A stretch of 64,000 nt of DNA from contig JAWCLW010000001.1 of assembly GCA_039091535.1 (NCBI GenBank), forward strand, positions 11,881 to 75,880, in the 5' to 3' direction. This DNA is from Candidatus Aenigmatarchaeota archaeon (GTDB lineage Archaea; Aenigmatarchaeota; Aenigmatarchaeia; GW2011-AR5). Shown here in pieces: positions 1 through 64,000 of this stretch. The notes under the pieces were generated by a model. It was given only the letters and a program-made list of their open reading frames with translations. It searched no databases and was not told the DNA's origin. The translations under genes were made by a program, and so were the position numbers. The stretch's first letter is position 1, and the number at the start of each line of letters is the position of its first letter.

Positions 1-508
1 TAAACAACAAGTAAAAATGATTGCAAAAAAACTTTCAAAAGAAAAGATAGATGTAATATATTCAAGTGATTTGCAGAGATGTAAAAGTACAACAAATGAG
101 ATTGCAAAAACTCTAAAACTTCGCATCCCAATACATTATACCCATGAACTTAGGGAAAGGAACTTTGGTGTCTTCGAAGGTAAAAAGAGAGAGACATTAC
201 ACAAATATAGAGAAAAATTAGGTATACCACATCATGTCTTTAAGCCAGATGGTGGTGAAAGTTATGTCGATGTTCAGAAAAGAATTATTAAATTTTTTAA
301 TAAAATAAAAAGAAAATATAAAAACAAAACAGTAGTTTTTATTACACATGGAGGTATAATAAAGGTATTATTATTTTATTTAATGAACAAAAGCCTTGAA
401 AGATGGAATGAATATAAAATAGAAAATGCAAGCATAAGTATTATCGAATTTAAGCCTGATTCAAAAATAAAGCTTATAAATTATACAGACCATTTATTAA
501 AGAAATAA
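1..508 (+). CDS. Histidine phosphatase superfamily (PGAM/CobC-like) protein, 5'-partial: the RHG catalytic motif lies upstream of the window
   Basis: ORF is open to the window start; matches the IYSSDLQRCKST...VFITHGG core of the phosphoglycerate-mutase-like fold; the N-terminal RHG region is missing. Confidence 0.55.
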   Translation, partial: KQQVKMIAKKLSKEKIDVIYSSDLQRCKSTTNEIAKTLKLRIPIHYTHELRERNFGVFEGKKRETLHKYREKLGIPHHVFKPDGGESYVDVQKRIIKFFNKIKRKYKNKTVVFITHGGIIKVLLFYLMNKSLERWNEYKIENASISIIEFKPDSKIKLINYTDHLLKK

Positions 509-515
509 ATATAAG

Positions 516-824
516 TTGATATTTATGTCAAAGATACAAGAATTCATAGAAAAAAATAAAATAAAGCCTAGTGATTGTATTTATCATACAAACAGAACTG
601 TGAAAAATTCAAAAAAACAATTAACTGGAAAGATCCGTGTTCTTGTTGCAAAAAGTGATATGATTGCACGATGCGAATATATATGCCCTGAATGTAAACA
701 TGAAGGTTACAAAGAAACAGAATGGAAAAGACCATTCTATGTGAAATGTGAAAAATGTAATTTTAAAATAAGTGTACCAAGAATGCGAGATGAAGCAAAA
801 AAAGAGATGAAAAGTGATATGTAA
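516..824 (+). CDS. Small Zn-ribbon protein (CPEC...CEKC), function unknown
   Basis: 102-aa ORF with two CxxC pairs 18 residues apart; basic and K-rich. Confidence 0.35.
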   Translation: MIFMSKIQEFIEKNKIKPSDCIYHTNRTVKNSKKQLTGKIRVLVAKSDMIARCEYICPECKHEGYKETEWKRPFYVKCEKCNFKISVPRMRDEAKKEMKSDM

Positions 825-1221
825 TTGATTTTTATTAAAATACCTGTTCAAAAACAGTAGTATTTTTATATTCAGAATTCCATGTATTCATCCACTATTT
901 GAAAATAGTAGAATCCTAAAATTTAAAGAACTATTATTCTCAATTTGAAGTGTACTAATGCAAAGACCGCAATTGCTTCTTTTAGATTAACCATTACTTG
1001 GCTTGGCACCAAAAACAATGAAAGAAATTTTTGAAAAAATAAAAGAAATAAATACGATATATCCATTATTATTGTTGAACAGAATACAAAACAGCAGTTA
1101 ATATAGATAATAGGACATATATTCTAGAAGATGGAAAAATTGTATTAAAAGTGGTAAAGAAATCCTAAAAGATAAAAAATAAAGAATATCTATTTTGATG
1201 AAAGATAAAATAAATATATTT

Positions 1222-1596
1222 CTAACACATCACTTTTGTCATCATTTTCTTATATAATTTATCAATATTTTTCTTGTTAACAACGTTGTGATACTTGAAG
1301 CCACCACCAAATGCTTTTGGGATATGCATAAGTTCGTGAATTAATGTCTTTGTTTTTTCTTCCTCACTCATTTTATCAAATCTCTCTGAAATAATCTCTA
1401 TAACATAATGTGTCTTTATATTTAATGCAAACTGCATTATCCTTGGTAATGAATGACATCTCGCAATAACATATTTGCTTTTTGAGCCATAACTACGTAC
1501 ACAAACAATTCTGGAGAAATCGTGATTTATTTTCAACCTTCTAGCAATATTCCTTATTTGTAAATCTATATCTGGTGCGAGAGTATATTTTATCAT
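1222..1596 (-). CDS. Predicted HExxH zinc metallopeptidase-like protein
   Basis: HELMHIPKAFGGGFKYH motif (HExxH plus a downstream His); 124 aa. Confidence 0.45.
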   Translation of the reverse strand: MIKYTLAPDIDLQIRNIARRLKINHDFSRIVCVRSYGSKSKYVIARCHSLPRIMQFALNIKTHYVIEIISERFDKMSEEEKTKTLIHELMHIPKAFGGGFKYHNVVNKKNIDKLYKKMMTKVMC

Positions 1597-1654
1597 AATT
1601 TTTATTTTTTGTAATAAAAGAATAAAAATATATAAAAAAAATATTTATTTATTT

Positions 1655-1726
1655 GCCTCGATAGCTCAGTTGGTAGAGCATGTCCTTGGTAAGGACAAGG
1701 TCGCGAGTTCAATCCTCGCTCGAGGC
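1655..1726 (+). tRNA. tRNA-Thr (anticodon GGT), no intron, CCA not encoded
   Basis: Cloverleaf: acceptor gcctcga/tcgaggc, D arm gctc-agttggta-gagc, anticodon arm tgtcc-ttGGTaa-ggaca, T arm gcgag-ttcaatc-ctcgc. Confidence 0.9.
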
Positions 1727-1790
1727 TTTAATTTTTCATTTTTTAATCTTTAAATCTTACCAAAAACAAAAATAAAAGAGGTGAAATTAG

Positions 1791-2021
1791 ATGAAGGGTT
1801 GCTATAACTTTTCAGGAAAATTCTTTCTTGGGATAATATGCGCAGCGATATTTGGCTCACTATTCGTGGCAAGCATAGTCCATGGGTTTGTTGTCCAAGT
1901 AACAGGCGAGACGCAAACAGCCATAGTTTTTTATTTTGTTGGTTTTCTGTTGTTGGCCATAACAAAGATATGCATACAAATAACCAAGGAACCTGTCAAC
2001 GTTGCAAAGAAAAAGAAGTAA
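1791..2021 (+). CDS. Small two-TM membrane protein, hypothetical
   Basis: 76-aa ORF with two hydrophobic helices and a K-rich C-terminus; weak. Confidence 0.25.
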   Translation: MKGCYNFSGKFFLGIICAAIFGSLFVASIVHGFVVQVTGETQTAIVFYFVGFLLLAITKICIQITKEPVNVAKKKK

Positions 2022-2127
2022 TTTAACTTTTTCTTTATTTTTTCTTTGTTCACAATAAATTACGTAAAAATTACGAAATGTAATATTTATAAATAACTAA
2101 AAAAATATATATAAATAAGGTAATTAT

Positions 2128-3543
2128 ATGAGAAAATTATTGTTGTTTGTATTATTTCTTCTGATAGCCAATGTAGTTTTTGCTTTCGAGATAAGTGCAC
2201 CTGAGGGTACAATAGACATAGGTACAGGTAGCACAAAGATTATTAACATAAATCTTACAAGCAACAAGGATGATGATATCACATTTAGTTTTGTAGATGG
2301 AAAGACGTGGATTAATCTGGATGTACAAAAAATTAAAATAAATGCGGGTGAAATAAAAACTGTAAAGGTTTATATTTCACCTTTTTTCACAACACAGTTT
2401 GGACTTTATAAGATCGGTATTGTTGCCGAATCTACGATAAGCAAAGAAACTAAAAAAGCAGATATATTCATTAATGTAAAACGTGGTGAATATATTTACA
2501 TAGACAAGGTTACTGTAAGCGGAAATCTTGAGCCAAAAGGATATGCAAAAATAGAGACAACAATAAAAAATTATAAGTTAAAAACAGTAAATGATATATA
2601 TGTACATACAATTGTTTCATCCCCATTAAGGAAATTATTGGACACAACAATAAAGATAGATAAACTTGATCCAGATGAATCAAAAACAATTGAAAATATT
2701 ATTAATTTTGATAGGCTTGCTGAACCAGGTACATACAACGTAAAAATAATATCAGAATATATGAATGAAAAAAATGAATATGAACAAACATTTGCAGTCA
2801 TAAAAAAAAGTGTAATAACAAAACAATATGAAAAATTTCCATTACTTCTTGGATACGGAAAAACTATAAGAGTAAGAAATGATGGTAATGAAGTTGGTGA
2901 TGAAATTGTTTATGATGATGTGCCAAAATTTGATTCTATATTCTTTTATGGAGATGAACCAACACAAAAGGAAGATGGACGCTATGCATGGAAAATAAAA
3001 GATATAAAACCAGATGAAGAAAAAACAATAACATATTACATAGATTATTCACCATTATTTGTTTTCGTACTAGCAATAATTATAGTTTTTTGGTTCTTTT
3101 TCTATAAATATAGAACTGTAAGAATTAGTAAATTTATTTTAAATAAGAAACACATCGAAGAGGGTGAGGAGTTTACAGTATGTATAAATGTTTATAATGG
3201 TTTAAAGAAACTGGACGAAATTTTGGTACATGATTTTGTCCCATCGATATTTAAAATAAAGGATACAGAAGGACCTGTACCACATAAAAAGACAACAAAT
3301 ATAGGAACAGAATTAACATGGAAATTAAAAGATGTTAAAAGTCATGAAACAAGAATATTAACATATAAAATAATACCAATATTTGGAGTACATGGTACAA
3401 TAAGATTGCCAGAAGCATCTGCAGAATTCAAGTTCGGCAAAAAGTTTGTAAAAAATATCTCAGGATCCCCATCAATTGGTTTAGTTGAAAGTGAAGAAAC
3501 AAAAATAAAATTACTAAGAAGTAAATTTATTTCCAGGAAATAG
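2128..3543 (+). CDS. Secreted/membrane beta-rich protein (signal peptide, CARDB/Ig-like repeats, internal TM helix, C-terminal beta domain)
   Basis: N-terminal signal peptide MRKLLLFVLFLLIANVVFA; repeated beta-strand-rich segments; TM helix PLFVFVLAIIIVFWFFFY followed by KYRTVR. Confidence 0.6.
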   Translation: MRKLLLFVLFLLIANVVFAFEISAPEGTIDIGTGSTKIININLTSNKDDDITFSFVDGKTWINLDVQKIKINAGEIKTVKVYISPFFTTQFGLYKIGIVAESTISKETKKADIFINVKRGEYIYIDKVTVSGNLEPKGYAKIETTIKNYKLKTVNDIYVHTIVSSPLRKLLDTTIKIDKLDPDESKTIENIINFDRLAEPGTYNVKIISEYMNEKNEYEQTFAVIKKSVITKQYEKFPLLLGYGKTIRVRNDGNEVGDEIVYDDVPKFDSIFFYGDEPTQKEDGRYAWKIKDIKPDEEKTITYYIDYSPLFVFVLAIIIVFWFFFYKYRTVRISKFILNKKHIEEGEEFTVCINVYNGLKKLDEILVHDFVPSIFKIKDTEGPVPHKKTTNIGTELTWKLKDVKSHETRILTYKIIPIFGVHGTIRLPEASAEFKFGKKFVKNISGSPSIGLVESEETKIKLLRSKFISRK

Positions 3544-3641
3544 TGCTTTTAATGAATAAAATGAACAATCCTTCTTTAATGTCACATTAATAAACATCAA
3601 TTTTAAATAAATAGACAATTCTTAATTTTATAGTTAAATTT

Positions 3642-3772
3642 CCCCTGATAGCTCAATGGTGCAACAAAATGCATTAAAGAGCGCGTGGCTGTAGACGAGC
3701 TCTATTGAGCTTGTCACCAGTAGGTGCTCGGAAATTACCATGAGGTTGGGAGTTCGAATCTCCCTCAGGGGA
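3642..3772 (+). tRNA. tRNA-Tyr (anticodon GTA) with C1:G72 pair and two predicted introns (about 16 nt in the D-loop, 42 nt at 37/38)
   Basis: Acceptor cccctga/tcagggg+A73 (C1-G72 is the archaeal Tyr identity pair); U8 A9; D stem gctc...gagc separated by 24 nt; anticodon stem cgtgg/ccatg enclosing ctGTAga plus 42 extra nt with a cgagc/gctcg helix; T arm gggag-ttcgaat-ctccc. Confidence 0.75.
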
Positions 3773-3860
3773 CTTAATTTAACTTTAAAAAGATTTGTTA
3801 ATATTTTAAGGTATAATGAGTTGATTATTCAACTTATCATTAAAAAATGGGGGTTATTTT

Positions 3861-5126
3861 ATGGCTGAGAAGAAACCACATTTGAACTTAGTAACCATTG
3901 GTCATGTTGACCATGGTAAATCTACACTTGTTGGTAGATTATTATACGATACAGGAGCTGTCAGAGATGAACAGATGAGAAAGTTAAAAGAGCTTGCAAA
4001 AGAACTAAAGAAAGAGACATTCGAGTTTGCATTCGTAATGGATAAGCTTAAGGAAGAAAGAGAAAGAGGATTGACAATAGACATCATGCATCAGAGATTT
4101 GATACACCGAAGTATTATTTTACAATCATAGATGCACCAGGTCATAGAGATTTTGTCAAGAACATGATTACAGGGACTTCACAAGCAGATGGTGCAATCC
4201 TTGTTGTTTCAGCAAAAGAAGGTATTCAAGAACAGACAAAAGAACATGCATATCTTGCTAAGGTCTTAGGTGTGAACCAAATGATTGTAGCAATAAATAA
4301 AATGGACGCAGTAAAATACGATGAATCAAAATTCAAAGAAACAAAAGAAGCAGTGGAAAAATTATTGAAAGGTGTTGGCTTTAAGGTAGAAGAAATACCT
4401 TTTGTACCTACATCAGGTTTCATGGGTGATAATGTTGCAAAGAAATCAGAAAATATGCCATGGTACAAAGGACCTACTATAGTAGAAGCACTTGATTTGT
4501 TTAAAGTACCTGAACAGCCAATAGATAAACCACTAAGACTTCCAGTACAAGATGTTTATACAATAACAGGTGTTGGTACAGTTCCAGTAGGACGCGTTGA
4601 AACAGGTATAATGAAACCAAATGACAAGATTATTTTTGTCCCTTCAGGTGCTCAGGGTGAGGTAAAAAGTATAGAAATGCATCATGAACAAATACCAGAA
4701 GCGCGTCCAGGTGATAATGTTGGCTTCAATGTACGTGGAATAGGAAAAGGTGATGTAAAGCGTGGTGATGTTGTCTGTCATCCACAAACAGCAGCAAAAC
4801 CAGTAAAAGAGTTCACTGCTCAGATTATTGTACTAAATCATCCGAGTGTAATAAGCAAAGGTTATACACCAGTTTTCCATGTGCATACAGCACAGGTTGC
4901 ATGTACAATAACAGAAATACTTAAAAAACTTGATCCAAAAACAGGTGCAGTTATTCAGGAAAATCCTGATTATATAAAAACTGGAGATGCAGCTATTGTA
5001 AAGGTTAAACCATCAAAACCTTTGGTAATAGAGAAACAATCAGATATCCCACAAATGGCAAGATTTGCAATACGCGATATGGGTCAAACAGTGGCTGCAG
5101 GCATTTGCATAGATACTGTCGTATAA
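3861..5126 (+). CDS. tuf: Translation elongation factor 1-alpha (aEF-1A)
   Basis: [17 protein letters not shown] and NKMD GTPase motifs; 421 aa; followed by S10 as in the conserved archaeal arrangement. Confidence 0.97.
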
Positions 5127-5220
5127 TTTTAATATTTTTATTTTATTTCCTTTTTATTTAAAAATAGAGAGAATTCATCAATCGATGATTTTTTATATTT
5201 AACTAATTATGTTATATTTC

Positions 5221-5547
5221 ATGAATATTGCACGCATAAAACTTACAGGAAGAGATCCAAAACAATTAGATGAGTTATGTAGAGAAATTAAGGATATCGC
5301 TGAAAAGATAGGTGTATCTGTTTCTGGTCCAATACCATTGCCAACAAAGAAATTAAGAATACCTGTCATGAAAACACCATGTGGTGATGGTATGCATCGT
5401 GGCGGTGGTGGTGGAAACTGGGAGACATGGGAGATGCGTATACACAAGCGCATACTTGATGTTGGTGCAAATGATCGAGTTCTGAGACAAATAACAAGGA
5501 TTAAGATTCCTCATGATGTTAATATTGAAGTTGAATTGACAGATTAA
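5221..5547 (+). CDS. rps10: Ribosomal protein S10 (uS10)
   Basis: ARIKLTG...GPIPLPTK...EMRIHKRILDV signature; start chosen at the internal Met, the ORF track starts at 5209; carries a Gly5 insertion (HRGGGGGNWE). Confidence 0.9.
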   Translation: MNIARIKLTGRDPKQLDELCREIKDIAEKIGVSVSGPIPLPTKKLRIPVMKTPCGDGMHRGGGGGNWETWEMRIHKRILDVGANDRVLRQITRIKIPHDVNIEVELTD

Positions 5548-5676
5548 GTTGATCTTTTTTTAATTATTTTTGAAAATGAGTGTTTATACTCATATATATA
5601 ACATTAAAAGTTATGTTGCGAAACGAAAGTAAAAATATATAAATTCATATTACTAATAAAAATCAAGTGATTTTTC

Positions 5677-6354
5677 ATGAACCTGATATTTTTTGGTCCA
5701 CCAGGCTCTGGAAAAGGAACATACGCATCAAGAGTTTCATCATCACTAGCCATAGCACATATATCAACAGGTGATATGTTCCGTGCAGAAGTTAATGCAA
5801 ACACAAAATTGGGAAAATTAGCTGATAAATACATGAAAGCTGGAAAACTTGTTCCTGACAAAATAACAATAAACATGCTAAAAAAAAGAATAAAAAAACC
5901 TGACTGTAAAAACGGCTTTATTTTAGATGGTTTCCCAAGAACAATAGCACAAATGAAAGCTTTAGAAAAAATTGTAAAAATAGATTTGGTGCTAAATTTT
6001 AAACTTCCAGAAAAAATGATAATACAAAAAACACTTGCAAGAAGGGTTTGCGAAAAATGTGGGGCTATATATAATATTGCCGATATAAAGGTTAAAAATA
6101 TACATCTGCCACCACTTCTTCCAAAAAAAGATGGTATCTGTGATAAATGTGGTGGTCATTTAATACAAAGAAAGGATGATAATATAAAAACAATAAAAGA
6201 TCGTCTAAATATTTATAAAAAACAGACAAAACCTCTTTTAGAATACTATAAAAAGAAAAGATTAATGAAAAATATAAATGTAATTGGCCCACCTGAAGTA
6301 ATGGTGCCAATAATTATTGATGAGATAAAGAAGAATTTTGAAACAAATATATGA
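5677..6354 (+). CDS. adk: Adenylate kinase, long bacterial-type with Zn-binding lid
   Basis: P-loop GPPGSGKGT; lid CEKCG...CDKCGG (CxxC...CxxC); 225 aa. Confidence 0.9.
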   Translation: MNLIFFGPPGSGKGTYASRVSSSLAIAHISTGDMFRAEVNANTKLGKLADKYMKAGKLVPDKITINMLKKRIKKPDCKNGFILDGFPRTIAQMKALEKIVKIDLVLNFKLPEKMIIQKTLARRVCEKCGAIYNIADIKVKNIHLPPLLPKKDGICDKCGGHLIQRKDDNIKTIKDRLNIYKKQTKPLLEYYKKKRLMKNINVIGPPEVMVPIIIDEIKKNFETNI

Positions 6355-6658
6355 TTTATTGATTAATTTTTGATTATTTCTTTCATAATTTTTTCTATTC
6401 TCTTTACTCTTTCTTTTACTGGTATTGTTATTGGTTTGTATCAACTTTCGAATATATTTAATAAATAATGTTATGTATATTCAAAGCTTCTTCTACACTC
6501 TCAACTCTTATACCATCTTTCTTATAATGGTAGCATATCAAGAATGAATACAATATCATATTTTATCTTTTTTTGTCACATCGATTATCTCTTTTGGTGG
6601 TTTTATTTTTCTGAAATAGTAATAAGCAAGACAATCAACAACCCCTCTATCTAAAAAA

Positions 6659-6895
6659 ACAATTTTTGTATTTTTATTGGATCATGTACAGGAAAGACAG
6701 AAACAATCAAAATGTTTGAGAAAAAAAGGATATTATGTTGTACGCGAATTTGCTACAGAGATAATAAAGAAACAGAAGGCATACGGCGGTGATTTATTTC
6801 CACATACAAAACCATTAGAATTTCAATTAGAGTGTTTAAGAAGACAACTCGAAAAAGAAAATAAAACACCTACAACACGAAACATATTTTTATAA
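6659..6895 (+). pseudogene. AAA_28-family P-loop ATPase, frameshifted remnant
   Basis: Walker A GSCTGKTE at 6679-6702 is in a different frame from the downstream KKGYYVVREF...GGD...FQLECLRRQLE ORF; the join is at an A7 homopolymer near 6720-6727; no start codon in the P-loop frame after the stop at 6652. Confidence 0.5.
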
Positions 6896-6908
6896 ATTGA
6901 AATAAAAA

Positions 6909-7538
6909 TTATTTGAAAATTTCCCCCGTTTCCATTGACCAGAATAATAAATCAAGATGTGATAATGGTATGTTTATTTTTTTAGAAAATTCTATCATTT
7001 TCTTTTCTATTTCTAGATATTTCTTTTTTGTAAGTGTTTTTGGTATTTCATCGATCACGTTATGTTTTTTCAAATTTCTTAAAATATGTCTATCTAAGAT
7101 TGTAATATCATTGTAAAATCCAATATTTCTTAGAAAATGACTTGCCTCCTTCATGCCAAAACCTTTTATATTTTTTGCAAGATATTCTCGCATACTATTG
7201 ATATCATTAAATCTTTCTAATTTTTCTTTAATTTTTATTTTACCATTTTTAGAAAAGAAATTTCTTGCACTAATAATATATTTTGCTTTGTTATTATGAA
7301 ATCGTACGCCAACAAGATATCTTGCAATATCATTCTCATCTCCAACATACAACAACTTATTTTTAACCAATTTCTCAATCGCTTCCCAACATATTTTTGC
7401 TTTTGATTGTGGTGTGAGTAAACAAAAACATAATTCAGCAAAAATTTCTTTGTCTGATTGTTTATAATTTTTTCTAAATTTATTAAGATGTTTTTCTATT
7501 TCTCCTTTCTTTTTCTGATAGACTTCTTGTAATTTCAT
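6909..7538 (-). CDS. ogg: 8-oxoguanine DNA glycosylase/AP lyase, archaeal Ogg2-type (HhH-GPD)
   Basis: GFGMKEASHFLRNIG...ILDRHILR helix-hairpin-helix/GPD motif; 209 aa. Confidence 0.8.
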   Translation of the reverse strand: MKLQEVYQKKKGEIEKHLNKFRKNYKQSDKEIFAELCFCLLTPQSKAKICWEAIEKLVKNKLLYVGDENDIARYLVGVRFHNNKAKYIISARNFFSKNGKIKIKEKLERFNDINSMREYLAKNIKGFGMKEASHFLRNIGFYNDITILDRHILRNLKKHNVIDEIPKTLTKKKYLEIEKKMIEFSKKINIPLSHLDLLFWSMETGEIFK

Positions 7539-7591
7539 ATTTAATGAATAATTAAAAAGATATTAAAAATAATAAAATAGAAAGAATTATT

Positions 7592-8425
7592 ATGTTGATA
7601 ACAAAAGATATTCTCAAAAAAATTTATAAAAAACGTAATGTATGGTCGCATAAAGGTAATTTTGGAAAATTGCTTATAGTTGGTGGCAGTAAGTTATATT
7701 CTGGTTCACCTACACTTGCTGCATTGGCTGCTTATAGATCTGGTTGTGACTTAGTAACAATAATGGCGCCTGAACGTGCTGCAAATATTATTGCAACATT
7801 TTCACCTGATTTAATAACATATCCATTAAAAGGGGATTATCTTAATAAAAATCATTTGAAAGAAATTTTTTCGCTTGCTAAAAATTATGATGCAATTGTA
7901 ATTGGTGGTGGGTTATGCAAAAATAAAGAAACCATATTTTCAGTAAATAAAATATTAAAGAGAATAAGTATACCAATTGTTGTTGATGCAGACGCAATTT
8001 ATGCAATAAAAAATAAATTGGATAAAAATTTTGTACTCACCCCACATGCACATGAATTTTTTGTACTAAGTGGAATAAAATTAAAAAATAATATAAATTA
8101 TATGAAAAAAATTGTTAAAGATACTGCAAAGAAATTTGAATGTGTCATCCTGCTGAAAAGCCATGTAGATATTATATCTGATGGTAAAAAGGTTGCATTA
8201 AATAAGACAGGAAATCCATTCATGACAAAAGGTGGTACAGGTGATACATTAGCAGGTATATGCGGTGCTTTATTAGCAAGAAAAATTAATCCATATTATG
8301 CAGCATGTGCTTCTGCATATATAAATGGAAAAGCAGGTGACTTAGCTGCAAAAAAATATGGTGAAAGTATGTTAGCATCCGATCTATTGAATGAAATAAA
8401 AGATGTGATAAAAAGAAACTCATAA
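7592..8425 (+). CDS. nnrD: ADP-dependent NAD(P)H-hydrate dehydratase (YjeF C-terminal domain)
   Basis: HKGNFGKLLIVGGS...GSPTLAALAAYRSGCDLVTI...GGTGDTLAGI motifs; 277 aa. Confidence 0.85.
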   Translation: MLITKDILKKIYKKRNVWSHKGNFGKLLIVGGSKLYSGSPTLAALAAYRSGCDLVTIMAPERAANIIATFSPDLITYPLKGDYLNKNHLKEIFSLAKNYDAIVIGGGLCKNKETIFSVNKILKRISIPIVVDADAIYAIKNKLDKNFVLTPHAHEFFVLSGIKLKNNINYMKKIVKDTAKKFECVILLKSHVDIISDGKKVALNKTGNPFMTKGGTGDTLAGICGALLARKINPYYAACASAYINGKAGDLAAKKYGESMLASDLLNEIKDVIKRNS

Positions 8426-8536
8426 CTGATAAAATTGTAATTTTTTGATTATTATTTAAGTTTGTAAATTGTGTTTTTGTTGTCTTCTTTAATCTATCTT
8501 GTAGAAAAAGGAATAATTATTGTGGTTTTTTACACT

Positions 8537-10021
8537 TTATCTTTCAATGGTATTAGTTGTTTCAATACCATAAAATGATGTTTCACGACTGCCATGCTCG
8601 CTTAAACGTTCTAAAATTGCATTTTCTCTAAATTCTTTTAAATTTCTACAACCAGCATTACTCATAGACGACTTTACTATATTTGCATCATATTCTATGT
8701 TTGGCTTAAGTCTGCCTCTATATTTTACTATACCTTCAACACCCTCAGGGAAAAATGTTTTAATTGTTTCATGACTATATCTACCTAAATTCATAGCTCT
8801 TCTAGAGCCTTCTCCCCATATCTCTTTGTATTTTATTTCGTTTTCTCTTTCATCTGGTTTATCTATAGGTTTTTTTTCTGCGTCAAGTGGTGTACCCTCA
8901 GCCTCAAAAAATTGATTAAAATATTTACCCATCATCAAAGCATCAGCACCAATTGCCAAAGCTATAACCATATCACCAGTATTTTCTATAGAACCATCCA
9001 TAATAACTGGTATATATTTTCCTGTTTTGTTAAAGTATTCATCTCTTTTATTAACAACTTCTATTAAAGATCTCGCTCCTCCACGACCAACGCGCTTAAC
9101 TTCTGTTGTTGTACAAATAGAACCAATTCCCATTCCAACCTTAATAATATCTGCACCATGAGAAACCAAGCAATCAAAACCTTCCTTTGTTACAATGTTA
9201 CCACCACATATTGGAACATTCGGATATTCTTTTTTGAATTCTTTTATAACATTTACTGCCCAATAATTGTATGCGTCAGATGTATCTATAGAAATTAAAT
9301 CAACACCTGCTTCTATAGCAACATCTACTCGTTTCTTCCAACCTTCGTACGTATCTATGGAAACAGCTATATAGTTTGGTCTATCTTTTTTGAAAGCAAA
9401 TTTAATTAGATGACCTTCATTGTCTAAAATTGGCATAATTTTTTTTCCATTTTTTTCCATATATTCCAAAATTTTATCTTCTGTTGCTGTAATAAGACAA
9501 AAATCAATGTTTTCTCTATTTTTATTTTTTTTCATTAAATCCTTCATCTTTGCATCATTAGGATGCTTTTCCGGACTTATATAATAGAATACACCAAGAT
9601 ATTTTCCATATTCATTTACTATTGGAATTGTTGAGTGTCCATATTTTTTTATTTTTTCTTCATAAACCCTTTCAAATTTATCTTCTGGACCCGCTGTGAT
9701 TATTCCTGGATAATTATGAATTATCAGTTTATCTTTTTTTGCCTTAATATCTTTTATAATTCTAATAATCTCTTCTAATTCTAAAGAACGTGGGAGAAAT
9801 GGTATCATCCCATTTCTTGCCACCTCTAATGCCATTTTGTATCCAGTAACAGAACGCATAGCAGCTGGTATAAATGGGAACTTTAATTTAATCAAAGGGG
9901 AAAGTTCAGTTTCTATATTAATATTTTGTATTATGCAATTCTTATCTGTATAGCTTGGTAAAAGAACATAATCTTTAAAACTTGTTGATCTCTCATCATC
10001 TCCTCTAATTTCTTTTGCCAT
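8537..10021 (-). CDS. guaB: IMP dehydrogenase family protein with CBS pair
   Basis: TIM-barrel IMPDH/GMPR fold with catalytic-loop KVGMGIGSICTTTEV; CBS-like insert; 494 aa. Confidence 0.65.
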   Translation of the reverse strand: MAKEIRGDDERSTSFKDYVLLPSYTDKNCIIQNINIETELSPLIKLKFPFIPAAMRSVTGYKMALEVARNGMIPFLPRSLELEEIIRIIKDIKAKKDKLIIHNYPGIITAGPEDKFERVYEEKIKKYGHSTIPIVNEYGKYLGVFYYISPEKHPNDAKMKDLMKKNKNRENIDFCLITATEDKILEYMEKNGKKIMPILDNEGHLIKFAFKKDRPNYIAVSIDTYEGWKKRVDVAIEAGVDLISIDTSDAYNYWAVNVIKEFKKEYPNVPICGGNIVTKEGFDCLVSHGADIIKVGMGIGSICTTTEVKRVGRGGARSLIEVVNKRDEYFNKTGKYIPVIMDGSIENTGDMVIALAIGADALMMGKYFNQFFEAEGTPLDAEKKPIDKPDERENEIKYKEIWGEGSRRAMNLGRYSHETIKTFFPEGVEGIVKYRGRLKPNIEYDANIVKSSMSNAGCRNLKEFRENAILERLSEHGSRETSFYGIETTNTIER

Positions 10022-10033
10022 AATTGATCGATA

Positions 10034-10408
10034 TCACCACTTCTTAAAGAAGCTTGTACTTAATACTTTCAAATCAAAATTACCATTATTGTTTTGACCA
10101 CTTAAAATACCATATATGTTTTCATTTGTTTTAAGATTTTTTAATTCAGAGTATAGCATAATATCTTTATCCCCATCTTTGTCTATATCTATTAATTCTA
10201 CTTTTTCTATTCTTTTTATTTCATAATTGTTTATTTTTGGATCGATTAGTCTATTTCCTTTTTCGTCGATTATTTCGTTTTTAGTAAAATAAATCAATTC
10301 ATATTTACCATCTTTGTTCATATCAACTAAACCGATATAATTTTTGCTTGGTTGACAAGATATCAATGTCGAAAATACTAACGGTAAAACAAGCTTTTTA
10401 ATCTGCAT
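10034..10408 (-). CDS. Secreted lipoprotein-like protein with DKDGDKD calcium-binding-like motifs
   Basis: Signal peptide plus lipobox-like LISC; DxDxDG-type motifs. Confidence 0.4.
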   Translation of the reverse strand: MQIKKLVLPLVFSTLISCQPSKNYIGLVDMNKDGKYELIYFTKNEIIDEKGNRLIDPKINNYEIKRIEKVELIDIDKDGDKDIMLYSELKNLKTNENIYGILSGQNNNGNFDLKVLSTSFFKKW

Positions 10409-10509
10409 TGTACCACCCCATTTTATTTATTAAATATAAAAATAAAAAATATTTAAAATTATATAAAAAATCAAATCGGATAAAAATACATTACAAATGA
10501 ATTACAAAT

Positions 10510-10704
10510 TTATTTCTTCACAATCTTTATGCATTTTGTAGGGCAGATATCTGCTGCTTCTTGGTTGCATCCTATGCTATTCAATTCTGTTTTCTTAGGT
10601 TTTGATTTATCGCCTTTCATCTCCCAATTCTCAGGACATACAGAAACACATGCCCCACATCCTATGCATTCACTAACATTGTGAATTATTTTTATTTTTG
10701 CCAT
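10510..10704 (-). CDS. fdx: 4Fe-4S ferredoxin (small)
   Basis: CIGCGACVSVCP plus a second partial motif C..C..CP; 64 aa. Confidence 0.8.
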   Translation of the reverse strand: MAKIKIIHNVSECIGCGACVSVCPENWEMKGDKSKPKKTELNSIGCNQEAADICPTKCIKIVKK

Positions 10705-10733
10705 ATTTATCCACCCACCTATTCTTTATCGAT

Positions 10734-10994
10734 TCATTCACGAATTTTATTTTTAATTGCATTATTCATTTCTCTGAGCATTTCATCCAATTCCTTTTTT
10801 GTCATGCCATGAGAAATGGCGCCTTGCTCTATTGTTTCATAAAGTGCAACATGACAACCTACACAATGTAGTCCATAATCAAACATTATATTAATGGTTT
10901 CTGGATATTTTCTCACAACCTCGCCAAGTGATGTATCTTTTGTAATTATATTAATTTCTTTTTGTTTTTTTGTTTTCTTCTGCATAAAAATCAC
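10734..10994 (-). CDS. DUF1858 / ScdA-N-like redox disulfide protein
   Basis: GEVVRKYPETINIMFDYGLHCVGCHVALYETIEQGAISHG matches the hybrid-cluster-protein-associated redox disulfide domain. Confidence 0.7.
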   Translation of the reverse strand: MIFMQKKTKKQKEINIITKDTSLGEVVRKYPETINIMFDYGLHCVGCHVALYETIEQGAISHGMTKKELDEMLREMNNAIKNKIRE

Positions 10995-11041
10995 ATAGTT
11001 ATTTTATTATGAATAATATTTATAATTTTGATATAATGGTC

Positions 11042-11137
11042 TCAACTGCATAAACCAAATCCACAATTCCTACAAAATGTACAACCCTCCTGATGAATCA
11101 AAGGAGAGCCACAATCTGGACAAATTTCTTTGTTCAT
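11042..11137 (-). CDS. 31-aa six-Cys Zn-ribbon mini-protein (MNKEICPDCGSPLIHQEGCTFCRNCGFGLCS)
   Basis: Absent from the ORF track (<60 aa); strong SD GAGGTGA 7 nt upstream of the ATG; 12 nt downstream of the cobA stop on the same strand; CxxC-x9-CxxC-xx-C-x4-C. Confidence 0.5.
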   Translation of the reverse strand: MNKEICPDCGSPLIHQEGCTFCRNCGFGLCS

Positions 11138-11153
11138 TGGAATCACCTCATTT

Positions 11154-11729
11154 TTAATATTGTATGCCTTTTGTTGTAGGCAATTTCTCCGGAATTTTTA
11201 TCTCAACAATCTCATTGACAAAATCTGATTTGTCAATTAATTCTTTTGGTGCATATCTCCCAGTCAAAATAACATTTGTTCTTTTTGGTATTTTATTTAA
11301 AAAATCTATTACATCATCAATGTTTAGAAGATTCCAGTGCAAGGCTAAATTAATTTCATCTAAAATCAATAGATGTGGTTTCTTTTCCTTCATAATCTTT
11401 TTTGCAAACTCTAATGCTTCATTTGCAAGTTTTTTGTCAAATTCTTCCAAATTCTTAACAATAAATTTTTTTCCACCGAATCTAAATGTTTTTGAACCTT
11501 TATTATTAACTTTGAACCACCCAGGACGACCAAACTGATATATTTCATAATAAGGTCTCAACCTCTTTTCTATTTTGCATTCTCCAATATTTTTCCACCA
11601 TTTTAAAAACTGTATTATAATAACTTTTTTTTTATGGCCAACAGAGCGCAAAGCTAGACCTAATGCATTTGTTGTTTTACCGCCACCAGAACCAGTATAA
11701 AGATAGATATGTCCCATAATTATCATCAT
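11154..11729 (-). CDS. cobA: Cob(I)alamin adenosyltransferase, CobA/CobO/BtuR family
   Basis: P-loop YTGSGGGKTTNALGLALR, then VIIIQFLK...LLILDEIN, characteristic of CobA-type ATP:corrinoid adenosyltransferases. Confidence 0.85.
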   Translation of the reverse strand: MMIIMGHIYLYTGSGGGKTTNALGLALRSVGHKKKVIIIQFLKWWKNIGECKIEKRLRPYYEIYQFGRPGWFKVNNKGSKTFRFGGKKFIVKNLEEFDKKLANEALEFAKKIMKEKKPHLLILDEINLALHWNLLNIDDVIDFLNKIPKRTNVILTGRYAPKELIDKSDFVNEIVEIKIPEKLPTTKGIQY

Positions 11730-11754
11730 GATGTATTTAGTTAGTTTTTAATCA

Positions 11755-13839
11755 CTAAATAAAACAGGTTTCACATGTTTCATTCTTTTTTATTTGCTCT
11801 TCTGAGTCTATATTTAATACTTGTTTCTCTCTACTACCATATCTATAAATTGTAAGACCCTTACATTTCAGTTTCCATGCAAGCATAAATGCCTTCTCAA
11901 CATCATGTGGTGTAGCAAAATTAGGGAAGTTTATAGTTTTTGAAACAGCATTATCTGTATATTTCTGAAATGCTGCCTGAACTCTTATATGCCATTCTGG
12001 CGAAATATCTAATGCTGTAACAAACAATTTTCTAATTTTTTCAGGTATCTCATCTATTCCTTGGATTGAACCACGTTTTGCTATCTTTTTCATTAATTCC
12101 TCACTATAGATTTCTTCTTCTATCGCAATTTTTTCAAAGAGTGGATTTACCTCGACCAATTCATGACCTAAACTTTCAGATACATCACGAATATAAGAAA
12201 TAGCAAATATTGGTTCAATACCAGAAGAGCAGTTAGCAATAACACCGATGCTTCCTGTAGGAGCAATTGTTGTTGTTGTTGCATTTCTCATTGCCTTATA
12301 TTTATTTTCCCATATGCTTCCGGAAAAGTTCTTAAAAGAACCTTTCTCTATTCCAAGTTCTTCGCTCATTTTCTTTGATTCATCGTTAATAAATTTCATA
12401 ACATTTTCAGCGGTTTTTATGGCCTCTTCGCTCGCATAAGAAATTCCTAACTGTATCAAGAAGTCTGCAAAACCCATGACACCCAAACCAATTTTTCTAT
12501 TAGCTTTTGTCGTTTCCTCTATCTCTTTTATTGGATATTTATTTGCATCAATAACGTTATCTAAAAATCTGACTGCTAATCTCACTGTATTTCTTAGTTT
12601 TTCCCAATCTATTTTTCCATCTTTAATCATTTTTGTAAGATTTATGCTGCCTAAATTGCAACTTTCATATGGTAGTAGTGGTTGCTCGCCACAAGGGTTC
12701 GTAGATTCTATTTTACCTATATGTGGTGTAGGATTGTGTCTATTTATTTCGTCAATAAATATTACGCCAGGTTCACCATTTTTCCATGCCATCATAACTA
12801 ATAAATTGAATACAGCACGTGCTGGTAAACGCTTAACTGCTTCCTTTGTTCTTGGATTTATCAAATCATATTCATCATTCTTTTCGACTGCCCTCATGAA
12901 ATCATCTGTAACTGCTACAGATATATTAAAATTAGATAAAATACCTTCGCGCTCTTTGCATGTTATAAATTCTAAAATATCTGGATGGTCTACACGCAAG
13001 ATGCCCATATTTGCTCCACGTCTCTTCCCTCCTTGTTTTATAACCTCGGTTGCTGTGTTAAATACTTGCATGAATGAGATAGGTCCAGATGCAACACCAC
13101 CCGTGGAGCGAACAACATCACCTTTTGGTCTAAGATTACTAAAAGAGAAACCTGTGCCACCACCACTTTGATGAATTAAAGCTGTATTTTTCACAGCTTC
13201 AAAAATGCTTGCCATATCATCTTTAACAGGTAAAACAAAACATGCAGAAAGCTGTCCCAAACCTGTTCCTGCATTCATCAATGTCGGTGAATTAGGCAAG
13301 AATTCAAGATTTACCATCATGCTATAGAAATTCTCTTCTAACTTTTGAACTTCATCATCACTTTTTCCATAATTTTTTTCAATACTTGCAATTGTTTTTG
13401 CAACTCTTCTAAACATTTGTGATGTAGATTCAATTATTCTTCTATTCTCATCTCTTCGTAAATATCGTGAAGCAAGAACCTTTATTGCATTCATTGATAA
13501 TTTTAGTTCATCTGTTACACCTAAAAGTGCTTTTGCCTCTCTTATCTCTGAGCGCTTTTGTCGGTACAAAATATAAGCCTTAGCAGTTTTTGCATGACCT
13601 TCTTCTATTAAAATCTTTTCAACTATATCCTGTATCTGTTCCACTGTTGGTATTTCATCATCTTTTATTTGTTCTTCCAATTTTTTAACAACCTTATCTG
13701 CAAGCTTTTTGGCTAGTTCATAATCTCTTCCACCAATAGATTGAGCTGCTTTAAAAATAGCATTAGCGATTTTTTCTTTTTCAAATGGGACAATCCTACC
13801 ATCGCGTTTTCTTATTTGTGTGAATTTTGTCATTTTCAA
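11755..13839 (-). CDS. nrdJ: Ribonucleoside reductase, class II (adenosylcobalamin-dependent) with N-terminal ATP-cone
   Basis: ATP-cone (KRDGRIVPFEKEKI); catalytic NPCGEQPL; 694 aa; adjacent cobA; no intein. Confidence 0.85.
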   Translation of the reverse strand: MKMTKFTQIRKRDGRIVPFEKEKIANAIFKAAQSIGGRDYELAKKLADKVVKKLEEQIKDDEIPTVEQIQDIVEKILIEEGHAKTAKAYILYRQKRSEIREAKALLGVTDELKLSMNAIKVLASRYLRRDENRRIIESTSQMFRRVAKTIASIEKNYGKSDDEVQKLEENFYSMMVNLEFLPNSPTLMNAGTGLGQLSACFVLPVKDDMASIFEAVKNTALIHQSGGGTGFSFSNLRPKGDVVRSTGGVASGPISFMQVFNTATEVIKQGGKRRGANMGILRVDHPDILEFITCKEREGILSNFNISVAVTDDFMRAVEKNDEYDLINPRTKEAVKRLPARAVFNLLVMMAWKNGEPGVIFIDEINRHNPTPHIGKIESTNPCGEQPLLPYESCNLGSINLTKMIKDGKIDWEKLRNTVRLAVRFLDNVIDANKYPIKEIEETTKANRKIGLGVMGFADFLIQLGISYASEEAIKTAENVMKFINDESKKMSEELGIEKGSFKNFSGSIWENKYKAMRNATTTTIAPTGSIGVIANCSSGIEPIFAISYIRDVSESLGHELVEVNPLFEKIAIEEEIYSEELMKKIAKRGSIQGIDEIPEKIRKLFVTALDISPEWHIRVQAAFQKYTDNAVSKTINFPNFATPHDVEKAFMLAWKLKCKGLTIYRYGSREKQVLNIDSEEQIKKNETCETCFI

Positions 13840-14254
13840 AACCTTTTTATGATTTATCTAAGTAATGAAAAAAAATTATTACAACCACACACCTGAGTAG
13901 TTTTATTTATGAATTTATTTAAAAATACTTTTCTCTTTTTTGAATTCTATATCAAAAAATAGAAATGACTTCACAGGAATGACGAAAGATTTATATATTG
14001 GTTTGAGCAATTAATATCCTCTTATTTATTTTCCTAGTTCTAATAAGACCCCATTTAAATTATTTGATAAATGAAATATTTTTTTAACATTTAAAGAGCA
14101 TATAATTCATATTTTAAATACTTTTCCAAAAATAAAAATAATAAATTCCGTGAATTTTATGTTTTTAAATTTTACATTGTTTGCGGAATACAAAAAGCCC
14201 TTGATTAATGTTATTACGTGATTTACAAAATAGGGCCTATTTACAGGTGAAAAA

Positions 14255-14950
14255 ATGGTTACAGTAGATGAGGCTGTTATAGCAAAATACGAAAAAGATG
14301 GAAAACATTTCGAAATTCTTGTTGACCCGGAATTAGCCTATGAGCTTAAGGATGGTAAATCTGTTTCTATACAGAAAATGCTAGCTATAAATGCTATTTT
14401 TACTGATGCAAGAAAGGGCGACAGACCATCAAATGCTGACATATTAAAAATATTTGGTACAAATGATATTGAAAAAATTTCAGAATTTATAATAAAAAAT
14501 GGTGAAGTGCAATTAACAACAGAATTCAGAAGAAAAAAGATTGATGAAAAGAAAAGACAGATTGCTGCATTAATAAGTAGATTTGCAATAAATCCACAAA
14601 CAAGATTGCCACATCCACAAGAACGTATTTTAACAGCAATGGAACAAATAAATATATCAATCGACCCATTCAAACCAGCAGAACAACAAGTTGATAATGT
14701 TGTAAAACTATTGAAATCTATTTTACCTCTTTCTCTAGAAGAGCTCACACTTATTGTTGAGATACCTGCAAAATATACGGGTAGGGCCTATGGAATTTTA
14801 AAAGAATACAATGTCCATCAAGATAAATGGCTCAACGACGGTACCCTAGTTGCAAGGATCACAATACCAGCTGGACTAAAAGAAAACATTTACAGAAGAC
14901 TTGGTGCCTTGTGCGAAGGTAATTTAAAAATCGAAGAGGTAAAGAGGTAA
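14255..14950 (+). CDS. sdo1: Ribosome maturation factor SBDS/Sdo1
   Basis: VILVDPELAYELKDGK N-terminal FYSH domain; 231 aa; followed by the exosome genes. Confidence 0.9.
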   Translation: MVTVDEAVIAKYEKDGKHFEILVDPELAYELKDGKSVSIQKMLAINAIFTDARKGDRPSNADILKIFGTNDIEKISEFIIKNGEVQLTTEFRRKKIDEKKRQIAALISRFAINPQTRLPHPQERILTAMEQINISIDPFKPAEQQVDNVVKLLKSILPLSLEELTLIVEIPAKYTGRAYGILKEYNVHQDKWLNDGTLVARITIPAGLKENIYRRLGALCEGNLKIEEVKR

Positions 14951-14955
14951 AAGAT

Positions 14956-15267
14956 ATGAAAATAAAATATTATGAATGGTTGAACAATGTATATTTTGGT
15001 ATACCTATAGATGATGACAATAATGAATATAACATTTGGATACAGAAACTTAATAATAATTATGGGTTTATTGGATCAGATAAAAACTATAAAATAGTTC
15101 ATAATACAAAAAATTCTATTGAAATAATAAAAAAAGATATGAAACTAATCAAAAAATTATTAAATATTTTTTTCTCAGAAAAACCTCCATACAAAAAGGA
15201 AGTAATTCAAGAAATTGATCATCTTTGTCATATTGTTTTTGATAAGTATCTTGAAAAAAAGAGGTGA
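14956..15267 (+). CDS. Hypothetical protein inserted between SBDS and rrp4
   Basis: SD AGAGGTAAAAG upstream; 103 aa, N/K/Y-rich; no recognisable domain. Confidence 0.45.
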   Translation: MKIKYYEWLNNVYFGIPIDDDNNEYNIWIQKLNNNYGFIGSDKNYKIVHNTKNSIEIIKKDMKLIKKLLNIFFSEKPPYKKEVIQEIDHLCHIVFDKYLEKKR

Positions 15268-15271
15268 AAAA

Positions 15272-15961
15272 ATGATCGAAAAACCACAAAGGAAATTAGT
15301 TATACCTGGTGATTTTTTGGGAATCGGACGTGCTGGTCATGGAGCTTATGAAGAAGATGGGAAAATTTTTTCAAAATTTGTTGGCCTTGCAGAACAGAAA
15401 GGTGATTTGTTCTTTGTAATACCACTTAGCGGAATTTATAATCCAAAACGTGGTGATGGTGTTATAGGAAAAATTGAGGATATAGTATTTTCAAAATGGA
15501 TAGTTGATATAAATTCACCTTATCAAGCCGTATTGCCACTAAGTGAAGCAACAGAAGATTTTATAGATTTGACAAAAACCGATTTGACAAAATACTTTGA
15601 TTATGGTGACATTATTTTTGCAGAGATATCAAGTGTGACAAAAACAAAAAATATTCAATTGTCAATGCGTGATAGAAAATGCAGGAAACTTCGTGGTGGT
15701 CGATTAATCAAGGTAACACCTGCAAAAGTTCCACGTATTATTGGAAAGGGTGGAAGCATGGTTGAGATGATAAAAGAACTTACAGGAACGCAGATTGTTG
15801 TTGGTCAAAATGGGCTTGTATGGGTAAAAGGTGATAATGAGGATTTAGCTGCAGAAGCGATACTTATAATAGAAGAGAAGTCACACATACAAGGATTAAC
15901 AGACCAAATAAAAACAATGCTTCAAAACAAGCTCAGCAAAAGAATAGAAACAAATGTATAA
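15272..15961 (+). CDS. rrp4: Exosome RNA-binding subunit Rrp4 (S1 + KH)
   Basis: Start chosen at the ATG behind SD GAGGTGA (ORF track starts at 15215); S1 domain then KH (RIIGKGGSMVEMIKELTG). Confidence 0.85.
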   Translation: MIEKPQRKLVIPGDFLGIGRAGHGAYEEDGKIFSKFVGLAEQKGDLFFVIPLSGIYNPKRGDGVIGKIEDIVFSKWIVDINSPYQAVLPLSEATEDFIDLTKTDLTKYFDYGDIIFAEISSVTKTKNIQLSMRDRKCRKLRGGRLIKVTPAKVPRIIGKGGSMVEMIKELTGTQIVVGQNGLVWVKGDNEDLAAEAILIIEEKSHIQGLTDQIKTMLQNKLSKRIETNV

Positions 15962-15973
15962 TGATGTGATCAA

Positions 15974-16198
15974 ATGAATAAGAAAAATCTTAAAAAAGTT
16001 TATCTTCCTAAGTGGACTGCTTGGTTCATGTTAATAGTACTCATACCAATATTAAGAGTAATCGAATATGAGGCATTTTATGGAAAGGATCAATATCCAA
16101 TTATGGGTATCGTTGTCGGATTTTTATTTTTAGCACTTTTAGTAATGTTATTTGTTGTCGCATATAAAAAAATTCCATATATGTTTATAGAAAATTAG
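15974..16198 (+). CDS. Small two-TM membrane protein inserted between rrp4 and rrp41
   Basis: 74 aa with two hydrophobic helices; downstream SD AGGAGG precedes rrp41. Confidence 0.4.
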   Translation: MNKKNLKKVYLPKWTAWFMLIVLIPILRVIEYEAFYGKDQYPIMGIVVGFLFLALLVMLFVVAYKKIPYMFIEN

Positions 16199-16210
16199 GA
16201 GGATGATATT

Positions 16211-16927
16211 ATGGAAGAAAAATTAATTAAAGATGGTATACGCCTTGATGGTCGCAGATTTGATGAAATCCGACCAATAGAGGCAAAAGTTGGTGTAATT
16301 AAGAATGCCGATGGTTCTGCACTATTCAAATTGGGAAACACAGTTGCAGTTGCTGGTGTTTATGGGCCAAGAAAAGTTTTTCCAAGACACGAAGAAGAAA
16401 TGGAAAAATCTATTTTGCGTGTAAGATATAACATGGCTCCTTTTGCAACAATAGAGCGTGGAAGACCTGGACCAAGTAGAAGAAGCATCGAGATTTCACT
16501 TGTTACAAGAGAGGCGTTATTACCTGTTTTATTTTTAGATGAGTTTCCAAAGACTGCAATAGATTTGCATATAGAGGTTCTTGATGCAAATGCTTCCACA
16601 AGAATTGCAGGCATAAATGCTGCATCGCTTGCACTTGCAGATGCAGGTGTTCCTATGAAAGATTTAATATGTGCATGCTCTGCAGGAAAAGTTGAGGGTA
16701 ACATTGTACTTGATATCGCAGGAAAGGAAGATACAGAAGGAGAATTAGATTTGCCTGTTGCTTATTATCCAAAACAAAAACAGATAACACTTTTACAGAT
16801 GGACGGTCTAACAGACAAAGAAGAGTTAAAAAAAATTATATCACTTGCAATAGAAGGGTGCAAAAAAATTTATGAGATACAAAAAAAAGTTTTAAAAAAT
16901 AAATATGTAGTTGAAGAAGAGGTCTAA
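16211..16927 (+). CDS. rrp41: Exosome RNase PH subunit Rrp41
   Basis: RNase PH domain (DGRRFDEIRP...GSALFKLGNTVAVAGVYGP); 238 aa. Confidence 0.9.
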   Translation: MEEKLIKDGIRLDGRRFDEIRPIEAKVGVIKNADGSALFKLGNTVAVAGVYGPRKVFPRHEEEMEKSILRVRYNMAPFATIERGRPGPSRRSIEISLVTREALLPVLFLDEFPKTAIDLHIEVLDANASTRIAGINAASLALADAGVPMKDLICACSAGKVEGNIVLDIAGKEDTEGELDLPVAYYPKQKQITLLQMDGLTDKEELKKIISLAIEGCKKIYEIQKKVLKNKYVVEEEV

Positions 16928-16938
16928 AAGGTGATAAT

Positions 16939-17727
16939 ATGATAGAAGTGGATATAGAACTAATAAAGAATATTATAAAAAAAGGTAAACGTATTGATAA
17001 TCGTGATTTTGAAAAATATAGAGAAATTATTATTGAGCAAGGTATTATTTCATCGGCAGAGGGATCAGCAAAAGTTAAAATAGGTGATACAGAGGTTATC
17101 GCCGGTGTAAAGATGGATGTTGGAGAACCATATCCAGATTCGCCTGATGAAGGTGTAATAACAGTTTCAGCAGAATTTGTGCCTTTAGCAAGTCCTGAAT
17201 TTGAGGCAGGACCACCAGGTGAAGATGCAATAGAACTTGCACGGGTTGTTGACAGAGCAATACGCGAATCAAAAGCCATAGATTTTAAGAAATTATGCAT
17301 AACTCCAAAAGAAAAAGTATGGATGATTTTTGTAGATTTAGATATACTTAATGATGATGGAAATCTTATAGATGCATCAGGGCTTGCAACAATTGTAGCA
17401 TTGTTGAATACAAGAATACCAGAACTTACAGAGGATGGAAAACCAAACTATGAAAAGAGAGTTGAAAAACTACCAATAAATGGCATACCAATCTCAACAA
17501 CATTTGTAAAGATAGATAATACAATAATTGCTGACCCAAATCTTGCAGAGAGCAAATCTATGAATGCACGACTTACTGTAGGCACGGTTGATAAAGATGA
17601 TAAAATCATGATTTGTTCGTTACAGAAAGGTGGGCCAGATGGTTTGTCAATGGAAGATATAGATAAAATTATTGATTTATCTATAAAAAAAGGAGAAGAA
17701 TTTAGAAATTTAATCAGAAGTTTATAA
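16939..17727 (+). CDS. rrp42: Exosome RNase PH-like subunit Rrp42
   Basis: Second RNase PH-fold protein directly after rrp41; 262 aa. Confidence 0.9.
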   Translation: MIEVDIELIKNIIKKGKRIDNRDFEKYREIIIEQGIISSAEGSAKVKIGDTEVIAGVKMDVGEPYPDSPDEGVITVSAEFVPLASPEFEAGPPGEDAIELARVVDRAIRESKAIDFKKLCITPKEKVWMIFVDLDILNDDGNLIDASGLATIVALLNTRIPELTEDGKPNYEKRVEKLPINGIPISTTFVKIDNTIIADPNLAESKSMNARLTVGTVDKDDKIMICSLQKGGPDGLSMEDIDKIIDLSIKKGEEFRNLIRSL

Positions 17728-17761
17728 AAAATTGGGATAAAAATACAACAATTAAAAAATA

Positions 17762-18961
17762 TTATTCATATCTTAATGCTTCAACAGGATCTAATTTTGC
17801 AGCCCTATATGCTGGGTAAGTCCCTGAAACCATTCCAACAATCATTGAAAATAAAATGGCACCTATAATTAACATAGGATCTATTTCTACATTCAATGAT
17901 AAGCCAATTATATTTGTAGCAAACTTAGAAAATCCTAATGAAAGAGAATAGCCAACAATTGTTCCAACAACACCACCAATAAGGCCTACAAACGATGATT
18001 CTATTAAAAAAAGAGCAAGAATTCTTCTATTTGTTGCACCGATTGCCTTCATTACACCTATTTCCTTTGTACGTTCTATAACAGCCATGAGCATTGTATT
18101 CAATATACCAAAACTTGCTACAAGCAAGGAAATTCCAGCAATACCTGCAAGCACAATAGATATTATGCTAAATATCGAATTTATTCTTTCAAGAAGTTGT
18201 TCTGTTGTCATTGCAAAAAAAAGTTTTTCATTATGCAGATCTTCTAATTCTTTTTCAATTCTTTCTGCAACAATTTTTGGGTCTTCGTATGCTTTTGCAA
18301 AAATTACTGTTATATCTTCCTTATCGCCAATAATATCACGTAGTGTCTCAATGGGTATTATTATTCCATTATCATCCTGTTGATTTCCTGTAGGTTTCAT
18401 AATGCCTATAACACGAATCTCTTTACCCAATATTTTTATTTTGTCTCCGACTCTAATTTCATTACCAAATATATCTGTGTGAACTCTACTTCCTATGATT
18501 GCTACTGATTTTTCATCTTCTTTCATGAAACGACCTTCATCAAGTGTATATCTCTGAACTCCTGAAAAAAATATTTTGCTTTCCTTACTTGACACACCAT
18601 AAATAGTTATAAATGATGTTTTTTTTTCATAACTTACAGGAAGATTTTTGAGTAGTATAGGTATAGCGATATCAACACCCCTTGTCTTTTTTACAATATC
18701 TAAATCCTTTTCAGAAAGTTTTTGGGTAAATCCTGTTGGTGGACCAAAACCACCGGATGTTTTTGGAATTATAATTATTTTATCAGTACCTATTTGTTCC
18801 AATTGTTTTGCAACAGATGTCGATAGGCCTGATCCAAGAGAAATTAATGCAACAACAGATGCGATACCAACAATCACACCCAAAAGTGTTAGGACTGTCC
18901 TTGCCTTCTGATGTGAAAGATTTCTGAATGCTATCTTAAAAATTTCTTCCATAAGAATCAC
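17762..18961 (-). CDS. ABC transporter permease, MacB/FtsX-like (N-terminal TM + periplasmic domain + C-terminal FtsX 3-TM)
   Basis: MacB_PCD-like extracytoplasmic segment and C-terminal FtsX helices; 399 aa. Confidence 0.85.
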   Translation of the reverse strand: MILMEEIFKIAFRNLSHQKARTVLTLLGVIVGIASVVALISLGSGLSTSVAKQLEQIGTDKIIIIPKTSGGFGPPTGFTQKLSEKDLDIVKKTRGVDIAIPILLKNLPVSYEKKTSFITIYGVSSKESKIFFSGVQRYTLDEGRFMKEDEKSVAIIGSRVHTDIFGNEIRVGDKIKILGKEIRVIGIMKPTGNQQDDNGIIIPIETLRDIIGDKEDITVIFAKAYEDPKIVAERIEKELEDLHNEKLFFAMTTEQLLERINSIFSIISIVLAGIAGISLLVASFGILNTMLMAVIERTKEIGVMKAIGATNRRILALFLIESSFVGLIGGVVGTIVGYSLSLGFSKFATNIIGLSLNVEIDPMLIIGAILFSMIVGMVSGTYPAYRAAKLDPVEALRYE

Positions 18962-19001
18962 AGGAGATTATTAAGATTAAATAAGATTTCACTTTTGTAA
19001 A

Positions 19002-19907
19002 TTATTTTTTCTTTATGAATGGTTTGATAAACCATCTTATAAATGGTACAAATAATGCACGAAATGCAACAATAATTACTAGCGCATAAATAACATACAT
19101 CCATACTGGTGTATCTGATTTATTCAGTAACGCAGCCTCTTCTGCTGTGATAAGATTTAAATAAACAACATTATTTTGAACGATCTCATCCCCATCAATA
19201 TTTTTATATATCATGGTTATATTTAGTGGATATACACCCTTACTTACATTTTTGAATTTCAGCTCAAAGTCAACAGAATCAAAATCATCACCTTCAATGT
19301 TGCCAACAAAAATTTCATTTCTTTTTATTTCAGCTATATCTGTTTCTGCTTTTACAAGTGTATGGTATGCTGTTCCATCATCCAAATTCACAATATCAAG
19401 TGTAATTTTTGATGTACCAAGTGGATATGGTATTGGCTCTATATCAACGAACAACGCTCTTAAATCTGCTTTTTCCTTCTTTTTACCTTCAACAACTGTA
19501 ATCATGAATTTATTTTCCTTAAATACAAGACTATCATTATCAGTATAATATTTTGTTTTTATATTTATTTCACTTGTTGCATTCGGTGCATCTTTATCAA
19601 CAAGCAATCTATACTCTAATCTTATTTCACCAAATCTTACAATCGATTCATAATGCCTTTCTGAATCATTATCCTGAAGTATAAATGGATATTTTGGTTC
19701 AAGTATAAATGTAATATTTCTTATAGTCTTTACGCCAATATTGTTAGCATTTATCCATATAGTAACATATTTTCCTGCCTCTGCTGGGTATGGATCGTAT
19801 TTCGCAAGGTCTAATTTAAGCATTCCATCATCAAATAATGGTATTGTAACATTAGTTGCATATGTTATTGTTGATAAAAGTAATAAGAAAATTATTATTT
19901 TTTTCAT
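19002..19907 (-). CDS. Secreted beta-rich protein with C-terminal TM anchor, encoded between the ABC ATPase and permease
   Basis: Signal peptide MKKIIIFLLLLSTITYA; C-terminal TM VWMYVIYALVIIVAF plus a basic tail; composition similar to the 2128-3543 protein. Confidence 0.6.
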   Translation of the reverse strand: MKKIIIFLLLLSTITYATNVTIPLFDDGMLKLDLAKYDPYPAEAGKYVTIWINANNIGVKTIRNITFILEPKYPFILQDNDSERHYESIVRFGEIRLEYRLLVDKDAPNATSEINIKTKYYTDNDSLVFKENKFMITVVEGKKKEKADLRALFVDIEPIPYPLGTSKITLDIVNLDDGTAYHTLVKAETDIAEIKRNEIFVGNIEGDDFDSVDFELKFKNVSKGVYPLNITMIYKNIDGDEIVQNNVVYLNLITAEEAALLNKSDTPVWMYVIYALVIIVAFRALFVPFIRWFIKPFIKKK

Positions 19908-19913
19908 TTTGTA

Positions 19914-20588
19914 TCATCTCCTTTCATGAATAATAACTCCATCTTTAATATGAATCTCTCTCTCAGCAACTTTTGCAATATCTAGATCATGCGTTACAAG
20001 TATGAGAGTTGCACCATCATTATGTATTTTTTTAAATATATTTATTATTTCTTTACCTGTTTTGCTATCTAAATTACCAGTTGGTTCATCAGCAACTATT
20101 ATATCTGGGTTATTTACTAATGCACGAGCTATTGCAACACGCTGTCGTTCTCCACCACTAAGTTGAGTTGGTAAATGATTAATTCTTTTTTCAAGACCAA
20201 CCTCTTTCAAAAGTTCTATTGCCCTATCTTTCCTGTTTCCATCAAAATCAGCAAACCACATTGGGAGTATTACATTTTCTAAGGCAGTAAGTCTTGATAT
20301 TAGGTTGAATGTTTGAAAAACAAAACCAATTCTTCGACCTCGTATCCAAGCAAGTTCATTATCGTCCATTTTAGATGTATCCTTACCCCCAATAAAAACA
20401 TGACCCTTTGTTGGCCTGTCAAGTGCTCCAATTATATGAAGCAGTGTTGACTTTCCTGAACCACTAGGACCTACAATGGACATAAATTCACCTTTTTTTA
20501 CCTTCAAATCTATTCCATTCAATACATTCAATTCTACTTCATCAAGCATATATGTCTTATGAACATTTTTCAATTCAACAATATTCAT
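19914..20588 (-). CDS. ABC transporter ATP-binding protein (MacB/LolD/FtsE-like)
   Basis: Walker [10 protein letters not shown], signature [15 protein letters not shown], Walker [13 protein letters not shown]. Confidence 0.92.
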
Positions 20589-20642
20589 AAGACTTATTTA
20601 TGATAAAAATCTTTTTAAATTTCTAAAATAGGTATTTTTTTC

Positions 20643-21524
20643 ATGTTTGATGAATTAATTAAAACAATAAAAAAACAAAAACCAAAAAAAATATTATTAC
20701 AATTACCCGATGGATTAAAAACAAGGGCAATTGATATATTAAATGAAATCGAAAATGAAAAAATAGATGTTATACTTTCAAATGATACATGCTATGGAGC
20801 ATGCGATTTACGCGAAAGAGAAGCAAAAATGCTTGGTTGTGATCTAATCGTTCATATTGGCCACAACAAATTCTATAAAAATATAAAAACGAAAATTCCT
20901 GTTATTTATTATCCGGGGAAAATTGATACAGGTTTAAATAATATTGATTTCTCAAAAATAAAAGAAAATAAACTTGGTCTTATAACAACAATACAATATA
21001 TTAACTTATTAAAAGATGTTGCAGAATTATTGAAAAAAGAAAATAAGAAACCTATCATAGGTGGTCAAATATTAGGTTGTTGGATAGAAAATGCTAAGAA
21101 AATTGCAAACAAGGTTGATGCGTTTCTTTTTATTGGAACTGGAAAATTCCATTCACTAGGCATTGTTGGAAAAAAGGTCTATGTCTTAGATTTGGAAAAA
21201 CAAAATATTGAAGTTGCTGACACAACAATATTTGAGAAAAGAAGATATGCAAATATATTCAAAGCAAAGGACGCAAAAGTATTTGGAATAATTGTTTCAT
21301 CAAAGTTAGGTCAATATAATATCCAAAAAGCTGAAAAAATTAAAAAAATTATTGAGAAAAATCACAAAAAAGCTTTTATTTTAATAATGGATGAAATAAA
21401 AGATGAAAAATTACTTGGTCTACATTTTGATGCATATATAAATACTGCATGCCCAAGAATTATTGATGATAAATTTTCAAAACCGATAATAAATGATAAA
21501 GATATTAAAGAATTGTTTTTGTGA
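20643..21524 (+). CDS. dph2: Diphthamide biosynthesis enzyme Dph2 (2-(3-amino-3-carboxypropyl)histidine synthase)
   Basis: LQLPDGLK...TCYGACD and conserved Cys triad spacing; 293 aa. Confidence 0.8.
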   Translation: MFDELIKTIKKQKPKKILLQLPDGLKTRAIDILNEIENEKIDVILSNDTCYGACDLREREAKMLGCDLIVHIGHNKFYKNIKTKIPVIYYPGKIDTGLNNIDFSKIKENKLGLITTIQYINLLKDVAELLKKENKKPIIGGQILGCWIENAKKIANKVDAFLFIGTGKFHSLGIVGKKVYVLDLEKQNIEVADTTIFEKRRYANIFKAKDAKVFGIIVSSKLGQYNIQKAEKIKKIIEKNHKKAFILIMDEIKDEKLLGLHFDAYINTACPRIIDDKFSKPIINDKDIKELFL

Positions 21525-21584
21525 AGTTTTAAATAAATTTTGCAATATTACTAAGTTAAGAAAATATAAAAAGAGGTTAGTAAA

Positions 21585-21851
21585 ATGAAAATAGAAGTAC
21601 TTGAAAATGAGAAAGACAAATTGAAAATAGAAATACATGATAATTTAACGCTTGTGAATTTGATTAATGAAAATATATGGAAGCAAAAAGGTGTTGATTT
21701 TTCTGCATATTCTCAGCAACACCCATACCTTTCAAAACCTGTTCTTATTGTAAAAGGAAAAGACCCTAAAAAAATTGTCATAGAAGCTGCAGAGCAGATA
21801 ATCGAAGATGTAAAAGAATTTAGAAAACATTTTCAAAATGTTGTGAAGTGA
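21585..21851 (+). CDS. rpoL: RNA polymerase subunit L (Rpo11)
   Basis: MKIEVLENEKDKLKIEIHDNLTLVNL...FSAYSQQHPYLSKP matches the Rpb11/RpoL fold; 88 aa. Confidence 0.8.
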   Translation: MKIEVLENEKDKLKIEIHDNLTLVNLINENIWKQKGVDFSAYSQQHPYLSKPVLIVKGKDPKKIVIEAAEQIIEDVKEFRKHFQNVVK

Positions 21852-21930
21852 AAGGTTTTTATTTTCCGCAGAATTCTTCAGTAATTATTCATTAACAATA
21901 TTCTCAAAACTCTTATTAAATTTTTAAACA

Positions 21931-22539
21931 TTGTTAGATAATCATTATTTTATGATAAAAAAAGAAATACGCATAATTGCTTGGGACGATTGCAGATTTA
22001 GATTTAAAAGTAAGAAAGTTCGCATAATTGGGGTAATATTCCGTGGTGGTTTATTCTTAGATGGATTATTATCAACAATAATAAATAAAGATGGAAATGA
22101 TGCAACAGATAAAATAATTAATAGTATTTTATATTCACGCCATTACAATCAACTTTCAATAATAATGCTTGATGGTATTTCTTTTGCAGGATTTAATCTT
22201 GTTGATATAAAAGAATTAAATAAAAAAACAAAACTACCTGTAATTGTTGTACAAAGAAAAAAGCCTAACATGAAAAAGTTTATAAATGCATTAAATATAT
22301 TTTCGGACAGCAAAAAAAGAAAAGAAATTGTAAAAAAAGCTGGAAAGATATATAAATATGATAAAATATTTTATCAGAAATACGGTTTAAGTATAAATGA
22401 ATGCAATGAAATATTAAAAATAACATGCACAAGAGCAAATATTCCAGAACCAATCCGTGTTGCACACATAATCGCATCTGGCCTAAGTAGACAATCAAAA
22501 AGTGCATCATTTGTTTTTGAGTCAAGGGGACGAGCATAA
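21931..22539 (+). CDS. DUF99 (UPF0215) family protein
   Basis: IRIIAWDDCRF...VRIIGVIFRGGLFLDGLLST...DGNDATDKII...IIMLDGISFAGFNLVDI matches the DUF99 signature. Confidence 0.7.
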   Translation: MLDNHYFMIKKEIRIIAWDDCRFRFKSKKVRIIGVIFRGGLFLDGLLSTIINKDGNDATDKIINSILYSRHYNQLSIIMLDGISFAGFNLVDIKELNKKTKLPVIVVQRKKPNMKKFINALNIFSDSKKRKEIVKKAGKIYKYDKIFYQKYGLSINECNEILKITCTRANIPEPIRVAHIIASGLSRQSKSASFVFESRGRA

Positions 22540-22543
22540 AATT

Positions 22544-23047
22544 ATGAAACCAAAAAATAAAAAACAAAAATATATTCATGAAATATTTGAATTTATTGTA
22601 GCATTTGTTATTGCTTGGTTATTTTATCAAGGATTGGTATTTGCTTTTGGCACAGAAATGCCTATAGTATCTGTTGTGTCCCAATCTATGTATCATGATA
22701 AGCAGTTTGATATATGGTGGGATGAGCACGGTGAATTTTACGAAAAACTTAATATAACAAAAGAAGAATTTCTGAAATTTCCGATGCCAAATGGTTTTTC
22801 ACGTGGTGATCTTCTTTTTGTAGTTAATGGTGATCCAAGCATTGGAGATATTATTTTATATAATAAAAATAGTATAACAATAGTACATAGGGTGATAAAA
22901 ATTACAAAGGATGGATATTTAACAAAAGGTGATAATAACTTTGTTGCAGATACTCCAATAAAAAGAGATCAAGTTGTTGGTAAAGTAATATTTGGTGTCC
23001 CAATTCTTGGATACCCCAGACTTGCATTATATGCACTTGGGATATAA
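22544..23047 (+). CDS. Signal peptidase I (S26, archaeal Sec11-type)
   Basis: Catalytic Ser box VVSQSM, GDLLFV, IVHRV and GDNN motifs; start at internal Met MKPKNKK (ORF track 22502). Confidence 0.8.
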   Translation: MKPKNKKQKYIHEIFEFIVAFVIAWLFYQGLVFAFGTEMPIVSVVSQSMYHDKQFDIWWDEHGEFYEKLNITKEEFLKFPMPNGFSRGDLLFVVNGDPSIGDIILYNKNSITIVHRVIKITKDGYLTKGDNNFVADTPIKRDQVVGKVIFGVPILGYPRLALYALGI

Positions 23048-23145
23048 TTGTCAAATATAGAAAAATATAAAAATAGGGAATATTTAAAAACTTTTCCTTA
23101 CTAAGTAAAAAGGTTCTATGACTATTGTGGAGAGTGTCTTAAAAA

Positions 23146-23493
23146 ATGAAAACAAAACAAAATATATTATCGACAATATTTTGCGATAAGTGTCATTCGA
23201 TCATGGTGCCCACAAAAAAGGGAAAGAACATATATCTAAAATGCAGAAAATGTGGTGCAGAAAAAAGAAAGGACATAAAGGATATCAAAATAGTTGAAGA
23301 AAGAAAAAAAATAAAAGGTGTTACTATACTTGAAAAAGACGAAACCCCTTTACCAATCACAGATCGTGTATGTCCTAAGTGTGATAATCCAAAAGCATAT
23401 TGGTGGCTTCAACAGACAAGAAGTGCAGATGAACCACCAACACAATTTTTCAGATGTACTAAGTGCAAGTATACATGGCGAGAGTATAAATAA
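23146..23493 (+). CDS. tfs: Transcription factor S / RNAP subunit M (TFIIS-type Zn ribbon)
   Basis: N-terminal CDKC...CRKC ribbon and C-terminal CPKCDNPKAYWWLQQTRSADEPPTQFFRCTKCKYTW. Confidence 0.92.
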   Translation: MKTKQNILSTIFCDKCHSIMVPTKKGKNIYLKCRKCGAEKRKDIKDIKIVEERKKIKGVTILEKDETPLPITDRVCPKCDNPKAYWWLQQTRSADEPPTQFFRCTKCKYTWREYK

Positions 23494-23671
23494 ATTTGAA
23501 ACTATCCAAAATTTTTAATTTTAATAAACTAATTTTTTGAATCTATCTAGTTTTAATAGTGAGTGTAATTCATGATTTAAATAAATATTTGATTTCTATC
23601 GTTTCTTGATATAATTCTCTTCATATTCTCAAAGAATTTTTATTCTTGTAAATAAAAGGAGGGACAAAAAA

Positions 23672-25054
23672 TTATTTTTTCTTAATCTTCTTTATCAATA
23701 CAGGCAAAATTCTCATCATATCAACTATATTATCATAATCAGCAAGCATAACTAAATCTTTTAATTGATGAATACATAATCTTTTGATCTTCATTTCCCT
23801 GCACAATTTGATTATTGCACTTTGTTTTTCTTTTTCATTTGCATATTTTTCAAATTCTCTTATTAATTTCAATACAGTTATTCTTTGACCAGGGTTCGCC
23901 CCTCTTTTATATTTGAAATAAATAATTGGTGGTTTCCATTTGTTATCTAATTCTTTTTTTGCAGTTTCATCTAATTCCTTTTTTTCTGCAAAGTAGTCAC
24001 GTTTTCCAAATTTGTTTTCATTTATTTCACCACAATATTTTCTTATTTTCAAATTCCTTAATATTCGCATTATCGGTAGACCATAAGGGCAAACACTTTC
24101 ACAATGTCCACAATATATACATGCGTTTGGTTTTACTGACTGTCTTTTATATAAATTGATTATCCATTTTTGTGGACCAAATTTCTGAAAATATCCTTCT
24201 AAAGCAAGAAAATAGAATATGTTTATATTTCTCGGGCATCCACCACTCATTGTAACACAATATCCACATGCGTGACAATATTTTTCTTGTCTTATTTTAT
24301 CATTTTCTAATTTTTCTTTGTCATCTTTTTTAAACTCTTTTGTTTTTAATACATTTATAACATCTTCTTCTAATTCTTTTTCTGTATGAATCCCAGGTAT
24401 AACGGTAGAAATTCCATCAAAAGACAAACAAAATCTAATGGCAGATGTTGGATGTGCAATCAATCCACCAGCAAGTGGCTTCATAACAATCACACCTATA
24501 TTTTTCTTTTTACATAATTTTATCAAATCTTCTGATTCTCTTTCATAATAATTAAAACTTGTCATAATTGTATCAAATAAATTTGTTTTTATTGCTTTTA
24601 CAAGGACCGTTGGTTCATGAGATGAGATTCCAATAAATCTTATTTTTCCATCATTTTGAAATTCTTTCAATGCAGAAATTGCCCCATCTTTTTTCAAAGA
24701 CTCTCTTAACATTTTTTTATCTTTGATATGATGAAGTTGGTACAAATCGATATAACTCATCTGAAGCTCACTAAGACTTGTTTTTATATCTTCTTTCATA
24801 CGATCGTATGAAACAGCAGGACTTTTTGACGCAACAATCCATTTTTTTCTTTCATTTTTTATTGCTAGACCAATCTTTTTCTCTGAATCGGTGTATACAC
24901 GGCCTGTGTCTATGAAATTTACTCCATACCTACCTGCTTTTTTGATTATAGAAACAGCATCATTTTCATTTATTTTTTGTATTGGAATTCCACCAAAACC
25001 TATCTCTGAAACAGAAAGATTAGTTCTACCCAATATTCGATAATTCATTTTCAT
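23672..25054 (-). CDS. Aldo/keto reductase fused to a 4Fe-4S ferredoxin domain
   Basis: AKR N-terminus (YRILGRTNLSVSEIGFG) and C-terminal Cys clusters CHACGYC...CP and CIYCGHCESVCP. Confidence 0.8.
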   Translation of the reverse strand: MKMNYRILGRTNLSVSEIGFGGIPIQKINENDAVSIIKKAGRYGVNFIDTGRVYTDSEKKIGLAIKNERKKWIVASKSPAVSYDRMKEDIKTSLSELQMSYIDLYQLHHIKDKKMLRESLKKDGAISALKEFQNDGKIRFIGISSHEPTVLVKAIKTNLFDTIMTSFNYYERESEDLIKLCKKKNIGVIVMKPLAGGLIAHPTSAIRFCLSFDGISTVIPGIHTEKELEEDVINVLKTKEFKKDDKEKLENDKIRQEKYCHACGYCVTMSGGCPRNINIFYFLALEGYFQKFGPQKWIINLYKRQSVKPNACIYCGHCESVCPYGLPIMRILRNLKIRKYCGEINENKFGKRDYFAEKKELDETAKKELDNKWKPPIIYFKYKRGANPGQRITVLKLIREFEKYANEKEKQSAIIKLCREMKIKRLCIHQLKDLVMLADYDNIVDMMRILPVLIKKIKKK

Positions 25055-25299
25055 TATTTTTCACTTTCTTTATTTTTTTGTGTTTTAATATTAATAAATT
25101 TATTTTTAATATCTAAGTTTCTAAAATTATCAAAAAATCTAAATTATTTTTCTAATTTTGGCTAACATCAATTTAAATTTATTATTTTATTAAGATTTCT
25201 TTCTTTTCTTTCCAATAAGTTATAGTTGATAAAAATTGATAAAGCCTTGTTCTTATGTTTTGAAATTTAATATTTAAAATTTTCAAATTTAATATAAAG

Positions 25300-26010
25300 T
25301 TGATATTTATGGAAATCTTATATATGGAAGATTGTTATATCAAAGAATTTGATGCAAGTGTTATAAATATTAATGGAAAATATGTCTTTTTAGACAAAAC
25401 AGCATTCTATCCGAATTCCGGTGGACAACCACATGATACAGGCATACTTGTCCATAATGGAGAAGAATTTAAAGTTATATATACTGCAAAACTAAATGGA
25501 AATATTTCTCATGAGGTTGACAAAGTTGGCTTGAAAATTGGTGATAAAGTAATAGGTAAAATAGATTGGAATCGTAGATATTTATTTATGCGATACCATA
25601 CTGCGTCACATGTGCTAAGTGGTTTAATTAATAGAGAAACAGGAGCAAAGATTACAGGAAATCAAATATCAGAGGATAAAACCCGCATAGATTTTGATCT
25701 CGAGAACTTTGATAGAGAAAAGATAAAAGAATGGGAAAATGAAGCAAATAAAATAATAGAACAAGGACGTAATGTAATACTCAAAATTCTTCCAAGAGAG
25801 GAGGCATTTAAAATACCAGCAATTGTAAAATTGCGTATGGCTTTTCCAGAAAATATAAAAAATATAAGGATTGTCGAGATAGAAGATTTTGATCAGCAAG
25901 CATGTGCAGGAACACATGTAAAAAATACAAAAGAAATAGGAAAGATAGAAATAATAAAAACTGAAAACAAAGGAAAGAACAACAGAAGAATTTATTTCGT
26001 TTTGAAATAG
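25300..26010 (+). CDS. alaX: Alanyl-tRNA editing protein AlaX-M (tRNA_SAD)
   Basis: HTASH and CAGTH zinc motifs of the AlaRS editing domain; 236 aa. Confidence 0.85.
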   Translation: MIFMEILYMEDCYIKEFDASVININGKYVFLDKTAFYPNSGGQPHDTGILVHNGEEFKVIYTAKLNGNISHEVDKVGLKIGDKVIGKIDWNRRYLFMRYHTASHVLSGLINRETGAKITGNQISEDKTRIDFDLENFDREKIKEWENEANKIIEQGRNVILKILPREEAFKIPAIVKLRMAFPENIKNIRIVEIEDFDQQACAGTHVKNTKEIGKIEIIKTENKGKNNRRIYFVLK

Positions 26011-26027
26011 AATTAGGTGTTATTAAA

Positions 26028-26552
26028 ATGAAAAGAAAGATGCATTATTTACTTATTAAAATTATCTTAATGATAATTGCTTTTATTGCTGGATTTATTG
26101 CTAGCACATATTTTTATAAACCAAATTTTCTTGAATATATTGTTGAGAAAGCCGAACCATATGAGATAGATACAACAAATCTTGTACCCGTTAATGTTAC
26201 TATAAATTTTGTTACACTTAGTTTTATAAATGATTGTTATCAAATATCATTTGATGTTACAGAGGATCAGGCTTACTCCATAGCAAGAGGTATGGAAAAA
26301 TCACTTAGTCCAAGACCACTAACTCATGATATAATAAAGGATATAATTGATAATTTTGGAATAGAAATATTATTCATAAGCATAGATAGATATGAAAATG
26401 AAATATATTATGCAAGAATGCTTATGAGACAAGGAAATAAAGTTCTCAATCTTGATTTGAGACCTAGTGATGCCACAGCATTGTCATTGAGACTTGGAAT
26501 ACCAATATATCTAAATAAAGATTTGCTAAAAAATGCTGAATATATTTGCTAG
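26028..26552 (+). CDS. Membrane-anchored BFN-domain (DUF151) bifunctional-nuclease-like protein
   Basis: N-terminal TM; DQAYSIARGMEKSLSPRPLTHDIIKDII matches the BFN core. Confidence 0.65.
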   Translation: MKRKMHYLLIKIILMIIAFIAGFIASTYFYKPNFLEYIVEKAEPYEIDTTNLVPVNVTINFVTLSFINDCYQISFDVTEDQAYSIARGMEKSLSPRPLTHDIIKDIIDNFGIEILFISIDRYENEIYYARMLMRQGNKVLNLDLRPSDATALSLRLGIPIYLNKDLLKNAEYIC

Positions 26553-27322
26553 GTGAATATTTTATGAAAAAAAATATAGTCAAATTGAGAATATCAGATT
26601 TAATTTTTATAGTTATTATTGTATTCCTTATAGGTTTTTTATTTGGTTTAGGTTCTATCCCAAAAGAGATAAAAAAAACATCAGAATTCAAGCAACAAAA
26701 TATAAATGAAACAATAATAGAGATTGGTATACCTGCTGTTGATAGCAAAGGTAATGGTGTTGTCGGAAAACTTGAAACAATTGTTAGACCAGGGACAGGT
26801 TTAGTTTTAGTAAATATAAACAATGTACTTGCACAATATGATACACAATACTCTGGACGTGTGGCAGCAAAGGTTGCCAGCGAATATACAAAAACAAATA
26901 TGAGTAATCTTGATGTTATATATAACATAAAAGTTAATGCATCCATTGTTGAAGGTCCATCCGCTGGCGCAAGCATGGCACTATCAATAATTTTGGCGCT
27001 TGAAAATAAGAAATCAAATCCCAATGTTATGATTACAGGTACAATAAATGAGGATGGCACAATAGGACCTGTTGGCGCAATATACGAAAAGGCACTTGCT
27101 GCAAAAAATGCAAATGCAACAATTTTCCTTGTTCCTCAAGATCAATCAACTCAATATGGATATAAAAGAGAAAGAGAATGCAAAAAATTTGATTTTATAG
27201 AATATTGTAGTATAAAATATATAGCAGAAAAAATTAACATAGGCGAAAGCCTTAATATAACAGTCAAAGAAGTAAGAAACATAGACGATGCAGTTAAGTA
27301 TTTTATTCAAAATTCGATATGA
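26546..27322 (+). CDS. Membrane-anchored Lon-like S16 protease domain protein (no AAA module)
   Basis: N-terminal TM; Lon catalytic Ser motif EGPSAGASMALSI; overlaps the upstream BFN gene by 7 nt. Confidence 0.75.
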   Translation: MLGEYFMKKNIVKLRISDLIFIVIIVFLIGFLFGLGSIPKEIKKTSEFKQQNINETIIEIGIPAVDSKGNGVVGKLETIVRPGTGLVLVNINNVLAQYDTQYSGRVAAKVASEYTKTNMSNLDVIYNIKVNASIVEGPSAGASMALSIILALENKKSNPNVMITGTINEDGTIGPVGAIYEKALAAKNANATIFLVPQDQSTQYGYKRERECKKFDFIEYCSIKYIAEKINIGESLNITVKEVRNIDDAVKYFIQNSI

Positions 27323-28553
27323 TCTTTATATTGTTATCAAGTTTTCTAAAAATATTTTCAAGCATTTCTATGTTATGTTTTATATTATTTTTCATTCGTT
27401 CTTTCTCAGAATTTTTTCCTTGTAATATTTTTTTTATTTTTTCTATTTCCTTCTGTTTGTTTGTTATATCATTTTCTATTTTATTTCTTTTTTCAATATA
27501 TGGTATAATTATGTTATTTAGGATATTTTCTTTTTCATTTATTTGGGATACCAAACTAGAATAATGTTCTTTTATTGATATAAAAAAATCTATACTTCTA
27601 TATAACATAAGTATTTTATTTTTTTCCTTATCATCTACAGAAATCATGCCATTATTTACATAGTCCTTTATCCGTTCAAGTATCTTTTTTATTTCATTAT
27701 TTTTATCAGACAAAAGAAATGTCTCAGTGGATATAATATATTCATTTAATACATCTTTTTCATTTTTTGAAAGATTTATCTCTTTTGTTTCTGCAAGATG
27801 CTGAAGTTTTTTCATTGGTCTAAGTATACTTCCAAATTCTGTATCTATTTGTTGTTTTATTGCATCTCTCTGTCTCTTCAAGTTTTCAATTTCTTTGTTT
27901 AATTCATCTATGTTCTTTTCTTCAATTTTTTTTCTGTTGTTTTCTAACTCTTTTCTTAAATCTATTATTTCTGAAAAAAGTTTTTTTTCGTTATTAATCA
28001 AATCATTTATTTCATTTTCGATATTATTTAATTTATTTTGTATCTCATTAATCCAATCTATGCATTTTTCTGCATGTTCCTTTCTTTCTAATATTGGAAT
28101 ACTAATAACTTTTCTAAAATCGTTTATTTTTCTTTTTAATATTTTTGATTGCGATGCTATTTTGCTCATTTCATTTTTAAAAATAGCAAGCTGTTTAAAC
28201 TCTTTGATACTCGGGTTTTCTACAACTTTCAGAATATTGTCAACATTATCAGTAAACTTTATCAATTCTGAATATGAAAATGAAGGATTATTAAAATTAA
28301 AATACGTCAAACATCTTTCACAATATTTATTTTTAATGTTATTTGCAAAATTATCTTCAATATTTCTCTCCTTTAGTTGTGTTATTAGATTTTTTAGTAT
28401 AGATAATTCCTTAAGCAAATCATCTAAGATTAACTTTATTTTTTTCTCAATTTCGCTTATTTTTCTCTTTGTTTTTTCTTCCAAAAATTTTTTTGCATTG
28501 TCAATTTTTAATTCTTTCTTTTTCTTATTTAATATTTTAAACATTTTTATCAT
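27303..28553 (-). CDS. Coiled-coil K/E/N-rich protein, hypothetical
   Basis: 416 aa, almost entirely heptad-like charged repeats. Confidence 0.5.
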   Translation of the reverse strand: MIKMFKILNKKKKELKIDNAKKFLEEKTKRKISEIEKKIKLILDDLLKELSILKNLITQLKERNIEDNFANNIKNKYCERCLTYFNFNNPSFSYSELIKFTDNVDNILKVVENPSIKEFKQLAIFKNEMSKIASQSKILKRKINDFRKVISIPILERKEHAEKCIDWINEIQNKLNNIENEINDLINNEKKLFSEIIDLRKELENNRKKIEEKNIDELNKEIENLKRQRDAIKQQIDTEFGSILRPMKKLQHLAETKEINLSKNEKDVLNEYIISTETFLLSDKNNEIKKILERIKDYVNNGMISVDDKEKNKILMLYRSIDFFISIKEHYSSLVSQINEKENILNNIIIPYIEKRNKIENDITNKQKEIEKIKKILQGKNSEKERMKNNIKHNIEMLENIFRKLDNNIKIISNFE

Positions 28554-28615
28554 ATTTAATCCTCATAAGATATAATTATAAAAACATTTTTTATTATGCT
28601 ATATAATGTGGTATA

Positions 28616-29413
28616 ATGAAAATAAAAAATAAAATATTCCTGATAATTATACTCCTAATTTTATTAGGTATTTTTATTATCTTTAATACGTCAAATATAC
28701 AAATATTGGAAACACAGAAACTTGTAACAAAGGTTATCGATGGCGACACTATAATTGTTGAGGGTGGACATATTGTTAGATTATTGGGTATAGATGCTGA
28801 CGAGAAGGGATACCCCTGTTATGAGTCTGCAAAACAAAGGCTCGAAGAACTTGTATTGAACAAAAGAATTTTTTTGGAACAAGATAAAAAAGATAAAGAT
28901 CAATATAAAAGATATCTTAGATATGTTTTTCTTGATGATGATAATATAAATCTAAAATTGGTTAAAGAAGGGTTTGTGGTTGCTCATTTTTCAGATGAAA
29001 ACATAAAATATAAAGAAGAAATTATTAACGCTGAAAAATTTGCAATAGAAAACAAGATTGGTTGTAAATGGGGTAATATATCAAAAACTGAAAATATGAC
29101 ATTATCTAGTTTGAAAGAAGATGTTATTGACGCCTGTGATGCAATAAAGTATGTTAATGAAGAAAAAACTGTCAAAGGTAAAATAGTTGATGGCTATAAA
29201 AGTGTAACAAATACTGTTTTTCTTAATTTTGAAAAGCCATATCCAAATCAGTGTTTTACAGCGGTTATATTTTCTTATGATTTAAAAAAGTTTCCTGAAA
29301 ATCCACAAAATTATTATGAAGGGAAAATTGTAAAAATAAGTGGAAAAATAAAAGAATATAAAGGGAAACCTGAAATTATTTTAAGCAATATGTCTCAAAT
29401 AGAAATTTTATAA
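28616..29413 (+). CDS. Membrane-anchored thermonuclease (SNase) with C-terminal OB-fold
   Basis: N-terminal TM; VIDGDTIIVEGGHIVRLLGIDADE SNase motif; C-terminal YEGKIVKISGKIKEYKGKPEIIL OB-fold. Confidence 0.8.
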   Translation: MKIKNKIFLIIILLILLGIFIIFNTSNIQILETQKLVTKVIDGDTIIVEGGHIVRLLGIDADEKGYPCYESAKQRLEELVLNKRIFLEQDKKDKDQYKRYLRYVFLDDDNINLKLVKEGFVVAHFSDENIKYKEEIINAEKFAIENKIGCKWGNISKTENMTLSSLKEDVIDACDAIKYVNEEKTVKGKIVDGYKSVTNTVFLNFEKPYPNQCFTAVIFSYDLKKFPENPQNYYEGKIVKISGKIKEYKGKPEIILSNMSQIEIL

Positions 29414-29416
29414 GAC

Positions 29417-30043
29417 TTATCTCATATACTTTTCTTCCCATTCATCAAGATCTTTTTCATTTAATGGTTTTTCTTTTTTTGTATTTGTTTCTTCTTTATA
29501 TTTATTTCTTAATACAAATCCAAAAATCATACCTATTAATAATCCACTAATATGTGATATATTTGCTATGTTACTTGGGTAAAAAACTCCTACTAGATCT
29601 ATCAAGAACCATATAGCAGCTGCAACAATCATTGGCATTGGCACGCTGTAAACCCAAACAATCATTTTTGGTCTTAGAAAAGTTAAGCAACCCAAAATTC
29701 CAAATATAGCACCAGATGCTCCTAATGTTGCTTCGTAAAAGAATATAGAGGTTATATTTGCTAAAATTCCGGAAACAAGAAACACTAATATAAAATTTTT
29801 GCTTCCTATAATTTTTTCAAGTATTGTTCCAAACAATACAAGCGCTAGCATATTATACATTAAATGTTCTAAGCTACCATGCAAAAATATTGATGTTATC
29901 AAAATCCATGGCCTTGATATAACATCTATTGAAATCAAAATAAAATTTTCAGTAATGAAAGAGAATATTACTTGGATTATAAAAATAATTATGCAAAATA
30001 TAGTGATTATTATTGCGCAATATCTGAATTCATTTTTTGACAT
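29417..30043 (-). CDS. Rhomboid-family intramembrane serine protease
   Basis: GASGAIFGILG (GxSG) and HISGLLIGMIFG catalytic His helix; six TM segments. Confidence 0.85.
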   Translation of the reverse strand: MSKNEFRYCAIIITIFCIIIFIIQVIFSFITENFILISIDVISRPWILITSIFLHGSLEHLMYNMLALVLFGTILEKIIGSKNFILVFLVSGILANITSIFFYEATLGASGAIFGILGCLTFLRPKMIVWVYSVPMPMIVAAAIWFLIDLVGVFYPSNIANISHISGLLIGMIFGFVLRNKYKEETNTKKEKPLNEKDLDEWEEKYMR

Positions 30044-30181
30044 AAACTAAATATTACAATAATGTTTTAGTTCTTTTATTTACAATATTTATTACATCAC
30101 ATTTGTTTTAGTCCTAAAGATAATTTATTTATCTAAATTTCTATACAAATCTTTATTTATTATAAATTAAATATCCTTTTA

Positions 30182-31330
30182 GTGAATTTTATGGATGTAA
30201 ATGTATTATTGACACTTGGTATTTTATTATTATTTGCTAAAGTATTTGGTGAAATAGCAGAACGTCTCAGTGTCGCATCTCTCGTAGGTGAGGTAATAGC
30301 AGGTATAGTACTTGGACCTATTCTTGGTTGGGTTGTTCTTAACGAATTCCTATCTGAATTTATGATACTTGGGATAATTTTTCTGCTTTTGATGGCTGGA
30401 CTTGAGGTAAAGGCAGATGATATAAAGAAGAATACATATGTTGCTAGTATACTTGCTATTAGTGGTGGATTATTATCATTTTTTTTGGGCTTTTTTGTAG
30501 GCATGATATTTTTCAATGATATATTAACTTCTATTGCTATAGGTATTGTATTGATATCTACAAATAATGGAACACTATTTATGATACTTATGAAGATTGG
30601 TGAGTTTAATTCAAAAATAGGTAGAACAATAGTTTCTATAACAATTGCAGATGACGTAGTAGGTATTCTTATATTATCATTTTTTACAATGTATGTAACA
30701 CAAAACAAATTTTCATTTAATGATGCATGGTATTTATTTCTTTTGAGTATTGGTTTTTATTTGATAATGCTCACAGCAGGATCAAAAATAGCAAATAAAC
30801 TGCTTGATATATTTGGATTTTTTAGAAATGAATATATACTTTTTTCAATTCCAATAGTTATAACATTTATACTTGCATATGTTACTGAAAATCTTGGAAT
30901 TAGTCTTGCAGTTGGTGCGTTCCTTGCAGGCGTAGCAATGGCAAACAGCAAGTTTACAGAATCTATAATAAGACCCAAAATTGAAATAATTTCATATGGT
31001 TTTCTTATACCATTATTTTTTGCATCGATAGGAACTATGCTTGTATTTAAAGATTTAAATATAATTCTTATTATTGCGATAGTTTTAGCTGCGATATTAG
31101 GAAAATTCATCGGATGTGGTATGTTAAGCAGATTCTTTGGCTACACATGGGATGAAATAAAGCTTATTGGATTGTCGATGATGCCTCGTGGGAATGAAAA
31201 TATAGTTTTTGTACAAATTATTTTAATGCTTGGTGTTATAACAATGCAGGTTTATACATCCATAGTATTTTCAATGGTACTTACAGTAATACTTGCACCA
31301 ATTCTATTGAAAATATTTTACAAATCTTAG
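30182..31330 (+). CDS. Cation:proton antiporter (CPA2 / Na+-H+ exchanger family)
   Basis: About 11 TM segments; KefB/NapA-like segments GLEVKADD and LAGVAMANS; 382 aa. Confidence 0.8.
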   Translation: MNFMDVNVLLTLGILLLFAKVFGEIAERLSVASLVGEVIAGIVLGPILGWVVLNEFLSEFMILGIIFLLLMAGLEVKADDIKKNTYVASILAISGGLLSFFLGFFVGMIFFNDILTSIAIGIVLISTNNGTLFMILMKIGEFNSKIGRTIVSITIADDVVGILILSFFTMYVTQNKFSFNDAWYLFLLSIGFYLIMLTAGSKIANKLLDIFGFFRNEYILFSIPIVITFILAYVTENLGISLAVGAFLAGVAMANSKFTESIIRPKIEIISYGFLIPLFFASIGTMLVFKDLNIILIIAIVLAAILGKFIGCGMLSRFFGYTWDEIKLIGLSMMPRGNENIVFVQIILMLGVITMQVYTSIVFSMVLTVILAPILLKIFYKS

Positions 31331-31502
31331 ATGAAAAAAAATTGATATGAATAGATTAACAATGGGTATTAAAATAAACCCAAAAAAAACAAGAAATTTA
31401 TAACAGAGTAATATTTTAATATTTTTATTATTTATTTATAATCATATATTGTTGAATGATTACTTTTTTATTTTAATGACAATTTAGTTAGGGTGATGTG
31501 GA

Positions 31503-31757
31503 ATGAGATGGAATCCTGGTAATGAGATAAAAATTGATGGGATATCGTACAAAATAAAAAAGACTAATTTAGGATGTGAACTAGAGGGCGACCTTTCAAA
31601 ATACACAAATTTGTGGAGTAAAATAAAAATATTGTTGAATGATGATGGTAGAATAACAAAAATTGTGCTATATAATCATGAGGAAAAAAATGTAACACAA
31701 TTTGGTTTATTTTTCCGTGATTCTAAGTTGCCAGACTATTTAAAAGAAAAATTATAA
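31503..31757 (+). CDS. Hypothetical protein
   Basis: 84-aa ORF, no domain recognised. Confidence 0.3.
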   Translation: MRWNPGNEIKIDGISYKIKKTNLGCELEGDLSKYTNLWSKIKILLNDDGRITKIVLYNHEEKNVTQFGLFFRDSKLPDYLKEKL

Positions 31758-31837
31758 CAAGATGATATTATCAAACTAAAGACTTATTATGAAGCATTTG
31801 ATAATATTTAAATTTCTTTCTATATATATATATCGAT

Positions 31838-32188
31838 ATGTCGGTTAATAAACATAATAGAAATAGACAAAATGACATAGAAATTGGAATTCTTCAAATG
31901 CAAATTCTTTGGTTATTGAATAAAAAACCAATACATGGTTATGAACTGATGAAAAGACTTAATGAAATAAAAACCACAAAAATAACACAAGGGACACTCT
32001 ATCCTACATTGCAAAAATTGGAAAAATTAAAACTTATAAAATCAAGAAAAAATGAACGGGTGATAATTTACTATGTTACAAGTAAAGGTAAAAAAATTAT
32101 GAAAGAAACTTGTGATGATTTCTGTCGAACGTTCTTGGGAATAATTAAGGATTTCGTATGTCTAAAATGTGGTGCAAAAATTGGGTGA
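31838..32188 (+). CDS. PadR-family winged-helix transcriptional regulator with C-terminal Cys motif
   Basis: HGYELMKRL...TQGTLYPTLQKLEKLKLI wHTH; C-terminal CDDFC...CLKCG; immediately upstream of iscS. Confidence 0.7.
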   Translation: MSVNKHNRNRQNDIEIGILQMQILWLLNKKPIHGYELMKRLNEIKTTKITQGTLYPTLQKLEKLKLIKSRKNERVIIYYVTSKGKKIMKETCDDFCRTFLGIIKDFVCLKCGAKIG

Positions 32189-33392
32189 TGTCATGAAAAA
32201 AATAAAAAACAAAATTTATCTAGATAATGCAGCAACAACACCTGTTGATCCTAATGTTTTAAAGGCGATGAAGCCTTATTTTAATAAAAAATATGGAAAT
32301 GCATCATCGCTTCATTCTTTTGGTAGAGAGGCACATGAAGCATTAACAAAATCAAGAGAGACGATTGCAAATTTTCTAAATGTACAAATAAATGAAATAA
32401 AATTTACATCATGTGGTACAGAATCAAATAATCTTGCATTAAAAGGTATTGCATTTGCGAATAAAGATAAAGGAAAACATATAATTACAAGCAAGATAGA
32501 ACATCATTGTATACTTGAAGTTTGTGAGTGGCTTAAAAAACATGGTTTTGATGTAACATATCTTCCTGTTGATAAATATGGGTTTGTAAACCCTAATGAT
32601 GTTGAGAATGCCATAAGAAAAGACACAATACTTGTTTCTATAATGCATGCAAACAATGAAATAGGTACAATAGAGCCAATTGACGAAATTGGAAAAATAT
32701 GTAAAGATCATGACGTCTATTTTCACACAGATGCTGTACAAAGCTTTGGGAAAATTCCTATAAATACAAAAAATATAGACCTGGTGTCGATTTCTTCGCA
32801 TAAGATTTATGGTCCAAAAGGTGTTGGTGCATTGATGATAAAAAATGATGTAAAAATAGAACCATTGCTCCATGGTGGTGGGCACGAATTTGGATTAAGG
32901 TCTGGAACAGAAAACGTTGCTGGGATTGTAGGATTTGCAAAAGCAGTAGAGATTTGTAAAAAAACAATGAAAAATGAAGAAAAAAGACAAATAAGAATGC
33001 GTGATACGTTAATAAAAAATATCTTAAAAATAGAAAATTCATTTCTTAACGGTCATCCAACAAAAAGATTACCAAATAATGTTAATGTATGCTTTAAATT
33101 CATAGAAGGTGAATCCTTAGTTTTAAGATTAGACGATTATGGAATAGCAGCGTCCACTGGTTCTGCCTGCTCATCAAAATCACTTGAACCTAGTCATGTT
33201 TTGCTTGCAATAGGTTTGAAACATGAAGAGGCACACGGTTCTCTTAGGCTTACATTAGGTAGACAAAATACAAATAATGAAATAAAATATGTTTTGGAAG
33301 TTATTCCAAAGATTGTTGAAGAATTAAGAAAGATATCACCATTCAAAAAAAGTTTTGCATTTAAAGCAACAAAAGGGTTTGAAAATAAATAA
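32169..33392 (+). CDS. iscS: Cysteine desulfurase IscS/NifS (PLP-dependent)
   Basis: YLDNAATTP, SSHKIYGPKGVGAL PLP-Lys region and SGSACSS active-site Cys; 407 aa (real start probably at the internal Met near 32193). Confidence 0.92.
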   Translation: MVQKLGDVMKKIKNKIYLDNAATTPVDPNVLKAMKPYFNKKYGNASSLHSFGREAHEALTKSRETIANFLNVQINEIKFTSCGTESNNLALKGIAFANKDKGKHIITSKIEHHCILEVCEWLKKHGFDVTYLPVDKYGFVNPNDVENAIRKDTILVSIMHANNEIGTIEPIDEIGKICKDHDVYFHTDAVQSFGKIPINTKNIDLVSISSHKIYGPKGVGALMIKNDVKIEPLLHGGGHEFGLRSGTENVAGIVGFAKAVEICKKTMKNEEKRQIRMRDTLIKNILKIENSFLNGHPTKRLPNNVNVCFKFIEGESLVLRLDDYGIAASTGSACSSKSLEPSHVLLAIGLKHEEAHGSLRLTLGRQNTNNEIKYVLEVIPKIVEELRKISPFKKSFAFKATKGFENK

Positions 33393-33407
33393 TGCAGTTG
33401 ATTTAAT

Positions 33408-33806
33408 ATGTCACCAATGTCATTATATTCTGAAAAAATGCTTAAATTATTCAGGAATCCACATAACATGGGTAAAATAAAAAATGCTGACGGTATTGGT
33501 AGAGTTGGAAATCCTGTTTGCGGAGATGTTATGTACTTGTATATAAAAGTCAAAAAAAACAAAATCACAGATATAAAATTTGAAACATTTGGATGTGCTG
33601 CTGCAATAGCAACAAGCAGTGTTATAACAGATTTAGCAAAAAATAAAAAAATAGAAGATGCATTAAAAATTACAAAGGATGATGTTGCAAAAGAGGTTGG
33701 TGGATTACCACCAATAAAGATGCACTGTTCTCTTCTTGCAATAGATGCATTAAGGGCTGCAATAAAAGATTACAAAGAAAAACAAAAAAAATCTAAAATC
33801 TTATAG
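33408..33806 (+). CDS. iscU: Fe-S cluster scaffold IscU/NifU
   Basis: NPVCGDVM, FETFGCAAAIA and KMHCSLLA conserved Cys motifs. Confidence 0.92.
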   Translation: MSPMSLYSEKMLKLFRNPHNMGKIKNADGIGRVGNPVCGDVMYLYIKVKKNKITDIKFETFGCAAAIATSSVITDLAKNKKIEDALKITKDDVAKEVGGLPPIKMHCSLLAIDALRAAIKDYKEKQKKSKIL

Positions 33807-33829
33807 AATTTTTCATTGTAAATTTTTAA

Positions 33830-34609
33830 TTATAATTTCTTTATCCTTCCTGGTCTTGGTTCAAAACATATACCATCAGATAATAATTCATTTATCACAG
33901 CATCGAGAACATCCTCTGCAAGTCCAGATGCCTCTATCAATTCAGAATAATCACAGCCAGATCCTTGATCAAGACTTTCTATTAATTCTAGAACTTTATT
34001 TTTTGCATCGCTTGTTTGTTCCTCTTTTTTCTCAAGAAATTCTTGAAGTTGTAAAATTGATTCTACATATTCTTTATCAATACCAAAACGCTCCTTCATT
34101 ATTCTTATCAATTCTTCTAAATCGCTTACTTGTTTTTGATATTCAAGTACTATTTCTTTTCTTTTCTCTAATTTTTTTTGTTGTTCTCTAATTTCTAATT
34201 CTCGCAAAATCTCAAAATTAGGGTTTTCATTCTTTTGTATAATTTCTGGTATAAGATATATCTCACCTTGAAATTCTTTTATACGTGCTATAATATCTAT
34301 CACATCACCAATATTTATATTATCAAACATGGAGACTGCATTGAAAACTTTTACGCGTATTGTGTCTGTACCATCGTCAATAGTAAGACTCGCAAATTTT
34401 CCTGTTTCTGACAAAAATTTATCAACAACAGTAGCTAGAACACGCACACGAGACAAACGCAAACCTAAATCTGTAATTACATAACTTGGATTAAATCCTT
34501 CACCTGGAATAAATTTTCCATTGGTTATAGACTTTATCTTAGTTTTTACAGATGTTATGCGTCTATTTTCGATACGAATCACCCCACTATTGTTATTAGA
34601 TGCATACAA
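33830..34609 (-). CDS. OB-fold plus winged-helix protein, RPA32-like; C-terminal wH closely resembles the MCM C-terminus
   Basis: OB-fold RVLATVVD...LTIDDGTDTIRVKVFN...GDVIDIIARI; C-terminal GICFEPRPGRIKKL versus MCM GVIFEPRPGYLRKV; lies immediately downstream of mcm. Confidence 0.6.
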   Translation of the reverse strand: MYASNNNSGVIRIENRRITSVKTKIKSITNGKFIPGEGFNPSYVITDLGLRLSRVRVLATVVDKFLSETGKFASLTIDDGTDTIRVKVFNAVSMFDNINIGDVIDIIARIKEFQGEIYLIPEIIQKNENPNFEILRELEIREQQKKLEKRKEIVLEYQKQVSDLEELIRIMKERFGIDKEYVESILQLQEFLEKKEEQTSDAKNKVLELIESLDQGSGCDYSELIEASGLAEDVLDAVINELLSDGICFEPRPGRIKKL

Positions 34610-34612
34610 TTA

Positions 34613-36589
34613 TCATACCTTTCTTAAATATCCTGGCCTTGGTTCAAAAATCACACCATCTTTTTTTAGTATATCTATAATCTCATCTATATCCTTTATC
34701 CCTTGGTTTTCTGCTTCTGCTTTAAGATCTTCAACTGCAACTTCATGTGCTTCTTTCTGTAATGATTCAAGTATATCTAGTATCAATGGAACTTTCCTAC
34801 GTCTGCTTGATGGAACACCACCATCCATACGATCTACATCAAAGCGTTTTGTTTCAAAATCGTAACCTAGTTGCATCATAGAATATCTCATTAACCTTAT
34901 TGCTCTTTCTGCATCCTCGACACGAACTTTTGTGTCTAATCTTACTTTTGCTGATGCTTCTGCAAGTCGTATTAATGCCTCATATTGTCTTAATGTTATG
35001 CTTATTGTAGGTGTTTCCTCACCACCATAAATATTTCTCATTTCAACATAGAATTTTTTTAATATATCAGCAGCCTCTTGTGTTAGTTCGATATCTTGTA
35101 TCTGTTTTGCATATGCTATATATTTTCTTAAAAGATTTATGTTTATCACAGGTTCGATACGCTCTGGACTCGTCCTTGACGTGATTATGTGATCTGCCAT
35201 TTTTTCGTCAGTTGTGATATCTGGCTTATCCCTTATTGCAAATTTGAGATCAAACCTCGAAAGTAATGTTTCTGGTATTAAAATTTGATCACCTATTGGT
35301 TTATATGGGTCAAACCTACCAAGTTTTGGATTTGCACCAGCAAGTATAGATGTTTGTGCCGGTAATGTTGCCACAATACTTGCTTTGGCGATGCTTACGG
35401 TTTCGACTGAAGTAGCCTCATGCATTGCTATTTGATCATCCTTACTCATTTTGTCAAACTCATCAATAGCAATCAAACCTTTGTTGCATAAAATTAATGC
35501 ACCTGCTTCAAGCACCCAACCACCTATTGCCTCGTTCTTCACAACAGTAGCAGTTAACCCAGCACCAGAAACACCCGAACCAGAAACATATTTCCCACGT
35601 GGTACAATAGAAGATATAAGTTTCAGGATTTGTGTTTTACCAACACCTGGATCACCTGTAAGCAAAATATGGATATTGCCTCTTATTCTTGTACCATCTG
35701 GCATTTTATGTGGTATGCCGCCAAACAATTGCAAAACAAGAGCCTCTTTTATTTCATCATAACCATATATGGTTGGTGCAATTGATGCCTTCAATTTTTC
35801 ATATATATCAGGGCTACTTGCAAGTTCTTTTATCATTCTTTCTTCTTCTGATGTTATTTCTAATTCCTCAAATTCTATGTCGCTTGGTTCAAAATAAATT
35901 GCATCCATATAAATATCCATTCTTGTACTTAGTTTTCCTTTTATACGTTTTGGTAATTCTTTTACTATGCCATATAATTTTATTCTATTCCCTGGATCAG
36001 ATTTTCTTTGCATGCGTGGGGTTGTTAATCCTTCTTTTAAAAAAATACTTATCTCACCAGGTCTTTCACCTGTTGTTAATTCAAAAGGCTCAACCCCGAC
36101 AAGCCATCGTATATCGTACATTTTCTTATCAATAAGAGGAAAATCACCACGCCTTCCACATTCGCATAAACCAGGTTTTTGTATTATATTTGTAGTCTGT
36201 GGAACTGTTATCTTTGCACTACACTCTGGACATTCAAATATTGCTTCGTAAATTTGTGGTTTCACTTCTGATGCTGATTTAATAATAGTATCTATACAAA
36301 AAAGCTTTCCAATGTGTTTTGCACGGAGATTTCTTATTCTTATCTGCCTGCTTGGTGGGAGATTCTTTATCCCGATTTCCATTTTTTCACCAGCGATGTT
36401 GCTAGCTGCTTTTTTAAGTGCGTCTATAACATTGTTCGGGTCCTCTAATAATTGGTCTGCAATTAGTGGATCAAACCTATCGAGTAAACTAAAATCGATA
36501 ACAATCAACCTTTCCTCTTTTGCTGCTTTGAGTATCTCTGTATGATATTTTTCACGCAAGAATTCGTCCAACCTATCAATTAATTCCAT
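34613..36589 (-). CDS. mcm: MCM replicative helicase
   Basis: C4 zinc finger CPECSAK...CECGRRG; Walker A GDPGVGKTQ; arginine finger SRFDL; C-terminal wH; 658 aa, no intein. Confidence 0.95.
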   Translation of the reverse strand: MELIDRLDEFLREKYHTEILKAAKEERLIVIDFSLLDRFDPLIADQLLEDPNNVIDALKKAASNIAGEKMEIGIKNLPPSRQIRIRNLRAKHIGKLFCIDTIIKSASEVKPQIYEAIFECPECSAKITVPQTTNIIQKPGLCECGRRGDFPLIDKKMYDIRWLVGVEPFELTTGERPGEISIFLKEGLTTPRMQRKSDPGNRIKLYGIVKELPKRIKGKLSTRMDIYMDAIYFEPSDIEFEELEITSEEERMIKELASSPDIYEKLKASIAPTIYGYDEIKEALVLQLFGGIPHKMPDGTRIRGNIHILLTGDPGVGKTQILKLISSIVPRGKYVSGSGVSGAGLTATVVKNEAIGGWVLEAGALILCNKGLIAIDEFDKMSKDDQIAMHEATSVETVSIAKASIVATLPAQTSILAGANPKLGRFDPYKPIGDQILIPETLLSRFDLKFAIRDKPDITTDEKMADHIITSRTSPERIEPVININLLRKYIAYAKQIQDIELTQEAADILKKFYVEMRNIYGGEETPTISITLRQYEALIRLAEASAKVRLDTKVRVEDAERAIRLMRYSMMQLGYDFETKRFDVDRMDGGVPSSRRRKVPLILDILESLQKEAHEVAVEDLKAEAENQGIKDIDEIIDILKKDGVIFEPRPGYLRKV

Positions 36590-36660
36590 AAATAATCTTA
36601 AAACAAAAAAGTATTTGAGTATATTGGGGTGCGTTTCTTTTATTTCATATGGAAAATATA

Positions 36661-37206
36661 TTATTTGTTTTTAAGAGATCTTAGTGTAGCCTCTAATTTT
36701 CTTACAGCTGCTTTCACAGCATCCATACTTTTTGCGCCTGCACAAACAACACGACCTGATGAGAATAATAGGAAGGCAACCTTTGGCTCATAAATTCTAT
36801 AAACTAATCCTGGAAATTGTTCTGGTTCATATTCACTATCCTCTAATTGGAATGCTAATTGATCAAGATTAAGTTCTTTACCAAGATTAACGGCAACAAC
36901 TATATTCTCTATTTTTACTTTTAGAGTATCTTCGTTGAATCTTATGCCAATCTTTTTTATGTTTTTTACAGTTTTTTTTAACGCCTCTTTTGCAGCTGCT
37001 GTGCTACGCGCACCAACACATATTATTTTTCCAGAACGAAATATTAATGTGGCAACCTTTGGCTCATCTAGACGATAAACAAGACCTGGAAACTGCTCTG
37101 GCTCATATTCACTTGCTTCCAAAACATTTAGAAGTTTGTCAAGCGATATTATTTTTTTTATGTCAGTAGAAGCAACAACATTTTCTATCTTTATTTTTTC
37201 TACCAT
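36661..37206 (-). CDS. tbp: TATA-box binding protein
   Basis: Two direct repeats (ENVVASTDI.../ENIVVAVNL..., PEQFPGLVYR twice); 181 aa. Confidence 0.95.
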   Translation of the reverse strand: MVEKIKIENVVASTDIKKIISLDKLLNVLEASEYEPEQFPGLVYRLDEPKVATLIFRSGKIICVGARSTAAAKEALKKTVKNIKKIGIRFNEDTLKVKIENIVVAVNLGKELNLDQLAFQLEDSEYEPEQFPGLVYRIYEPKVAFLLFSSGRVVCAGAKSMDAVKAAVRKLEATLRSLKNK

Positions 37207-37291
37207 TGAAACACCTCTCCATAGAAAATAATAGATTAGTATTTAAATATAGCGAAAAATATTTAAATAATATTTAAAAAGGTGTTTTCTT

Positions 37292-37687
37292 GTGATATAC
37301 AGAGAAATTATTGAAATAGAAACAAAAAGTAATAAATATATTGATATAACAAATAAAATTTCAGATATAGTTGAAAATTGCCATATAAAATATGGTTTAT
37401 GTCATATATTTCTAGAAGGTACGACTGCTGGATTTTTACTTAATGAAAACGATCCAATGCTATTAGCGGATTTTAAAAACGTTTTCAAAAAAATTGCACC
37501 AAAAAAGAAATTATATCAACATCCATCAAATGCATTTTCACATATTAGGGCATCTATGTTGAGACAGGATTTAACATTTCCTATTAATGATGGTAAGCTT
37601 ATTCTTGGTACATGGCAAAACATTTTACTTTGGGAGTTTGACATTAAAAAAAGAAAAAGAAAGATAGTAATAACAATCTCTGATTAA
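37292..37687 (+). CDS. YjbQ/UPF0047 family protein
   Basis: GLCHIFLEGTTAGFLLNENDP...HIRASMLRQDLTFPINDGKLILGTWQNILLWEFD matches YjbQ. Confidence 0.8.
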   Translation: MIYREIIEIETKSNKYIDITNKISDIVENCHIKYGLCHIFLEGTTAGFLLNENDPMLLADFKNVFKKIAPKKKLYQHPSNAFSHIRASMLRQDLTFPINDGKLILGTWQNILLWEFDIKKRKRKIVITISD

Positions 37688-37875
37688 TTTTTTAATTCGT
37701 CTTGTAATTAAATATGGATAAATATCTAATTTCATAACTAATTTGTTTGAGAAGATATTTTAGTACGCAGTATTACCTGACTTATGTTCAATCTAAGAAT
37801 TTTATATATAAGAAGAACATTGAATCTTAATAATAAGTAATCTAATATTTACTTATTTAAAAATTTATAAAAAAT

Positions 37876-38661
37876 GTGAAAAATATGAAAGAAATTAATG
37901 TTATATTCAAAAACAAGGGCCAAAAAATTATTGGCGTTTTACATATACCTAAAAAACAAAACCCACCAGCCATAGTAATGTGCCATGGTTTTACTGGAAA
38001 TAAAGGAGATATTCACAATAAACTTTATAAAGCTGCAAAAAAGTTCTGCGAAAATGGTTTCGTTGTTTTAAGGTTTGATTTTCGAGGTTCTGGAGAAAGT
38101 GAAGGAGAATTTGTGAATGTTACTATTAGTAGTGAAGTAAGTGATTTAAAAATTGCTATTGGTTTTATGCAAAAACAAGGTTATAAAAGAATTGGTGTAG
38201 TTGGTTCTAGCTTAGGTGGTACTATTTCTCTCATTGGTTTTAATGAAAGAATTAAAGCAATGGTTTTATGGAATCCTGTCACAAATTTAAGACAAACATT
38301 TATAGATTCAGATCTTATACCAAAAGAAAATGCACAAAGATTAGAAAAAAATGGGTTCATAATATTTAAAGATAATCGTACAGGAAAGGAATTTAAAATT
38401 GGTAAGAAGTTCTGGAAAGAAATTGAAACTTTAGATGTAGTTAAATATTTAAAAAGATTAAAATGTCCTGTATTAATTTTGCATGGTAATAAAGATACGG
38501 TCGTACCATTAAAACAATCAGAAAATGCCATGAAAATTATTGGGAGTGAGATTAAAGAACTCAGAATAATAAATGGAGCAGAACACGGATTTCATAAAGC
38601 ATCACACGAAAAACAAGTTATTGATTTGACTTTAAATTGGTTCAACAAATGGTTAAAATAA
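37876..38661 (+). CDS. Alpha/beta hydrolase (dienelactone hydrolase / peptidase S9-like)
   Basis: GxSxG nucleophile elbow GVVGSSLGG; C-terminal HGNKD and His. Confidence 0.75.
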   Translation: MKNMKEINVIFKNKGQKIIGVLHIPKKQNPPAIVMCHGFTGNKGDIHNKLYKAAKKFCENGFVVLRFDFRGSGESEGEFVNVTISSEVSDLKIAIGFMQKQGYKRIGVVGSSLGGTISLIGFNERIKAMVLWNPVTNLRQTFIDSDLIPKENAQRLEKNGFIIFKDNRTGKEFKIGKKFWKEIETLDVVKYLKRLKCPVLILHGNKDTVVPLKQSENAMKIIGSEIKELRIINGAEHGFHKASHEKQVIDLTLNWFNKWLK

Positions 38662-39087
38662 AAGTAACTGAGGCGGTGATAATTATGCAAAAAAGATCCA
38701 AATTCCAGAGTGTTTATCACAACTTCGGAAAAGGCATTTTGAGAATTGTATCATTTCCAAATCCAACTGCAAAAAGAATTATGCAAAAGATACAAGGGCT
38801 TGTTGAAACAAATTTTGACGGTTATGAAACATGAAGAGGCAACAAAACAAGAATAAGGCTTGCAGAAATTCAAGCGATTACTTATGTCAGTATACAGACC
38901 ATAGGTGCAGAATAACATAAAAAGACGGTAATAAAAATGATGTCTTTTAAACCAAAATTATTTGTTAGATTTAGTTTTCCTTTATAGAATTTTTTCTAAC
39001 AATTTCTCTTTTAAGAAATTAAATGAATATCTTTTAATTTTAAATTCTAATATATTTAAGTTTGAGTTTAATCTTCAAAAAGCAATT

Positions 39088-40023
39088 TTAAACTAAGTTT
39101 AAAAGTTCCTCTAGATTTTTATATCCTATCTTTTCTAAAGTTGATGCATCGAAATTCAGTCTTCTGAAAGTTTCTATTTGTTCGCTATAATCTGCTACTG
39201 GAAAATCAGTCCCAAAAATTAATTTGTCTGCACCGATATAATCTATAAGCAACTCGTAGACAGTTTGCGCAGAATCAACTAACCTAAAATTCCCTCTAGA
39301 TTTTGTTTTGTCATAAAATTGACTAGCTGCACTTGTATCCACATATACATTTTCTATTTGTCTAATTTTTTTAAGTACCTCTTCATCAAGACCAGCGCAA
39401 TGTGCAATAATAAATTTTGCTTTTGGATGAGAAGTTGCTACTTTCAATATATCATGTGAGAATCTGAATTGAAATGGGTCAAACAAAACACATAGGTCAT
39501 AATCTTCAATTACGTTTATAAGTTCACTATCTATCAATTCTTTAGGGTCATAAAAAGTTGCAACAAGATGGATTTTGATTCCTCGTATATCTTTTGAAGT
39601 TTTGACAAGTTTTTCTAAATACCTACTACTTTTTGGATATCTTGGATCGATTATTGGAAATGGGAATAGTCTGTTTGGGTATTTTGTTGCAGCCTTAATT
39701 AATAAATCATTTTTTCTGATATAGGGATTTCTTTTTACTTTCCATATTGTTTCACAGACTGGACATTGTAACGTATAAGAAGTTTTTTCTTTTTTGAGAA
39801 GGATTGGTGGCTTATTGAGATTGTCACATATTTTGTATTCAGGACAAACAATAGAACGTGTCGTTACGCCCGGTATGATTATTGCTTTTTTCACATTATT
39901 TTTTTCCATCGCCTGAATTAGATCTTCAGCATAAAAAGTTCGATATAAATTTCCTTTAACTCTTGAATAAAAATCTGGTCCAATATGTGTATGGCTGTCA
40001 AATAATTCAATTTCATTCAGCAT
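39088..40023 (-). CDS. Amidohydrolase-2 family TIM-barrel metal-dependent hydrolase with an inserted Zn ribbon
   Basis: N-terminal DSHTHIG metal-binding motif; insert CPEYKICDN...CPVCETIW; overlaps the upstream rSAM gene by 11 nt. Confidence 0.65.
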   Translation of the reverse strand: MLNEIELFDSHTHIGPDFYSRVKGNLYRTFYAEDLIQAMEKNNVKKAIIIPGVTTRSIVCPEYKICDNLNKPPILLKKEKTSYTLQCPVCETIWKVKRNPYIRKNDLLIKAATKYPNRLFPFPIIDPRYPKSSRYLEKLVKTSKDIRGIKIHLVATFYDPKELIDSELINVIEDYDLCVLFDPFQFRFSHDILKVATSHPKAKFIIAHCAGLDEEVLKKIRQIENVYVDTSAASQFYDKTKSRGNFRLVDSAQTVYELLIDYIGADKLIFGTDFPVADYSEQIETFRRLNFDASTLEKIGYKNLEELLNLV

Positions 40024-41296
40024 TTGAATTACCTTGAGAGACTCTCCAAATCCTAATTATTGCATCCCTTATTATACCTTTTCTGATATTACAAAGATAC
40101 TTATCTACTTTATATGGGTCTCCAGTTGTTAGGGAATTATGAACAGGGCAACCACCACAACATATATATTTTGCAAAACAATCATTGCATTCCTTCATAT
40201 AATCCACAGAATGTTTGATTAATTTATATATTTTGAGTGGTTGATATTCAAATTTATCTTCATCCTCATTATATTTACCCACTAAAAATAGGTCAGAAAG
40301 TGGTGTATTTTCATTTTGTATTTCTAAACAAAAAGTTATTTTACCTTCAGGTGTAACCATAAGTCTTCCTCCATGTGATGAGAAACAAAACTGTTTAGAG
40401 GGATTTAGCAAAAAAAATAAACTAGATTCAGTCACTTTCATGCTATATTTTTTGGCCATGTCTAGTGCCTTCTTAAAGTTTGTCACATAATCTTTTGTTT
40501 TTGGTCTTAAATATTCTTTTCCTGTACCCCGTCCAGAAGGTGTAAAAGATTCAAAATGAACACATTCTATACCTAATTGATTAAAATACTCTATTATTTC
40601 ACTCATTCTATTTACAGAATAACTAGTAATTGTTGTTCGAGCTTTGAGATCGCATCCAGCATCAATTATTTTTTTTATAGTTTTTTCCACAATAGGATAA
40701 GAAGGTTTATTATTAGGTGCTGGTCTTTGATAGTTCTGAATATCTGGTGGCCCATCAATTGAAACAAAAAATAAAAAATTATTTTTTATTAAGAAATTTA
40801 ACTTTTTGTTATTCATCACACAATTTGTCGTTACTTCAAATATGGGTTCTACACTTGTATTATTTAAAACATAGTTAATTGTCGATTCTATACATCTGAA
40901 ATTCATGGTAGGTTCTCCACCAAAAAAATACAAATGAAGTTTTTTTGAATTAGGTTTTAAAACCTCTTTAACAGAACGTATAGCTAACTTTTCACTCATA
41001 TATAATGCACTTTCGCCACCTCTTGCAAAACAGTATATACAACGCAAATTACAATCTGAGGTGGTTAAAAGGGTAAGTCTTTCTTCTCCTTTTTTATATC
41101 TCGTTAATATCTTTGGAGTACCAAAAAATCCTTCCCTTTCTAATTGTTTTTTAACATTTTCGTTATTAATCTGTTGTTTAGTAAGAGATGCTATTTTGCC
41201 AACATACGGTGAGAAAACGATAAAATTTTTACCTTCTACAACACAAGGCAATCCATTATATAGCAATTCTTTTAATTTCTTAGATTGATTTTTCAT
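40013..41296 (-). CDS. Radical SAM enzyme with C-terminal SPASM domain and ~85-aa N-terminal RRE-like extension
   Basis: CNLRCIYCF (Cx3Cx2C); SPASM ECNDCFAKYICCGGCP (Cx2Cx5Cx3C) plus upstream auxiliary Cys; the N-terminal beta-beta-alpha segment before the rSAM core is consistent with a RiPP recognition element. Confidence 0.8.
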   Translation of the reverse strand: MKNQSKKLKELLYNGLPCVVEGKNFIVFSPYVGKIASLTKQQINNENVKKQLEREGFFGTPKILTRYKKGEERLTLLTTSDCNLRCIYCFARGGESALYMSEKLAIRSVKEVLKPNSKKLHLYFFGGEPTMNFRCIESTINYVLNNTSVEPIFEVTTNCVMNNKKLNFLIKNNFLFFVSIDGPPDIQNYQRPAPNNKPSYPIVEKTIKKIIDAGCDLKARTTITSYSVNRMSEIIEYFNQLGIECVHFESFTPSGRGTGKEYLRPKTKDYVTNFKKALDMAKKYSMKVTESSLFFLLNPSKQFCFSSHGGRLMVTPEGKITFCLEIQNENTPLSDLFLVGKYNEDEDKFEYQPLKIYKLIKHSVDYMKECNDCFAKYICCGGCPVHNSLTTGDPYKVDKYLCNIRKGIIRDAIIRIWRVSQGNSNAE

Positions 41297-41336
41297 TGTT
41301 CCTCATAGAATTATAAAAAGATAAAAAATAAAAAGT

Positions 41337-41471
41337 TTAATCCTGAGCACATTCAAGACCATTGAGTACTCTTTTATATTTTTCAAACTTTTCATACTTA
41401 GAAGGTCTTGTACCTATTTCTTCTGGCAATACTATTTTATATATTTTAATACTTTTTAATATTTCATTCAT
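41337..41471 (-). CDS. Candidate 44-aa precursor/leader-like peptide (MNEILKSIKIYKIVLPEEIGTRPSKYEKFEKYKRVLNGLECAQD) immediately upstream of the rSAM/SPASM gene
   Basis: Absent from the ORF track; same strand; stop 38 nt before the rSAM ATG; AT-rich TATA-like stretch 25-30 nt upstream; single Cys near the C-terminus. Confidence 0.3.
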   Translation of the reverse strand: MNEILKSIKIYKIVLPEEIGTRPSKYEKFEKYKRVLNGLECAQD

Positions 41472-41779
41472 AACTTAATAATAAATACTAAAAATATTTA
41501 AATTTATCACTTGGTTTATGAATATTTTTTAATTATAATTTTTATAGATTCAAAACTAATTTCAATGGTCTTATATATAACCTGCTCTACAAAATAAAGT
41601 CAAAAATAAAAACTAATTTTTCAAATTACTACATAAATTATTTATTTTACCATTGGTCCACACAAAATAACAAAAAGTATAACAAATAATTAAATTAATG
41701 CATCGTTAAGATGATATAATTGATAATAATGAAGTTAGATGTGGATTAAACTTAAATTTTTAATACTTAATTTTTATTA

Positions 41780-42643
41780 ATGATGAAAATAGAAAAGTTA
41801 GACAAAAAATTAAAAGAAAGATTACGAGAATATTTGATGCAGGACTTTAGTAAAAATGCGATTTATCTTTATGATTTAGATAAAGAATATCCAAAGAGAG
41901 CTGATTTTTCTGTTTTGTTACAAAATGAAAAAATAAAAGGATTTAATGTTATTTGGATGGATAATCCTAATTTTTGTTATTTACATATCATAGCAGAAGA
42001 CGAAGAATCTTTCTTAGAGTTACTTAAAAATTCCAAAAGTCATCTTGAGAAGGCAAAACGTCTTATTATATCATCAGAATTTTCATCGATATTGGAAAAT
42101 GAATTCAGTCTTGTTGGTGATCATATGAATTTAATGTCTCTTACTAAAGGTAATGAAAAATTAGAAATAAAACATCCTGTTAGAAGATTGCAACATGAAG
42201 ATTTACCATATATTATAGAACTCTTAAAAGAAGGCACAAATTTGTATGTTAAAGATAATGATGTGAGAAATGGTATTCTTAAATCAGTTGAAAACTCAAT
42301 TGATAAAGGGTTATTTTTTGGTTGTTTTATTAACAATGAATTAGTATCTTTTATTCGTACTACAATATCATATCCACCGATAACTATGATAGATACACTA
42401 TATACGAAAAAAGTTTTGCAAAGAAGTGGGGCTGGTCAATCTGTTACATCTGGTTTAATTAAAGAATTGTTTTATAATAGAAGCGAGTTTAATGAAATAC
42501 AATTATATGAAGAAAAGAAAAATTTACCAGCCTTCAATCTTTATACTAAACTTGGATTTAAGGTACTAAAAGAATATATAAGATACAATATAACAGGCAT
42601 TAGTTTCAATTGTCGGTATTATTTATTATTAGGGGGTCTGTGA
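41780..42643 (+). CDS. Two-domain GNAT-family N-acetyltransferase
   Basis: C-terminal GNAT signature (LQRSGAGQSVTSGLI...AFNLYTKLGF); N-terminal domain unclassified. Confidence 0.65.
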   Translation: MMKIEKLDKKLKERLREYLMQDFSKNAIYLYDLDKEYPKRADFSVLLQNEKIKGFNVIWMDNPNFCYLHIIAEDEESFLELLKNSKSHLEKAKRLIISSEFSSILENEFSLVGDHMNLMSLTKGNEKLEIKHPVRRLQHEDLPYIIELLKEGTNLYVKDNDVRNGILKSVENSIDKGLFFGCFINNELVSFIRTTISYPPITMIDTLYTKKVLQRSGAGQSVTSGLIKELFYNRSEFNEIQLYEEKKNLPAFNLYTKLGFKVLKEYIRYNITGISFNCRYYLLLGGL

Positions 42644-42728
42644 GGGCGTGGAAATTATATAATTAATTACTATTAAGTTACAGTATATAGAAAGGTTTAT
42701 AAAGTTTTGAAGAATACTTATTTAAAGT

Positions 42729-43395
42729 ATGATAGATAGGAGCAGATTAGAAGAATTGTTAAGCGAATTGTTAGATGGACATGAAATAAATCCATTTTCA
42801 TTAGATTTTTATTCTAAATAGCCCAAGAGCCACTGCGGATTCTATTAGGCAAGTTCACACTATTCTTAGAAGATATGGGTTAACTAATGAGAAGATAGCG
42901 TCACAAGCTCAACTGCTTGGAAGAGATCCGGAAACTATTGAAAGAAATTATCAGAGTTATGTTGGACTATTAAGACAAGATATTCGTCTGATATACCCTG
43001 ATGTCATCAGCCGTTCCAAAGAAGAAATCAAACAAATGTTAAGAAGTCGTGAATACAGAAGTTCTGGAAAAGATTTACTAACTAACCAAGCACAACTACT
43101 AGGAATACCGCCTGAAACGATAGAAGCAAACGTTCAATATCTCAATTCAATTGGGATAGATTATAAGAATGTTTTCTTGTTGGGAACAAAACCACAAACA
43201 AAAAGACAAAAAATGGCTTGGATGTTAAGAGAATTATTTGATTACAGAACTCTCCCATATGAAGAAAGAAAAGACGCAATTGATGGTTTATACGATTTCG
43301 TAAGAAACGATTCTACAATTTTAACCAGATCCATTAAGTATCTGGAAAGAAATAGAGATAAATTAAGAGAAAGAGTTACGCAATATAGAAGATAA
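42729..43395 (+). pseudogene. mTERF-repeat protein gene interrupted by a frameshift at a T5 run
   Basis: Frame 0 ORF MIDRSRLEELLSELLDGHEINPFSLDFYSK* ends at 42819; frame +1 continues without a start codon through two about 33-aa repeats (SQAQLLGRDPETIERNYQSYVGLL / NQAQLLGIPPETIEANVQYLNSIGI) typical of mTERF motifs; the region is GC-richer than its flanks. Confidence 0.45.
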
Positions 43396-43688
43396 TTTCC
43401 GATCCGACCCCCATTTTTCTATATAGTGCCGAGAACTCAAAAATTTTCCTGCGGAACGTTGCACTAAATTTTTGCCGTTCGGGACACTTTGTAGAATTTT
43501 TTTCTTTAACGAAGATACTGTATAATTTACTAATATTTTTTTATATTATACCTCGCTTTCTTTTAAAGGATATAATTCAAATTTTTAATTAATTTTTAAT
43601 CCTATAGATTTGTTCATTATAGAAAAATCTGTTAAAATTAGCTTTGAATTGGCTCTTAGATTTAAATATTTAATCTTAAAAATAAATT

Positions 43689-44090
43689 ATGAAACTAAAA
43701 GGTGTATATATTTTATTAATTAGTATTGCTAAAGATATACGAATAAATATAGGCTCATTAGGAAAAATAAAATTTTCTGCAGGTAATTATGTATATGTTG
43801 GTTCCGCACAAAATAATATTATGAAAAGAATTGAAAGACATAAATCAAAAACAAAAAATAAATTTTGGCATATTGATTATTTGCTTGATAGTAAATATGC
43901 AAAAATTTTAAAGATATTTTACAAGGAATCAAAAAAATCTGAAGAATGTAGAATTGCAAATAGATTATTAAAAAATGAAATTTTAATTAAAAATTTTGGT
44001 TGTTCTGATTGCAATTGTAAATCGCATTTATTCAAAATCAAAAACATAAAAAATATTTTGAAATTAGGTATGAAAATTTATAAATGGTGA
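43689..44090 (+). CDS. DUF123 (GIY-YIG superfamily) protein
   Basis: KGVYILL...GSLG...AGNYVYVGSA...HKSK...KFWHIDYLL pattern. Confidence 0.65.
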   Translation: MKLKGVYILLISIAKDIRINIGSLGKIKFSAGNYVYVGSAQNNIMKRIERHKSKTKNKFWHIDYLLDSKYAKILKIFYKESKKSEECRIANRLLKNEILIKNFGCSDCNCKSHLFKIKNIKNILKLGMKIYKW

Positions 44091-44800
44091 ATAAAATGAG
44101 ACTTGCAGCATTATTGAGCGGTGGAAAAGATTCATTATATTCGATGTACCTTGCAAAAAAACATGGTCATAAGATAAAATATATAATCTCAATTATTTCT
44201 GAAAATCCTGAAAGCTATATGTTTCATGTTCCTAATATAGAATTTGTAAAGCAGCAGGCAAAAGCGATGCAAATACCTATAATACAAAAGATGACAAAAG
44301 GTATCAAGGAAGAAGAATTATTAGATTTGGAAAAAGTTTTGAAAAAAATAAGAAAAAATATTGATGGTGTTGTAACTGGTGCTGTTGCAAGTGTTTATCA
44401 AAAAACAAGGATAGATAAAATTTGCGAGGTGCTGGAATTAAAATCCATAGCACCATTGTGGAACACTAATCCTGAAAAAATTTTGAACAATATGTTAAAT
44501 GAAAATTTTGATATTTTAATAACAGCAGTTGCAGCACCTCCAATGGATGAAAATTGGCTTGGACGTAAACTTGATAAAAGATGTTTGAATGAGTTAATAA
44601 ATTTAAATAAACTTTATAGAATAAGCATAAATGGCGAAGGTGGTGAATATGAAACATTTGTTCTGGATTGTCCATTATTCAAAAGTAAAATAGAAATTCT
44701 TGATTATGAAAATTTCTGGGATAAAAAAACAAATTCAGGGTTTATGCAATTCAAGAAAATAAAACTAGTAAAAAAAAATTCAAAATCTAGCTTCCTCTAA
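44084..44800 (+). CDS. dph6: Diphthine-ammonia ligase-like PP-loop ATPase (Dph6 N-domain / MJ0570 family)
   Basis: PP-loop LLSGGKDS; EGGEYETFV motif; 238 aa. Confidence 0.75.
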   Translation: MVNKMRLAALLSGGKDSLYSMYLAKKHGHKIKYIISIISENPESYMFHVPNIEFVKQQAKAMQIPIIQKMTKGIKEEELLDLEKVLKKIRKNIDGVVTGAVASVYQKTRIDKICEVLELKSIAPLWNTNPEKILNNMLNENFDILITAVAAPPMDENWLGRKLDKRCLNELINLNKLYRISINGEGGEYETFVLDCPLFKSKIEILDYENFWDKKTNSGFMQFKKIKLVKKNSKSSFL

Positions 44801-45562
44801 TGCTTTTGAACATATACAACTTCTTTTTTCTAGTATTTTTGGTATAAGTTCAAAAATCAGTTTCTTTAATTTTTCATTATTTTCATTAAAGACCCTTACG
44901 ACTTCATTAAATGTTACTGGCTTTATTGTTGGATCATCTTTCAGACCAGCATCGTAATCTGTGACAATAGAAATATTAGCATAACAAATCTCCATTTCCC
45001 TGGCAAGTATCAATTCTGGGTATATAGTCATATTTATGATATCCCAATTATTTTTTCTGTAAAATTCACTCTCTGCCTTTGTCGAAAATCTTGGACCTTG
45101 AATTACAACAACAGTTCCTTTATTATGAACAGTGAGATTCAAATCTTTTGCTGTTTTTATTAATAATTCTCTTAATTCAGGACAAAATGGTTCTGCTGAT
45201 GAAATATGTGTTGTTTCATTTTCATTATAAAATGTATCATCTCTATGTGTAAAATTCACAAATTGATCTGGAACAAGAAATTCTCCAGGTCTTATCTCTT
45301 TTTTTAGCGAACCAACAGATGCAGGAGCAATTATTCTCGTAACACCTAATTTTTTTAATGCATAGATATTTGCTTTATATGGAATTTTATGTGGCGGATA
45401 TTCATGTTTTTTTCCATGCCTTGGTAAGAATGCAACATCCTTACCAGAAATCTTACCAATCGATATCAAAGAGTTTGGTCTACCATAAGGTGTTTCTATA
45501 TCTTTTTCTTCTACATTCTCAAGCAATGAATAAAATCCAGAACCACCTATTATACCTATCAT
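44780..45562 (-). CDS. mtnP: 5'-methylthioadenosine / purine nucleoside phosphorylase (PNP family II)
   Basis: MIGIIGGSGFY N-terminus, PRHG and conserved phosphate/ribose-binding segments; 260 aa. Confidence 0.88.
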   Translation of the reverse strand: MIGIIGGSGFYSLLENVEEKDIETPYGRPNSLISIGKISGKDVAFLPRHGKKHEYPPHKIPYKANIYALKKLGVTRIIAPASVGSLKKEIRPGEFLVPDQFVNFTHRDDTFYNENETTHISSAEPFCPELRELLIKTAKDLNLTVHNKGTVVVIQGPRFSTKAESEFYRKNNWDIINMTIYPELILAREMEICYANISIVTDYDAGLKDDPTIKPVTFNEVVRVFNENNEKLKKLIFELIPKILEKRSCICSKALEEARF

Positions 45563-45612
45563 ATGTATTGTATAAAAATAAAAGGTTAAAAATTTATATA
45601 AAGTTGATAACT

Positions 45613-45945
45613 ATGTCATTATTAGATATGCTAATAAAAGGTTACAAAATATATCCGATCAAATTAGATGATAAAGTGTATTTCCCAAAATACAATCCAA
45701 TTTCTTATAATTATCCTTCTTATATTCCTAATATTGAAATATTTGAAATAGATGAGCATTATTTACCAAGATTTGTTCTGGGGATGACAGATGGGAAAAA
45801 AATACAGCTCAAAAATAACTTAGGATATTTTAGAAAATTTGTTCTTGCGCATGAGGAAGAGCATATAAAGGATATGGAAGCAAGTGAGGATGTTATTGAT
45901 AAAAGGGTATGTGCAAGACTTGGTTTATCTTATCCACCAATTTAA
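45613..45945 (+). CDS. Small HExxH protein (ImmA/IrrE-like DUF955 fragment)
   Basis: FVLAHEEEHIKD motif; the ORF-track version (45358) overlaps mtnP on the opposite strand, so the internal start was preferred. Confidence 0.35.
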   Translation: MSLLDMLIKGYKIYPIKLDDKVYFPKYNPISYNYPSYIPNIEIFEIDEHYLPRFVLGMTDGKKIQLKNNLGYFRKFVLAHEEEHIKDMEASEDVIDKRVCARLGLSYPPI

Positions 45946-45969
45946 AAATTTTATTTCTAATTTATTTCT

Positions 45970-47253
45970 ATGAACATTTATATAGAAACATATGGGTGCT
46001 CAAATAATATTGCTGAAAGTCAGATAATGGCTGGATTATTAACAAGAAGTGGATTTAGTGTAATAAATGACATAGAGAACGCAGATATAATAATTGTGAA
46101 CACATGCAGTGTAAAATCAACAACAGAACAGAAAATTTTATATAGAATAAAGCACTTACGTGAAAAATATCCAAAAAAGAAAATGATAATTACAGGATGC
46201 ATGCCTGAATCAGAATACGATATAGTAAAGTCTTTTGTACCAAATGCATCCTTTGTAGGAACACATCACATAACATATATAGCAAAAGCTGTAAAATCAG
46301 AGATGGAAAATAAACATATAGAATTACTGGGAAAAATAAAAAAAGAGAAGTTGTGTCTTCCAAAAATTAGAGAAAATAATGCTATCGATATAGTTCCTAT
46401 TTCAAGTGGGTGCTCATCATATTGCAGTTATTGTTCAACAAAACTTGCAAAAGGTGATTTATTTTCTTATTCAGGAGAAAAAATAATTGAAGAAATCAAA
46501 ATAGCAAAATCAGATGGATGCAAAGAATTCTGGCTCACAAGCCAGGATTGTGGTTGTTATGGTCTTGATAAAAATACAAATATTACAGAATTATTGAAAA
46601 ATATAATAAAAAATGTTTCTGGAAAATATTTTTTGCGCATAGGTATGATGAATCCACAAAATATTATGAAATTTATACCAGAATTAATAGATGTATTTAA
46701 AGATGAACATGTATTCAAATTTATTCATTTACCTGTACAATCTGGAAGCGATAAAATTCTTAAATTGATGAATCGTGGATATACGATAAATGATTTTAAA
46801 CATATTATAAATGAATTTAGAAAAGAAATTCCTGAAATAACGTTATGGACAGATATCATTGTTGGATTTCCAAGTGAGGATGAAGAAGATTTTAATAAAA
46901 GTGTTGAGCTTATCAAAGAAATAAAACCAGATTTTGTGAATATATCCACCTTTGGACCAAGACCAGGAACAAAAGCAGCAAAAATGAAACAAATATTAAC
47001 AAATATAAAAAAGGAAAGGACAAGGATATTAACAAAAATTGTTGATAAAATATCTTTAGAAAAAAACAAAAAATGGGTTGGATGGAAGGGTGAAGTTATT
47101 ATAGATGAATATAAAAAAGAGAGAAAAAATTTTATAGCAAGGAATTTTGCATACAAGCCAATAGTACTACATGGGAACTTCAAGATTGGTGATTTTGTAA
47201 ATGCCAAAATAATATCAGCCTCTAAAACATATCTTGTTGGTGAAGTTTATTGA
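45970..47253 (+). CDS. mtaB: tRNA methylthiotransferase, MiaB-like archaeal/eukaryotic MtaB (CDKAL1) type
   Basis: N-terminal MTTase Cys (YGCSNN, NTCSVK, GCM) and radical-SAM CSSYCSYC; C-terminal TRAM domain. Confidence 0.88.
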   Translation: MNIYIETYGCSNNIAESQIMAGLLTRSGFSVINDIENADIIIVNTCSVKSTTEQKILYRIKHLREKYPKKKMIITGCMPESEYDIVKSFVPNASFVGTHHITYIAKAVKSEMENKHIELLGKIKKEKLCLPKIRENNAIDIVPISSGCSSYCSYCSTKLAKGDLFSYSGEKIIEEIKIAKSDGCKEFWLTSQDCGCYGLDKNTNITELLKNIIKNVSGKYFLRIGMMNPQNIMKFIPELIDVFKDEHVFKFIHLPVQSGSDKILKLMNRGYTINDFKHIINEFRKEIPEITLWTDIIVGFPSEDEEDFNKSVELIKEIKPDFVNISTFGPRPGTKAAKMKQILTNIKKERTRILTKIVDKISLEKNKKWVGWKGEVIIDEYKKERKNFIARNFAYKPIVLHGNFKIGDFVNAKIISASKTYLVGEVY

Positions 47254-47330
47254 TTTTTAATTAAATTTGGTCAACCGAAAGCTTTATATATTAAATAATC
47301 ACTATATAGTAGTATTAATGGTGATTAATT

Positions 47331-47528
47331 ATGAATAATTTTATATATAAAATAAAAGGAAATGAATTTAGTATTTATATCACACAAATAAAAAATGGTA
47401 TCTTTTTTAATTTAAATAAAGCTATTGAATTGGCTAATACAAATTGGAAGCGATATCTCTTGAAAAAAGCATTAGATGAGAATATTAAAAAATTGAAAGA
47501 AGAACCTATTCAATATTTAAAATGGTGA
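47331..47528 (+). CDS. Hypothetical small protein (65 aa)
   Basis: ORF only; first of three tightly packed small ORFs. Confidence 0.3.
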   Translation: MNNFIYKIKGNEFSIYITQIKNGIFFNLNKAIELANTNWKRYLLKKALDENIKKLKEEPIQYLKW

Positions 47529-47818
47529 GAAAAATGAGTTATCCACAAAAGACGTTTCTTGAAAAGTATGGAAATCGGTTTCAGGTAAAAAGAAAATTAG
47601 ATCCATATGCTTCAGGACTTTCAACTATGTTAGGTTTAACTATTTTTATTTGTTTAACTGAACTTTTAACTCCAGAAACAACAGAATATATCTATAAAGC
47701 AATCGAATCATTTGGAGGAGTTGATAAATTTGCATTAGCACAATACTTGGTAGCTGGTGCTGGTGGTTTGTCTACTGGTTTATTTTCATATCCAATATTT
47801 AGAAAGATTTTAAAATGA
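47522..47818 (+). CDS. Hypothetical small protein (98 aa) with one hydrophobic helix and a Gly-rich C-terminal part
   Basis: Overlaps the upstream ORF by 7 nt. Confidence 0.35.
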   Translation: MVRKMSYPQKTFLEKYGNRFQVKRKLDPYASGLSTMLGLTIFICLTELLTPETTEYIYKAIESFGGVDKFALAQYLVAGAGGLSTGLFSYPIFRKILK

Positions 47819-47830
47819 AGTTGAATAAAA

Positions 47831-48067
47831 ATGAAAGAATTTGATATAGAAACTGAGCTAAAAAACTTGATGACCGAAATAAATGAATATAGGGAAAAAA
47901 ATAATTTGTGCCCTTTACAGAGAAGTCATGAAAATTATAAATTTTGCCTTGTTTTAAATAATTATCATCCACCAAGACTTTGTTGTTACTTTGATAAAAA
48001 TATCATCTTTGTAAAAGATGAAAATAATTTAATAGGTAGCCCATATAATTTATGTAATTTCAAATGA
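47831..48067 (+). CDS. Cys-rich small protein (78 aa) with CAP/SCP-like N-terminal motif
   Basis: LMTEINEYREKNNL resembles the first helix of CAP/PR-1 domains; five Cys; truncated relative to a full CAP domain. Confidence 0.3.
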   Translation: MKEFDIETELKNLMTEINEYREKNNLCPLQRSHENYKFCLVLNNYHPPRLCCYFDKNIIFVKDENNLIGSPYNLCNFK

Positions 48068-48177
48068 TGCTTCACACAATCAAAGTATTATACTGTTGTT
48101 TCATATCTTATAGCATTGCAAAACAAAAGTAATCTATTTGCTAAATTGGCAAATCCAAAAAATGGTTCTTGTGATGT

Positions 48178-48558
48178 TTATATTAAAACAGAATAATATC
48201 CCATAACGTAAGGCATAACAAATATACTAAGAATCTCATAGACAACAAATGCAATTATTATAACTTTCAGTTTTGTTATCATTTCTGCTTTAAGTAATAT
48301 TTCACCAAGAATTATCCATATTATTAGTGGAAATATAAATATTTCAAAATATGGTATTGAAATGTTTATATATGTAGTTAACAATGCACCTGCTATTGGT
48401 GCGAGAAATAATGCAACAATTGCTAAAATAAATGAATGTTTTGTATCTATATTATGTGCTATAATAGCATCGCTAATAATTATTGCAATAAATGCAATTA
48501 TCGAACTTATAAGTGTACTCACAGCAAAACCTATGCTCAGAAAAGATTCGATTGGCAT
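48178..48558 (-). CDS. Integral membrane protein (4 TM), hypothetical
   Basis: 126 aa, highly hydrophobic. Confidence 0.45.
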   Translation of the reverse strand: MPIESFLSIGFAVSTLISSIIAFIAIIISDAIIAHNIDTKHSFILAIVALFLAPIAGALLTTYINISIPYFEIFIFPLIIWIILGEILLKAEMITKLKVIIIAFVVYEILSIFVMPYVMGYYSVLI

Positions 48559-48656
48559 ATATAATTTTTGATTTATGTTGTATTTAAATTTTTACATCTT
48601 ATATAAAAACAAATTTAAGTTTATAAAATCATTAAAAAAACAAGACAGGTGATTTT

Positions 48657-49763
48657 ATGGTTGTTTATGATGTTTTTGGACCTGAGAAGATAGTAGAAGT
48701 TTATGACCCAAGAATAAATATGCATGGTTTCCTCGTTATAGATAATACAGCATTAGGACCTGGTAAGGGTGGCATAAGAATGACACCAACAGTAACAATA
48801 AATGAAATCGCAAATCTTGCAAGGGCAATGACATGGAAAAATGCAATGGCTGATTTGCCTTTTGGCGGTGCAAAAGCTGGAATTGTTGCCGACCCAAAAA
48901 AACTTTCAAAAAATGAAAAAATTGATATTGTTAAATCATTTTCAAAGGCACTAAAACCTTTGTGCCCAAGTGTTTATATTGCTGGTCCGGATATGTACAT
49001 GGGAGAAGAAGAGATGGGTATATTTGCAAAAGCAAACGGCTCGATGAAATCATGTACAGGGAAGCCAAAAAATATGGGTGGAATCCCACATGAACTCGGT
49101 TCTACTGGTTTTGGTGTTTTTCATGCAACTGTTGTTGCCGCAGAATTCATTGATTTAGATATAAAAAATTCAAAGGTTGCAATAGAAGGATTTGGAAATG
49201 TTGGAACATTTGTAGCAAAGTTTTTGTCAGAAATTGGCGCAAAAATTGTATGTGTATCTGATTCAAAAGGATGTATATACAATCAAGATGGACTAAATTA
49301 TGAAAAATTAATGGAAATTAAAACAAAGACAGGCTCTGTGACAAATTATAGCCCAGGAAATGTGCTTCCAAATAAAGATATTATAAGTTTAAATGTTGAT
49401 ATCCTAATACCTGCAGCAGTTCCAAACTTAATTGTTGCAAATGATGTTAAAAATGTAAAAGCAAAATTAATTGTAGAGGGTTCAAACATCCCAATAGAAC
49501 CATCCGTAGAAAAAATGCTTCACAACAAAGGTATTACAATTGTACCAGATTTTATTGCAAATGCGGGTGGTGTAATTTCATCGTATGTAGAATATATTGG
49601 TGGAACACCTAAAAAGATGTTTGAAATGGTAGAGAATAAAATAAAGAAAAATACAAAAATAGTTTTAGAACATGCAACCAAAAATGGTATAACAACAAGG
49701 GATGCTGCATTAGAAATAGCAAAAAGTCGTGTATTGAAGAAATGTAAAACATGTAGGATATAA
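48657..49763 (+). CDS. gdh: Glu/Leu/Phe/Val dehydrogenase family oxidoreductase (short form)
   Basis: LPFGGAKAGI catalytic Lys motif; Rossmann GFGNVG; 368 aa. Confidence 0.82.
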   Translation: MVVYDVFGPEKIVEVYDPRINMHGFLVIDNTALGPGKGGIRMTPTVTINEIANLARAMTWKNAMADLPFGGAKAGIVADPKKLSKNEKIDIVKSFSKALKPLCPSVYIAGPDMYMGEEEMGIFAKANGSMKSCTGKPKNMGGIPHELGSTGFGVFHATVVAAEFIDLDIKNSKVAIEGFGNVGTFVAKFLSEIGAKIVCVSDSKGCIYNQDGLNYEKLMEIKTKTGSVTNYSPGNVLPNKDIISLNVDILIPAAVPNLIVANDVKNVKAKLIVEGSNIPIEPSVEKMLHNKGITIVPDFIANAGGVISSYVEYIGGTPKKMFEMVENKIKKNTKIVLEHATKNGITTRDAALEIAKSRVLKKCKTCRI

Positions 49764-49780
49764 ATTTCTTGGTGATTTTT

Positions 49781-49906
49781 ATGGAAACTCAATATGGTAA
49801 AATATTTGTTTGTATGACATGCTCAAAAGAAATTCTAATTTTAAAAGAAGGGAAGAGTCTAAATCCACCATTATGCTGCGGGAAAGTGATGAGAATAAGA
49901 AAGTGA
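49781..49906 (+). CDS. Desulforedoxin-like 41-aa protein (METQYGKIFVCMTCSKEILILKEGKSLNPPLCCGKVMRIRK)
   Basis: Absent from the ORF track; CxxC-x15-CC-G-x2-M spacing characteristic of desulforedoxin / Dfx N-domain. Confidence 0.5.
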   Translation: METQYGKIFVCMTCSKEILILKEGKSLNPPLCCGKVMRIRK

Positions 49907-49970
49907 TTCAACATCTGAATTCTATTATTTAAAAATTTTTAAGTCTTCGTTGTGATAATATATTGATTAT

Positions 49971-50474
49971 ATGAAAAAGGTCTTAATGATAATAGCACCA
50001 AAAGATTTTAGAGATGAAGAACTTTTTGAAACAAAAGAAATAATAGAAAAAATTGCAGAAGTTAAAATAGCAAGCACAACAATCGGAACTGTTAAGGGTA
50101 TGCTTGGTAAAAGTGTAAATCCAGATATACCATTAGCACGCGTTAATGTTGATGATTATGATGCAATAATATTTGTTGGTGGTGTTGGTGCATCTGTATA
50201 TTTTAAGAGTGCAACAGCCTTAAACATAGCAAAAAATGCTTATGAAAAAGGTAAGATTATAGGAGCCATATGTATAGCACCAAGTATATTAGCTAATGCT
50301 GGTATTCTTAAAGGTAAGAAAGTGACATCGTGGCCAAGTGAGGCGAGCAACCTCAGATCAAATGGTGCATTCTATACAGGAAGTCCAGTTGAAATAGATA
50401 AAAATATTATAACAGCAAATGGTCCACAATCTGCAAAAAAATTTGGTGAAGCAATACTTGAAGCGCTAAAATAA
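49971..50474 (+). CDS. DJ-1/PfpI family protein
   Basis: AIIFVGG...GAICIAP nucleophile-elbow Cys; 167 aa. Confidence 0.85.
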   Translation: MKKVLMIIAPKDFRDEELFETKEIIEKIAEVKIASTTIGTVKGMLGKSVNPDIPLARVNVDDYDAIIFVGGVGASVYFKSATALNIAKNAYEKGKIIGAICIAPSILANAGILKGKKVTSWPSEASNLRSNGAFYTGSPVEIDKNIITANGPQSAKKFGEAILEALK

Positions 50475-50588
50475 ATTAAAAGTACTAGCAAAAGTTCTAT
50501 ACCATATTAAATGAAAGATGCATAATTTATATCAAAAGAAATGGAAGAAGTAGGGCTTAAAAATCATAAAATTTAATATTCAATTTTA

Positions 50589-51578
50589 TCAAAAACCTAA
50601 TATTTTACCTGCAATTATTTTTGCTTCTTTTTCATTTTTTATGTTATTTATTAATATTCTACCATTATTGAACAATGTTATATTTTTATTATAATATTTC
50701 ATACTAAGAAAAAATTTATGTAATCTTATTATTTCAAAATCTTGATTTCTCTTTATTTTATTTTTTATTTTCTCTAAATCTAGTTCTATTTTTTCTTTTG
50801 GTATAAATTGGAATGAGCTTCCGCAAACTTTCTTAATTCCATTTATTTCTTTTTCTAAGAATTCATAAATACCGTTACATGTAATACACTTTTTCCTTTT
50901 CTTTATTTTTATCAATTCAAATTTATTCTCCAAAATATCTAAGTGTAATATCTTATTTGATATTATATTCTTATAATTTGTAATGTATTTTATTGCTTCT
51001 ATTGAAGCAAGTAAGCCAATAATCCCAACTACAGGAGATAATACACCAACTGTTTCACATGTATCTAAGTAATATGATGGTTTTGGAATGATACATCTCA
51101 AGCAGGGTGTTTTATCAGGTATTATAAATGATATTATACCTTCACTACGTATTGCTGCTGTATAAATGAATGGTATTTTATTTTTCATACAAAAGTCATT
51201 TATCAAAAATCTTGTTTCATTGTTATCTGTACAATCTATTATTAGATCACTATTTTTAAGCAAATCATCGATGTTTGTTGAATTCAAATCTTCACAGAAT
51301 GCAAATATATTAATTTCATTGTTTACATTCTCTAATTTTTCTTTTAACGCTATTGCCTTTGGTTTTCCTATATCGCTTTGGGTATATAACTGTCTCTGCA
51401 AATTATTCAATTCAACAATATCTCTATCTATTAATATCAAATTTGCCCCAGATCTTGCTAGATATTCTGCAGCCACAGAACCTGTACCGCCAAGACCTAT
51501 TATTGCTATATGTGATTTTAATATTTTATTTTGCTTTTCTTTTCCTAGAAATACAATCTGTCTTGAATACCTTCTCAT
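50589..51578 (-). CDS. ThiF/MoeB/UbaA-type E1-like adenylyltransferase with ~100-aa C-terminal extension
   Basis: IAIIGLGGTGS nucleotide loop; CLRC...CITC zinc motifs; extra C-terminal domain of unknown fold. Confidence 0.75.
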   Translation of the reverse strand: MRRYSRQIVFLGKEKQNKILKSHIAIIGLGGTGSVAAEYLARSGANLILIDRDIVELNNLQRQLYTQSDIGKPKAIALKEKLENVNNEINIFAFCEDLNSTNIDDLLKNSDLIIDCTDNNETRFLINDFCMKNKIPFIYTAAIRSEGIISFIIPDKTPCLRCIIPKPSYYLDTCETVGVLSPVVGIIGLLASIEAIKYITNYKNIISNKILHLDILENKFELIKIKKRKKCITCNGIYEFLEKEINGIKKVCGSSFQFIPKEKIELDLEKIKNKIKRNQDFEIIRLHKFFLSMKYYNKNITLFNNGRILINNIKNEKEAKIIAGKILGF

Positions 51579-51614
51579 AACTGAATAGTTTAACTTAAAT
51601 ATTTTAAAATAATT

Positions 51615-52160
51615 ATGTCATTCATGATAAGAGCAATTTATGCAGGAAGTTTTGACCCTATTCATTTTGGACATTTGAATATCATTGAAAGGAGTACAAA
51701 ACTTTTTGACGAACTTATAATTGGTGTAGGCGAAGACCCACGAAAAAAATATCTCTTTACATTAGATGAAAGAATAGAATTTATAGAAGATGCCCTAAGT
51801 TACATTGATAAAAATTATGTTAACAAAATATTTATCGAATATTTTAGTGGATTATTAATAGAATTTGCAAAAGCAAAAAATGCGAATGTTATCATAAGAG
51901 GCTTGAGAGAGAACACAGATTTCAGTCGTGAATTTCAGTTGGGGCTTACAAACATGGACATAGATAATAATATTGAAACAATTTTTCTTTTAGCAACACC
52001 AGAACATTTGTTTATAAGTTCTAGTATGTTAAAAGAAATAACGATGTATGGTGGCGACATCTCAAAATATGTAACAAAAAAAGTTGAAACAGCACTAAAA
52101 GAAAAATTCAAAAAATATAAAAATAAAGAAAAAATTCCAAAAGGGATATTTGAGGATTAA
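51615..52160 (+). CDS. coaD: Phosphopantetheine adenylyltransferase, bacterial CoaD-type
   Basis: AIYAGSFDPIHFGHLNIIERS (HxGH) and RGLRENTDF...ISSSMLKE conserved bacterial PPAT blocks. Confidence 0.82.
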   Translation: MSFMIRAIYAGSFDPIHFGHLNIIERSTKLFDELIIGVGEDPRKKYLFTLDERIEFIEDALSYIDKNYVNKIFIEYFSGLLIEFAKAKNANVIIRGLRENTDFSREFQLGLTNMDIDNNIETIFLLATPEHLFISSSMLKEITMYGGDISKYVTKKVETALKEKFKKYKNKEKIPKGIFED

Positions 52161-52162
52161 AA

Positions 52163-52603
52163 TTATATAATTTTTATAAATTCTTCTTTCACTTTATTTA
52201 GTATTAATTTTGTTTCTGTTCTTTCAACAAAATCAAATGTTTGTATTTTTTTCAAAAATCTATCAAGCTCTTTTCTACTTTTAAAATTTGCTATTACCAT
52301 AACATCAAACTGTCCTGTAATGTCATAAACAGCACCAACGTTTGGATGTGATGCAATCTTTCTTTCAACATCAAATAATTTTCCTTTAGAAACGCGAATA
52401 TCGATAATAACATTAAGATCATAACCAAGCTTTTCATAATTCAATTTTGTAGTGTATTTCTCTACGATACCATTCTTCTCTAATTTATTTACCCTATTCA
52501 TAATTGTTGCAACACTTATTCCAAGCTTCTTTGCAATCTTTCTATAAGATAACTTTGAATTTTCTAAGATAAGATTCAAAATTTTCTTATCTATTTCATC
52601 CAT
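52163..52603 (-). CDS. lrp: Lrp/AsnC-family transcriptional regulator
   Basis: N-terminal HTH (DEIDKKILNLILENSKLSYRKIAKKLGISVATI) and C-terminal RAM domain; divergent from glnA. Confidence 0.88.
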   Translation of the reverse strand: MDEIDKKILNLILENSKLSYRKIAKKLGISVATIMNRVNKLEKNGIVEKYTTKLNYEKLGYDLNVIIDIRVSKGKLFDVERKIASHPNVGAVYDITGQFDVMVIANFKSRKELDRFLKKIQTFDFVERTETKLILNKVKEEFIKII

Positions 52604-52753
52604 AAATACACCATTCGTTTAAAAATATATTATATTTTGATTAATTAATGAACAAATATTTAAAATTATAATTTTTAAAATTACATTTGTTTAATAAATT
52701 TGATATAAACTATATTTATTCTTTTATGCATAAATAGTGTATGGGGTGATGCG

Positions 52754-54076
52754 ATGGATGAAAAAGAACTTTTAGATAGAATTGAGGCTGATAATGTTAA
52801 ATATATTTGTTTGATGTTCACAGATATTCTTGGGACAAATAAAAGTGTGGAGATTCCAAAAAATCAGATTAAGAAGGCATTGAATGGTGAAATAGCATTT
52901 GACGGTTCATCAATAGAAGGATTTGTACGAATAGAAGAATCAGACATGCTTTTAAAGCCTGATTTAGATACATATGTTGTATTTCCATTTAACAAAGAAA
53001 ATAGCAAATCCAAAGTTGCACGATTAATATGTGATGTACATCTTCCAAATGGAGATAAATTTTCTGGATGCCCTAGAACAGCCTTAGAAAATTTTGTAGA
53101 TAAAATAAATAGAAAATATGGATATATTATGAAAGCTGGCACAGAGATAGAATTCTTCCTTTTTAAGAAAGATCAAAATGAAAATATAACAACAAACATA
53201 CACGACAATGCATCATATTTTGATATGGAGCCAATCAATAGAGGATCCAATGTATTGCATAACATAGTTGAAGTATTAGACTCTATGGGTTTTGAAGTTG
53301 AGGCAGCACACCATGAAGTTGCACCAAGTCAGTATGAAATAGATTTCAAATATGCTGATGCTGTAAAAACAGCTGATAAAATAATCACATTAAAATATAT
53401 TGTAAAAAAGATCGCTGATAAAGAGGGACTTTATGCAACATTTATGCCAAAACCTATATTTGGAGTAAATGGTTCTGGAATGCATACACATCAGAGCTTA
53501 TGGAAAGATGGAAAAAATCTTTTCTTTGATCCAGAAAAAGAAGATCAACTTAGTAATCTTGCACTTTATTACATTGGTGGCTTAATTAAGCATGCTAAAG
53601 GAATTACAGCTATAACAAATCCAATCGTAAATTCTTATAAAAGACTTGTACCAGGCTATGAAGCTCCTACAAACATAGCATGGGGGAAAAGAAATAGAAG
53701 CCCGCTTATAAGAATACCAGAAAAACGCGGAAATAGTACAAGAATTGAATATAGATCTCCAGACCCTTCATGTAATCCATATCTTGCATTGCTCGTAATG
53801 TTAGCAGCTGGTATTGATGGAATAGAAAATGAATACCATCCAGGTCCACCAATTGCTAGTAATGTATATCATATGGATGAAAGTGAAAAAAGAATTTTTG
53901 GAGTAGAAAAACTTCCAGCTGATTTGAACGAAGCATTAACATATCTAAAGAATGATGAAGTAATTAAAGAAGCGCTTGGAAAGCATATAGTTAGTAAATT
54001 TATAGAAGCTAAAGAAAAGGAATGGAATGAATATATATCACAAATCCATGATTGGGAGATAAAGAGATATTTATGA
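52754..54076 (+). CDS. glnA: Glutamine synthetase type I
   Basis: N-terminal beta-grasp, DGSSIEGF, and catalytic GMHTHQS, NPYL and R-rich C-terminal motifs; 440 aa. Confidence 0.93.
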   Translation: MDEKELLDRIEADNVKYICLMFTDILGTNKSVEIPKNQIKKALNGEIAFDGSSIEGFVRIEESDMLLKPDLDTYVVFPFNKENSKSKVARLICDVHLPNGDKFSGCPRTALENFVDKINRKYGYIMKAGTEIEFFLFKKDQNENITTNIHDNASYFDMEPINRGSNVLHNIVEVLDSMGFEVEAAHHEVAPSQYEIDFKYADAVKTADKIITLKYIVKKIADKEGLYATFMPKPIFGVNGSGMHTHQSLWKDGKNLFFDPEKEDQLSNLALYYIGGLIKHAKGITAITNPIVNSYKRLVPGYEAPTNIAWGKRNRSPLIRIPEKRGNSTRIEYRSPDPSCNPYLALLVMLAAGIDGIENEYHPGPPIASNVYHMDESEKRIFGVEKLPADLNEALTYLKNDEVIKEALGKHIVSKFIEAKEKEWNEYISQIHDWEIKRYL

Positions 54077-54132
54077 TTTTTTGAATCGAGATAAAGAAAA
54101 ATCCAACAAAATATAAAAATTGTTAAAAAAAG

Positions 54133-54442
54133 ATGCGAGGGGTCGGAATTTCTCAGATCCACAATATTTGATGAAGGCCTTCTATTTCTTTTGGTATATA
54201 AAAACCCTCTTTACCAAACAATGGATCTGTTTTGAACCGACGAACGGATTTGTCCAAAACGTTGCTTTGCAACGTCGCTGTCTAACCGACAAGGTCTCTT
54301 AATAAAGCGACATATATTTACGTTATTTTTTCCTACTTCTGAGCATCGCCTCAGCCCTAAGCTTCGCCTTGACCAATCTTGCGCCTTTGACCAATCAAGG
54401 AAACCGTTTCAAAAGAAACGGAACTGACTTGGCTACCCTCGC
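54133..54442. ncRNA. GC-rich highly structured RNA candidate (~310 nt), unclassified; strand unresolved
   Basis: Local GC far above the ~28% background; termini can pair (gcgaggg 54135-41 with ccctcgc 54436-42, then gtcgg with ctgac); internal helices cagatcc/ggatctg, acgttgc-ttt-gcaacgt, ccgtttc-aaaag-gaaacgg, gtcgct/agcgac; TATA-like atataaaa ~20 nt upstream; SRP helix-8 and RNase P CR-I consensus motifs were not found. Confidence 0.45.
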
Positions 54443-55062
54443 TTCTTAATGATAGAAATAATATTCTTTGAAAACAATTTAAAAACCTTTTCCTTACCAT
54501 AAAATACAGTAATATCATCAAAATATTTTTTTAACAGCTTTTTAAACTCACTCTTTGTAAATAAATGATAATATCGCATGAATTTTTTATTTTCAACTCT
54601 CCATGGTACATATATATCTTTTTTCTTTAAAAAGAATCTTGGTTGCCAACGATTCCAAACAGTAATCATAGCTTCTCCATTATTTTTCATAACCCTTTTC
54701 AATTCTTGTATACACATCTCTCTTTTTTCTTTTTCAATACAATGCAATGTTGCAATAAATATTATAAAATTGAAGGTATTGTCTTTAAATGGTAATGAAG
54801 AAGCATCGCATAAGACCAATTTAACATTCAGATTATTTTTAAAAATATATTTCTTTGCAAGTTTTAACATATTAAGAGATGAATCGATACCAACAAGATT
54901 TTTATTTTTGATAAAATGTCTTCCAGTACCACATCCTATATCAAGAATTATACCATTTTTATTATTCAGAAATTCCAAAACTTCACTAAATGGTTTTTTT
55001 CTAAGATTATACCATGAGCTTGCAATATTATCCCAAACCTCATTTTGATTCATACATAACAA
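54433..55062 (-). CDS. Class I SAM-dependent methyltransferase
   Basis: Motif I ILDIGCGTGRH; 209 aa. Confidence 0.8.
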   Translation of the reverse strand: MLCMNQNEVWDNIASSWYNLRKKPFSEVLEFLNNKNGIILDIGCGTGRHFIKNKNLVGIDSSLNMLKLAKKYIFKNNLNVKLVLCDASSLPFKDNTFNFIIFIATLHCIEKEKREMCIQELKRVMKNNGEAMITVWNRWQPRFFLKKKDIYVPWRVENKKFMRYYHLFTKSEFKKLLKKYFDDITVFYGKEKVFKLFSKNIISIIKKRG

Positions 55063-55232
55063 TTTATTTTCTATTTTTTAAATTTTATCTCGTTTCAATT
55101 TTTCTATCTTAAATACTTTTCGTATAAAAATTATTTTAATGGTTAGGTAGGTAGATGAAGAATATTGGTTTTTTCTAATATTTTCTTCATTTGACTATTT
55201 CTAACCAATAAAAGAGAAATAAGGAAGGTGTT

Positions 55233-55556
55233 TTGAAAATGTATGGAAGAAAGGAAAGAAGAGGTGGTTTTGGACACGGATCTACTCACGGTTTTGGGCG
55301 ACATAAGTTCGATAAACAAAAACCCGTAAAAATAGGTGAAGAATACAATATTAAAATAACAGATGTTGGCGCAAAAGGTGATGGTATAACAAAAATAGAC
55401 AATTTCATCATCTTTGTTGCTGGTACAAAAAAAGGAGAAGAATGCAGAATTCGTATAAAGGAGGTCGCAAGAAAATTTGCTATAGGTGAAAAAATCGGAG
55501 AGACTGAAGTAAAAGAAGAGGAAAGTGAAGAAGAGATTAAAGAAATAGAAGAATAG
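55233..55556 (+). CDS. TRAM-domain small RNA-binding protein with RGG/Gly-rich N-terminus and acidic tail
   Basis: IGEEYNIKITDVGAKGDGITKIDNFIIFVAGTKKGEECRIRIKEV TRAM fold; SD AAGGAAGGTG upstream. Confidence 0.7.
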   Translation: MKMYGRKERRGGFGHGSTHGFGRHKFDKQKPVKIGEEYNIKITDVGAKGDGITKIDNFIIFVAGTKKGEECRIRIKEVARKFAIGEKIGETEVKEEESEEEIKEIEE

Positions 55557-55722
55557 TTTCATAAAAGTTTTTAATAAGACATTTCTTGATTCTATTTTAT
55601 TTTTAATAAGAATAAAGAAACTTTATAATTTTTTAAAAACTAAAAAACTATTCAAATACTCTAAAAATTAAATAAACAAATAAAACTTTAATTTTGTATC
55701 TAACGTCTACTAAACTAAATCA

Positions 55723-56127
55723 TCACTTTATTTTTATGGCTTTTATACCAAATAAACGCTCTAAGATTTTACTGATTATTTTTATATTTTTTCCATTTTT
55801 TCCTATTACTCTTGGTTTATCATTCTGCTTTAACTTAATGCTGACTACATTTTTGTTAATATCTATCTCTTGTATCTCTGGTATTGCATTTTTTACAAAT
55901 GTTTTCACATCTTCAGAATATTCAAAAATTCTTATATTTTTCTTAATAATCTTTTCTGCATTCTTTATTTTGATACCATTTTTTCCAACACTTAGGCCAT
56001 ATTGACCTTTTGCTACAACAAAATAGACATCATTATTTTCTTGGATGCAATCTATAACAGAAGAGCCTGTTAAATTATGAAATAGATTCATCAGTTGTAT
56101 CGTATTCTTGTCAAGAGTGATTCTCAT
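55723..56127 (-). CDS. nusA: NusA-like KH-domain transcription termination factor (archaeal)
   Basis: Two KH motifs (VAKGQYGLSVGKNGIKI and RVIGKNGKNIKII); conserved position after L30e. Confidence 0.85.
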   Translation of the reverse strand: MRITLDKNTIQLMNLFHNLTGSSVIDCIQENNDVYFVVAKGQYGLSVGKNGIKIKNAEKIIKKNIRIFEYSEDVKTFVKNAIPEIQEIDINKNVVSIKLKQNDKPRVIGKNGKNIKIISKILERLFGIKAIKIK

Positions 56128-56133
56128 GATTAT

Positions 56134-56373
56134 CTATTCCTCGTAGCCTACCATTGCAACAGGGAAAGGTTTACCAACTTTTGTCCCTAGTTGTGATTGA
56201 TCACCATCAAATCTTTCTATTTTTACATCTTTGAAATTAGATAATTTCTCAATCAAAAAATCTGGACAATTATTTGCAACAATAATTCTTTTAATATTTC
56301 CATTTTTTATACCTTTAATTATTTCACGTGTTCCAATTACCCCATCCCTTCCTTTCTTAGCCATATAAATCAC
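56134..56373 (-). CDS. rpl30e: Ribosomal protein L30e (eL30)
   Basis: VIGTREIIKGIKNGNIKRIIVANNCP...GTKVGKPFPVAMVG; conserved position between rpoA'' and nusA. Confidence 0.88.
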   Translation of the reverse strand: MIYMAKKGRDGVIGTREIIKGIKNGNIKRIIVANNCPDFLIEKLSNFKDVKIERFDGDQSQLGTKVGKPFPVAMVGYEE

Positions 56374-56377
56374 TTAT

Positions 56378-57490
56378 TTATTTCTTTTTTCTCAATTTTT
56401 CAACATCTACAGTTAACTTAACCATACCTGTACCAATAGGTGCAATCTGTCCTAAAAGTACATTCTCTATAATCCCATCAAGATTATCACTTTCACCATA
56501 GAACGATGCATTTACTAGATGTTTTTTTGTCTCTTCAAAATTTGCACGAGCAAGTACACTTGCCTTTTTTCCAGAAACACCATATCGACCTATATCCTTT
56601 ATAGTCCCATCAAATGTCATCATATCAGCAAGTAATCTTATATGACGTATATCAACATCAAGTCCCTGTTCATCCAATGTATTTTTAGTTTCTTGAAGTA
56701 TAACATTTCTTGCAGCCTCAATACCAAGAACTTCATAAACCTGATATACATCATTTGTTCTTGTTCTTTCAATATCAATCCAATCAAGTGATAAAATTTT
56801 CTTTAGGTTTGAGCCTGTTGTTCGTATTACCCAATCATCACCATCCTTTATAACAACAACATTTTCTATACCTTTTATACCATCTACATGCAGTTTGAGT
56901 ATTTTATTTTTTAATTTTCTTAGATTCTTTGCATCATTTTTTTCTGGCTTTATATATATTTTTTTGCCTTTTAGTGAAATTTCACAATTCTTAACATATT
57001 TATCAAGAATTTCTTTTATCTTATTTTTATTACTTTCTTTTTCTACTTCCATTTCAATTCTCAATTCTATTAAATCTATCGAGCTATATGTAATTAGGTC
57101 ACTTATTTTCAATGCCTTTATTTTACTTGCAAATTCTTTGGCTTTTTCCATTGTATTATATTCTGGTTTTAGGAATATTATCATATTCTTTTCGAATGTC
57201 TTTCTTGCATCAAAAATTTCTATAAGTCTTGGAAGACCATGTGTAACCTTGCTTAATCTATCGCTTTGCGATGCAAGTGTGTAAGATCGCATTGTCATCT
57301 GTGTAGCAGGCTCAGAGATGCTCTGTGCAGCTATTATTCCTATCGCCTCTCCAGGTTCGTATAAATATTTTTTTATTATTGTGGAAAGTAGTTTGAATTT
57401 TTCTTCTTTCTCTTTCTCAGATATATTATTTTTTTTGCAGTATTCATCAAATGCATCTAAAATATTTTTTGGTATATACATAATGATCAT
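56378..57490 (-). CDS. rpoA2: DNA-directed RNA polymerase subunit A'' (Rpo1C)
   Basis: 370 aa; conserved C-terminal third of the largest RNAP subunit; follows rpoA'. Confidence 0.93.
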   Translation of the reverse strand: MIIMYIPKNILDAFDEYCKKNNISEKEKEEKFKLLSTIIKKYLYEPGEAIGIIAAQSISEPATQMTMRSYTLASQSDRLSKVTHGLPRLIEIFDARKTFEKNMIIFLKPEYNTMEKAKEFASKIKALKISDLITYSSIDLIELRIEMEVEKESNKNKIKEILDKYVKNCEISLKGKKIYIKPEKNDAKNLRKLKNKILKLHVDGIKGIENVVVIKDGDDWVIRTTGSNLKKILSLDWIDIERTRTNDVYQVYEVLGIEAARNVILQETKNTLDEQGLDVDIRHIRLLADMMTFDGTIKDIGRYGVSGKKASVLARANFEETKKHLVNASFYGESDNLDGIIENVLLGQIAPIGTGMVKLTVDVEKLRKKK

Positions 57491-57496
57491 TTTATT

Positions 57497-60016
57497 TTAT
57501 TCGAATATTCTTTCTAAATTTATAGTGCCATTATCACTCTTTGCCGGATCAATACCATCTCCACCTGCCACAAATTGAATTATATGGTTTTTGCTATCTC
57601 TTACTGTTCCATCATATTCTACATGTAAATCCTGCAATGCATTGATAAGTCTTCTTTCCATATACCCGGAATGTCTTGTGTGCAATGATTTATCCATAAG
57701 ATTTTCTCTTGAGTTCATTGCATCAAAGAAGAATTCAAATGGATCAAGACCCTTCTTATAACCATCCCTAACAAAACCACATGCCTTAAGACCTATGTCA
57801 CCTTCTTTGAAGTGTGAAAGTGTCCTATTCAAAAAGCCTCTATGTATTCTTTCACCCTCTATTGCTTCTTGACCAACAAATCCACACATTTGCATAAGAT
57901 TAACAAATGAACCACGTGCTCCTGTCCTTGCCATTATAACAGCAGAGTTAAGCGGTAAATCGTTCTTTATTATTTCATTACACTGATTTGAGAGCACACC
58001 ACCAAGTTGAAGTATTCTTGTCTCAAGCGTCTGGCTCATAGTAAGACCTGCTATCTTTTCAAGTCTATTTGCATTATAAGCTTTTATCATCTCACTTATA
58101 TTCTTTTCATATTCTTCTATTATTGATTGTATTCTTTTTTCCGCTTTTTCACTCAAATCAACATCACTTATGGATATGCTAAATCCTTTTTTTGTCAAGA
58201 ATTCTAATGCCATTCTAGATACTTTATTTATGAAGTCCATTGCCTTTTGTGGACCATATTTTTTTTCTATAATATCAATTAATTTTCCCTTCTTTTCACC
58301 AAGTGCTGTATCATCGATAACACCCTTTTTAAGTACACCATTCCTTATTACAACATAAGAATCGTATGGGCAGTTTTCATATTCACATTTTTTGCATCGC
58401 ATGCATGTCTGCGATTTAAATTCTATGTTAAGATCCTTTGGGAGTATTATGCTAAATATCTCTTTTCCTGTATATGTTTCTTTGCGTTCAAAATTTTCTA
58501 TACCAATACTAAACAAAATTTTTACCGCATCTTTTAACGATAATTTTGTATCTTTTTTTGTTAATAAATAACAACCTGTTATGTGATCATGTTTACATGC
58601 AATCACAGGTGATCCATATCTTGGAGATCTTATATGATTTTCAATAGATAGAAGCATCTCTGCTTCTGTTTGTGCCTCTTCTGTTTGCGGTACATGCAAA
58701 TTCATTTCATCTCCATCAAAGTCTGCATTATAAGGTATTGTGGCTGTGAGATTTATCCTCAAAGTTCTGAAAGGCATAATTTTTGCTCTATGGGCCATCA
58801 TAGACATTCTATGCAATGAAGGTTGTCTATTTATCACTGTTATATCTCCATCCATTAAATGACGTTCAACTACGTATCCTATGTCTATCTCATTTGCTAT
58901 ATCTTTTTTATTTTCATCTGTGATTTTTTTTCGCACACCATCAGGTCTTATCACGTAATTGGCACCTGGGTGTGTATTCGGACCATTAAGTATAAGATTT
59001 TTCAGTGTTGAAATATTATTTTTATTAACCTTCACAGGTACTGTTAATTCTTTTGCTATTTCTAGTGGTATGCCAACTTCGTTTAGTGATATACATGGAT
59101 CAGGTGATATTACAGTTCTCGCAGAGAAATTTACACGCTTTCCAGCAAGATTTCCTCTGAAACGACCTTCTTTTTTACTCAATCTCTGCATGAGTGTCTT
59201 AAGAGCCCTTCCAGACCTATGTCTTGCTGGTGGTAGTGTAGATATTTCATTACTCATTAGAGTAGAAACATGATACTGTAATAATTCCCATATGTCAGCA
59301 ATGATAAAGTCGGGTGCACCTATTTCTAAATTCTTTTTTAATCTTTCATTTATCCTAACAACATCAACAAGTTTGTGAGTAATATCATCTTCGCTTCTTT
59401 CCCCTGTTTCAAGTATGATGGACGGTCTTACAGTTACAGGTGGTATTGGTAAAATTGTAAGTACAAACCATTCAGGTCTACCGCCAAATATTTTCAATAA
59501 TTTCAAGTCCTCATCTGTAATTTTTTCTAATCTTTGGCGAATTTCTTCGCTTGTAAGCTCGGTTTTTCCCTCTATATAAGTTGTCGGTTTTTGAAATTCT
59601 ATATTTTTTTGTTTCTCACCACAGTGTGGACATGTTTTTCTAGCTTTTTTATAAAGTTCTGGGAGAGGAAACTTCATTTCTTTTATCTCTTCATCTGTTG
59701 CAAGTGGTCTAGAACATTTTCTACATGTGGCACGTAGAAGCATAAAAATCTTTTTTCCATATAATGGATGGATAACAGGCTTCACAAGTTCTAGATAGCC
59801 AAAATGGCCAAGACACTGACCGATTGTTCCACCACATGTTCTGCATCTCAGGCCAGGGTCAACAACACCAAGGTGTAAATCACAAAGTCCCTTATCTATA
59901 GGATATCCATCAGGATCATATAATTCTGATTCTTCTATCCTTATTGCAGCCATCTCTTTTATCATTTTTGGGGACAAAAATCCAAAATCAATAGATTTTA
60001 CAGGCATATTTGACAC
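57497..60016 (-). CDS. rpoA1: DNA-directed RNA polymerase subunit A' (Rpo1N)
   Basis: Zinc motifs C..C..HFG, NADFDGDEMN catalytic aspartate loop; 839 aa; no intein. Confidence 0.96.
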   Translation of the reverse strand: MSNMPVKSIDFGFLSPKMIKEMAAIRIEESELYDPDGYPIDKGLCDLHLGVVDPGLRCRTCGGTIGQCLGHFGYLELVKPVIHPLYGKKIFMLLRATCRKCSRPLATDEEIKEMKFPLPELYKKARKTCPHCGEKQKNIEFQKPTTYIEGKTELTSEEIRQRLEKITDEDLKLLKIFGGRPEWFVLTILPIPPVTVRPSIILETGERSEDDITHKLVDVVRINERLKKNLEIGAPDFIIADIWELLQYHVSTLMSNEISTLPPARHRSGRALKTLMQRLSKKEGRFRGNLAGKRVNFSARTVISPDPCISLNEVGIPLEIAKELTVPVKVNKNNISTLKNLILNGPNTHPGANYVIRPDGVRKKITDENKKDIANEIDIGYVVERHLMDGDITVINRQPSLHRMSMMAHRAKIMPFRTLRINLTATIPYNADFDGDEMNLHVPQTEEAQTEAEMLLSIENHIRSPRYGSPVIACKHDHITGCYLLTKKDTKLSLKDAVKILFSIGIENFERKETYTGKEIFSIILPKDLNIEFKSQTCMRCKKCEYENCPYDSYVVIRNGVLKKGVIDDTALGEKKGKLIDIIEKKYGPQKAMDFINKVSRMALEFLTKKGFSISISDVDLSEKAEKRIQSIIEEYEKNISEMIKAYNANRLEKIAGLTMSQTLETRILQLGGVLSNQCNEIIKNDLPLNSAVIMARTGARGSFVNLMQMCGFVGQEAIEGERIHRGFLNRTLSHFKEGDIGLKACGFVRDGYKKGLDPFEFFFDAMNSRENLMDKSLHTRHSGYMERRLINALQDLHVEYDGTVRDSKNHIIQFVAGGDGIDPAKSDNGTINLERIFE

Positions 60017-60030
60017 CTCTTAACATAAAA

Positions 60031-63000
60031 TTATTCTGGATTTATTTTTGGGTATATACCCATACATTTCAATTCGTCTAACATAAGCTTGAATGCATAT
60101 GAAATTTCAACATCGACAATCTTACTCTTTTTGCATATAGGGCAGTATTTCTTACCTTTTATAAAATCTTCTATTGCTATGAGACCGCATTTATCACATA
60201 CCGGTATTTTATATTTATCAGAGCTGAATCTTTCTTTTAGCAAAAGCGCAGCACCATGCGCAATCAGACAATCTTTTTCCATCTCGCCAAGACGTAAACC
60301 ACCTTGTTTTGCACGTCCTGCTGTTGGTTGTTTTGTAAGTAATGTAACTGGTCCACGTGCACGTGCTTGGATTTTATTTGCTACCATATGGTGTAGTTTC
60401 TGATAGAAGCAAGGCCCTATAAGTATTTGGGCCTCATAAATTTCACCAGTCACACCATTATATAAACATTCTTTACCATCATCACGAAAACCTAATTTTA
60501 TCAATGCTTTTCTTATTGTATCTTCATTAACTTCATTGAACACTGTTGCATCAAGTTGTTCTCCCTTAAGCGATGAAACTTTTGATGCAATAATTTCTAA
60601 CAATTGACCGATTGTCATTCTAGAAGGAATTGCATGAGGGTTGAGTATTATGTCAGGCACAATACCCTTTTCTGTGAATGGTAGATTTTCTTCAGGCTCT
60701 ATCAATCCAATAACACCTTTTTGTCCATGTCTTGATGTAAATTTATCACCGAGTTCTGGTATTCGTTCACTACGTACAGTAACTTTCACAAATTTATTTC
60801 CGCTTGCTGTTTCTGTGATGATAACATTGTCTACAACTCCTTCTTCACCATGCCTTATAGTTTCTGATGTTTCTCTTCTATTTTCTGTCTCGACCATAAA
60901 ACTTTCAACAGGTCCAAAGAAACGTAATGGTGAGACCTTACCAATAAGCACATCACCTGATTCTACAGAAATTTCTCTGTTTATAATCCCATCTGATGCA
61001 AGATTTGCATAAGCCTCTTCTGTTCTGTATCCACTTACAGATTTGTCCGGTATCTTTATTTCATCCTTTTCAATGCCCCAATATTTTTTTTCCTCTGTTG
61101 AATATGTTCTAAAGAAGAATGATCGACCAAAACCACGCTCTATAGATGCTTTGTTTAATACTATACCGTCCTCCATGTTATAACCTTTATAGCTAAGTAT
61201 GGCTATAACTATATTTTGCCCATTAGGATGTTTGTCAAGATCTATGTTACGTGATATGATTGTATTTACGAGAGGTACTTGTGGATATACTAGTAGATCG
61301 GATTTTGTATCTGTCCTTATGTGGAAAGATGTATTATATATACCCAATGCCTGACCAGACATTTTTGCACCAAAGTTTACACGATCACCTCTATTATGTG
61401 ATGAGAATGGTACAAGAGATGCAGAGATGCCAAGTATTACAGACGGATTTATTTCTAGGTGTGTGTGATTTTTTGTTATATCTTCTTGTGTTAGTGCTAC
61501 TAATGCATTATTCTCTTCATCTGCATCAAGGTATTCTATAACACCTTGTTTTATTAAATCAAACCATTTGAGTTCATTGGAAGCAAGTTTTTCAATAATT
61601 TTTTGTGTCAGTTTTGGTTTTCCATTTTCGATAACTATTAATGGTCTTTGTAATCTTCCAGAATCTGTGTTTATATGGATTTCTTCAAATTCAGGATGAA
61701 TAGCAATATTTATATTTGGAGATATTGCTCCTGACCTACGTTTTTCTTTAAACTTTTCAATAAAATTTTCTGGTGCGTCTGTTGATCCAATAACATGTCC
61801 ATCCATAAATATAACATAAGATGTGCCTGTTTCTTTCTTAACCATTTCGTATATAATTTCTTTTTCCTTTTCTTTTGTTGTCTCAGAGATTACAGCAAAG
61901 AGAGCAAGATATTTTCTCAAACCAATGTTAACACCTTCTGGTGTTTCTTCTGCACATAGTCTACCCCATTGTGTACAATGTAGAGCTCGAGCTTCAAAAT
62001 GTTCTTGCGAAGAAGAAAGAGGTGATATAACATTTCTAAGATGAGCGATTGTTCTAATATAATTTGTCCTTTCCAATCTCTGACATACACCTGTACGACC
62101 ACCAATCCATTGACCTGTTGCCATATGAGAAACAATTCTTTTTGTAAGATAATCACTTTCAACAATAGATTTTATTGATGGCATCTTTCCACGTTTTATA
62201 AGCTTTTGATAAGCGTATATAATCCTAGACACAAGTCCATATTTACCCAGTAAAATAGACCTAAACAATATTTCCATGAAATCGCCAACAAGATGCAATC
62301 TCTTATTTGCATAATGATCTATGTCTTGCTCTTTCATATCTTTTAATCCCAATTTTAGAATTTTTCTAGCAACCTTGCATAAATATATGGCCTTATCCAT
62401 CCTGCTCTTTTTGTCTTGACCAAGATGTGGAAGAAGATATTTATCAAGTATATCATTTATTCTCTTTTCTCTATACTCTTTTTGTTGAATTTTCAACTTT
62501 TTGCCTATATATTCTTTTGCTTCCTCGGCTGTATTAATGTTAAACTCATAAAGATTGAAATAAATCTCTTGAGCCTCTTCTTCATCTGTTGCTATTTCAT
62601 TTATGATATTTTCATCTAGCTCCATTCCAAGAGCACGCAATAATACGACTAGAGGCAATTTTTTTAGATTTGCAAAAGATATAGTAATTATTCCACCCTT
62701 TCTTTCAAGAAGATGTCTCTGCACAAATCCAGATGATTCAGAATTTATTCTGACTGTTTCTATTCCACCTTTTTTTTCAACAATTGGCATATTTGGTAGA
62801 ACCTCTTCAACCATAACAATAACACGTTCAGTACCATTGATTATAAAATATCCACCAGGATCATCTGGATCCTCACCATTTTCTATAAGCTCATCTCTTG
62901 ATAAACCATTCAATACACATCTATTCGATTTTAACATTATTGGAAGTTCACCAAGTTTTACCTCTTGTGGATCTTGATCAACACCATTTATCACAGGTAT

Positions 63001-63300
63001 CATCTCAACATAAATTGGAGATGCATATGTTAGATCCCTTATTCTTGCTTCCATTGGTGTTATTTCACGTGTTGCACCATCTGCTTCTTTTATCGAAGGC
63101 TTTGGTATTCTAACCTTACCAAGTCTTATCTTAAATTCTGCAAGCTCTGGGGCTTCTAATTCTATTTCTCCGATCTCATCTATTATCTTCTGCACTCTAT
63201 AATCTACAAACTCGTTGAATGATTTTATTTGATGATCTACAAAACCAACAGAGTCTTTAAAAGATTTTAATATGGTCTCGAATCCATTCATGCTTCTCAC
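60031..63300 (-). CDS. rpoB: DNA-directed RNA polymerase subunit B (Rpo2), unsplit
   Basis: 1089 aa; GDKFTSRHGQKG and C-terminal CxxC...CxxC zinc ribbon; not split into B' and B''. Confidence 0.96.
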   Translation of the reverse strand: MRSMNGFETILKSFKDSVGFVDHQIKSFNEFVDYRVQKIIDEIGEIELEAPELAEFKIRLGKVRIPKPSIKEADGATREITPMEARIRDLTYASPIYVEMIPVINGVDQDPQEVKLGELPIMLKSNRCVLNGLSRDELIENGEDPDDPGGYFIINGTERVIVMVEEVLPNMPIVEKKGGIETVRINSESSGFVQRHLLERKGGIITISFANLKKLPLVVLLRALGMELDENIINEIATDEEEAQEIYFNLYEFNINTAEEAKEYIGKKLKIQQKEYREKRINDILDKYLLPHLGQDKKSRMDKAIYLCKVARKILKLGLKDMKEQDIDHYANKRLHLVGDFMEILFRSILLGKYGLVSRIIYAYQKLIKRGKMPSIKSIVESDYLTKRIVSHMATGQWIGGRTGVCQRLERTNYIRTIAHLRNVISPLSSSQEHFEARALHCTQWGRLCAEETPEGVNIGLRKYLALFAVISETTKEKEKEIIYEMVKKETGTSYVIFMDGHVIGSTDAPENFIEKFKEKRRSGAISPNINIAIHPEFEEIHINTDSGRLQRPLIVIENGKPKLTQKIIEKLASNELKWFDLIKQGVIEYLDADEENNALVALTQEDITKNHTHLEINPSVILGISASLVPFSSHNRGDRVNFGAKMSGQALGIYNTSFHIRTDTKSDLLVYPQVPLVNTIISRNIDLDKHPNGQNIVIAILSYKGYNMEDGIVLNKASIERGFGRSFFFRTYSTEEKKYWGIEKDEIKIPDKSVSGYRTEEAYANLASDGIINREISVESGDVLIGKVSPLRFFGPVESFMVETENRRETSETIRHGEEGVVDNVIITETASGNKFVKVTVRSERIPELGDKFTSRHGQKGVIGLIEPEENLPFTEKGIVPDIILNPHAIPSRMTIGQLLEIIASKVSSLKGEQLDATVFNEVNEDTIRKALIKLGFRDDGKECLYNGVTGEIYEAQILIGPCFYQKLHHMVANKIQARARGPVTLLTKQPTAGRAKQGGLRLGEMEKDCLIAHGAALLLKERFSSDKYKIPVCDKCGLIAIEDFIKGKKYCPICKKSKIVDVEISYAFKLMLDELKCMGIYPKINPE

Positions 63301-63421
63301 CAGAATTTAGTGAATTTAATTAGATACCAAAAAATATTAAACTTTTTGTTTTCATCGATGAAAATATAATATATCATTTTTATCATGACCCTATTTTTAT
63401 AGTTTATTATTGAAATTTTAA

Positions 63422-63661
63422 TTAGACAACAACTCTATAATATTCTGTTTCTGAATCTCTAAATATTTTAATCACATCACCATGCTTTGCTCCCAAAAAT
63501 TTTGCTACAGGATCTTCTTTTTTTATACGTGGGAGATGTTTTATTGTAATATTTAATCTCTTAAGTAGTTCTGCCTTTTCTTCACTGCTGAGCAAAATCT
63601 GTTTTGGCACAAGTCCACTTTTGAAAATATCTATCTCATTTTCATATTTTTTTGTACTCAT
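63422..63661 (-). CDS. rpoH: RNA polymerase subunit H (Rpo5)
   Basis: 79 aa; VPKQILLSSEEKAELLKRLNI...GDVIKIFR; first gene of the rpoH-B-A'-A'' block. Confidence 0.9.
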   Translation of the reverse strand: MSTKKYENEIDIFKSGLVPKQILLSSEEKAELLKRLNITIKHLPRIKKEDPVAKFLGAKHGDVIKIFRDSETEYYRVVV

Positions 63662-63674
63662 AATATCACCATTA

Positions 63675-63846
63675 TGGGTCCGACGGGATTCGAACCCGCG
63701 ACACCCGGCAGAAGAGACATACGGTTTCTCTCTTCTTTATAAGGGTATGATTAGAGCCGTATTTTCATTTCCCCCATTTAAAAGGCCGATGCTCTTTCCT
63801 ACAATGCGTCCTTCAACAATCATGCACCAGGCTGAGCTACGGACCC
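63675..63846 (-). tRNA. tRNA-Lys (anticodon TTT) with two predicted introns (~30 nt in the D-loop, ~66 nt at the anticodon loop); 172 nt precursor
   Basis: Minus-strand read: GGGTCCG-TA-GCTC-AGCCTGGT[~30 nt]AGAGC-A-TCGGC-CTTTTAA[~66 nt]GCCGG-GTGTC-GCGGG-TTCGAAT-CCCGT-CGGACCC-A; exons reconstitute a canonical archaeal tRNA-Lys(UUU). Confidence 0.7.
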
Positions 63847-63883
63847 ATTTTTCTATTGATGATTCTATCTTTTTGCTAGATAG

Positions 63884-63956
63884 CGCCTCGATCGGGATTT
63901 GAACCCGAGTCATAGCCTCGACAGGGCTATATGCTAGTCCGCTACACCATCGAGGC
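63884..63956 (-). tRNA. tRNA-Asp (anticodon GTC), no intron
   Basis: Minus-strand read: GCCTCGA-TG-GTGT-AGCGGACTA-GCAT-A-TAGCC-CTGTCGA-GGCTA-TGAC-TCGGG-TTCAAAT-CCCGA-TCGAGGC-G. Confidence 0.8.
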
Positions 63957-64000
63957 ATTGAAGCATAATTGTTTTCCATCCAAATTCTATTTTCATAACT

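Follow-up and report, generated by a model that had tools for sequence, protein, structure and literature searches.

The window analysed here, a 64,000-nucleotide stretch of archaeal DNA with ~29% G+C, harbours at positions 3642-3772 of its forward strand a 131-nt tRNA-Tyr(GUA) gene that is very probably functional. It would be transcribed as a precursor of ~131 nt carrying two protein-spliced introns of the bulge–helix–bulge (BHB) type, one of 17 nt at D-loop position 20/21 and one of 42 nt at position 37/38. Its sequence and covariance-model alignment confirm a genuine tyrosine tRNA gene, interrupted twice, in a small DPANN archaeon (Aenigmatarchaeota). With the two predicted introns in square brackets, the gene reads CCCCTGA TA GCTC AATGGT[GCAACAAAATGCATTAA]A GAGC G CGTGG CTGTAG[ACGAGCTCTATTGAGCTTGTCACCAGTAGGTGCTCGGAAATT]A CCATG AGGTT GGGAG TTCGAAT CTCCC TCAGGGG A, and its parts are as follows.

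3642..3660 (+): exon 1, with the acceptor 5' strand CCCCUGA, U8 and A9, the D-stem 5' half GCUC and D-loop nucleotides AAUGGU (14-20), from the Rfam alignment and from ARAGORN after splicing
3661..3677 (+): intron 1, 17 nt (GCAACAAAAUGCAUUAA), D-loop position 20/21, predicted from a strict BHB
3678..3694 (+): exon 2, with A21, the D-stem 3' half GAGC, G26, the anticodon-stem 5' half CGUGG and loop CU-GUA-G (anticodon 3691-3693, G37 at 3694), from Rfam and ARAGORN
3695..3736 (+): intron 2, 42 nt, canonical position 37/38, predicted by ARAGORN, the BHB scan and constrained folds
3737..3772 (+): exon 3, with A38, the anticodon-stem 3' half CCAUG, variable loop AGGUU, T arm GGGAG-UUCGAAU-CUCCC, acceptor 3' strand UCAGGGG and A73, from Rfam and ARAGORN

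The tRNA body itself is well defined. The Rfam model RF00005, whose gathering score is 29 bits, matches the gene at 47.1 bits (E = 6.4e-07) with all of model positions 1-71 aligned, and leaves 18 nt of the D-loop and 45 nt of the anticodon loop as inserts. The covariance-model check proposed in the initial annotation, made from the sequence alone, yields a cloverleaf with two inserts, and the length, acceptor, T arm, anticodon arm, C1:G72 pair and A73 given there all hold. The native gene escapes ARAGORN whether or not the intron option is used. Once positions 3661-3677 are deleted in silico, the program recognises tRNA-Tyr(gta) and puts a 42-nt intron at 37/38, as had been proposed, and deletion of both inserts gives an intron-free tRNA-Tyr with a standard cloverleaf. 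The molecule spliced in silico (17 nt at 3661-3677 and 42 nt at 3695-3736 removed) is 72 nt long. Its D-loop becomes AAUGGUA (7 nt) and its anticodon loop CUGUAGA, with no leftover or missing nucleotides, and we take the latter to be identical to the M. jannaschii tRNA-Tyr loop. U8, A14, G18G19, the A15:U48 pair, G53:C61 and G37 are all kept. The identity set by which archaeal TyrRS recognises its tRNA consists of C1:G72, A73 and the anticodon GUA. Here, at the ends of the acceptor stem CCCCTGA/TCAGGGG, C3642 pairs with G3771 (C1:G72) and A3772 is A73, while GTA occupies 3691-3693. CCA is not encoded; CTT follows directly after A73.

For the introns, a BHB was defined as a 4-bp helix between two 3-nt bulges (PMC4090602), and on each strand the bulge 3' of the central helix was taken to be cleaved between its nucleotides 2 and 3. 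In the D-loop, the outer helix of the predicted motif is the D stem itself (4 bp), the central helix AAUG (3655-3658)/CAUU (3672-3675) is paired at 4/4 positions, the bulges are GU↓G (3659-3661) and AA↓A (3676-3678; arrows mark predicted cuts) and the inner helix is CA/UG (2 bp). This strict hBHBh' motif is the highest-scoring BHB found by the scan anywhere in the precursor. The predicted cuts give the junction AAUGGU↓AGAGC and restore the canonical 7-nt D-loop AAUGGUA. Any strict BHB in the D region arises in 0.125% of shuffles of the intron and in 0.295% of shuffles of all 24 nt that separate the D-stem halves GCTC and GAGC. The initial annotation had read this 24-nt spacing correctly and had deduced a D-loop intron of ~16 nt from it; the BHB motif likewise predicts an intron, but one of 17 nt. 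A BHB-type intron at D-loop 20/21 is thus supported by the sequence and its predicted pairing.

A second gene in the same window, overlooked by the standard finders, bears on this assignment. ARAGORN misses it, and Rfam returns only a weak 14.5-bit match to a tmRNA-clan model. It was compared with orthologues lying upstream of rpoH in relatives whose RpoB is 77-83% identical.

63846-63675 (-), window: hidden tRNA-Lys(UUU), 172 nt, between tRNA-Asp (37 nt upstream) and rpoH (immediately downstream), with a 30-nt intron at 20/21 and a 68-nt anticodon-loop insertion
63825-63796 (-), window: predicted D-loop intron of this tRNA-Lys, 30 nt at 20/21, with GU↓G, CA/UG, AA↓A and central helix CCUG/UAGG
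~63778-63711 (-), window: anticodon-loop insertion of this tRNA-Lys, 68 nt
2633-2706, relative L097: tRNA-Lys, intronless
2621-2715, relative L098: tRNA-Lys with only a 21-nt intron, at 37/38
2451-2555, relative L094: tRNA-Lys with a 31-nt D-arm intron at a site other than 20/21
2206-2444, relative L095: tRNA-Lys with an 85-nt intron at 20/21 (central helix CCUG/CAGG) and an 80-nt T-loop intron

The five orthologous genes thus show five different intron configurations. The insert at 20/21 is present in the window and L095 and absent from L097 and L098, whose exons are near-identical, and the boundary between presence and absence falls exactly at the junction predicted by the BHB. Since the D-loop intron of the window's tRNA-Lys has the same position and design as that of tRNA-Tyr, it supports intron 1. 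All three introns at 20/21 (tRNA-Tyr and the tRNA-Lys genes of the window and L095) share the bulge AA↓A, and the central helix covaries with the D-loop across the three instances (AAUG/CAUU, CCUG/UAGG and CCUG/CAGG).

It is extremely improbable that only the anticodon intron is excised and that the 17 nt stay in mature tRNA-Tyr as an enlarged D-loop hairpin. Together with neighbouring bases they can form a 7-bp hairpin that RNAfold rates as more stable than the BHB fold. However, such a retained hairpin would sequester G18 and G19, which in a tRNA must contact the T-loop. Further, a strict BHB in the D-loop is improbable by chance, as the shuffles indicate, and the equivalent tRNA-Lys insert is missing from orthologues with otherwise near-identical exons. 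Splicing of D-loop BHB introns is also established in A. pernix (PMC3241643).

The 68-nt insertion in the anticodon loop of the window's tRNA-Lys is more complex and may represent adjacent or nested introns. No single BHB joins position 37 to 38; instead, several strong, mutually exclusive BHB-like motifs are predicted. Removal through one strict BHB leaves a hairpin resembling an anticodon arm, UACGG-CUCUAAA-CCGUA. A two-step path, in which 22 nt and then 46 nt are taken out, the latter via a strict BHB, leads to G38, where the orthologues have A38. A single splicing path was sought, and several are possible with none decisive. In relative L095, the rpoA'' product (9104-9261 and beyond; 828 aa) contains intein-splicing and LAGLIDADG domains; the rpoA'' of the window (56378-57490, 370 aa) has no intein.

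The second interruption of tRNA-Tyr lies at the canonical position. As had been noted, the anticodon stem CGTGG/CCATG encloses 49 nt, which start with CTGTAG and end with A. The predicted motif is bordered by the anticodon stem (5 bp) and by a distal helix CGAGC (3696-3700)/GCUCG (3726-3730) (5 bp), the CGAGC/GCTCG pairing already pointed out in the initial annotation, which can lengthen to ~12 bp in constrained folds. These two 5-bp helices are spaced by exactly 7 and 7 nt, the exact BHB register, and the bulges AG↓A and UU↓A give the junction CUGUAG↓ACCAUG. The central helix CUGU/GAAA contains 2/4 standard pairs (U-A and U.G), the others being C.A and G.A. In canonical pre-tRNAs the first two anticodon bases sit within this central helix (PMC4090602). 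The same motif at the exact sites of intron 2 is reached by 0.7% of shuffles. Collectively, the predicted structure fits a relaxed BHB with a degenerate central helix, and a BHB-type intron at 37/38 is probable.

Conceivably, the same gene and the same product could involve a different recognition of intron 2, through a bulge-helix-loop, a split hBH/HBh' motif or a cut at 38/39. We regard this as unlikely. Only 2/4 pairs stand in the central helix, CUGU can also be paired with GUAG (3720-3723) as read from the sequence, and a 38/39 cut is conceivable as A3695 and A3737 are both A. Enzymes that carry specificity loops are further known to act on relaxed motifs (PMC4090602, PMC3241643). However, the 38/39 register and the GUAG pairing have, by reading, worse flanking helices, and the scan ranks neither in its top twelve motifs; the 7x7 spacing between 5-bp helices is what the BHB ruler needs, at a frequency of 0.7% among shuffles. 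When alternative registers were compared by the scan and by reading, the BHB at 37/38 was stronger than the 38/39 cut, than GUAG as the partner strand and than a 19-nt motif nested at gene positions 57-75.

Other identities were considered for the two inserts. Group I or group II introns are excluded by size (17 and 42 nt). In Euryarchaeota, tRNA-Trp introns can bear a box C/D sRNA; the C box RUGAUGA and the D box CUGA were sought in both tRNA-Tyr introns, and neither is present.

The cut rule applied to tRNA-Tyr reproduced every junction that an intronless orthologue fixes. It was right for two introns in tRNA-Ser of L047 (compared with L034), for the 37/38 intron in tRNA-Lys of L098 and for the D-loop introns in tRNA-Lys of the window and L095 (compared with L097/L098). 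In the tRNA-Tyr precursor, the BHB is not the minimum-energy fold: BHB conformers reach -43.8 kcal/mol, compared with -54.1 kcal/mol for the best cloverleaf-constrained fold and -59.3 kcal/mol for the unconstrained one. A competing 9-bp hairpin at 3694-3715 buries the 5' splice site of intron 2 in the predicted folds. Promoter and terminator signals were sought in the flanks, which are ~80% A+T, so that TATA-like and oligo-T strings are uninformative there.

By analogy with the established archaeal pathway, tRNA-Tyr would be transcribed as a ~131-nt precursor with two BHB-type introns, in which the splicing endonuclease EndA would recognise each BHB and cut between bulge nucleotides 2 and 3. 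An RtcB-type ligase would then join the three exons, RNase P and RNase Z would trim the ends, and CCA would have to be added because it is not encoded. The expected product is a 72-nt tRNA with every tyrosine identity element.

On the predicted structures, a strict BHB in the tRNA core (intron 1) combined with a degenerate central helix (intron 2) would imply an EndA with relaxed substrate requirements. The initial annotation had likewise argued that D-loop introns need an endonuclease of broadened specificity, which is in line with published experiments (PMC3241643, PMC5829648). In these, a D-loop BHB was hardly cut by a strict alpha'2 enzyme and was cut by enzymes with specificity loops (PMC3241643). 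Neither EndA nor RtcB is among the Pfam matches of the 73 ORFs in the 64-kb window, and a tblastn search of the window with M. jannaschii EndA (query verified against PDB 1A79) gave no match. EndA was likewise not found in the other loci examined.

The lineage of the window carries many such genes. EF-1alpha and RpoB of the window match proteins of a Candidatus Aenigmatarchaeota archaeon without any difference. Its best EF-1alpha matches among GTDB species representatives belong to Aenigmatarchaeota (70-88% identity), and related Aenigmatarchaeota have predicted non-canonical tRNA introns in the D-arm, T-loop and anticodon stem and at 8/9 that vary between close relatives. Among DPANN relatives, tRNA-Ser(GGA) lies downstream of S10: in L047 (4536-4654) it is interrupted at 8/9 by 16 nt and within the anticodon stem by 19 nt, and the genes of L028 and L034 are intronless. 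At the same location in L033 (4434-4712), tRNA-Ser(GGA) carries a D-loop insertion of ~93 nt that its near-identical orthologue in L025 (4241-4478) lacks; both of these genes have very long inserts in the anticodon region. Read by eye, tRNA-Asp of L094 (~2283-2448) has apparent inserts in the anticodon stem and T-loop; the tRNA-Asp copies of the window, L095 and L097 are intronless. Non-canonical and multiple tRNA introns therefore appear to be routine in this lineage, and their gain and loss appear to be fast. The initial annotation had described multi-intron tRNAs with non-canonical positions as restricted to a few archaeal lineages. This is fair for the literature but not within Aenigmatarchaeota, where such genes look routine, so that the tRNA-Tyr gene is less surprising than it first seemed.

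The 73 ORFs of the window encode common archaeal housekeeping functions (an RNA polymerase operon, exosome subunits, MCM, TBP and ribonucleotide reductase, among others). The tRNA-Tyr gene itself lies at a rearranged spot: in relatives, EF-2 and a small ORF are upstream of EF-1alpha. No tRNA-Tyr was found upstream of EF-1alpha in 80 GTDB loci and four closer contigs; since these relatives have no tRNA at the EF-1alpha locus, no orthologue of the gene was recovered there.

It is very unlikely that this is a decaying or silent gene whose maturation is blocked, by the inserts or by the degenerate helix at the anticodon, and whose role is taken by another tRNA-Tyr gene elsewhere. The weak central helix of intron 2 (2/4), the more stable hairpin competing over its 5' splice site and the rearranged site (in relatives EF-2 precedes EF-1alpha, with no tRNA there) would all be compatible with decay. 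However, the gene keeps 21/21 cloverleaf pairs together with its tertiary positions and identity elements, and its D-loop BHB is strict and statistically rare. Moreover, equally interrupted tRNA-Lys, tRNA-Asp and tRNA-Ser genes are the only copy at conserved loci in relatives, and small DPANN genomes usually carry a single gene per tRNA species.

Several further features were seen around the gene. Window positions 2128-3860 place tRNA-Tyr at a break in the order EF-2, small ORF, EF-1alpha found in relatives L090-L093. The ORF preceding it (2128-3543, 471 aa) is poorly conserved, with weak Top6b_C and DUF11 matches; it was tried as a synteny anchor and discarded, having one weak match (27% identity, L018) among the EF-1alpha loci. 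L090 has an IS200/IS605 Y1 transposase gene upstream of EF-1alpha with an 89-aa ORF between them. On the reverse strand of the window, an ORF at 1222-1596 matching 'putative phage metallopeptidase' (PF18894, E = 8.5e-22) adjoins tRNA-Thr (1655-1727) and could be the remnant of an integrated element.

A 2.8-kb contig identical to the window's sequence occurs in Logan run SRR27730043. When metagenomes were scanned for the exon pattern of a tRNA-Tyr interrupted in the D-loop, only one other two-intron tRNA-Tyr was returned, at 8010-8167 of L088 and identical in L089. This tRNA-Tyr(GUA) gene contains a 27-nt D-arm intron, placed at 22/23 by its BHB; its intron at 37/38 is 58 nt long, and the central helix there, CUGU/ACAG, is perfectly paired. 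The FEN1 encoded next to it has its nearest named counterparts in TACK lineages (56-64% identity to Ca. Geothermarchaeota), which makes L088 an independent case of a two-intron tRNA-Tyr. The two genes share the tRNA and the combination of D-arm and 37/38 introns, and their exons are 85-90% alike with compensatory stem changes: between the spliced molecules, 21/21 stem pairs are kept, 7 being changed on both sides and 0 broken, and 15:48 covaries. They differ in the D-arm intron (27 nt at 22/23 in L088, 17 nt at 20/21 in the window) and in the length of the 37/38 intron (58 and 42 nt, respectively). As the intron sequences are unrelated, the gains of these introns look independent. Matches of the exon pattern in viral contigs were dismissed, as they span 30-31 nt only and leave no room for a D-loop insert. 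The L088 contig also has a tRNA-Gly with a 13-nt intron and, at 11166-11297 (L089 3304-3435), a tRNA-Trp whose 58-nt intron contains AUGAUGA and resembles the known box C/D guide intron of this tRNA.

Doubly interrupted archaeal tRNA genes with a D-loop intron are already known; for Aenigmatarchaeota, our literature search found no paper describing tRNA introns. The closest precedent is pre-tRNA-Glu(UUC) of Methanopyrus kandleri, with introns at D-loop 20b/21 and at the canonical 37/38 (PMC5829648). In both genes the D-loop is interrupted at its 3' end, directly ahead of A21, and a second intron follows at 37/38. The EndA pathway, which for the window is presumed, is also the same; the tRNA and the phylum differ. 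Further, the quality of the motifs is reversed: in M. kandleri it is the D-loop that has the relaxed motif (HBh') and the anticodon loop the strict one, whereas the window's tRNA-Tyr has a strict D-loop motif and a degenerate anticodon central helix.

Similarly, pre-tRNA-Thr2(UGU) of Aeropyrum pernix contains a D-loop BHB intron that was spliced in vitro; it needs an EndA with a specificity loop, and wild-type A. fulgidus EndA hardly cuts it (PMC3241643). It resembles intron 1 in that a canonical BHB is sited in the D-loop, but comes from a crenarchaeon whose (alpha-beta)2 EndA has a Crenarchaea-specific loop, and the intron is single. In Thermoproteales, tRNA-Pro of Pyrobaculum islandicum carries introns at 25/26 and 56/57 besides the canonical one (PMC4090602). 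Multi-intron tRNAs of that order likewise combine several BHB-type introns per gene with rapid gain and loss among relatives; the superphylum and the insertion sites are different.

Within DPANN, disrupted tRNA genes are known from ARMAN-1/2, which have an epsilon2 EndA, and from others with an alpha4 EndA bearing an L3 loop (PMC3239211, PMC3488258, PMC5829648). The lineages with the L3-bearing alpha4 enzyme have more disrupted tRNA genes (PMC5829648). These systems belong to the same superphylum as the window, and non-canonical and multiple introns are tied to small genomes in them; Aenigmatarchaeota lie outside the species sets of all three studies (PMC3239211, PMC3488258, PMC5829648).

A broader picture can be put forward for the clade, though we hold it to be doubtful as a whole. 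Its tRNA genes may host fast-moving BHB introns with one design in common at 20/21 (GU↓R ... AA↓A ahead of GAGC), which would pass from one tRNA gene to another (Tyr and Lys) and turn over between close relatives. Their endonuclease might have an uncharacterised architecture, accept a degenerate central helix and process the adjacent or nested introns of tRNA-Lys by ordered splicing.

The tRNA-Tyr gene leaves the known picture of archaeal tRNA splicing unchanged. Its practical meaning lies partly in detection. ARAGORN misses both tRNA-Tyr and tRNA-Lys and Rfam misses tRNA-Lys, such that standard finders overlook genes of this kind. DPANN bins will therefore seem to be without essential tRNAs, to the detriment of completeness estimates and metabolic inference. 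Further, with five tRNA-Lys configurations at 77-83% RpoB identity, the clade offers a convenient natural series for the gain, loss and recognition of tRNA introns, and would be useful for finding the EndA features that allow D-loop and degenerate-helix substrates.

Follow-up and report, generated by a model that had tools for sequence, protein, structure and literature searches.

A predicted stand-alone counterpart of the C-terminal six-cysteine zinc finger of NrdJ in a class II ribonucleotide reductase gene cluster of a Candidatus Aenigmatarchaeota archaeon

The C-terminal CRD finger of class II ribonucleotide reductases (RNRs) has been characterized in NrdJd of S. nassauensis (Loderer et al., 2017, PMC5704485; see also Burnim et al., 2022, PMC9669993). 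Four cysteines of this finger hold Zn, and after each turnover the dithiol of the remaining two reduces the active-site disulfide again; turnover with a tail-specific reductant needs all six (PMC5704485). A finger can also act from a separate polypeptide. NrdJb of P. aeruginosa, 229 aa long and made of an IscU-like domain and a finger, is encoded next to NrdJa, binds it tightly and performs thiol-disulfide exchange in trans, which is a precedent for a trans-acting finger subunit (Crona et al., 2015, PMC4520616). This division is found only in Proteobacteria and, viruses apart, was described as the sole case of a split RNR (PMC4520616), and split NrdJa sequences were grouped with class II C-termini lacking cysteines (Burnim et al., PMC9669993).

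Where class I and class II RNRs have a C-terminal CxxC tail, it is reduced by small dithiol partners, the glutaredoxin (Grx)/NrdH redoxins. For the class III RNR of Methanosarcina barkeri, Wei et al. 2015 (cited in PMC5704485) are reported to have described a chain leading from ferredoxin to an FTR-like ferredoxin:disulfide reductase and then to NrdH. The archaeal locus described here recalls each of these systems and differs from all of them: it encodes, apart from a CxxC-tailed NrdJ, a finger of only 31 aa.

The nrdJ gene cluster

The window, that is, the whole 64-kb stretch of DNA analysed, comes from a Ca. Aenigmatarchaeota MAG with a GC content of 29.6%. Its minus strand carries, co-directional and tightly packed, nrdJ, cobA, a 31-aa six-Cys ORF (the mini-ORF), a DUF1858 gene and a [4Fe-4S] ferredoxin gene; all five genes were found, in the order given by the initial annotation. 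An independent assembly (L038) is identical to the window over 5814 nt. The cobA start lies 25 nt from the nrdJ stop, as had been stated, and the mini-ORF ATG lies 16 nt from the cobA stop, not 12 nt. The mini-ORF is thus on the same strand as nrdJ, 617 nt downstream of its stop, with cobA as the sole gene between them. An Rfam scan returned three tRNAs only, none inside the cluster, and a promoter and terminator scan of positions 10000–14300 remained at chance level with bacterial models, which are ill-suited to archaea.

NrdJ (11755..13839, minus strand) contains an ATP-cone and matches PF03477, PF00317 and PF02867. Its likely start is the ATG at 13833, which gives 692 aa, also the length of the gene call. 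It belongs to class II, as it passes the equivalog cutoffs of TIGR02504 (766 bits for a cutoff of 400) and of the B12-RNR model NF006417 (1000.6 for 961, matched only at model positions 8–586 of 759), and as its translation shows the active-site Cys pair and the thiyl-Cys loop NPCGE (motifs read: SACFV, NPCGE and ESCNLGS). The protein ends in a CxxC tail (...NETCETCFI), and profile search detected in it no TSCPD domain, no PF12637 and no fused finger. The same tail closes NrdJ in 30 of 35 complete relatives, and the closest relative by NrdJ (L001) is 79% identical.

A zinc finger encoded apart from NrdJ

The mini-ORF (11042..11137, minus strand; MNKEICPDCGSPLIHQEGCTFCRNCGFGLCS) does not appear in the NCBI record, where its neighbours are MEM7819230 and MEM7819231, among the Logan gene calls or in a collection of 15 billion proteins, so that its description as unannotated was correct. 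A strong Shine-Dalgarno sequence, GAGGTGAT (11142..11149, minus strand, read from the sequence), precedes its ATG with a 4-nt spacer. The cysteines C6, C9, C19, C22, C25 and C30 are arranged as C-x2-C-x9-C-x2-C-x2-C-x4-C, with a single residue beyond the last. Both this spacing and the CPxCG/CxxCG knuckles are those of CRD fingers; in S. nassauensis the spacing is x2, x9, x2, x2, x5, and the finger is likewise very C-terminal.

Chance does not come near to explaining the resemblance of the mini-ORF sequence to NrdJ fingers. It matches NF006417 over the final 30 model positions (730–759 of 759) with an E-value of 1.7e-7. A finger HMM built solely from 51 NrdJ-fused fingers gave it 44.1 bits (E 1e-12), the sole match among 1636 window segments; the next-best segment reached 5 bits, and 5000 composition-preserving shuffles reached at most 15.1 bits. 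A degenerate DNA motif for the six cysteines occurred once in the window and in none of 100 shuffles. Compared with the family logo, all eight invariant and both nearly invariant positions are retained; none of the six cysteines is lost, nor any of the invariant P, G and G. The finger is placed at the extreme C-terminus in the mini-ORF, as it is in 66 of 74 family members; a single residue after the last cysteine is found in 47 of the 74. The mini-ORF is 50–58% identical, with the same spacing and flanking residues, to the NrdJ-fused fingers of L021 and L036; the latter NrdJ also carries PF12637.

An AF2 model made from the single sequence (pLDDT 88.5) was matched by Foldseek to generic zinc ribbons only (TMq 0.6–0.76, with non-significant E-values); model and search point to a zinc ribbon that carries one further pair of cysteines, and not to a thioredoxin fold. 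By analogy with the roles assigned to CRD cysteines (PMC5704485), C6, C9, C22 and C25 would bind Zn and C19 and C30 would constitute the redox pair. The mini-ORF shares two CxxC knuckles and a three-stranded ribbon with rubredoxin and with generic zinc ribbons (TFS/Rpb9, L37ae, HVO_0416-type small archaeal zinc fingers), but it has two additional conserved cysteines and reaches the cutoff of no specific family. No rubredoxin was found among its Pfam and NCBIfam matches, and its only PDB link was a weak match to a designed mini-rubredoxin (E 0.65). An NrdR-like regulator was ruled out, Zn_ribbon_NrdR not being among the profile matches. The redox role first proposed for the mini-ORF is supported, more narrowly as that of a detached NrdJ redox zinc finger; the proposal of a novel or rubredoxin-like protein is not, and the fold is a known one.

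As judged from its sequence, the mini-ORF is a real gene for a mini-protein that corresponds to the redox finger at the end of NrdJ and is encoded apart from the enzyme. It differs from the S. nassauensis finger in being a separate polypeptide encoded after cobA, with neither a TSCPD/IscU-like domain nor a linker (no TSCPD motif was found anywhere in the window), and in having as a partner a NrdJ that retains a class-I-like CxxC tail. Fission of an ancestral fused nrdJ was rejected: since 30 of 35 relatives end in CxxC and lack a finger, the free finger was probably acquired as a stand-alone gene. A CobA-finger fusion made by stop-codon readthrough was ruled out because the mini-ORF does not share the reading frame of cobA, and a link with the Cys-rich CobA insertions of three loci (L021, L026, L027) was rejected because CobA of the window has no insertion.

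CobA, the DUF1858 protein and ferredoxin

CobA (11154..11729, minus strand) is an ATP:corrinoid adenosyltransferase of the cobA/cobO/btuR type (PF02572, E 5e-44, 150.9 bits for a gathering score of 25.7; P-loop GSGGGKTT); with TIGR00708 it scored 130.8 bits, short of the equivalog cutoff of 167.75. It would make or repair AdoCbl. The initial annotation had regarded it as the cofactor supplier of NrdJ, which is plausible; cobA immediately follows nrdJ in 15 of 37 related loci.

For the initial annotation, a lack of conservation of the mini-ORF in syntenic relatives would count as a refutation; in this narrow sense it is refuted, since after cobA none of the 15 cobA-linked relatives, L001 included, has it, and a stand-alone finger gene at nrdJ was present in this genome only among the 37 related loci. 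In L021 (Altiarchaeota) the finger is fused to a 65%-identical NrdJ, followed by cobA, the catalytic subunit of FTR (FeThRed_B, E 2e-23) and ferredoxin. A Grx/NrdH-like gene is directly upstream of nrdJ in L001 and L027. Motif search and tblastn detected in the 64-kb window neither a Grx/NrdH-like gene nor an FTR-like catalytic subunit (CPC...CPC...CHC).

The 83-aa DUF1858 protein (MEM7819231.1; 10734..10985, minus strand) was assigned by PF08984 (E 1.6e-17, 63.7 bits for 32.2) and by TIGR03980, 'redox disulfide' (E 2e-21, 75.6 for 44.95). Its CxxC (C41 and C44, in HCVGCH) is invariant across 41 homologues, PDB entries 2k5e and 2k53 are relatives, and selenoprotein CxxU forms of DUF1858 exist (PMC9312934). 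The 64-aa ferredoxin (MEM7819230.1; 10510..10704, minus strand; Fer4_13, E 3e-10), whose gene is preceded by a GGTGG-type Shine-Dalgarno sequence, has a single [4Fe-4S] cluster and is of the T. maritima/P. furiosus type (1rof/1vjw, E 1.7e-8). No protein at least 90% identical to either of them was found in the protein collection.

DUF1858 and ferredoxin form a conserved pair. The pair adjoins class III nrdD/nrdG in 16 of 80 loci, with the gene order Grx-FTRB-nrdD-nrdG-DUF1858-fdx in L171 and L194, and lies beside a class II-type RNR in L174. The ferredoxin of the window is nearest to DUF1858-paired ferredoxins (45–50% identity), compared with 39% for the cobA-adjacent ones of other Aenigmatarchaeota. 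The six-Cys motif was found in none of 80 metagenome loci and in none of eleven other DUF1858 loci scanned. The cluster resembles the M. barkeri chain in having ferredoxin-linked genes within an archaeal RNR operon and differs from it in the lack, in the window, of an FTR catalytic subunit and of Grx; L171 has both, and L021 has FTRB. We know of no DUF1858 protein that catalyses ferredoxin-dependent disulfide reduction. The earlier idea of a reductant module for ribonucleotide reduction draws comparative support from the pairs found near RNR genes elsewhere and from the nrdJ-adjacent glutaredoxin that relatives have and the window lacks; it is weakened in that ferredoxin may serve CobA instead.

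Possible roles of the free finger

The reading that we favour, though it is about as easy to doubt as to accept, is that the mini-finger would be expressed, bind metal and relay dithiol/disulfide exchange to NrdJ in trans; it may there stand in for the nrdJ-adjacent glutaredoxin of relatives. The C19/C30 pair would reduce the CxxC tail of NrdJ, or its active site directly, and would regain its electrons from a donor further up the chain, the DUF1858 protein and the ferredoxin encoded next to it being the obvious candidates. The ferredoxin may have a second task, the reduction of Co(II) to Co(I) for CobA. The finger would thereby fill the place of the Grx/NrdH-like gene, with which it has in common that it encodes a small dithiol protein beside an RNR gene, and from which it differs in having, instead of a thioredoxin fold, a zinc ribbon to which a further pair of cysteines is added. 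The arrangement is like that of NrdJb in that a finger polypeptide is encoded separately in an nrdJ operon, and unlike it in that the host is an archaeon, that the polypeptide is a finger only, of 31 aa, where NrdJb is a protein of about 200 aa with an IscU-like/TSCPD domain besides, and that NrdJ ends in CETCFI where NrdJa lacks cysteines at its C-terminus. The position in the operon, and the fused finger of L021 in the same nrdJ-cobA context, speak for a link with RNR. Several points count against a relay. The mini-ORF is missing from the relatives, no RNR was found near other stand-alone fingers examined, and the six-Cys motif is missing from the metagenome and DUF1858 loci scanned. The 31-aa finger has no docking domain, and as NrdJ brings a CxxC tail of its own, the need for a further shuttle is not obvious. 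Furthermore, combining the isolated CRD with truncated S. nassauensis NrdJd did not reconstitute activity in vitro (PMC5704485).

Stand-alone fingers were also sought elsewhere with the degenerate six-Cys DNA motif. Those of 28–80 aa occur widely in metagenomes and phages, for the most part not close to RNR genes, and no RNR was found near them in the neighbourhoods examined; one 30-aa phage finger (P0030) is present on at least 16 contigs, and its neighbours had no PHROGs or Pfam match. That stand-alone homologues recur on many contigs also favours a real gene. On another reading, the mini-ORF would belong to a small six-Cys zinc-ribbon family common in phages, with a function unrelated to RNR such as DNA or protein binding, and have been placed here by chance or by horizontal transfer. 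About 26 of 121 motif instances on viral contigs are ORFs of 28–80 aa with no RNR, Grx or ferredoxin in the locus, their neighbours including DNA methyltransferases (L039, L074, L099), portal/capsid genes (L088) and a SNF2 helicase (L100); nrdJ is missing from five cellular or metagenomic contexts, and the syntenic relatives lack the mini-ORF. On the NrdJ-fused finger profile, however, the mini-ORF ranks 28 of 71, on a par with typical stand-alone members; it is located within an nrdJ cluster, the related NrdJ of L021, from an operon of like type, bears this finger in fused form, and the finger keeps to the extreme C-terminus, as redox tails typically do. We consider this reading unlikely. Far less probable still is that the mini-ORF is an untranslated remnant, a decaying piece of a once-fused NrdJ finger or of a second nrdJ. 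That it is unique among the 37 related loci and is not called by two gene finders would fit with decay, and by our own estimate (about 6%) an open frame of 32 codons is not by itself rare in DNA of 30% GC; but GAGGTGAT stands 4 nt ahead of the ATG, every cysteine and the invariant P, G and G are preserved, no NrdJ-like or TSCPD-like sequence flanks the ORF, and a TGY/GGN-rich sequence should decay at 29.6% GC in the absence of selection.

Another reading concerns the DUF1858-ferredoxin pair and the ferredoxin of relatives. Rather than act as the turnover reductant, they would activate cofactors with single electrons of low potential: at class II RNRs by reducing Co(II) to Co(I) for adenosylation by CobA, at class III RNRs by reducing the radical-SAM cluster of NrdG. 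The finger would then be unlinked to the two genes of the pair. CobA requires a reductant, which is flavodoxin in Salmonella; ferredoxin directly follows cobA in all five of the other Aenigmatarchaeota-type loci that have neither DUF1858 nor the finger (L002, L003, L004, L030, L034), and in class III loci the pair is directly 3' of nrdG. Moreover, disulfide reduction by a one-electron ferredoxin needs an FTR-like catalyst, and none was found in the window. Conversely, the invariant CxxC of DUF1858 and its CxxU variants typify thiol-disulfide chemistry, the pair also adjoins glutaredoxin and DsbA-like genes (L167) and is found away from any RNR, beside eIF-1A, and in L021 the finger-type NrdJ is accompanied by a ferredoxin together with an FTR catalytic subunit. 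We take this possibility seriously, although we lean against it.

Extending the proposed relay, electrons could pass, independently of thioredoxin, from ferredoxin to the DUF1858 CxxC, to the free finger, to the NrdJ CxxC tail and finally to the active site; more generally, finger-type NrdJ enzymes would draw their physiological reducing power from ferredoxin-linked partners, whether DUF1858 or, in L021, an FTR catalytic subunit, and the numerous unannotated stand-alone fingers of microbes and phages would be portable adaptors for this chemistry. This complete scheme is speculative and, in our opinion, improbable.

The six-Cys finger is found in about 70% of the non-monomeric class II RNRs, and thioredoxins, glutaredoxin and cell lysates all failed as donors for the model finger-type enzyme (PMC5704485). 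The locus and its relatives provide testable donor candidates: the adjacent DUF1858 CxxC protein, ferredoxin, and the FTR catalytic subunit of L021. At 31 aa the finger is minimal and easily synthesised. The analysis also exposes a widespread family of six-Cys proteins of 28–80 aa, often missed or generically named by gene finders, and DUF1858, a domain of unknown function, gains a recurrent genomic link to ribonucleotide reductases.

A probable 31-codon gene in the nrdJ-cobA cluster

Five co-directional, close-set genes lie on the minus strand of the window (GC content 29.6%): nrdJ (13839-11755), cobA (11729-11154), a 31-codon open reading frame (mini-ORF, 11137-11042), a DUF1858 gene (10985-10734) and the gene for a 64-aa ferredoxin (10704-10510), with gaps of 25, 16, 56 and 29 nt, in that order. 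Profile searches confirmed the four annotated genes. NrdJ has an ATP-cone and scores above the equivalog cutoffs for class II, and PF02572 recognizes CobA (E 5e-44). The DUF1858 protein, with an HCVGCH motif, is recognized by both PF08984 and TIGR03980, and the ferredoxin is of the single-cluster type, nearest to those of Thermotoga maritima and Pyrococcus. The genes and layout proposed in the initial annotation were thus recovered, except that the gap from cobA to the mini-ORF is 16 nt, not 12. The source record, a 234-kb contig of a Candidatus Aenigmatarchaeota MAG, lists the DUF1858 protein and the ferredoxin; the mini-ORF is absent there, and it is again without a gene call in a second, independent assembly (5.8 kb identical to the window).

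The genes around the cluster are archaeal (SBDS, Rrp4, Rrp41, Rrp42). The same strand goes on (8537-10408) with a 124-aa ORF, which has a signal-peptide-like N-terminus and a weak FG-GAP match, and with an IMP dehydrogenase gene; genes of nucleotide metabolism are therefore grouped here. Elsewhere in the window, a tRNA match at 3642-3772 covers 131 nt against a 71-position model, which suggests an archaeal tRNA with an intron.

Several sequence features argue that the mini-ORF is a genuine gene: its ATG is at Shine-Dalgarno spacing, 4 nt downstream of GAGGTGAT, all invariant positions of the finger family are kept, the six-Cys motif is placed at the C-terminus, and no flanking RNR-like or TSCPD-like sequence, the mark of a decaying fragment, was found. 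Its presence in this genome alone among the relatives compared counts against it. The predicted tryptic peptide of its product is EICPDCGSPLIHQEGCTFCR.

Relationship of the mini-protein to the C-terminal finger of NrdJ

The 31-aa product (mini-protein) matches positions 730-759, the extreme C-terminus, of the 759-position NCBIfam model of B12-dependent RNR, of which the window NrdJ spans positions 8-586 only. This match is explained by a published element: about 70% of non-monomeric class II RNRs have a C-terminal cysteine-rich domain (CRD) ending in six invariant Cys, which bind zinc and are all required for turnover with the tail-specific reductant (PMC5704485). In the S. nassauensis model, Zn is held by C1, C2, C4 and C5, and C3 and C6, placed side by side in the fold, are the presumed redox pair (PMC5704485). 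Burnim et al. described the CRD element as a zinc finger after an IscU-like domain, these two parts making up NrdJb, the separate finger-bearing subunit of the split enzyme (PMC9669993).

The mini-protein shows just this finger architecture, with the Cys spacing C-x2-C-x9-C-x2-C-x2-C-x4-C and one residue beyond the last Cys. Its predicted Zn ligands are C6, C9, C22 and C25, and its predicted redox pair is C19 and C30. Fused fingers of identical spacing and 50-58% identity were present in the NrdJs of two related loci, L021 (Altiarchaeota) and L036. Because generic zinc-ribbon resemblance had to be excluded, an HMM was restricted to NrdJ-fused fingers (51 non-redundant sequences from phage contigs, L021 and L036, each joined to an NrdJ ORF with a length of 450 aa or more). 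When the six-frame translation of the window was searched in full (1636 segments), the mini-ORF was its sole match (44.1 bits, E 1e-12; second-best segment, 5.0 bits), and 5000 shuffles of the peptide reached a maximum of 15.1 bits. AlphaFold2 predicted from the single sequence a three-stranded ribbon (pLDDT 88.5), with which Foldseek matched generic zinc ribbons only. No Pfam model covers the finger region; the region before the L036 finger is a TSCPD domain. We conclude with high confidence that the mini-protein is homologous to the C-terminal zinc finger of NrdJ. It carries no TSCPD/IscU-like domain and stands unfused, and so falls outside the full definitions of both the CRD and NrdJb.

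Distribution of fused and stand-alone fingers

The genome scan identified 37 loci related to nrdJ, from Aenigmatarchaeota, Bathyarchaeia, Altiarchaeota, Nanoarchaeota and others. In 15 of these, cobA directly follows nrdJ. A C-x2-C tail like the CETCFI of the window enzyme ends 30 of the 35 complete NrdJs, and a finger is present in only two. None of the 37 loci has a stand-alone finger, and in the closest one (L001, 79% identity) an unrelated gene follows cobA. The conservation of the mini-ORF in synteny-conserved relatives, on which the initial annotation had made its proposal depend, was therefore not borne out in this narrow sense; the protein collection searched contains no sequences at least 90% identical to those of the neighbouring genes and the nearest relative is distant, so the result covers distant relatives.

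In L021, the finger is joined via a 27-aa linker to a NrdJ 65% identical to that of the window. This locus (5995-9339) encodes, in this order, the NrdJ with a finger and no TSCPD, CobA, a ferredoxin:thioredoxin reductase (FTR) catalytic subunit (FeThRed_B, PF02943, E 2e-23) and a 2x[4Fe-4S] ferredoxin; the last two are a candidate ferredoxin-dependent reductant for finger-type NrdJ. A glutaredoxin (Grx)/NrdH-like gene (75-79 aa, CPYC/CPEC) lies immediately upstream of nrdJ in L001 (5577-5816) and in the Nanoarchaeota locus L027 (5465-5692), and L003, L004 and L030 have a glutaredoxin-like gene at most a few kb from nrdJ. No Grx, Trx motif or FTR was found in the 64-kb window. This contrast would fit a displacement of the usual redoxin. 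The order nrdJ, 103-aa membrane protein, cobA, ferredoxin is seen at other Aenigmatarchaeota-type loci; the ferredoxin is therefore a constant of this operon.

Other features of these loci were observed. The protein encoded between nrdJ and cobA (L002 6539-6850; also L003, L004, L030 and L034), conserved, hydrophobic and about 103 aa long, has no Pfam match and no counterpart in the window. In L021 (8210-8785), L026 (7708-8322) and L027 (8221-8964), CobA contains an insertion rich in Cys (C...CxxCxxC), which may be an Fe-S site; the window CobA does not. Insertions of about 1.2-1.3 kb, probably inteins, break the NrdJ alignment in L034 (7143-8371) and L036 (6483-7801), the ORF staying open (1114 and 1220 aa, respectively).

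When 1.84 billion representative sequences were searched exhaustively by phmmer with the finger, 133 matches had E < 1e-3, 74 of them with the exact six-Cys spacing. Of these 74 proteins, 36 do not exceed 60 aa, and in 66 the motif lies at most 3 residues from the C-terminus; a few are NrdJ fragments, and the majority begin with Met and have short unrelated leaders. Scanning viral contigs with a degenerate DNA motif yielded at least 120 loci; among the matches listed, 58 had the motif within an NrdJ ORF of 450 aa or more, and 26 within an internal ORF of at most 80 aa. A 30-aa finger protein occurs on at least 16 contigs, of sizes up to 98 kb. Stand-alone fingers, recurring in proteins and viral contigs, are therefore real and common, and their genomic link to an RNR is shown in this window alone. 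Their neighbours are DNA methyltransferases, a dNMP-kinase-like gene, portal genes, helicases and glycosyltransferases, and no RNR was close to them in the neighbourhoods examined. The lack of this link outside the window is the main argument for the mini-protein being an unrelated small zinc-ribbon protein, which we consider unlikely. The finger is tied to RNR function by the fused finger of L021 with its FTR and ferredoxin, by the Grx genes beside nrdJ in relatives, and by the constant ferredoxin.

At three independent viral loci (L039, L074 and L099, the last with two finger genes), stand-alone finger genes adjoin DNA methyltransferase genes (MT-A70/ParB-N, N6_N4_Mtase). In six small proteins of 58-99 aa (P0024, P0078, P0082, P0099, P0106 and P0107), a C2H2-like motif at the N-terminus (C..C...F....E...H...FH) is joined to a six-Cys finger at the C-terminus, which is an undescribed two-finger architecture.

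The DUF1858-ferredoxin pair and a putative relay to NrdJ

Homologues of the window DUF1858 protein (50-69% identity) almost always have a small ferredoxin (fdx) partner, in varied contexts: fdx-DUF1858-Grx-DsbA-like (L167), eIF1A-fdx-DUF1858 (L169, L176), Grx-FTRB-nrdD-nrdG-DUF1858-fdx (L171) and fdx-DUF1858-NrdR-like-RNR (L174). Among 80 metagenome DUF1858 loci, a ferredoxin lies at most 150 nt away in 28, class III nrdG and/or nrdD directly upstream in 16, and the six-Cys motif in none; of the 45 loci whose upstream sequence exceeds 1.5 kb, 10 have nrdG and/or nrdD. Thus, from these contexts and the nrdG/nrdD neighbours, the pair is a mobile unit enriched beside ribonucleotide reductases. 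This recurrent link looks new, because DUF1858 has no assigned function. The window ferredoxin resembles those paired with DUF1858 more closely than those next to cobA in other Aenigmatarchaeota. The existence of selenoprotein (CxxU) forms of DUF1858 (PMC9312934) argues that its CxxC is redox-active.

The pair directly follows nrdD-nrdG in L171 (4166-8423), L187, L192, L194, L198, L221, L224, L247 and others, with Grx and the FTR catalytic subunit upstream in L171 and L194. In L174 (8402-11485), the pair is directly followed by a gene for an NrdR-like protein, with Zn ribbon and ATP-cone, and then by that for an 870-aa RNR, which has a variant finger, CPTCKKELIHEGGCHGGRCPDGHVDSC, at its C-terminus.

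By analogy, the reading with the most support makes the mini-protein a putative trans-acting redox relay for NrdJ, a proposal that we regard as evenly poised. It would be a free-standing NrdJ-type redox zinc finger, exchanging thiol-disulfide in trans as NrdJb does for NrdJa in Pseudomonas (PMC4520616). In contrast to NrdJb, it is a finger alone, is archaeal and is partnered with a NrdJ keeping its CxxC tail, and its gene was probably acquired, not formed by gene fission. The DUF1858-ferredoxin pair may be an input to the disulfide relay, or it may give single electrons for cofactor activation, either at the Co(II) to Co(I) step of CobA or at the NrdG cluster; no FTR-like catalyst to couple a one-electron ferredoxin to disulfide reduction was found in the window. 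Together, the window and L021 offer small candidate components, amenable to testing, for the physiological reductant of finger-type class II RNRs.

Follow-up and report, generated by a model that had tools for sequence, protein, structure and literature searches.

An Rpa2 (RPA32) orthologue encoded behind MCM in a conserved archaeal gene cluster, and the likeness of the two C-terminal winged-helix domains

The window, a stretch of 64,000 nucleotides from a Candidatus Aenigmatarchaeota archaeon, carries on its reverse strand a gene for the replicative helicase MCM (34613..36589 (-), 658 aa, no intein). The product shows the Pfam domains MCM_N, MCM_OB, MCM P-loop (3.4e-85), MCM_lid and MCM_WH_arc, matches NCBIfam NF040949 with an E-value of 9e-196, and closes with a winged-helix (wH) domain (34616..34786 (-)), whose last residues are ...KKDGVIFEPRPGYLRKV. 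The gene for the TATA-binding protein (TBP; 36661..37206 (-), Pfam TBP 2.6e-59) is found upstream of MCM, here as in most related loci; the A/T-rich region between the two genes (36590..36660 (-)), with the T-run CTTTTTTGTTTT, is the probable site of the TBP terminator and of the MCM promoter. Divergent from TBP lies a UPF0047/YjbQ gene (37292..37687 (+), Pfam PF01894 2.5e-35), a neighbour whose position is conserved in Aenigmatarchaeota. Directly downstream of MCM, an ORF of 259 aa, read from a TTG codon (33830..34609 (-)), ends in ...LSDGICFEPRPGRIKKL; this is the Rpa2 (RPA32) gene analysed below. A convergent NifU gene adjoins it downstream, and the aIF2beta part of the cluster, present in related loci, has been lost here.

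The junction between the two genes reads TGA TAA TTG, so that a 3-nt spacer (TAA, 34610..34612 (-)) separates the MCM stop codon from the first possible Rpa2 start. The NCBI protein 100% identical to the window Rpa2 has 250 aa, and its homologues start near 'M(V/I)RIE..' or 'MEKKR'; for these reasons the start is probably the GTG at 34582 (250 aa), which would bring the spacer to 30 nt. The distance of 3 nt reported in the preliminary description thus holds for the TTG start only, while its placement of both genes on the same strand stands, as does their tight linkage, whichever start is used (3-30 nt). From this spacing, the cotranscription that it had suggested is plausible.

The protein was identified by sequence as well as by structure. 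By phmmer it matches the RPA32 chains of P. abyssi 9f26_C (E 4.7e-16) and 8aaj_B (8.8e-16), and likewise 8oej_B, in a full-length alignment (residues 15-257 against residues 3-267 of the P. abyssi chain). Pfam places an OB fold (PF01336, E 1.9e-9) at residues 55-122. The AF2 model of the whole protein (pLDDT 85.7) consists of an OB fold, a long helix, a helix-turn-helix and a wH domain; the OB strands, at residues 54-126 (34232..34450 (-), corresponding to OB-3 / DBD-D), reach pLDDT values above 90. The best Foldseek match of this model is again 8aaj_B (E 2e-14, TM 0.90, rmsd 1.9 A), and 8aas_B is matched with a TM of 0.91 and an rmsd of 1.9 A; the OB region superposes on the Rpa2 OB folds of 8aaj and 8aas.

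The long post-OB helix (residues 130-158, 34136..34222 (-)) corresponds to the trimerisation helix of RPA, and is followed by the helix-turn-helix and linker helices (residues 164-195, 34025..34120 (-); AF2 helices 164-175 and 179-213). In P. abyssi Rpa2 the trimerisation helix also precedes a helix-turn-helix (PMC10122647), and the role of the helix in the window protein is taken from there; the predicted helices 130-158 and 164-175 fall inside a 184-column superposition on residues 1-184 of P. abyssi Rpa2. The C-terminal wH domain (33833..34024 (-)) ends in a wing beta-hairpin, whose motif DGICFEPRPGRIKKL (33833..33874 (-)) is near-invariant in 26 close homologues. Modelled on its own from a 14-row alignment, this domain folds with a pLDDT of 89 and the topology H-b-H-H-b-b. 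The solved Rpa2 wH structures 9f27, 9f26_C and 9f2a_C are the closest to the model by TM (9f27, TM 0.85, rmsd 1.7 A; 9f26_C, TM 0.83, rmsd 1.4 A), in a fold match that is generic: no E-value is as low as 1e-3, and similar scores go to wH domains of the Z-alpha, O-methyltransferase and MarR types. An RPA32-like OB fold with a C-terminal wH domain, as read from the sequence in the preliminary description, is thus supported. The wH is confidently predicted in the full-length as well as in the wH-only model, so that the refuting outcome named there, a structure prediction that shows no wH, did not occur.

The family is large and forms no fewer than 2001 clusters at 50% identity (E<=1e-3); a second homologue search, with a broad Rpa2 profile, returned only Aenigmatarchaeota-like proteins and added no other phyla. 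The wing pattern G..[FY]E[PI][KR].G..K.L is kept down to 30% identity, and cysteines C219 and C248 are near-invariant in the Aenigmatarchaeota Rpa2 family. The window protein belongs, as an orthologue, with the universal Rpa2 (RPA32) subunit of archaea and eukaryotes, and the earlier idea of a lineage-specific replisome accessory factor has to be given up.

Homologues carry the JGI label 'RPA family protein', which probably derives from COG3390, a group that also covers RPAP. The label would fit a member of some other complex built from OB and wH domains, of the CST/Stn1, RMI2 or RPAP (COG3390) type, rather than a true Rpa2. After 8aaj_B and 8aas_B, Foldseek does list Stn1 (E 3e-9), RPA32 and RMI2, in this order, and some family members give weak Pfam RMI2 or Stn1 matches. 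P. abyssi Rpa2, however, is clearly the best match on both counts, with an E-value of 5e-16 over the full length of the sequence and a TM of 0.90 in structure, whereas the superpositions on Stn1 and RMI2 are partial or poor; Stn1 carries two wH domains, and RMI2 lacks the domain altogether. RPAP genes, moreover, adjoin Rpa1-type genes (PMC2643942, PMC3914693), an arrangement not seen at the window locus. Membership in such a complex is, on balance, very improbable.

The wH domains of Rpa2 and MCM resemble each other. The pattern G..FEPRPG..(K/R)K(L/V) terminates both proteins and is absent elsewhere in the window, and BLASTP aligns the two termini with 10/18 identities (E 3e-4). In a six-frame translation of the window (181 ORFs, each 70 aa or longer, with 30,486 residues in total), [FY]EP[KR].G occurs twice, against about 0.045 occurrences expected from composition, both times near a C-terminus, once in MCM and once in Rpa2. 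By these sequence counts, the terminal similarity noted in the preliminary description is above chance. It also extends beyond the shared pentapeptide: profiles of the two C-terminal domain families are aligned by hhalign over 54 columns, running through all three helices, with a probability of 97.9%, an E-value of 6.7e-13 and a score of 64.2, while the best of 30 column-shuffled control profiles scored 19.0. When the last 16 residues are removed, the same register is recovered weakly (score 21.6, E 3.4e-4, to be read against the 19.0 of the best shuffled control, which was full-length). By tblastn, Rpa2 residues 199-259 match the MCM wH of another lineage with 37% identity over 70 aa.

In Pfam, the window Rpa2 scores 20.3 bits (E 5.9e-4) with MCM_WH_arc (PF21120), below the gathering threshold of 26.1 bits, and 13.2-15 bits (E 0.04-0.15; 0.15 for the wH domain as annotated here) with RPA_C (PF08784), the eukaryote-type RPA32 wH, below the threshold of 22.6 bits. 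At E<0.1, MCM_WH_arc matches 22 of the 26 close Rpa2 homologues (best 1.4e-7) and RPA_C matches 18 (best 9.3e-6); for some homologues PF21120 is already present in precomputed annotation. P. abyssi Rpa2 itself matches MCM_WH_arc (E 1.8e-3) better than RPA_C (1.3e-2; 16.7 bits, below threshold). The isolated wH of the window MCM scores 30 bits with MCM_WH_arc, matches RPA_C weakly (E 0.022), and is related by phmmer to the solved MCM wH domains 2m45 (4e-8) and 2ma3 (2e-7). The same wing pattern is seen in the MCMs of Methanothermobacter, Thermococcus and Saccharolobus. In the window protein, the MCM_WH_arc-like domain follows an OB fold, not the AAA+ helicase of MCM. The shared wH sequence is hence not peculiar to this gene pair or lineage, since P. 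abyssi Rpa2 and other archaeal MCMs have it too.

The proximity of the two copies, in neighbouring genes, raises the question of a recent event in this lineage, in which the downstream gene would have received a copy of the 3' end of MCM, or MCM a copy of the end of the downstream gene. The final 45 nt of the two genes are identical at 32/45 positions, and the core TTTGAACCAAGNCCAGGA at 17/18. Yet the codons of the shared core are the top or second synonymous choice of this genome (TTT 73%, GAA 76%, CCA 62%, AGA 57%, GGA 30% against 54% for GGT), an AGG Arg codon in MCM excepted, and the motif is conserved separately in each family across archaea. Rpa2/MCM pairs from the same genome are no closer than pairs from different genomes, either in the wing (47.0 vs 47.3% identity) or over the whole domain (29.4 vs 29.0%, p 0.18), and identity outside the wing is only about 22%. 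In a second clade, furthermore, the wing of Rpa2 has changed to FEI, while MCM still has FEP. On codon usage, on the comparison of same- and different-genome pairs and on this clade difference, recent duplication or gene conversion was rejected, its probability being close to nil; domain duplication, one of the two explanations offered in the preliminary description, shows no sign of having occurred as a recent event. The likeness is genuine at the profile level, and old and family-wide. Among wH families, the archaeal MCM wH and the RPA32 wH seem to be most closely related to one another, and a common docking surface on both, the other explanation offered, is possible.

Gene order was surveyed by patterns derived from Rpa2 alone, so that adjacency to MCM was not selected for; separate Rpa2 alignments were used for the scans of genome contigs and of metagenome contigs, broader ones being too divergent. 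MCM lies upstream of Rpa2, on the same strand, in 60 of the 61 informative species-representative loci of Aenigmatarchaeota, a set that includes contigs labelled Hydrothermarchaeota and Methanobacteriota, and in 5 of 7 sampled distant homologues. In a second, distant clade the same holds for 52/59 informative metagenome loci, with TBP upstream in 30 and aIF2beta downstream in 36. The gap between MCM and Rpa2 exceeds 200 nt in 17 of the 61 related loci, some of them with unrelated genes in between. The usual arrangement is TBP-MCM-Rpa2-(0-1 gene)-aIF2beta. The pairing first noticed at a single locus therefore belongs to an old conserved cluster, present in Aenigmatarchaeota and in one or more further deep clades of archaea. 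The protein is a known one; its conserved MCM-linked context is not described in the literature cited here.

Genes for the other RPA subunits were searched for in the same material. Neither Rpa1 nor Rpa3 was found in the 64-kb window, which is part of a genome, in the flanks of related loci (about 0.9 Mb in all), or by Pfam on 40 window ORFs. An HMM of the Rpa2 OB fold, run on all ORFs of the window and of 79 loci, returned only two proteins. One, an SNase+OB protein in the window (28616-29413), is not an RPA subunit and was discarded. The other is a small Rpa3/Ten1-like OB protein of 109 aa, near the cluster in one related lineage; phmmer relates it to Rpa2 paralogues only, and in a database search it had 16 close relatives, of which one bears the label Nanoarchaeia and none that of Aenigmatarchaeota. 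Since neither partner was found in window or flanks, a heterotrimer is assumed for the window Rpa2.

We consider it highly probable that these data are jointly explained by an RPA-type Rpa2, encoded in a conserved MCM-linked cluster and carrying a wH domain with an ancient, family-wide relationship to that of MCM. The OB fold would bind ssDNA, and the post-OB helix would enter the three-helix bundle of the RPA trimerisation core. The C-terminal wH, carried on a helical linker, would serve to recruit other proteins, with primase and PolD as putative partners. MCM and Rpa2, probably carried on one transcript, would provide helicase and ssDNA-binding subunit together, and the likeness of their wH domains would reflect an ancient tie between the two families across archaea, with no local duplication.

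The Rpa2 wH of P. abyssi serves as a docking site for PriS, a primase subunit, and for the polymerase PolD; its wing, where PriS is contacted, is the canonical protein-binding face (PMC11686378). Three of the four residues forming salt bridges with PriS are kept in the window protein, E250, E259 and K266 of P. abyssi corresponding to E241, E250 and K257 (phmmer alignment; PMC11686378). In place of E261, a contact residue for PriS and PolD alike, Arg/Lys is found (R252 in the window protein); the partner interface may differ from that of P. abyssi.

The location of the shared motif in this protein-binding wing would also suit a dedicated MCM partner, along the lines of the preliminary description, a protein that works chiefly alongside the helicase and not as part of RPA: both wings might, for example, bind one third factor (primase, PolD, Orc1) or each other, in loading, regulation or hand-off at the fork. 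The adjacency to MCM kept over deep divergence in both sets of loci, the lack of an Rpa1 or Rpa3 gene nearby, and the position of Rpa2 where the MCM-Gins23-aIF2beta cluster of Thermococcales has Gins23, an MCM partner (PMC2643942), point the same way. The complete architecture of Rpa2 is maintained, however, including the trimerisation helix, and the Rpa3/Ten1-like protein described above lies near the cluster in a related lineage. P. abyssi Rpa2, whose gene is unlinked to MCM, has the same wH likeness, the two wH domains do not covary within genomes or between clades, and adjacency indicates co-regulation, not contact. We therefore regard a dedicated MCM partner as unlikely. A wider proposal, speculative and with a rather small chance of being right, is that TBP-MCM-Rpa2-aIF2beta marks a direct functional coupling of helicase and RPA in these small-genome archaea, the shared wing serving as a dock for one partner (PriS, PolD or Orc1), and Rpa2 possibly working without Rpa1 and Rpa3 in the most reduced lineages. 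If this were true, the helicase could, at the fork, pass its partner on to DNA coated with RPA.

Within the preferred reading, as an RPA-type Rpa2, the protein itself is ordinary, and can now be annotated as Rpa2 instead of 'OB-fold domain-containing protein'. What sets it apart is its context: uncoupled from the other RPA genes, Rpa2 has been fixed behind MCM over very deep divergence in uncultivated archaea. Replication and translation genes were already known to be linked as MCM-Gins23-aIF2beta, and the cluster adds to this pattern; it hints at co-regulation of helicase and RPA, or at contact between them, but does not prove either. The likeness of the MCM and RPA32 wH domains lies mostly in the wing by which Rpa2 binds primase, which gives a testable idea on the partners of the MCM wH.

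The closest known counterparts are the Rpa2 subunits of P. abyssi and P. furiosus (8aaj, 8aas, 8oej, 9f26, 9f27; PMC10122647, PMC11686378). They belong to the same length class and are built alike from OB fold, trimerisation helix, helix-turn-helix, linker and C-terminal wH, in that order; the TM is 0.90 over the core and 0.85 over the wH, and their wing ends in G.IYEP..G..K. The window protein is about 27% identical to them, and its linker is shorter and less Glu-rich. The Pyrococcus gene lies in an Rpa1-Rpa3-Rpa2 operon, and in model archaea (typically Thermococcales and Methanococcales) Rpa2 is clustered with Rpa1 and Rpa3, an arrangement that does not define the subunit, whereas the window gene follows MCM and has MCM and NifU as neighbours. 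Eukaryotic RPA32 and Stn1 of the CST complex share the OB fold, the helix and the C-terminal wH recruitment module (Foldseek E 3e-9 to 1e-6); they differ from the window protein, which has no N-terminal phosphorylation region, by an identity of only 12-23% and, for Stn1, by the second wH.

Archaeal MCM wH domains (PF21120; 2m45, 2ma3; PMC4357721) are likewise of the short-winged ('truncated') type and end in G.[IV][FY]EP..G.[YFI].[KR]; MCM_WH_arc is the top-scoring Pfam wH family for the window protein, as for P. abyssi Rpa2. Both the Rpa2 and the MCM wH families resemble Z-alpha domains in structure (PMC4357721), and the NMR structures of MCM wH domains are absent from the top 50 Foldseek matches of the window Rpa2 wH. 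The MCM wH is poorly understood; it is known to bind Orc1 and to act in autoinhibition, rather than to recruit polymerases. The RPAP proteins (COG3390) of haloarchaea and methanogens are also archaeal OB-fold proteins distantly related to RPA32, but their genes form tandem arrays with a gene of the Rpa1 type (OB plus zinc finger; PMC2643942, PMC3376784), while the upstream partner in the window is MCM. In gene order, the nearest parallels are the MCM-Gins23-aIF2beta and MCM-aIF2beta clusters of Thermococcales, Methanopyrus and Methanothermobacter (PMC2643942), where MCM is followed by a small replication gene and this by aIF2beta; in the clusters described here, the middle gene is Rpa2 instead of Gins23, and TBP is added upstream.

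Three co-directional genes lie on the minus strand of the window (29% GC). The first is a TBP gene (36661-37206, -), followed by the MCM gene (34613-36589, -), which codes for 658 aa with MCM_N, OB, P-loop, lid and C-terminal MCM_WH_arc domains, and by an ORF of 259 aa (33830-34609, -). On the 3' side of the latter a NifU-like gene is convergent, and the co-directional run therefore stops there. Only 3 nt separate the MCM stop from the earliest possible start of the small ORF (TGA TAA TTG). The start is probably the GTG at 34582, with a spacer of 30 nt, because the top database match, a 100% identical protein from a 'Candidatus Aenigmatarchaeota' MAG, is 250 aa long and the homologues begin with 'M(V/I)RIE' or 'MEKKR'. 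From a spacer of 3-30 nt, with no room for regulatory signals, we infer that the two genes would be co-transcribed; a T-run within the TBP-MCM spacer suggests that they may form a transcription unit of their own.

The small ORF codes for an orthologue of Rpa2, the RPA32 subunit of archaeal RPA, with all structural modules kept. By phmmer against PDB sequences, the window protein aligns end to end, through its residues 15-257, with Pyrococcus abyssi RPA32/Rpa2 (E about 5e-16). The AlphaFold2 model, obtained from 26 homologues (pLDDT 85.7), shows an OB barrel (54-126), a long helix (130-158), two further helices (164-175 and 179-213) and a winged helix (wH). Its best Foldseek matches are P. abyssi Rpa2 structures (8aaj_B/8aas_B, E 2e-14, TM 0.90, rmsd 1.9 A over about 180 columns), with Stn1, RPA32 and RMI2 next in the ranking. 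The last 66 residues, modelled alone, reach a pLDDT of 89 with the topology H-b-H-H-b-b, and are closest by TM-score to the solved Rpa2 wH (9f27, 0.85; 9f26_C, 0.83). The family is large, with at least 2001 clusters at 50% identity (E<=1e-3), and its members are named 'RPA family protein' by JGI. On these grounds the ORF is filed as Rpa2, and the preliminary description of an RPA32-like OB/wH protein was right; its proposal of a lineage-specific accessory factor is not supported. Two cysteines of the wH, C219 (33955-33953, GCDY, strand 1) and C248 (33868-33866, CFEP, strand 2), show little or no variation across the Aenigmatarchaeota family and are variably lost in distant homologues.

The C-termini of Rpa2 and MCM are alike, as had been pointed out from the sequence (BLASTP, 10 of 18 residues identical, pairwise E 3e-4). 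The similarity is beyond chance: among the six-frame ORFs of the window, the pattern [FY]EP[KR].G is present in these two proteins alone, two occurrences vs 0.045 expected. When wH profiles of the two proteins, built from 62 distinct loci, were compared by hhalign, 54 columns were aligned with a probability of 97.9% and a score of 64.2 (E 6.7e-13), against at most 19.0 in 30 column-shuffled controls; the two domains are thus related at the profile level. Most of the signal is carried by the wing: after removal of the last 16 residues the helices align weakly, in the same register, with a score of 21.6 (E 3.4e-4), which only just exceeds the top shuffled score. By tblastn, the window Rpa2 wH has a match in a distant locus, on the wH of its MCM (37% over 70 aa). 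The best Pfam wH for the Aenigmatarchaeota Rpa2 family is MCM_WH_arc (22/26 members, best 1.4e-7), followed by RPA_C (18/26), and the same holds for P. abyssi Rpa2 (E 1.8e-3 vs 1.3e-2); the window MCM wH matches RPA_C weakly. Judged by fold alone, the Rpa2 wH is of a generic short-winged type, comparable to Z-alpha, O-methyltransferase and MarR wH (all E > 1e-3), and the MCM wH NMR structures are absent from its top 50 Foldseek matches. Z-alpha is the nearest fold to the MCM wH according to Wiedemann et al. (PMC4357721).

The resemblance had been tentatively ascribed to a domain duplication or a common interaction surface, and in the window 17 of the 18 nt of the motif core are identical between the two genes. 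With the exception of an AGG Arg in MCM, these codons rank first or second in use among their synonyms in the genome. Same-genome MCM/Rpa2 pairs are no closer than different-genome pairs, either over the wH (29.4 vs 29.0% identity, permutation p 0.18) or over the wing alone (47.0 vs 47.3%). In a second clade Rpa2 has changed alone, reading GEIFEI(K/R)PGKLKVLE, MCM having kept GDIFEP(K/R)RGFIQKI. The tests for a lineage-specific event were thus negative, and the duplication reading is not supported. The termini of P. abyssi Rpa2 (QGEIYEPETGYYK) and of the MCM wH of Methanothermobacter (KGAIFEPARGYLK), Thermococcus (DGRVYEPRAGFYR) and Saccharolobus (SGIIYEAKPECYKKV) are also alike, and the resemblance is thus a trait of both families archaea-wide, not a local one. 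That it marks a shared docking surface coupling MCM and RPA appears unlikely.

Gene order is the most informative result of the analysis. When each GTDB species was represented by a single genome and scanned with Rpa2-derived patterns only, 65 loci were obtained, nearly all from Aenigmatarchaeota. Of these, 61 have sufficient upstream DNA, and 60 of the 61 have MCM directly upstream of Rpa2, on the same strand; from MCM to the start of the aligned part of Rpa2 the median distance is 80 nt, with <=60 nt in 29 loci. The linkage is therefore tight and conserved. Contigs labelled Hydrothermarchaeota and Methanobacteriota (two) show the same arrangement, and in many Aenigmatarchaeota loci a UPF0047/YjbQ gene is divergent from TBP. 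Seven distant homologues with usable upstream sequence (29-42% identity) were sampled: five show MCM-Rpa2, three of these with aIF2beta downstream and two of these three with TBP upstream, and the remaining two show Rpa2-aIF2beta without MCM. Among metagenome loci of the second clade (L080-L159), found with Rpa2 seeds, 59 were informative, and 52 of these have MCM upstream; 30 loci have TBP further upstream, and in 36 Rpa2 is followed by aIF2beta. The ancestral order is therefore likely TBP-MCM-Rpa2-aIF2beta.

Most Aenigmatarchaeota loci, like the second clade, have TBP directly upstream of MCM, usually with the same orientation; TBP-MCM is thus itself a conserved linkage of a transcription gene to a replication gene. 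aIF2beta follows Rpa2, directly or one gene on, in loci L051 (7750-8169), L073, L075, L076, L078 and L079, often with NMD3, DUF424, eIF1A and RIO1 beyond it. Published clusters are MCM-Gins23-aIF2beta in Thermococcales and MCM-aIF2beta in M. kandleri and M. thermautotrophicus, RPA32/COG3390 genes adjoining Rpa1-type genes (PMC2643942, PMC3914693); aIF2beta behind Rpa2 extends this replication-translation link. No description of an MCM-Rpa2 cluster was found in a limited literature search. The window protein adds a member to a known family, and the context of its gene is conserved and, as far as this search goes, undescribed.

Many Aenigmatarchaeota MCM genes are longer than that of the window, by 1-3 kb, as in loci L001, L002, L060, L008, L018, L019, L021, L026, L028, L036, L041, L043, L054 and L065; in L001 (2253-5879, 1208 aa) Intein_splicing and LAGLIDADG_3 domains lie inside the P-loop domain, and the window MCM is free of inteins. 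Between MCM and Rpa2, a deep Aenigmatarchaeota clade (L061-L066) carries a conserved ORF of about 110 aa (for example L062, 6654-6980) with the motif FFSDSFSVLFNPHKFVFDFKQSTPKV ... EPTYIG, and AR5-type genomes (L003/L004/L011, 5382-5948) carry a 188-aa ORF with no Pfam match on record, which by eye looks DEDD-exonuclease-like (FFDLET...HN..FD). Other loci have unrelated insertions at this spot, some by eye resembling an acetyltransferase, a lyase-like enzyme or a membrane protein. In L078, on a contig of 602 kb, MCM is no longer next to Rpa2, and a TnpB/Cas12f1-like gene (9291-11174) directly follows Rpa2-aIF2beta; the cluster may have been broken up by a mobile element.

Elsewhere in the window, in an otherwise housekeeping region, a 124-aa ORF (1222-1596, -) strongly matches 'putative phage metallopeptidase' (PF18894, 8.5e-22). 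An ORF of 471 aa (2128-3543, +), whose sole Pfam match is a weak Top6b_C (9.5e-7), may code for a divergent protein similar to topoisomerase VI B; those at 27303-28553 (-, 416 aa) and 19002-19907 (-, 301 aa) have no Pfam match at E<=1e-3.

A search of the window and of related flanks totalling about 0.9 Mb found no Rpa1 or Rpa3 gene. A 265-aa protein of the window (28616-29413, +) is of the SNase + OB type (staphylococcal-nuclease domain, 4e-14; C-terminal OB fold, 3e-4) and is not an RPA subunit. In L079, a related, Nanoarchaeia-like locus, a 109-aa OB-fold protein (12291-12620) lies 3.5 kb from the cluster, adjoined by TFS, with PCNA about 1 kb further. It weakly matches Ten1_2 (6e-4) and tRNA_anti-codon, is akin to the OB fold of Rpa2 (E 2.3e-8), and is a candidate, Ten1-like Rpa3; its close relatives number only 16 in the database search, and one of them carries the label Nanoarchaeia.

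Work on P. abyssi Rpa2 has given each module a role: ssDNA binding for the OB fold, formation of the trimerisation bundle for the helix behind it, and recruitment of PolD and, through PriS, of primase for the wH (PMC10122647, PMC11686378). By analogy, the window protein would bind ssDNA through its OB fold, assemble into a trimerisation core and recruit primase and PolD through its wH. Three of the four P. abyssi residues forming salt bridges to PriS are conserved in the window protein (E241, E250 and K257). The fourth, E261, which also contacts PolD, is replaced by Arg/Lys in the window family (R252), as in the MCM motif, and details of the interface may therefore differ from those of P. abyssi.

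Follow-up and report, generated by a model that had tools for sequence, protein, structure and literature searches.

The 44-aa product of a small ORF in the window (the whole 64,000-nt stretch of Candidatus Aenigmatarchaeota archaeon DNA that was analysed) is a dedicated partner of the adjacent radical SAM (rSAM)/SPASM enzyme, and the pair is co-inherited across DPANN archaea and CPR bacteria. Their assignment to a RiPP cassette, with the small ORF coding the substrate of the enzyme, is strongly supported. The cassette is most likely a stripped-down relative of known thioether-peptide (ranthipeptide) systems and not the seat of a new chemistry. As read from the sequences, it would be a minimal thioether-type (ranthipeptide-like) RiPP operon in which the rSAM enzyme makes a single Cys41-Asp44 ring, a reading that is given a probability of about 0.55. 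Its gene content is that of a ranthipeptide-type system, namely a Cys with a downstream acceptor encoded beside an rSAM/SPASM enzyme.

Three co-directional minus-strand ORFs of 44, 427 and 311 aa, present in the ORF listing of the window, code for the peptide, the rSAM enzyme and an Amidohydro_2 hydrolase (Table 1). The amidohydrolase gene begins inside the end of the rSAM gene, with an overlap of 11 nt, exactly as given in the original prediction, which had also placed the 44-aa ORF correctly, upstream of the rSAM gene on the same strand. The spacer between these two genes, put at 38 nt in that prediction, measures 40 nt. It contains GAGGA, five nt upstream of the rSAM ATG, which is consistent with co-transcription of peptide and enzyme. 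Neither a protease nor an exporter was found in the cassette in the ORF listing and the Pfam search.

Table 1. Features of the cassette and its surroundings (positions in the window)
Feature	Position	Strand	Basis
Precursor peptide gene, 44 aa	41337..41471	-	ORF; sequence MNEILKSIKIYKIVLPEEIGTRPSKYEKFEKYKRVLNGLECAQD
Radical SAM/SPASM peptide maturase, 427 aa, unnamed family	40013..41296	-	Pfam, NCBIfam, AF2, Foldseek
Amidohydro_2 TIM-barrel metal hydrolase, 311 aa	39088..40023	-	PF04909 and AF2 model
GNAT-fold acetyltransferase, 287 aa, divergently transcribed	41780..42643	+	PF00583
Spacer between peptide and rSAM genes, 40 nt	41297..41336	-	Sequence read
Divergent intergenic region, 308 bp, 16.9% GC	41472..41779	.	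Sequence read
Inserted four-Cys zinc-ribbon-like element of the amidohydrolase, three-stranded, C60/C66/C87/C90	39733..39861	-	Alignment and model
N-terminal domain of the rSAM enzyme, ~70 aa, candidate leader-binding module	41087..41296	-	AF2 secondary structure
CX3CX2C radical-SAM cluster motif, C82/C86/C89	41030..41053	-	Alignment
SPASM domain, Cys C304, C323, C370, C373, C379, C383, C402	40091..40387	-	Alignment
Putative leader recognition motif V-L-P-E-E-I-G, residues 14-20	41412..41432	-	Peptide alignment
Core L-E-C41-A-Q-D44-stop, predicted single Cys-Asp thioether site	41340..41357	-	Conservation

The small ORF is a genuine gene, far above chance. It adjoins orthologous rSAM genes in 11 non-redundant loci of DPANN archaea, Patescibacteria and a Nitrospirae MAG (peptide orthologs are found beside rSAM orthologs in L001-L006, L087, L092, L173, L175, L007, L089 and L088). 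Peptide and enzyme are co-conserved at 88%, 73%, 51%, 44%, 40% and 36% rSAM identity, in Aenigmatarchaeota, Patescibacteria, Nomurabacteria and Nitrospirae, and the ORF switches between the upstream and the downstream side of the rSAM gene across loci yet remains adjacent to it. The peptide is under purifying selection (dN/dS 0.18-0.58). The original prediction had considered the ORF a possible RiPP-type substrate and proposed its co-conservation in related genomes as a check; the 11 loci answer this positively, and the conservation beside rSAM orthologs extends across phyla. The window peptide matches P0122, from a Candidatus Aenigmatarchaeota MAG, at every residue. A peptide-profile search of the protein database returned only five close copies, since gene calling seldom includes small ORFs, and none of the peptides matched a curated precursor family. 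In one natural population the precursor carries a nonsense mutation.

The peptide is composed of a variable leader, which accounts for the Lys/Tyr-rich character pointed out earlier, and of a core that holds the single Cys, also pointed out earlier. The leader motif follows the family pattern hydrophobic-hydrophobic-P-x-E-[ILV], whose Pro is the sole invariant column of the peptide alignment. It is found as well in multi-Cys relatives, e.g., VLPEEL (L116) and ITPEEL (L118), and would bind the enzyme. The window, L001 and L002-4 share the core sequence GLECAQD without change, while L005 has LECNDD. All single-Cys peptides have their Cys 2-3 residues from the C-terminus, and in most of them it is directly preceded by a conserved Glu or Asp. 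The conserved Glu before Cys finds no explanation in a Cys-Asp thioether. Three single-Cys peptides (L087, L092, L173) end with LECWGC-stop and have no Asp after the first Cys, so that the acceptor may not be an Asp side chain. The multi-Cys peptides of distant family members, whose enzymes have lower profile scores, consist of repeated C-x-x-D units: 37 of the 65 Cys of these relatives belong to such a unit against 11.1 expected, the observed count being reached by none of 2000 shuffles, and Asp occupies position +3 of Cys in 57% of cases versus 17% expected. The window core C-A-Q-D-stop corresponds to exactly one C-x-x-D unit. Since the core is one such unit and PapB and QhpD, the named enzymes closest to that of the window, form Cys-Asp/Glu thioethers, the earlier idea that the modification may be of a new class is unsupported.

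The enzyme belongs to the radical SAM superfamily (PF04055, E 8e-14, 52.5 bits for a cut-off of 29.5) and to its SPASM subfamily, characterized by the motif CX9-15GX4C...CX2CX5CX3C...C. Both sets of Cys residues had been recognized from the start and are now seen to be conserved in an alignment of 43 homologs: the triad C82-x3-C86-x2-C89 is invariant, and the seven Cys of the complete SPASM motif (C304-x13-G318-x4-C323 ... C370-x2-C373-x5-C379-x3-C383 ... C402), together with G318, are invariant or nearly so. These seven Cys are predicted to hold two auxiliary [4Fe-4S] clusters. Note that the SPASM assignment rests on motif and structure because Pfam PF13186 was not reported at E<=0.01. The enzyme and 195 homologs at E<=1e-10 (~200 sequences) form an unnamed SPASM family. 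The best NCBIfam matches of the window enzyme are rSAM_nif11 (139 bits) and PapB (135 bits), both far under their cut-offs, and all curated maturase models are missed by a wide margin. The AF2 model (pLDDT 94.3) has as best Foldseek match CteB (5WHY, E 5e-21, TM 0.72 over ~445 columns), followed by the anaerobic sulfatase-maturating enzyme (anSME) and, among others, by TigE, ChlB and SuiB.

The N-terminal domain, conserved as GLP...IvFSPy...kIA...LxxxGFFG in 43 homologs, had been described as an ~85-aa segment resembling a RiPP recognition element (RRE), to be compared with RRE profiles. It has ~70 aa, and all sequence tests for RRE/PqqD are negative: there is no Pfam PqqD/RRE match at E<=10 among 27 family N-termini, which leaves the domain outside PF05402, hhalign against the discrete PqqD proteins of L126 and L159 gives a probability of 0.9%, and a profile search of PDB sequences with the N-terminus yields only repeat-protein artefacts. 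The AF2 model shows four strands (11-13, 16-21, 24-29, 34-38) and two short helices (40-43, 46-54) over residues 11-54, versus the three strands and three helices of the winged-helix RRE fold. The domain would thus not be a canonical RRE and, to judge from the model, is equivalent to one in position only. The loci of some family members code for a separate PqqD protein, and this, like the lack of an RRE match, weakens the proposed docking of the leader on the N-terminal domain.

The nearest characterized systems differ from the cassette in several respects. Among solved structures, CteB of Clostridium thermocellum, the thioether-forming SPASM enzyme that modifies CteA to thermocellin (PDB 5WGG/5WHY), ranks first by sequence (E 4.8e-17) as well as by fold, with an identity to the window rSAM of only 20%. 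Because the sequence alignment starts at residue 72, the RRE region of CteB lacks a counterpart of this kind in the window enzyme. In CteB the substrate Cys binds to an open site of auxiliary cluster I, and the acceptor in CteA is a Thr gamma-carbon, not an Asp. PapB, which acts on PapA (freyrasin) in Paenibacillus polymyxa, is the top NCBIfam match for most members of the family (six of the seven relatives scanned), whose multi-Cys peptides resemble PapA in their repeated Cys...Asp units; the scores with its model NF047865 are 134.6 bits for the window and 126-170 bits for the seven relatives, under the cut-off of 340. The native spacing is C-x2-D in the window family and C-x3-D in PapA, with one site at the extreme C-terminus of the window peptide versus six internal sites in PapA, and PapB is described with an RRE, whose signature is missing from the N-terminal domain of the window enzyme. 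Unlike the PapB/PapA system, the window family is hosted by archaea and CPR bacteria and the cassette has Amidohydro_2 and GNAT partners. The rSAM/SPASM enzyme QhpD, which forms intrapeptide Cys-Asp and Cys-Glu thioethers, is the top match of the seventh relative (L099) and ranks high in the others (TIGR03906, 80-131 bits across the seven relatives, cut-off 453). Its substrate QhpC is an enzyme subunit (quinohemoprotein amine dehydrogenase gamma-subunit) encoded in the qhp operon, of which no genes are present here. The chemistry proposed for the cassette rests on homology at 20-30% identity, with the curated maturase models missed (PapB 135 bits versus 340). PapB accepts C-Xn-D with n = 0-6 (PMC9413430) and can join a Cys to the C-terminal residue (PMC12373016), by which the LECWGC-stop variants are accommodated.

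The Amidohydro_2-type TIM-barrel partner announced by the original prediction was identified with PF04909 (E 2.6e-23, 83.6 bits for a cut-off of 26.4). Its AF2 model (pLDDT 93.8) matches the fold of family members with a TM of ~0.67, and the nearest solved folds are decarboxylases, not peptidases. The conserved residues HxH (H11, H13), K150, H/D182, H208 and D273 provide a ligand set that is presumably that of true binuclear amidohydrolases. The insertion of Cys residues noticed before is real; its pattern is not CxxC...CxxC but C60-x5-C66 ... C87-x2-C90, conserved in ~30 relatives (C60, C87 and C90 are nearly invariant in the 31 aligned), and the model shows strands 74-78, 83-86 and 93-96. 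The insertion is absent from the L007/L175 subtype and from a 236-aa paralog in L006. The zinc-ribbon enzyme adjoins the rSAM gene in the window, L001, L002 and L006, and a second, non-orthologous Amidohydro_2 subtype, missed by single-sequence phmmer and found by profile search, does so in L007 and L175. All six are non-redundant single-Cys loci with an Amidohydro_2 gene within 0-750 bp of the rSAM gene, an arrangement seen in none of 24 multi-Cys loci. The link recurs in three lineages, which makes about three independent events because four of the six positive loci belong to one Aenigmatarchaeota clade. The partnership claimed originally holds in this recurrence; it is not family-wide, and the zinc-ribbon subtype also occurs apart from rSAM genes. 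A role as family-wide partner is ruled out by the 24 multi-Cys loci, and specificity of the zinc-ribbon subtype for rSAM by L172, which has no rSAM, and L170, where it stands beside a GNAT gene only. Amidohydro_2 was not found in the single-Cys loci L088, L089 and L173. Its recurrence suggests a candidate processing enzyme. In bottromycin biosynthesis the amidohydrolase-superfamily enzyme PurAH/BotAH provides a precedent for such a peptide-removing RiPP step, the removal of the follower from a YcaO-modified peptide (PMC7136475); the comparison concerns the predicted role, and the window enzyme is a PF04909 protein with a four-Cys insertion.

The divergent GNAT gene (PF00583, E 2.9e-8), a possible tailoring partner, has orthologs in L001, L002, L006 and L170, always near the amidohydrolase gene. 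In L175 an unrelated GNAT gene is found between the rSAM and Amidohydro_2 genes, while L007 has an LPG_synthase_C-family gene, presumably of GNAT fold. Amidohydro_2 and GNAT-fold genes accompany the single-Cys branch only, in three lineages, and this restriction suggests, by gene association, a role in processing after the crosslink.

A maturation route can be proposed from these data. The VLPEEIG leader would dock on the small N-terminal beta-domain of the rSAM enzyme, and the Cys41 thiol would bind auxiliary cluster I at its open iron site, as expected from the presence of seven and not eight SPASM Cys, like in CteB. The 5'-deoxyadenosyl radical generated at the CX3CX2C cluster would then take a hydrogen from the C-terminal Asp44; by analogy with PapB and QhpD, the beta-carbon is the most likely site. 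Capture of the carbon radical by the Cys sulfur would close a single thioether ring of four residues, C-A-Q-D, at the very C-terminus, with a net change of -2 Da. More tentatively, the translationally coupled, binuclear-type Amidohydro_2 enzyme might remove the leader or hydrolyse another amide, and the neighbouring GNAT might N-acylate the product to give a small capped thioether peptide.

The rSAM enzyme may carry out another reaction on the same peptide: an alpha-carbon (sactipeptide) thioether, a Cys-Glu40 link, epimerisation, conversion of Cys to formylglycine or C-terminal oxidative decarboxylation. This is unlikely, if well worth considering, as the SPASM fold catalyses many reactions (CteB, anSME, TigE, ChlB and SuiB all match), every curated family cut-off is missed, the LECWGC variants lack the Asp, and the acidic residue directly before Cys is conserved in most single-Cys peptides. 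The C-x-x-D periodicity of the relatives points instead to Cys-Asp pairing, the top named HMMs are those of Cys-Asp/Glu thioether synthases, and the peptide has no anSME motif. That motif, C/S-x-P/A-x-R, was looked for by direct reading of the 44-aa sequence and also bears on the very improbable case in which the enzyme is an anSME or other protein-modifying SPASM enzyme with its true substrate elsewhere, the small ORF and the amidohydrolase being mere neighbours. The anSME (PDB 4K36-4K39) is the second-best structural match and shares the rSAM and SPASM fold, and TIGR03942 gives E 1e-26. The score of 93.7 bits is, however, far under the cut-off of 349, the window enzyme has an extra N-terminal domain, and a sulfatase signature is present in none of the 64 window ORFs of >=150 aa that were scanned, in keeping with the original remark that no sulfatase is nearby. 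The small ORF moreover co-varies with the enzyme across phyla, changes side and remains adjacent, and this co-conservation effectively refutes the anSME reading.

The product could also be a small metabolite or cofactor, made by a logic like that of mycofactocin or PQQ: the peptide would be a scaffold whose invariant C-terminal residues are modified by the rSAM enzyme, the amidohydrolase would excise a small C-terminal fragment and the GNAT would acylate it. In mycofactocin biosynthesis (MftA/MftB/MftC/MftE) a SPASM rSAM enzyme acts on the invariant C-terminus of a short peptide, and a metal-dependent hydrolase follows, a logic that the cassette would share. This pathway, rated slightly below the alternative chemistries on the peptide and likewise improbable, would account for the invariance of the last residues only, the reactive Cys 2-3 residues from the C-terminus, the metal hydrolase and acyltransferase that recur with the single-site branch only, the cassette without protease or exporter, the retention of the system by organisms with very small genomes, and the aminoacyl-tRNA synthetase and LPG_synthase_C-type genes nearby in several loci. 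Against it, there is no MftC or PqqE match among the 25 best NCBIfam hits, the many-C-x-x-D relatives resemble ordinary multi-ring RiPPs, several single-Cys loci lack the amidohydrolase, and a cofactor is less likely to be essential where one natural population has a nonsense mutation in the precursor. The window peptide ends with ECAQD versus GVY in MftA, the hydrolase is Amidohydro_2 versus the creatininase fold, no PqqD-family gene stands beside the cassette, and the window has no separate RRE protein such as MftB. A more specific form is a speculative idea with a little less in its favour: a four-gene pathway (peptide, rSAM, binuclear-type amidohydrolase, GNAT-fold enzyme) that excises and N-acylates a tiny thioether-bridged C-terminal fragment, a hitherto unknown peptide-derived metabolite or cofactor of DPANN archaea and CPR bacteria, organisms of ultra-small size. 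Such a pathway might moreover be a first case in nature of the Cys-to-C-terminal-residue macrocyclisation so far obtained only with PapB in vitro.

Literature on this rSAM family in Patescibacteria, DPANN and Aenigmatarchaeota was found to be limited to bulk BGC surveys. In a 2025 survey, haloarchaeal lanthipeptides are the only experimentally validated archaeal RiPPs, while archaeal rSAM RiPPs are still predictions (PMC12144867). The cassette offers a very small and well-defined test case, a 44-aa one-Cys peptide and one enzyme, from an unnamed family that is common to DPANN archaea and CPR bacteria. A C-terminal Cys-Asp ring, if confirmed, would provide a natural minimal thioether 'staple' enzyme useful for peptide engineering beside PapB, a C-x-x-D rule applicable to an entire family of precursors not yet characterised and a way to study what the peptides do in hosts whose genomes are extremely reduced. 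A new maturation route may be indicated by the recurrence of the amidohydrolase and GNAT partners.

The profile scan of genome contigs with the full rSAM alignment used the generic pattern CNLxCxYC and gave mostly unrelated SPASM enzymes, with L007 as the only useful locus. The metagenome scan used DGPP[DN]IQ[ND], the pattern of a narrower sub-alignment, the wider one being too diverse. Polyprenyl synthase and B12-rSAM genes, which follow the cassette in L001-L004, were rejected as members of the system since they are missing from the window and the other loci. The intergenic region upstream of the peptide gene is AT-rich as first described, its length being 308 bp and not 480 bp, and is presumed to be the promoter region of both the peptide operon and the GNAT gene. 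A TTTAAATATTT stretch is positioned ~20-32 nt before the peptide ATG.

The stretch 39088-41471 of the AT-rich window (GC ~29%) holds three ORFs read in the same direction on the minus strand, which code for a small peptide, a radical SAM enzyme (rSAM) and an amidohydrolase. The cassette adjoins archaeal replication and transcription genes, including two ORFs whose sequences look like those of MCM and TBP. A Candidatus Aenigmatarchaeota MAG (234-kb contig) has deposited proteins identical to the small-ORF product and to the amidohydrolase. The rSAM stop overlaps the amidohydrolase start by 11 nt and no sulfatase is found nearby (signature in 0/64 window ORFs of at least 150 aa), both as originally predicted. 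The spacer between the peptide and rSAM genes has 40 nt, including a GAGGA sequence, rather than 38 nt, and the upstream AT-rich promoter region proposed to span 480 bp is an intergenic region of 308 bp with 16.9% GC.

The cassette is inverted in the window, lying between an alpha/beta-hydrolase gene and the divergent gene of a GNAT-fold acetyltransferase (GNAT), an arrangement which shows the three genes to be moving together. The window region differs from that of its closest relatives, loci L001 and L002, where genes for a polyprenyl synthase and a B12-binding radical SAM protein separate cassette and GNAT. A DUF123/GIY-YIG-like ORF (PF01986, E 1e-29) is found 1 kb past the GNAT gene and a GIY-YIG-like gene is also present near the L002 cassette.

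Coordinates of the cassette, its surroundings and features of related loci (L, locus of a relative; aaRS, aminoacyl-tRNA synthetase gene)
Locus	Position	Strand	Feature
Window	34613-36589		ORF read as MCM
Window	36661-37206		ORF read as TBP
Window	37876-42643		region without polyprenyl synthase and B12-binding radical SAM genes
Window	39088-40023	-	amidohydrolase, 311 aa
Window	39478-39480		amidohydrolase residue 182
Window	40013-41296	-	rSAM, 427 aa
Window	41337-41471	-	peptide, 44 aa
Window	41780-42643	+	GNAT, 287 aa
Window	43689-44090		DUF123/GIY-YIG-like ORF, 133 aa
L001	2606-4795		polyprenyl synthase and B12-binding radical SAM genes
L002	1334-1663		GIY-YIG-like gene
L002	6001-8189		polyprenyl synthase and B12-binding radical SAM genes
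L007	4685-6004		aaRS
L007	9185-11001		aaRS
L087	3785-4795		aaRS
L088	5455-6885		aaRS
L090	~1536-1650		precursor with nonsense change
L126	652-1056		PqqD-family protein
L159	3-395		PqqD-family protein
L171	1-5933		distant amidohydrolase and three radical SAM genes
L172	5894-10417		aaRS
L173	4750-5607		aaRS

The small ORF is a genuine gene, the partner of the rSAM. An ORF of this kind lies directly upstream of the rSAM gene in contexts at 88%, 73% and 51% identity, and its products align with that of the window (...IK(M/L)PxEIGxxP...LEC[AN][QD]D-stop). The C-terminal seven residues are invariant within the window clade and the dN/dS between orthologs is 0.18-0.58. The same design is found in more distant loci, whose peptides terminate in LECWGC (L087, L092, L173), KTLDCFD (L175), EEMCED (L089, Nitrospirae) and probably RMCPD (L088), as well as in L007 (Nomurabacteria), whose peptide (...GRVASCDD-stop) is encoded downstream of the rSAM gene. 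The co-conservation proposed as a check on the small ORF extends to near and distant loci, and persistence of the peptide gene beside the enzyme gene while switching sides excludes a chance ORF. The peptides have no match among curated precursor families. In L090 and L091, both from sample Ga0209225, precursor codon 20 carries a GAA to TAA nonsense change relative to L004, and L091 has a shorter rSAM ORF too. The system may be decaying in a single natural population, or the two contigs may share a sequencing error.

The predicted radical-SAM triad (CX3CX2C at C82/C86/C89) and SPASM motif, here a full seven-Cys set from C304 to C402, are both present and (nearly) invariant in 43 homologs. A database search yielded 195 homologs at E<=1e-10, none of which carries a protein name; the few named sources are Aenigmatarchaeota, Patescibacteria/Paceibacterota, a Nitrospirae MAG and a Ferruginibacter. 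The motif S-x-DGPPxIQNxQRP is family-specific, sets these enzymes apart from generic SPASM proteins and recovered 80 metagenomic loci. The window rSAM matches every curated peptide-maturase model of NCBIfam, all far under cut-off, with best scores for rSAM_nif11 (139 bits) and PapB (135 bits; cut-off 340). Among seven relatives the top model is PapB in six and QhpD in one, both makers of Cys-Asp/Glu thioethers. Among solved structures the thioether synthase CteB comes closest, both by sequence (E 4.8e-17) and, using a model of pLDDT 94, by fold (E 5e-21, TM 0.72), with anSME next.

The product is predicted to be a single Cys41-Asp44 thioether, a proposal that draws on distant relatives, the window core and the tolerance of PapB. 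Where the rSAM reaches 300-400 bits with the family profile, the neighbouring peptides share the leader motif (e.g. VLPEEL, ITPEEL) and have multi-Cys cores such as GPCSGDDCNSDSGGCTHDASCGQDC. In ten non-redundant cores of this group Asp stands at +3 of 37 of the 65 Cys, a number expected at 11.1 +/- 2.8 from shuffles and reached in 0/2000 of them. C-A-Q-D-stop, the core in the window, amounts to precisely one such C-x-x-D unit, and all single-Cys peptides have their Cys 2-3 residues before the C-terminus. PapB makes Cys-Asp/Glu thioethers and tolerates C-Xn-D spacings from n = 0 to n = 6 (PMC9413430). Its further ability to join Cys to a residue at the C-terminus (PMC12373016) would fit the LECWGC variants. 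A PapB-type mechanism (summarised in PMC12373016) would involve H-abstraction by the 5'-deoxyadenosyl radical, the carbon radical then being captured by a cluster-bound thiolate.

The suggestion of a new class of modification is not supported. The enzyme class and the probable chemistry (a PapB-type thioether) are already known; the novelty lies in the family and its hosts, a C-terminal design with one ring, a truncated N-terminal domain and the accessory genes. The literature provided only bulk antiSMASH-type 'ranthipeptide' cluster counts in archaea and CPR; no description of the rSAM family, the C-x-x-D precursors or the partner genes was found there.

The segment preceding the rSAM core, taken originally as ~85 aa and RRE-like, has ~70 aa. 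It is conserved across the family and residues 11-54 are modelled as four strands and two short helices. Its RRE nature is not established: a Pfam scan gave an RRE match in 0/27 family N-termini, hhalign against the PqqD proteins of L126 and L159 a probability of 0.9%, and a PDB profile search artefacts only. The domain may bind the leader; in CteB this position is held by an RRE. In two family loci, L126 and L159, a discrete PqqD-family protein (PF05402, E 8e-9) is encoded immediately upstream of the rSAM, which keeps its fused N-terminal domain nonetheless; leader recognition in these members may be carried out by the separate RRE.

The amidohydrolase belongs to a rare Amidohydro_2 subfamily (576 matches at E<=1e-3 and seven at E<=1e-30 among 1.84 billion representatives). 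Its predicted zinc-ribbon insertion stood as a conserved, three-stranded four-Cys element, with the pattern C-x5-C...C-x2-C instead of CxxC...CxxC. The nearest solved folds are ACMSD/LigW-type decarboxylases (13-16% identity). The conserved residues (HxH, strand-4 Lys, strand-5 and strand-6 His, strand-8 Asp) are those that bind the metals in binuclear hydrolases, dihydroorotase being one example. Of these ligands the strand-5 His is kept by 90% or more of the subfamily, but the window enzyme has Asp182 instead and its two nearest relatives (P0127, P0129) share this Asp, which may alter the metal site.

In a profile search across the loci, Amidohydro_2 genes turned up only beside single-Cys systems (window, L001, L002, L006, L007, L175) and in 0/24 multi-Cys loci. 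The lack of an amidohydrolase in the available sequence of L088, L089 and L173, together with a zinc-ribbon amidohydrolase without rSAM in L172, argues against a strict link between the two enzymes. The L007 and L175 amidohydrolases are orthologous to each other (E 3e-32), have no insertion and show only family-level similarity to the window enzyme, implying that two Amidohydro_2 subtypes were recruited. Removal of the follower peptide by an amidohydrolase in bottromycin biosynthesis (PMC7136475) is a precedent for the processing role hypothesized here. A distant zinc-ribbon Amidohydro_2 (29% identity) stands in another setting rich in radical SAM genes: in L171 it follows a SPASM-type gene, a HemN-like one, an rSAM-NUDIX fusion and the gene of a protein whose match to the PEP-utilizers domain (PF00391) is weak.

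GNAT-fold genes recur, with orthologs in the window clade and L170 and an unrelated GNAT in L175. L007 has an LPG_synthase_C-family gene, from a family of GNAT fold and of the aminoacyl-tRNA-dependent transferase type; this gene and a Peptidase_S51 gene adjoin the L007 amidohydrolase. Around the rSAM-peptide pair or the zinc-ribbon amidohydrolase, genes for aminoacyl-tRNA synthetases seem unusually frequent, which may simply be an effect of small genomes.
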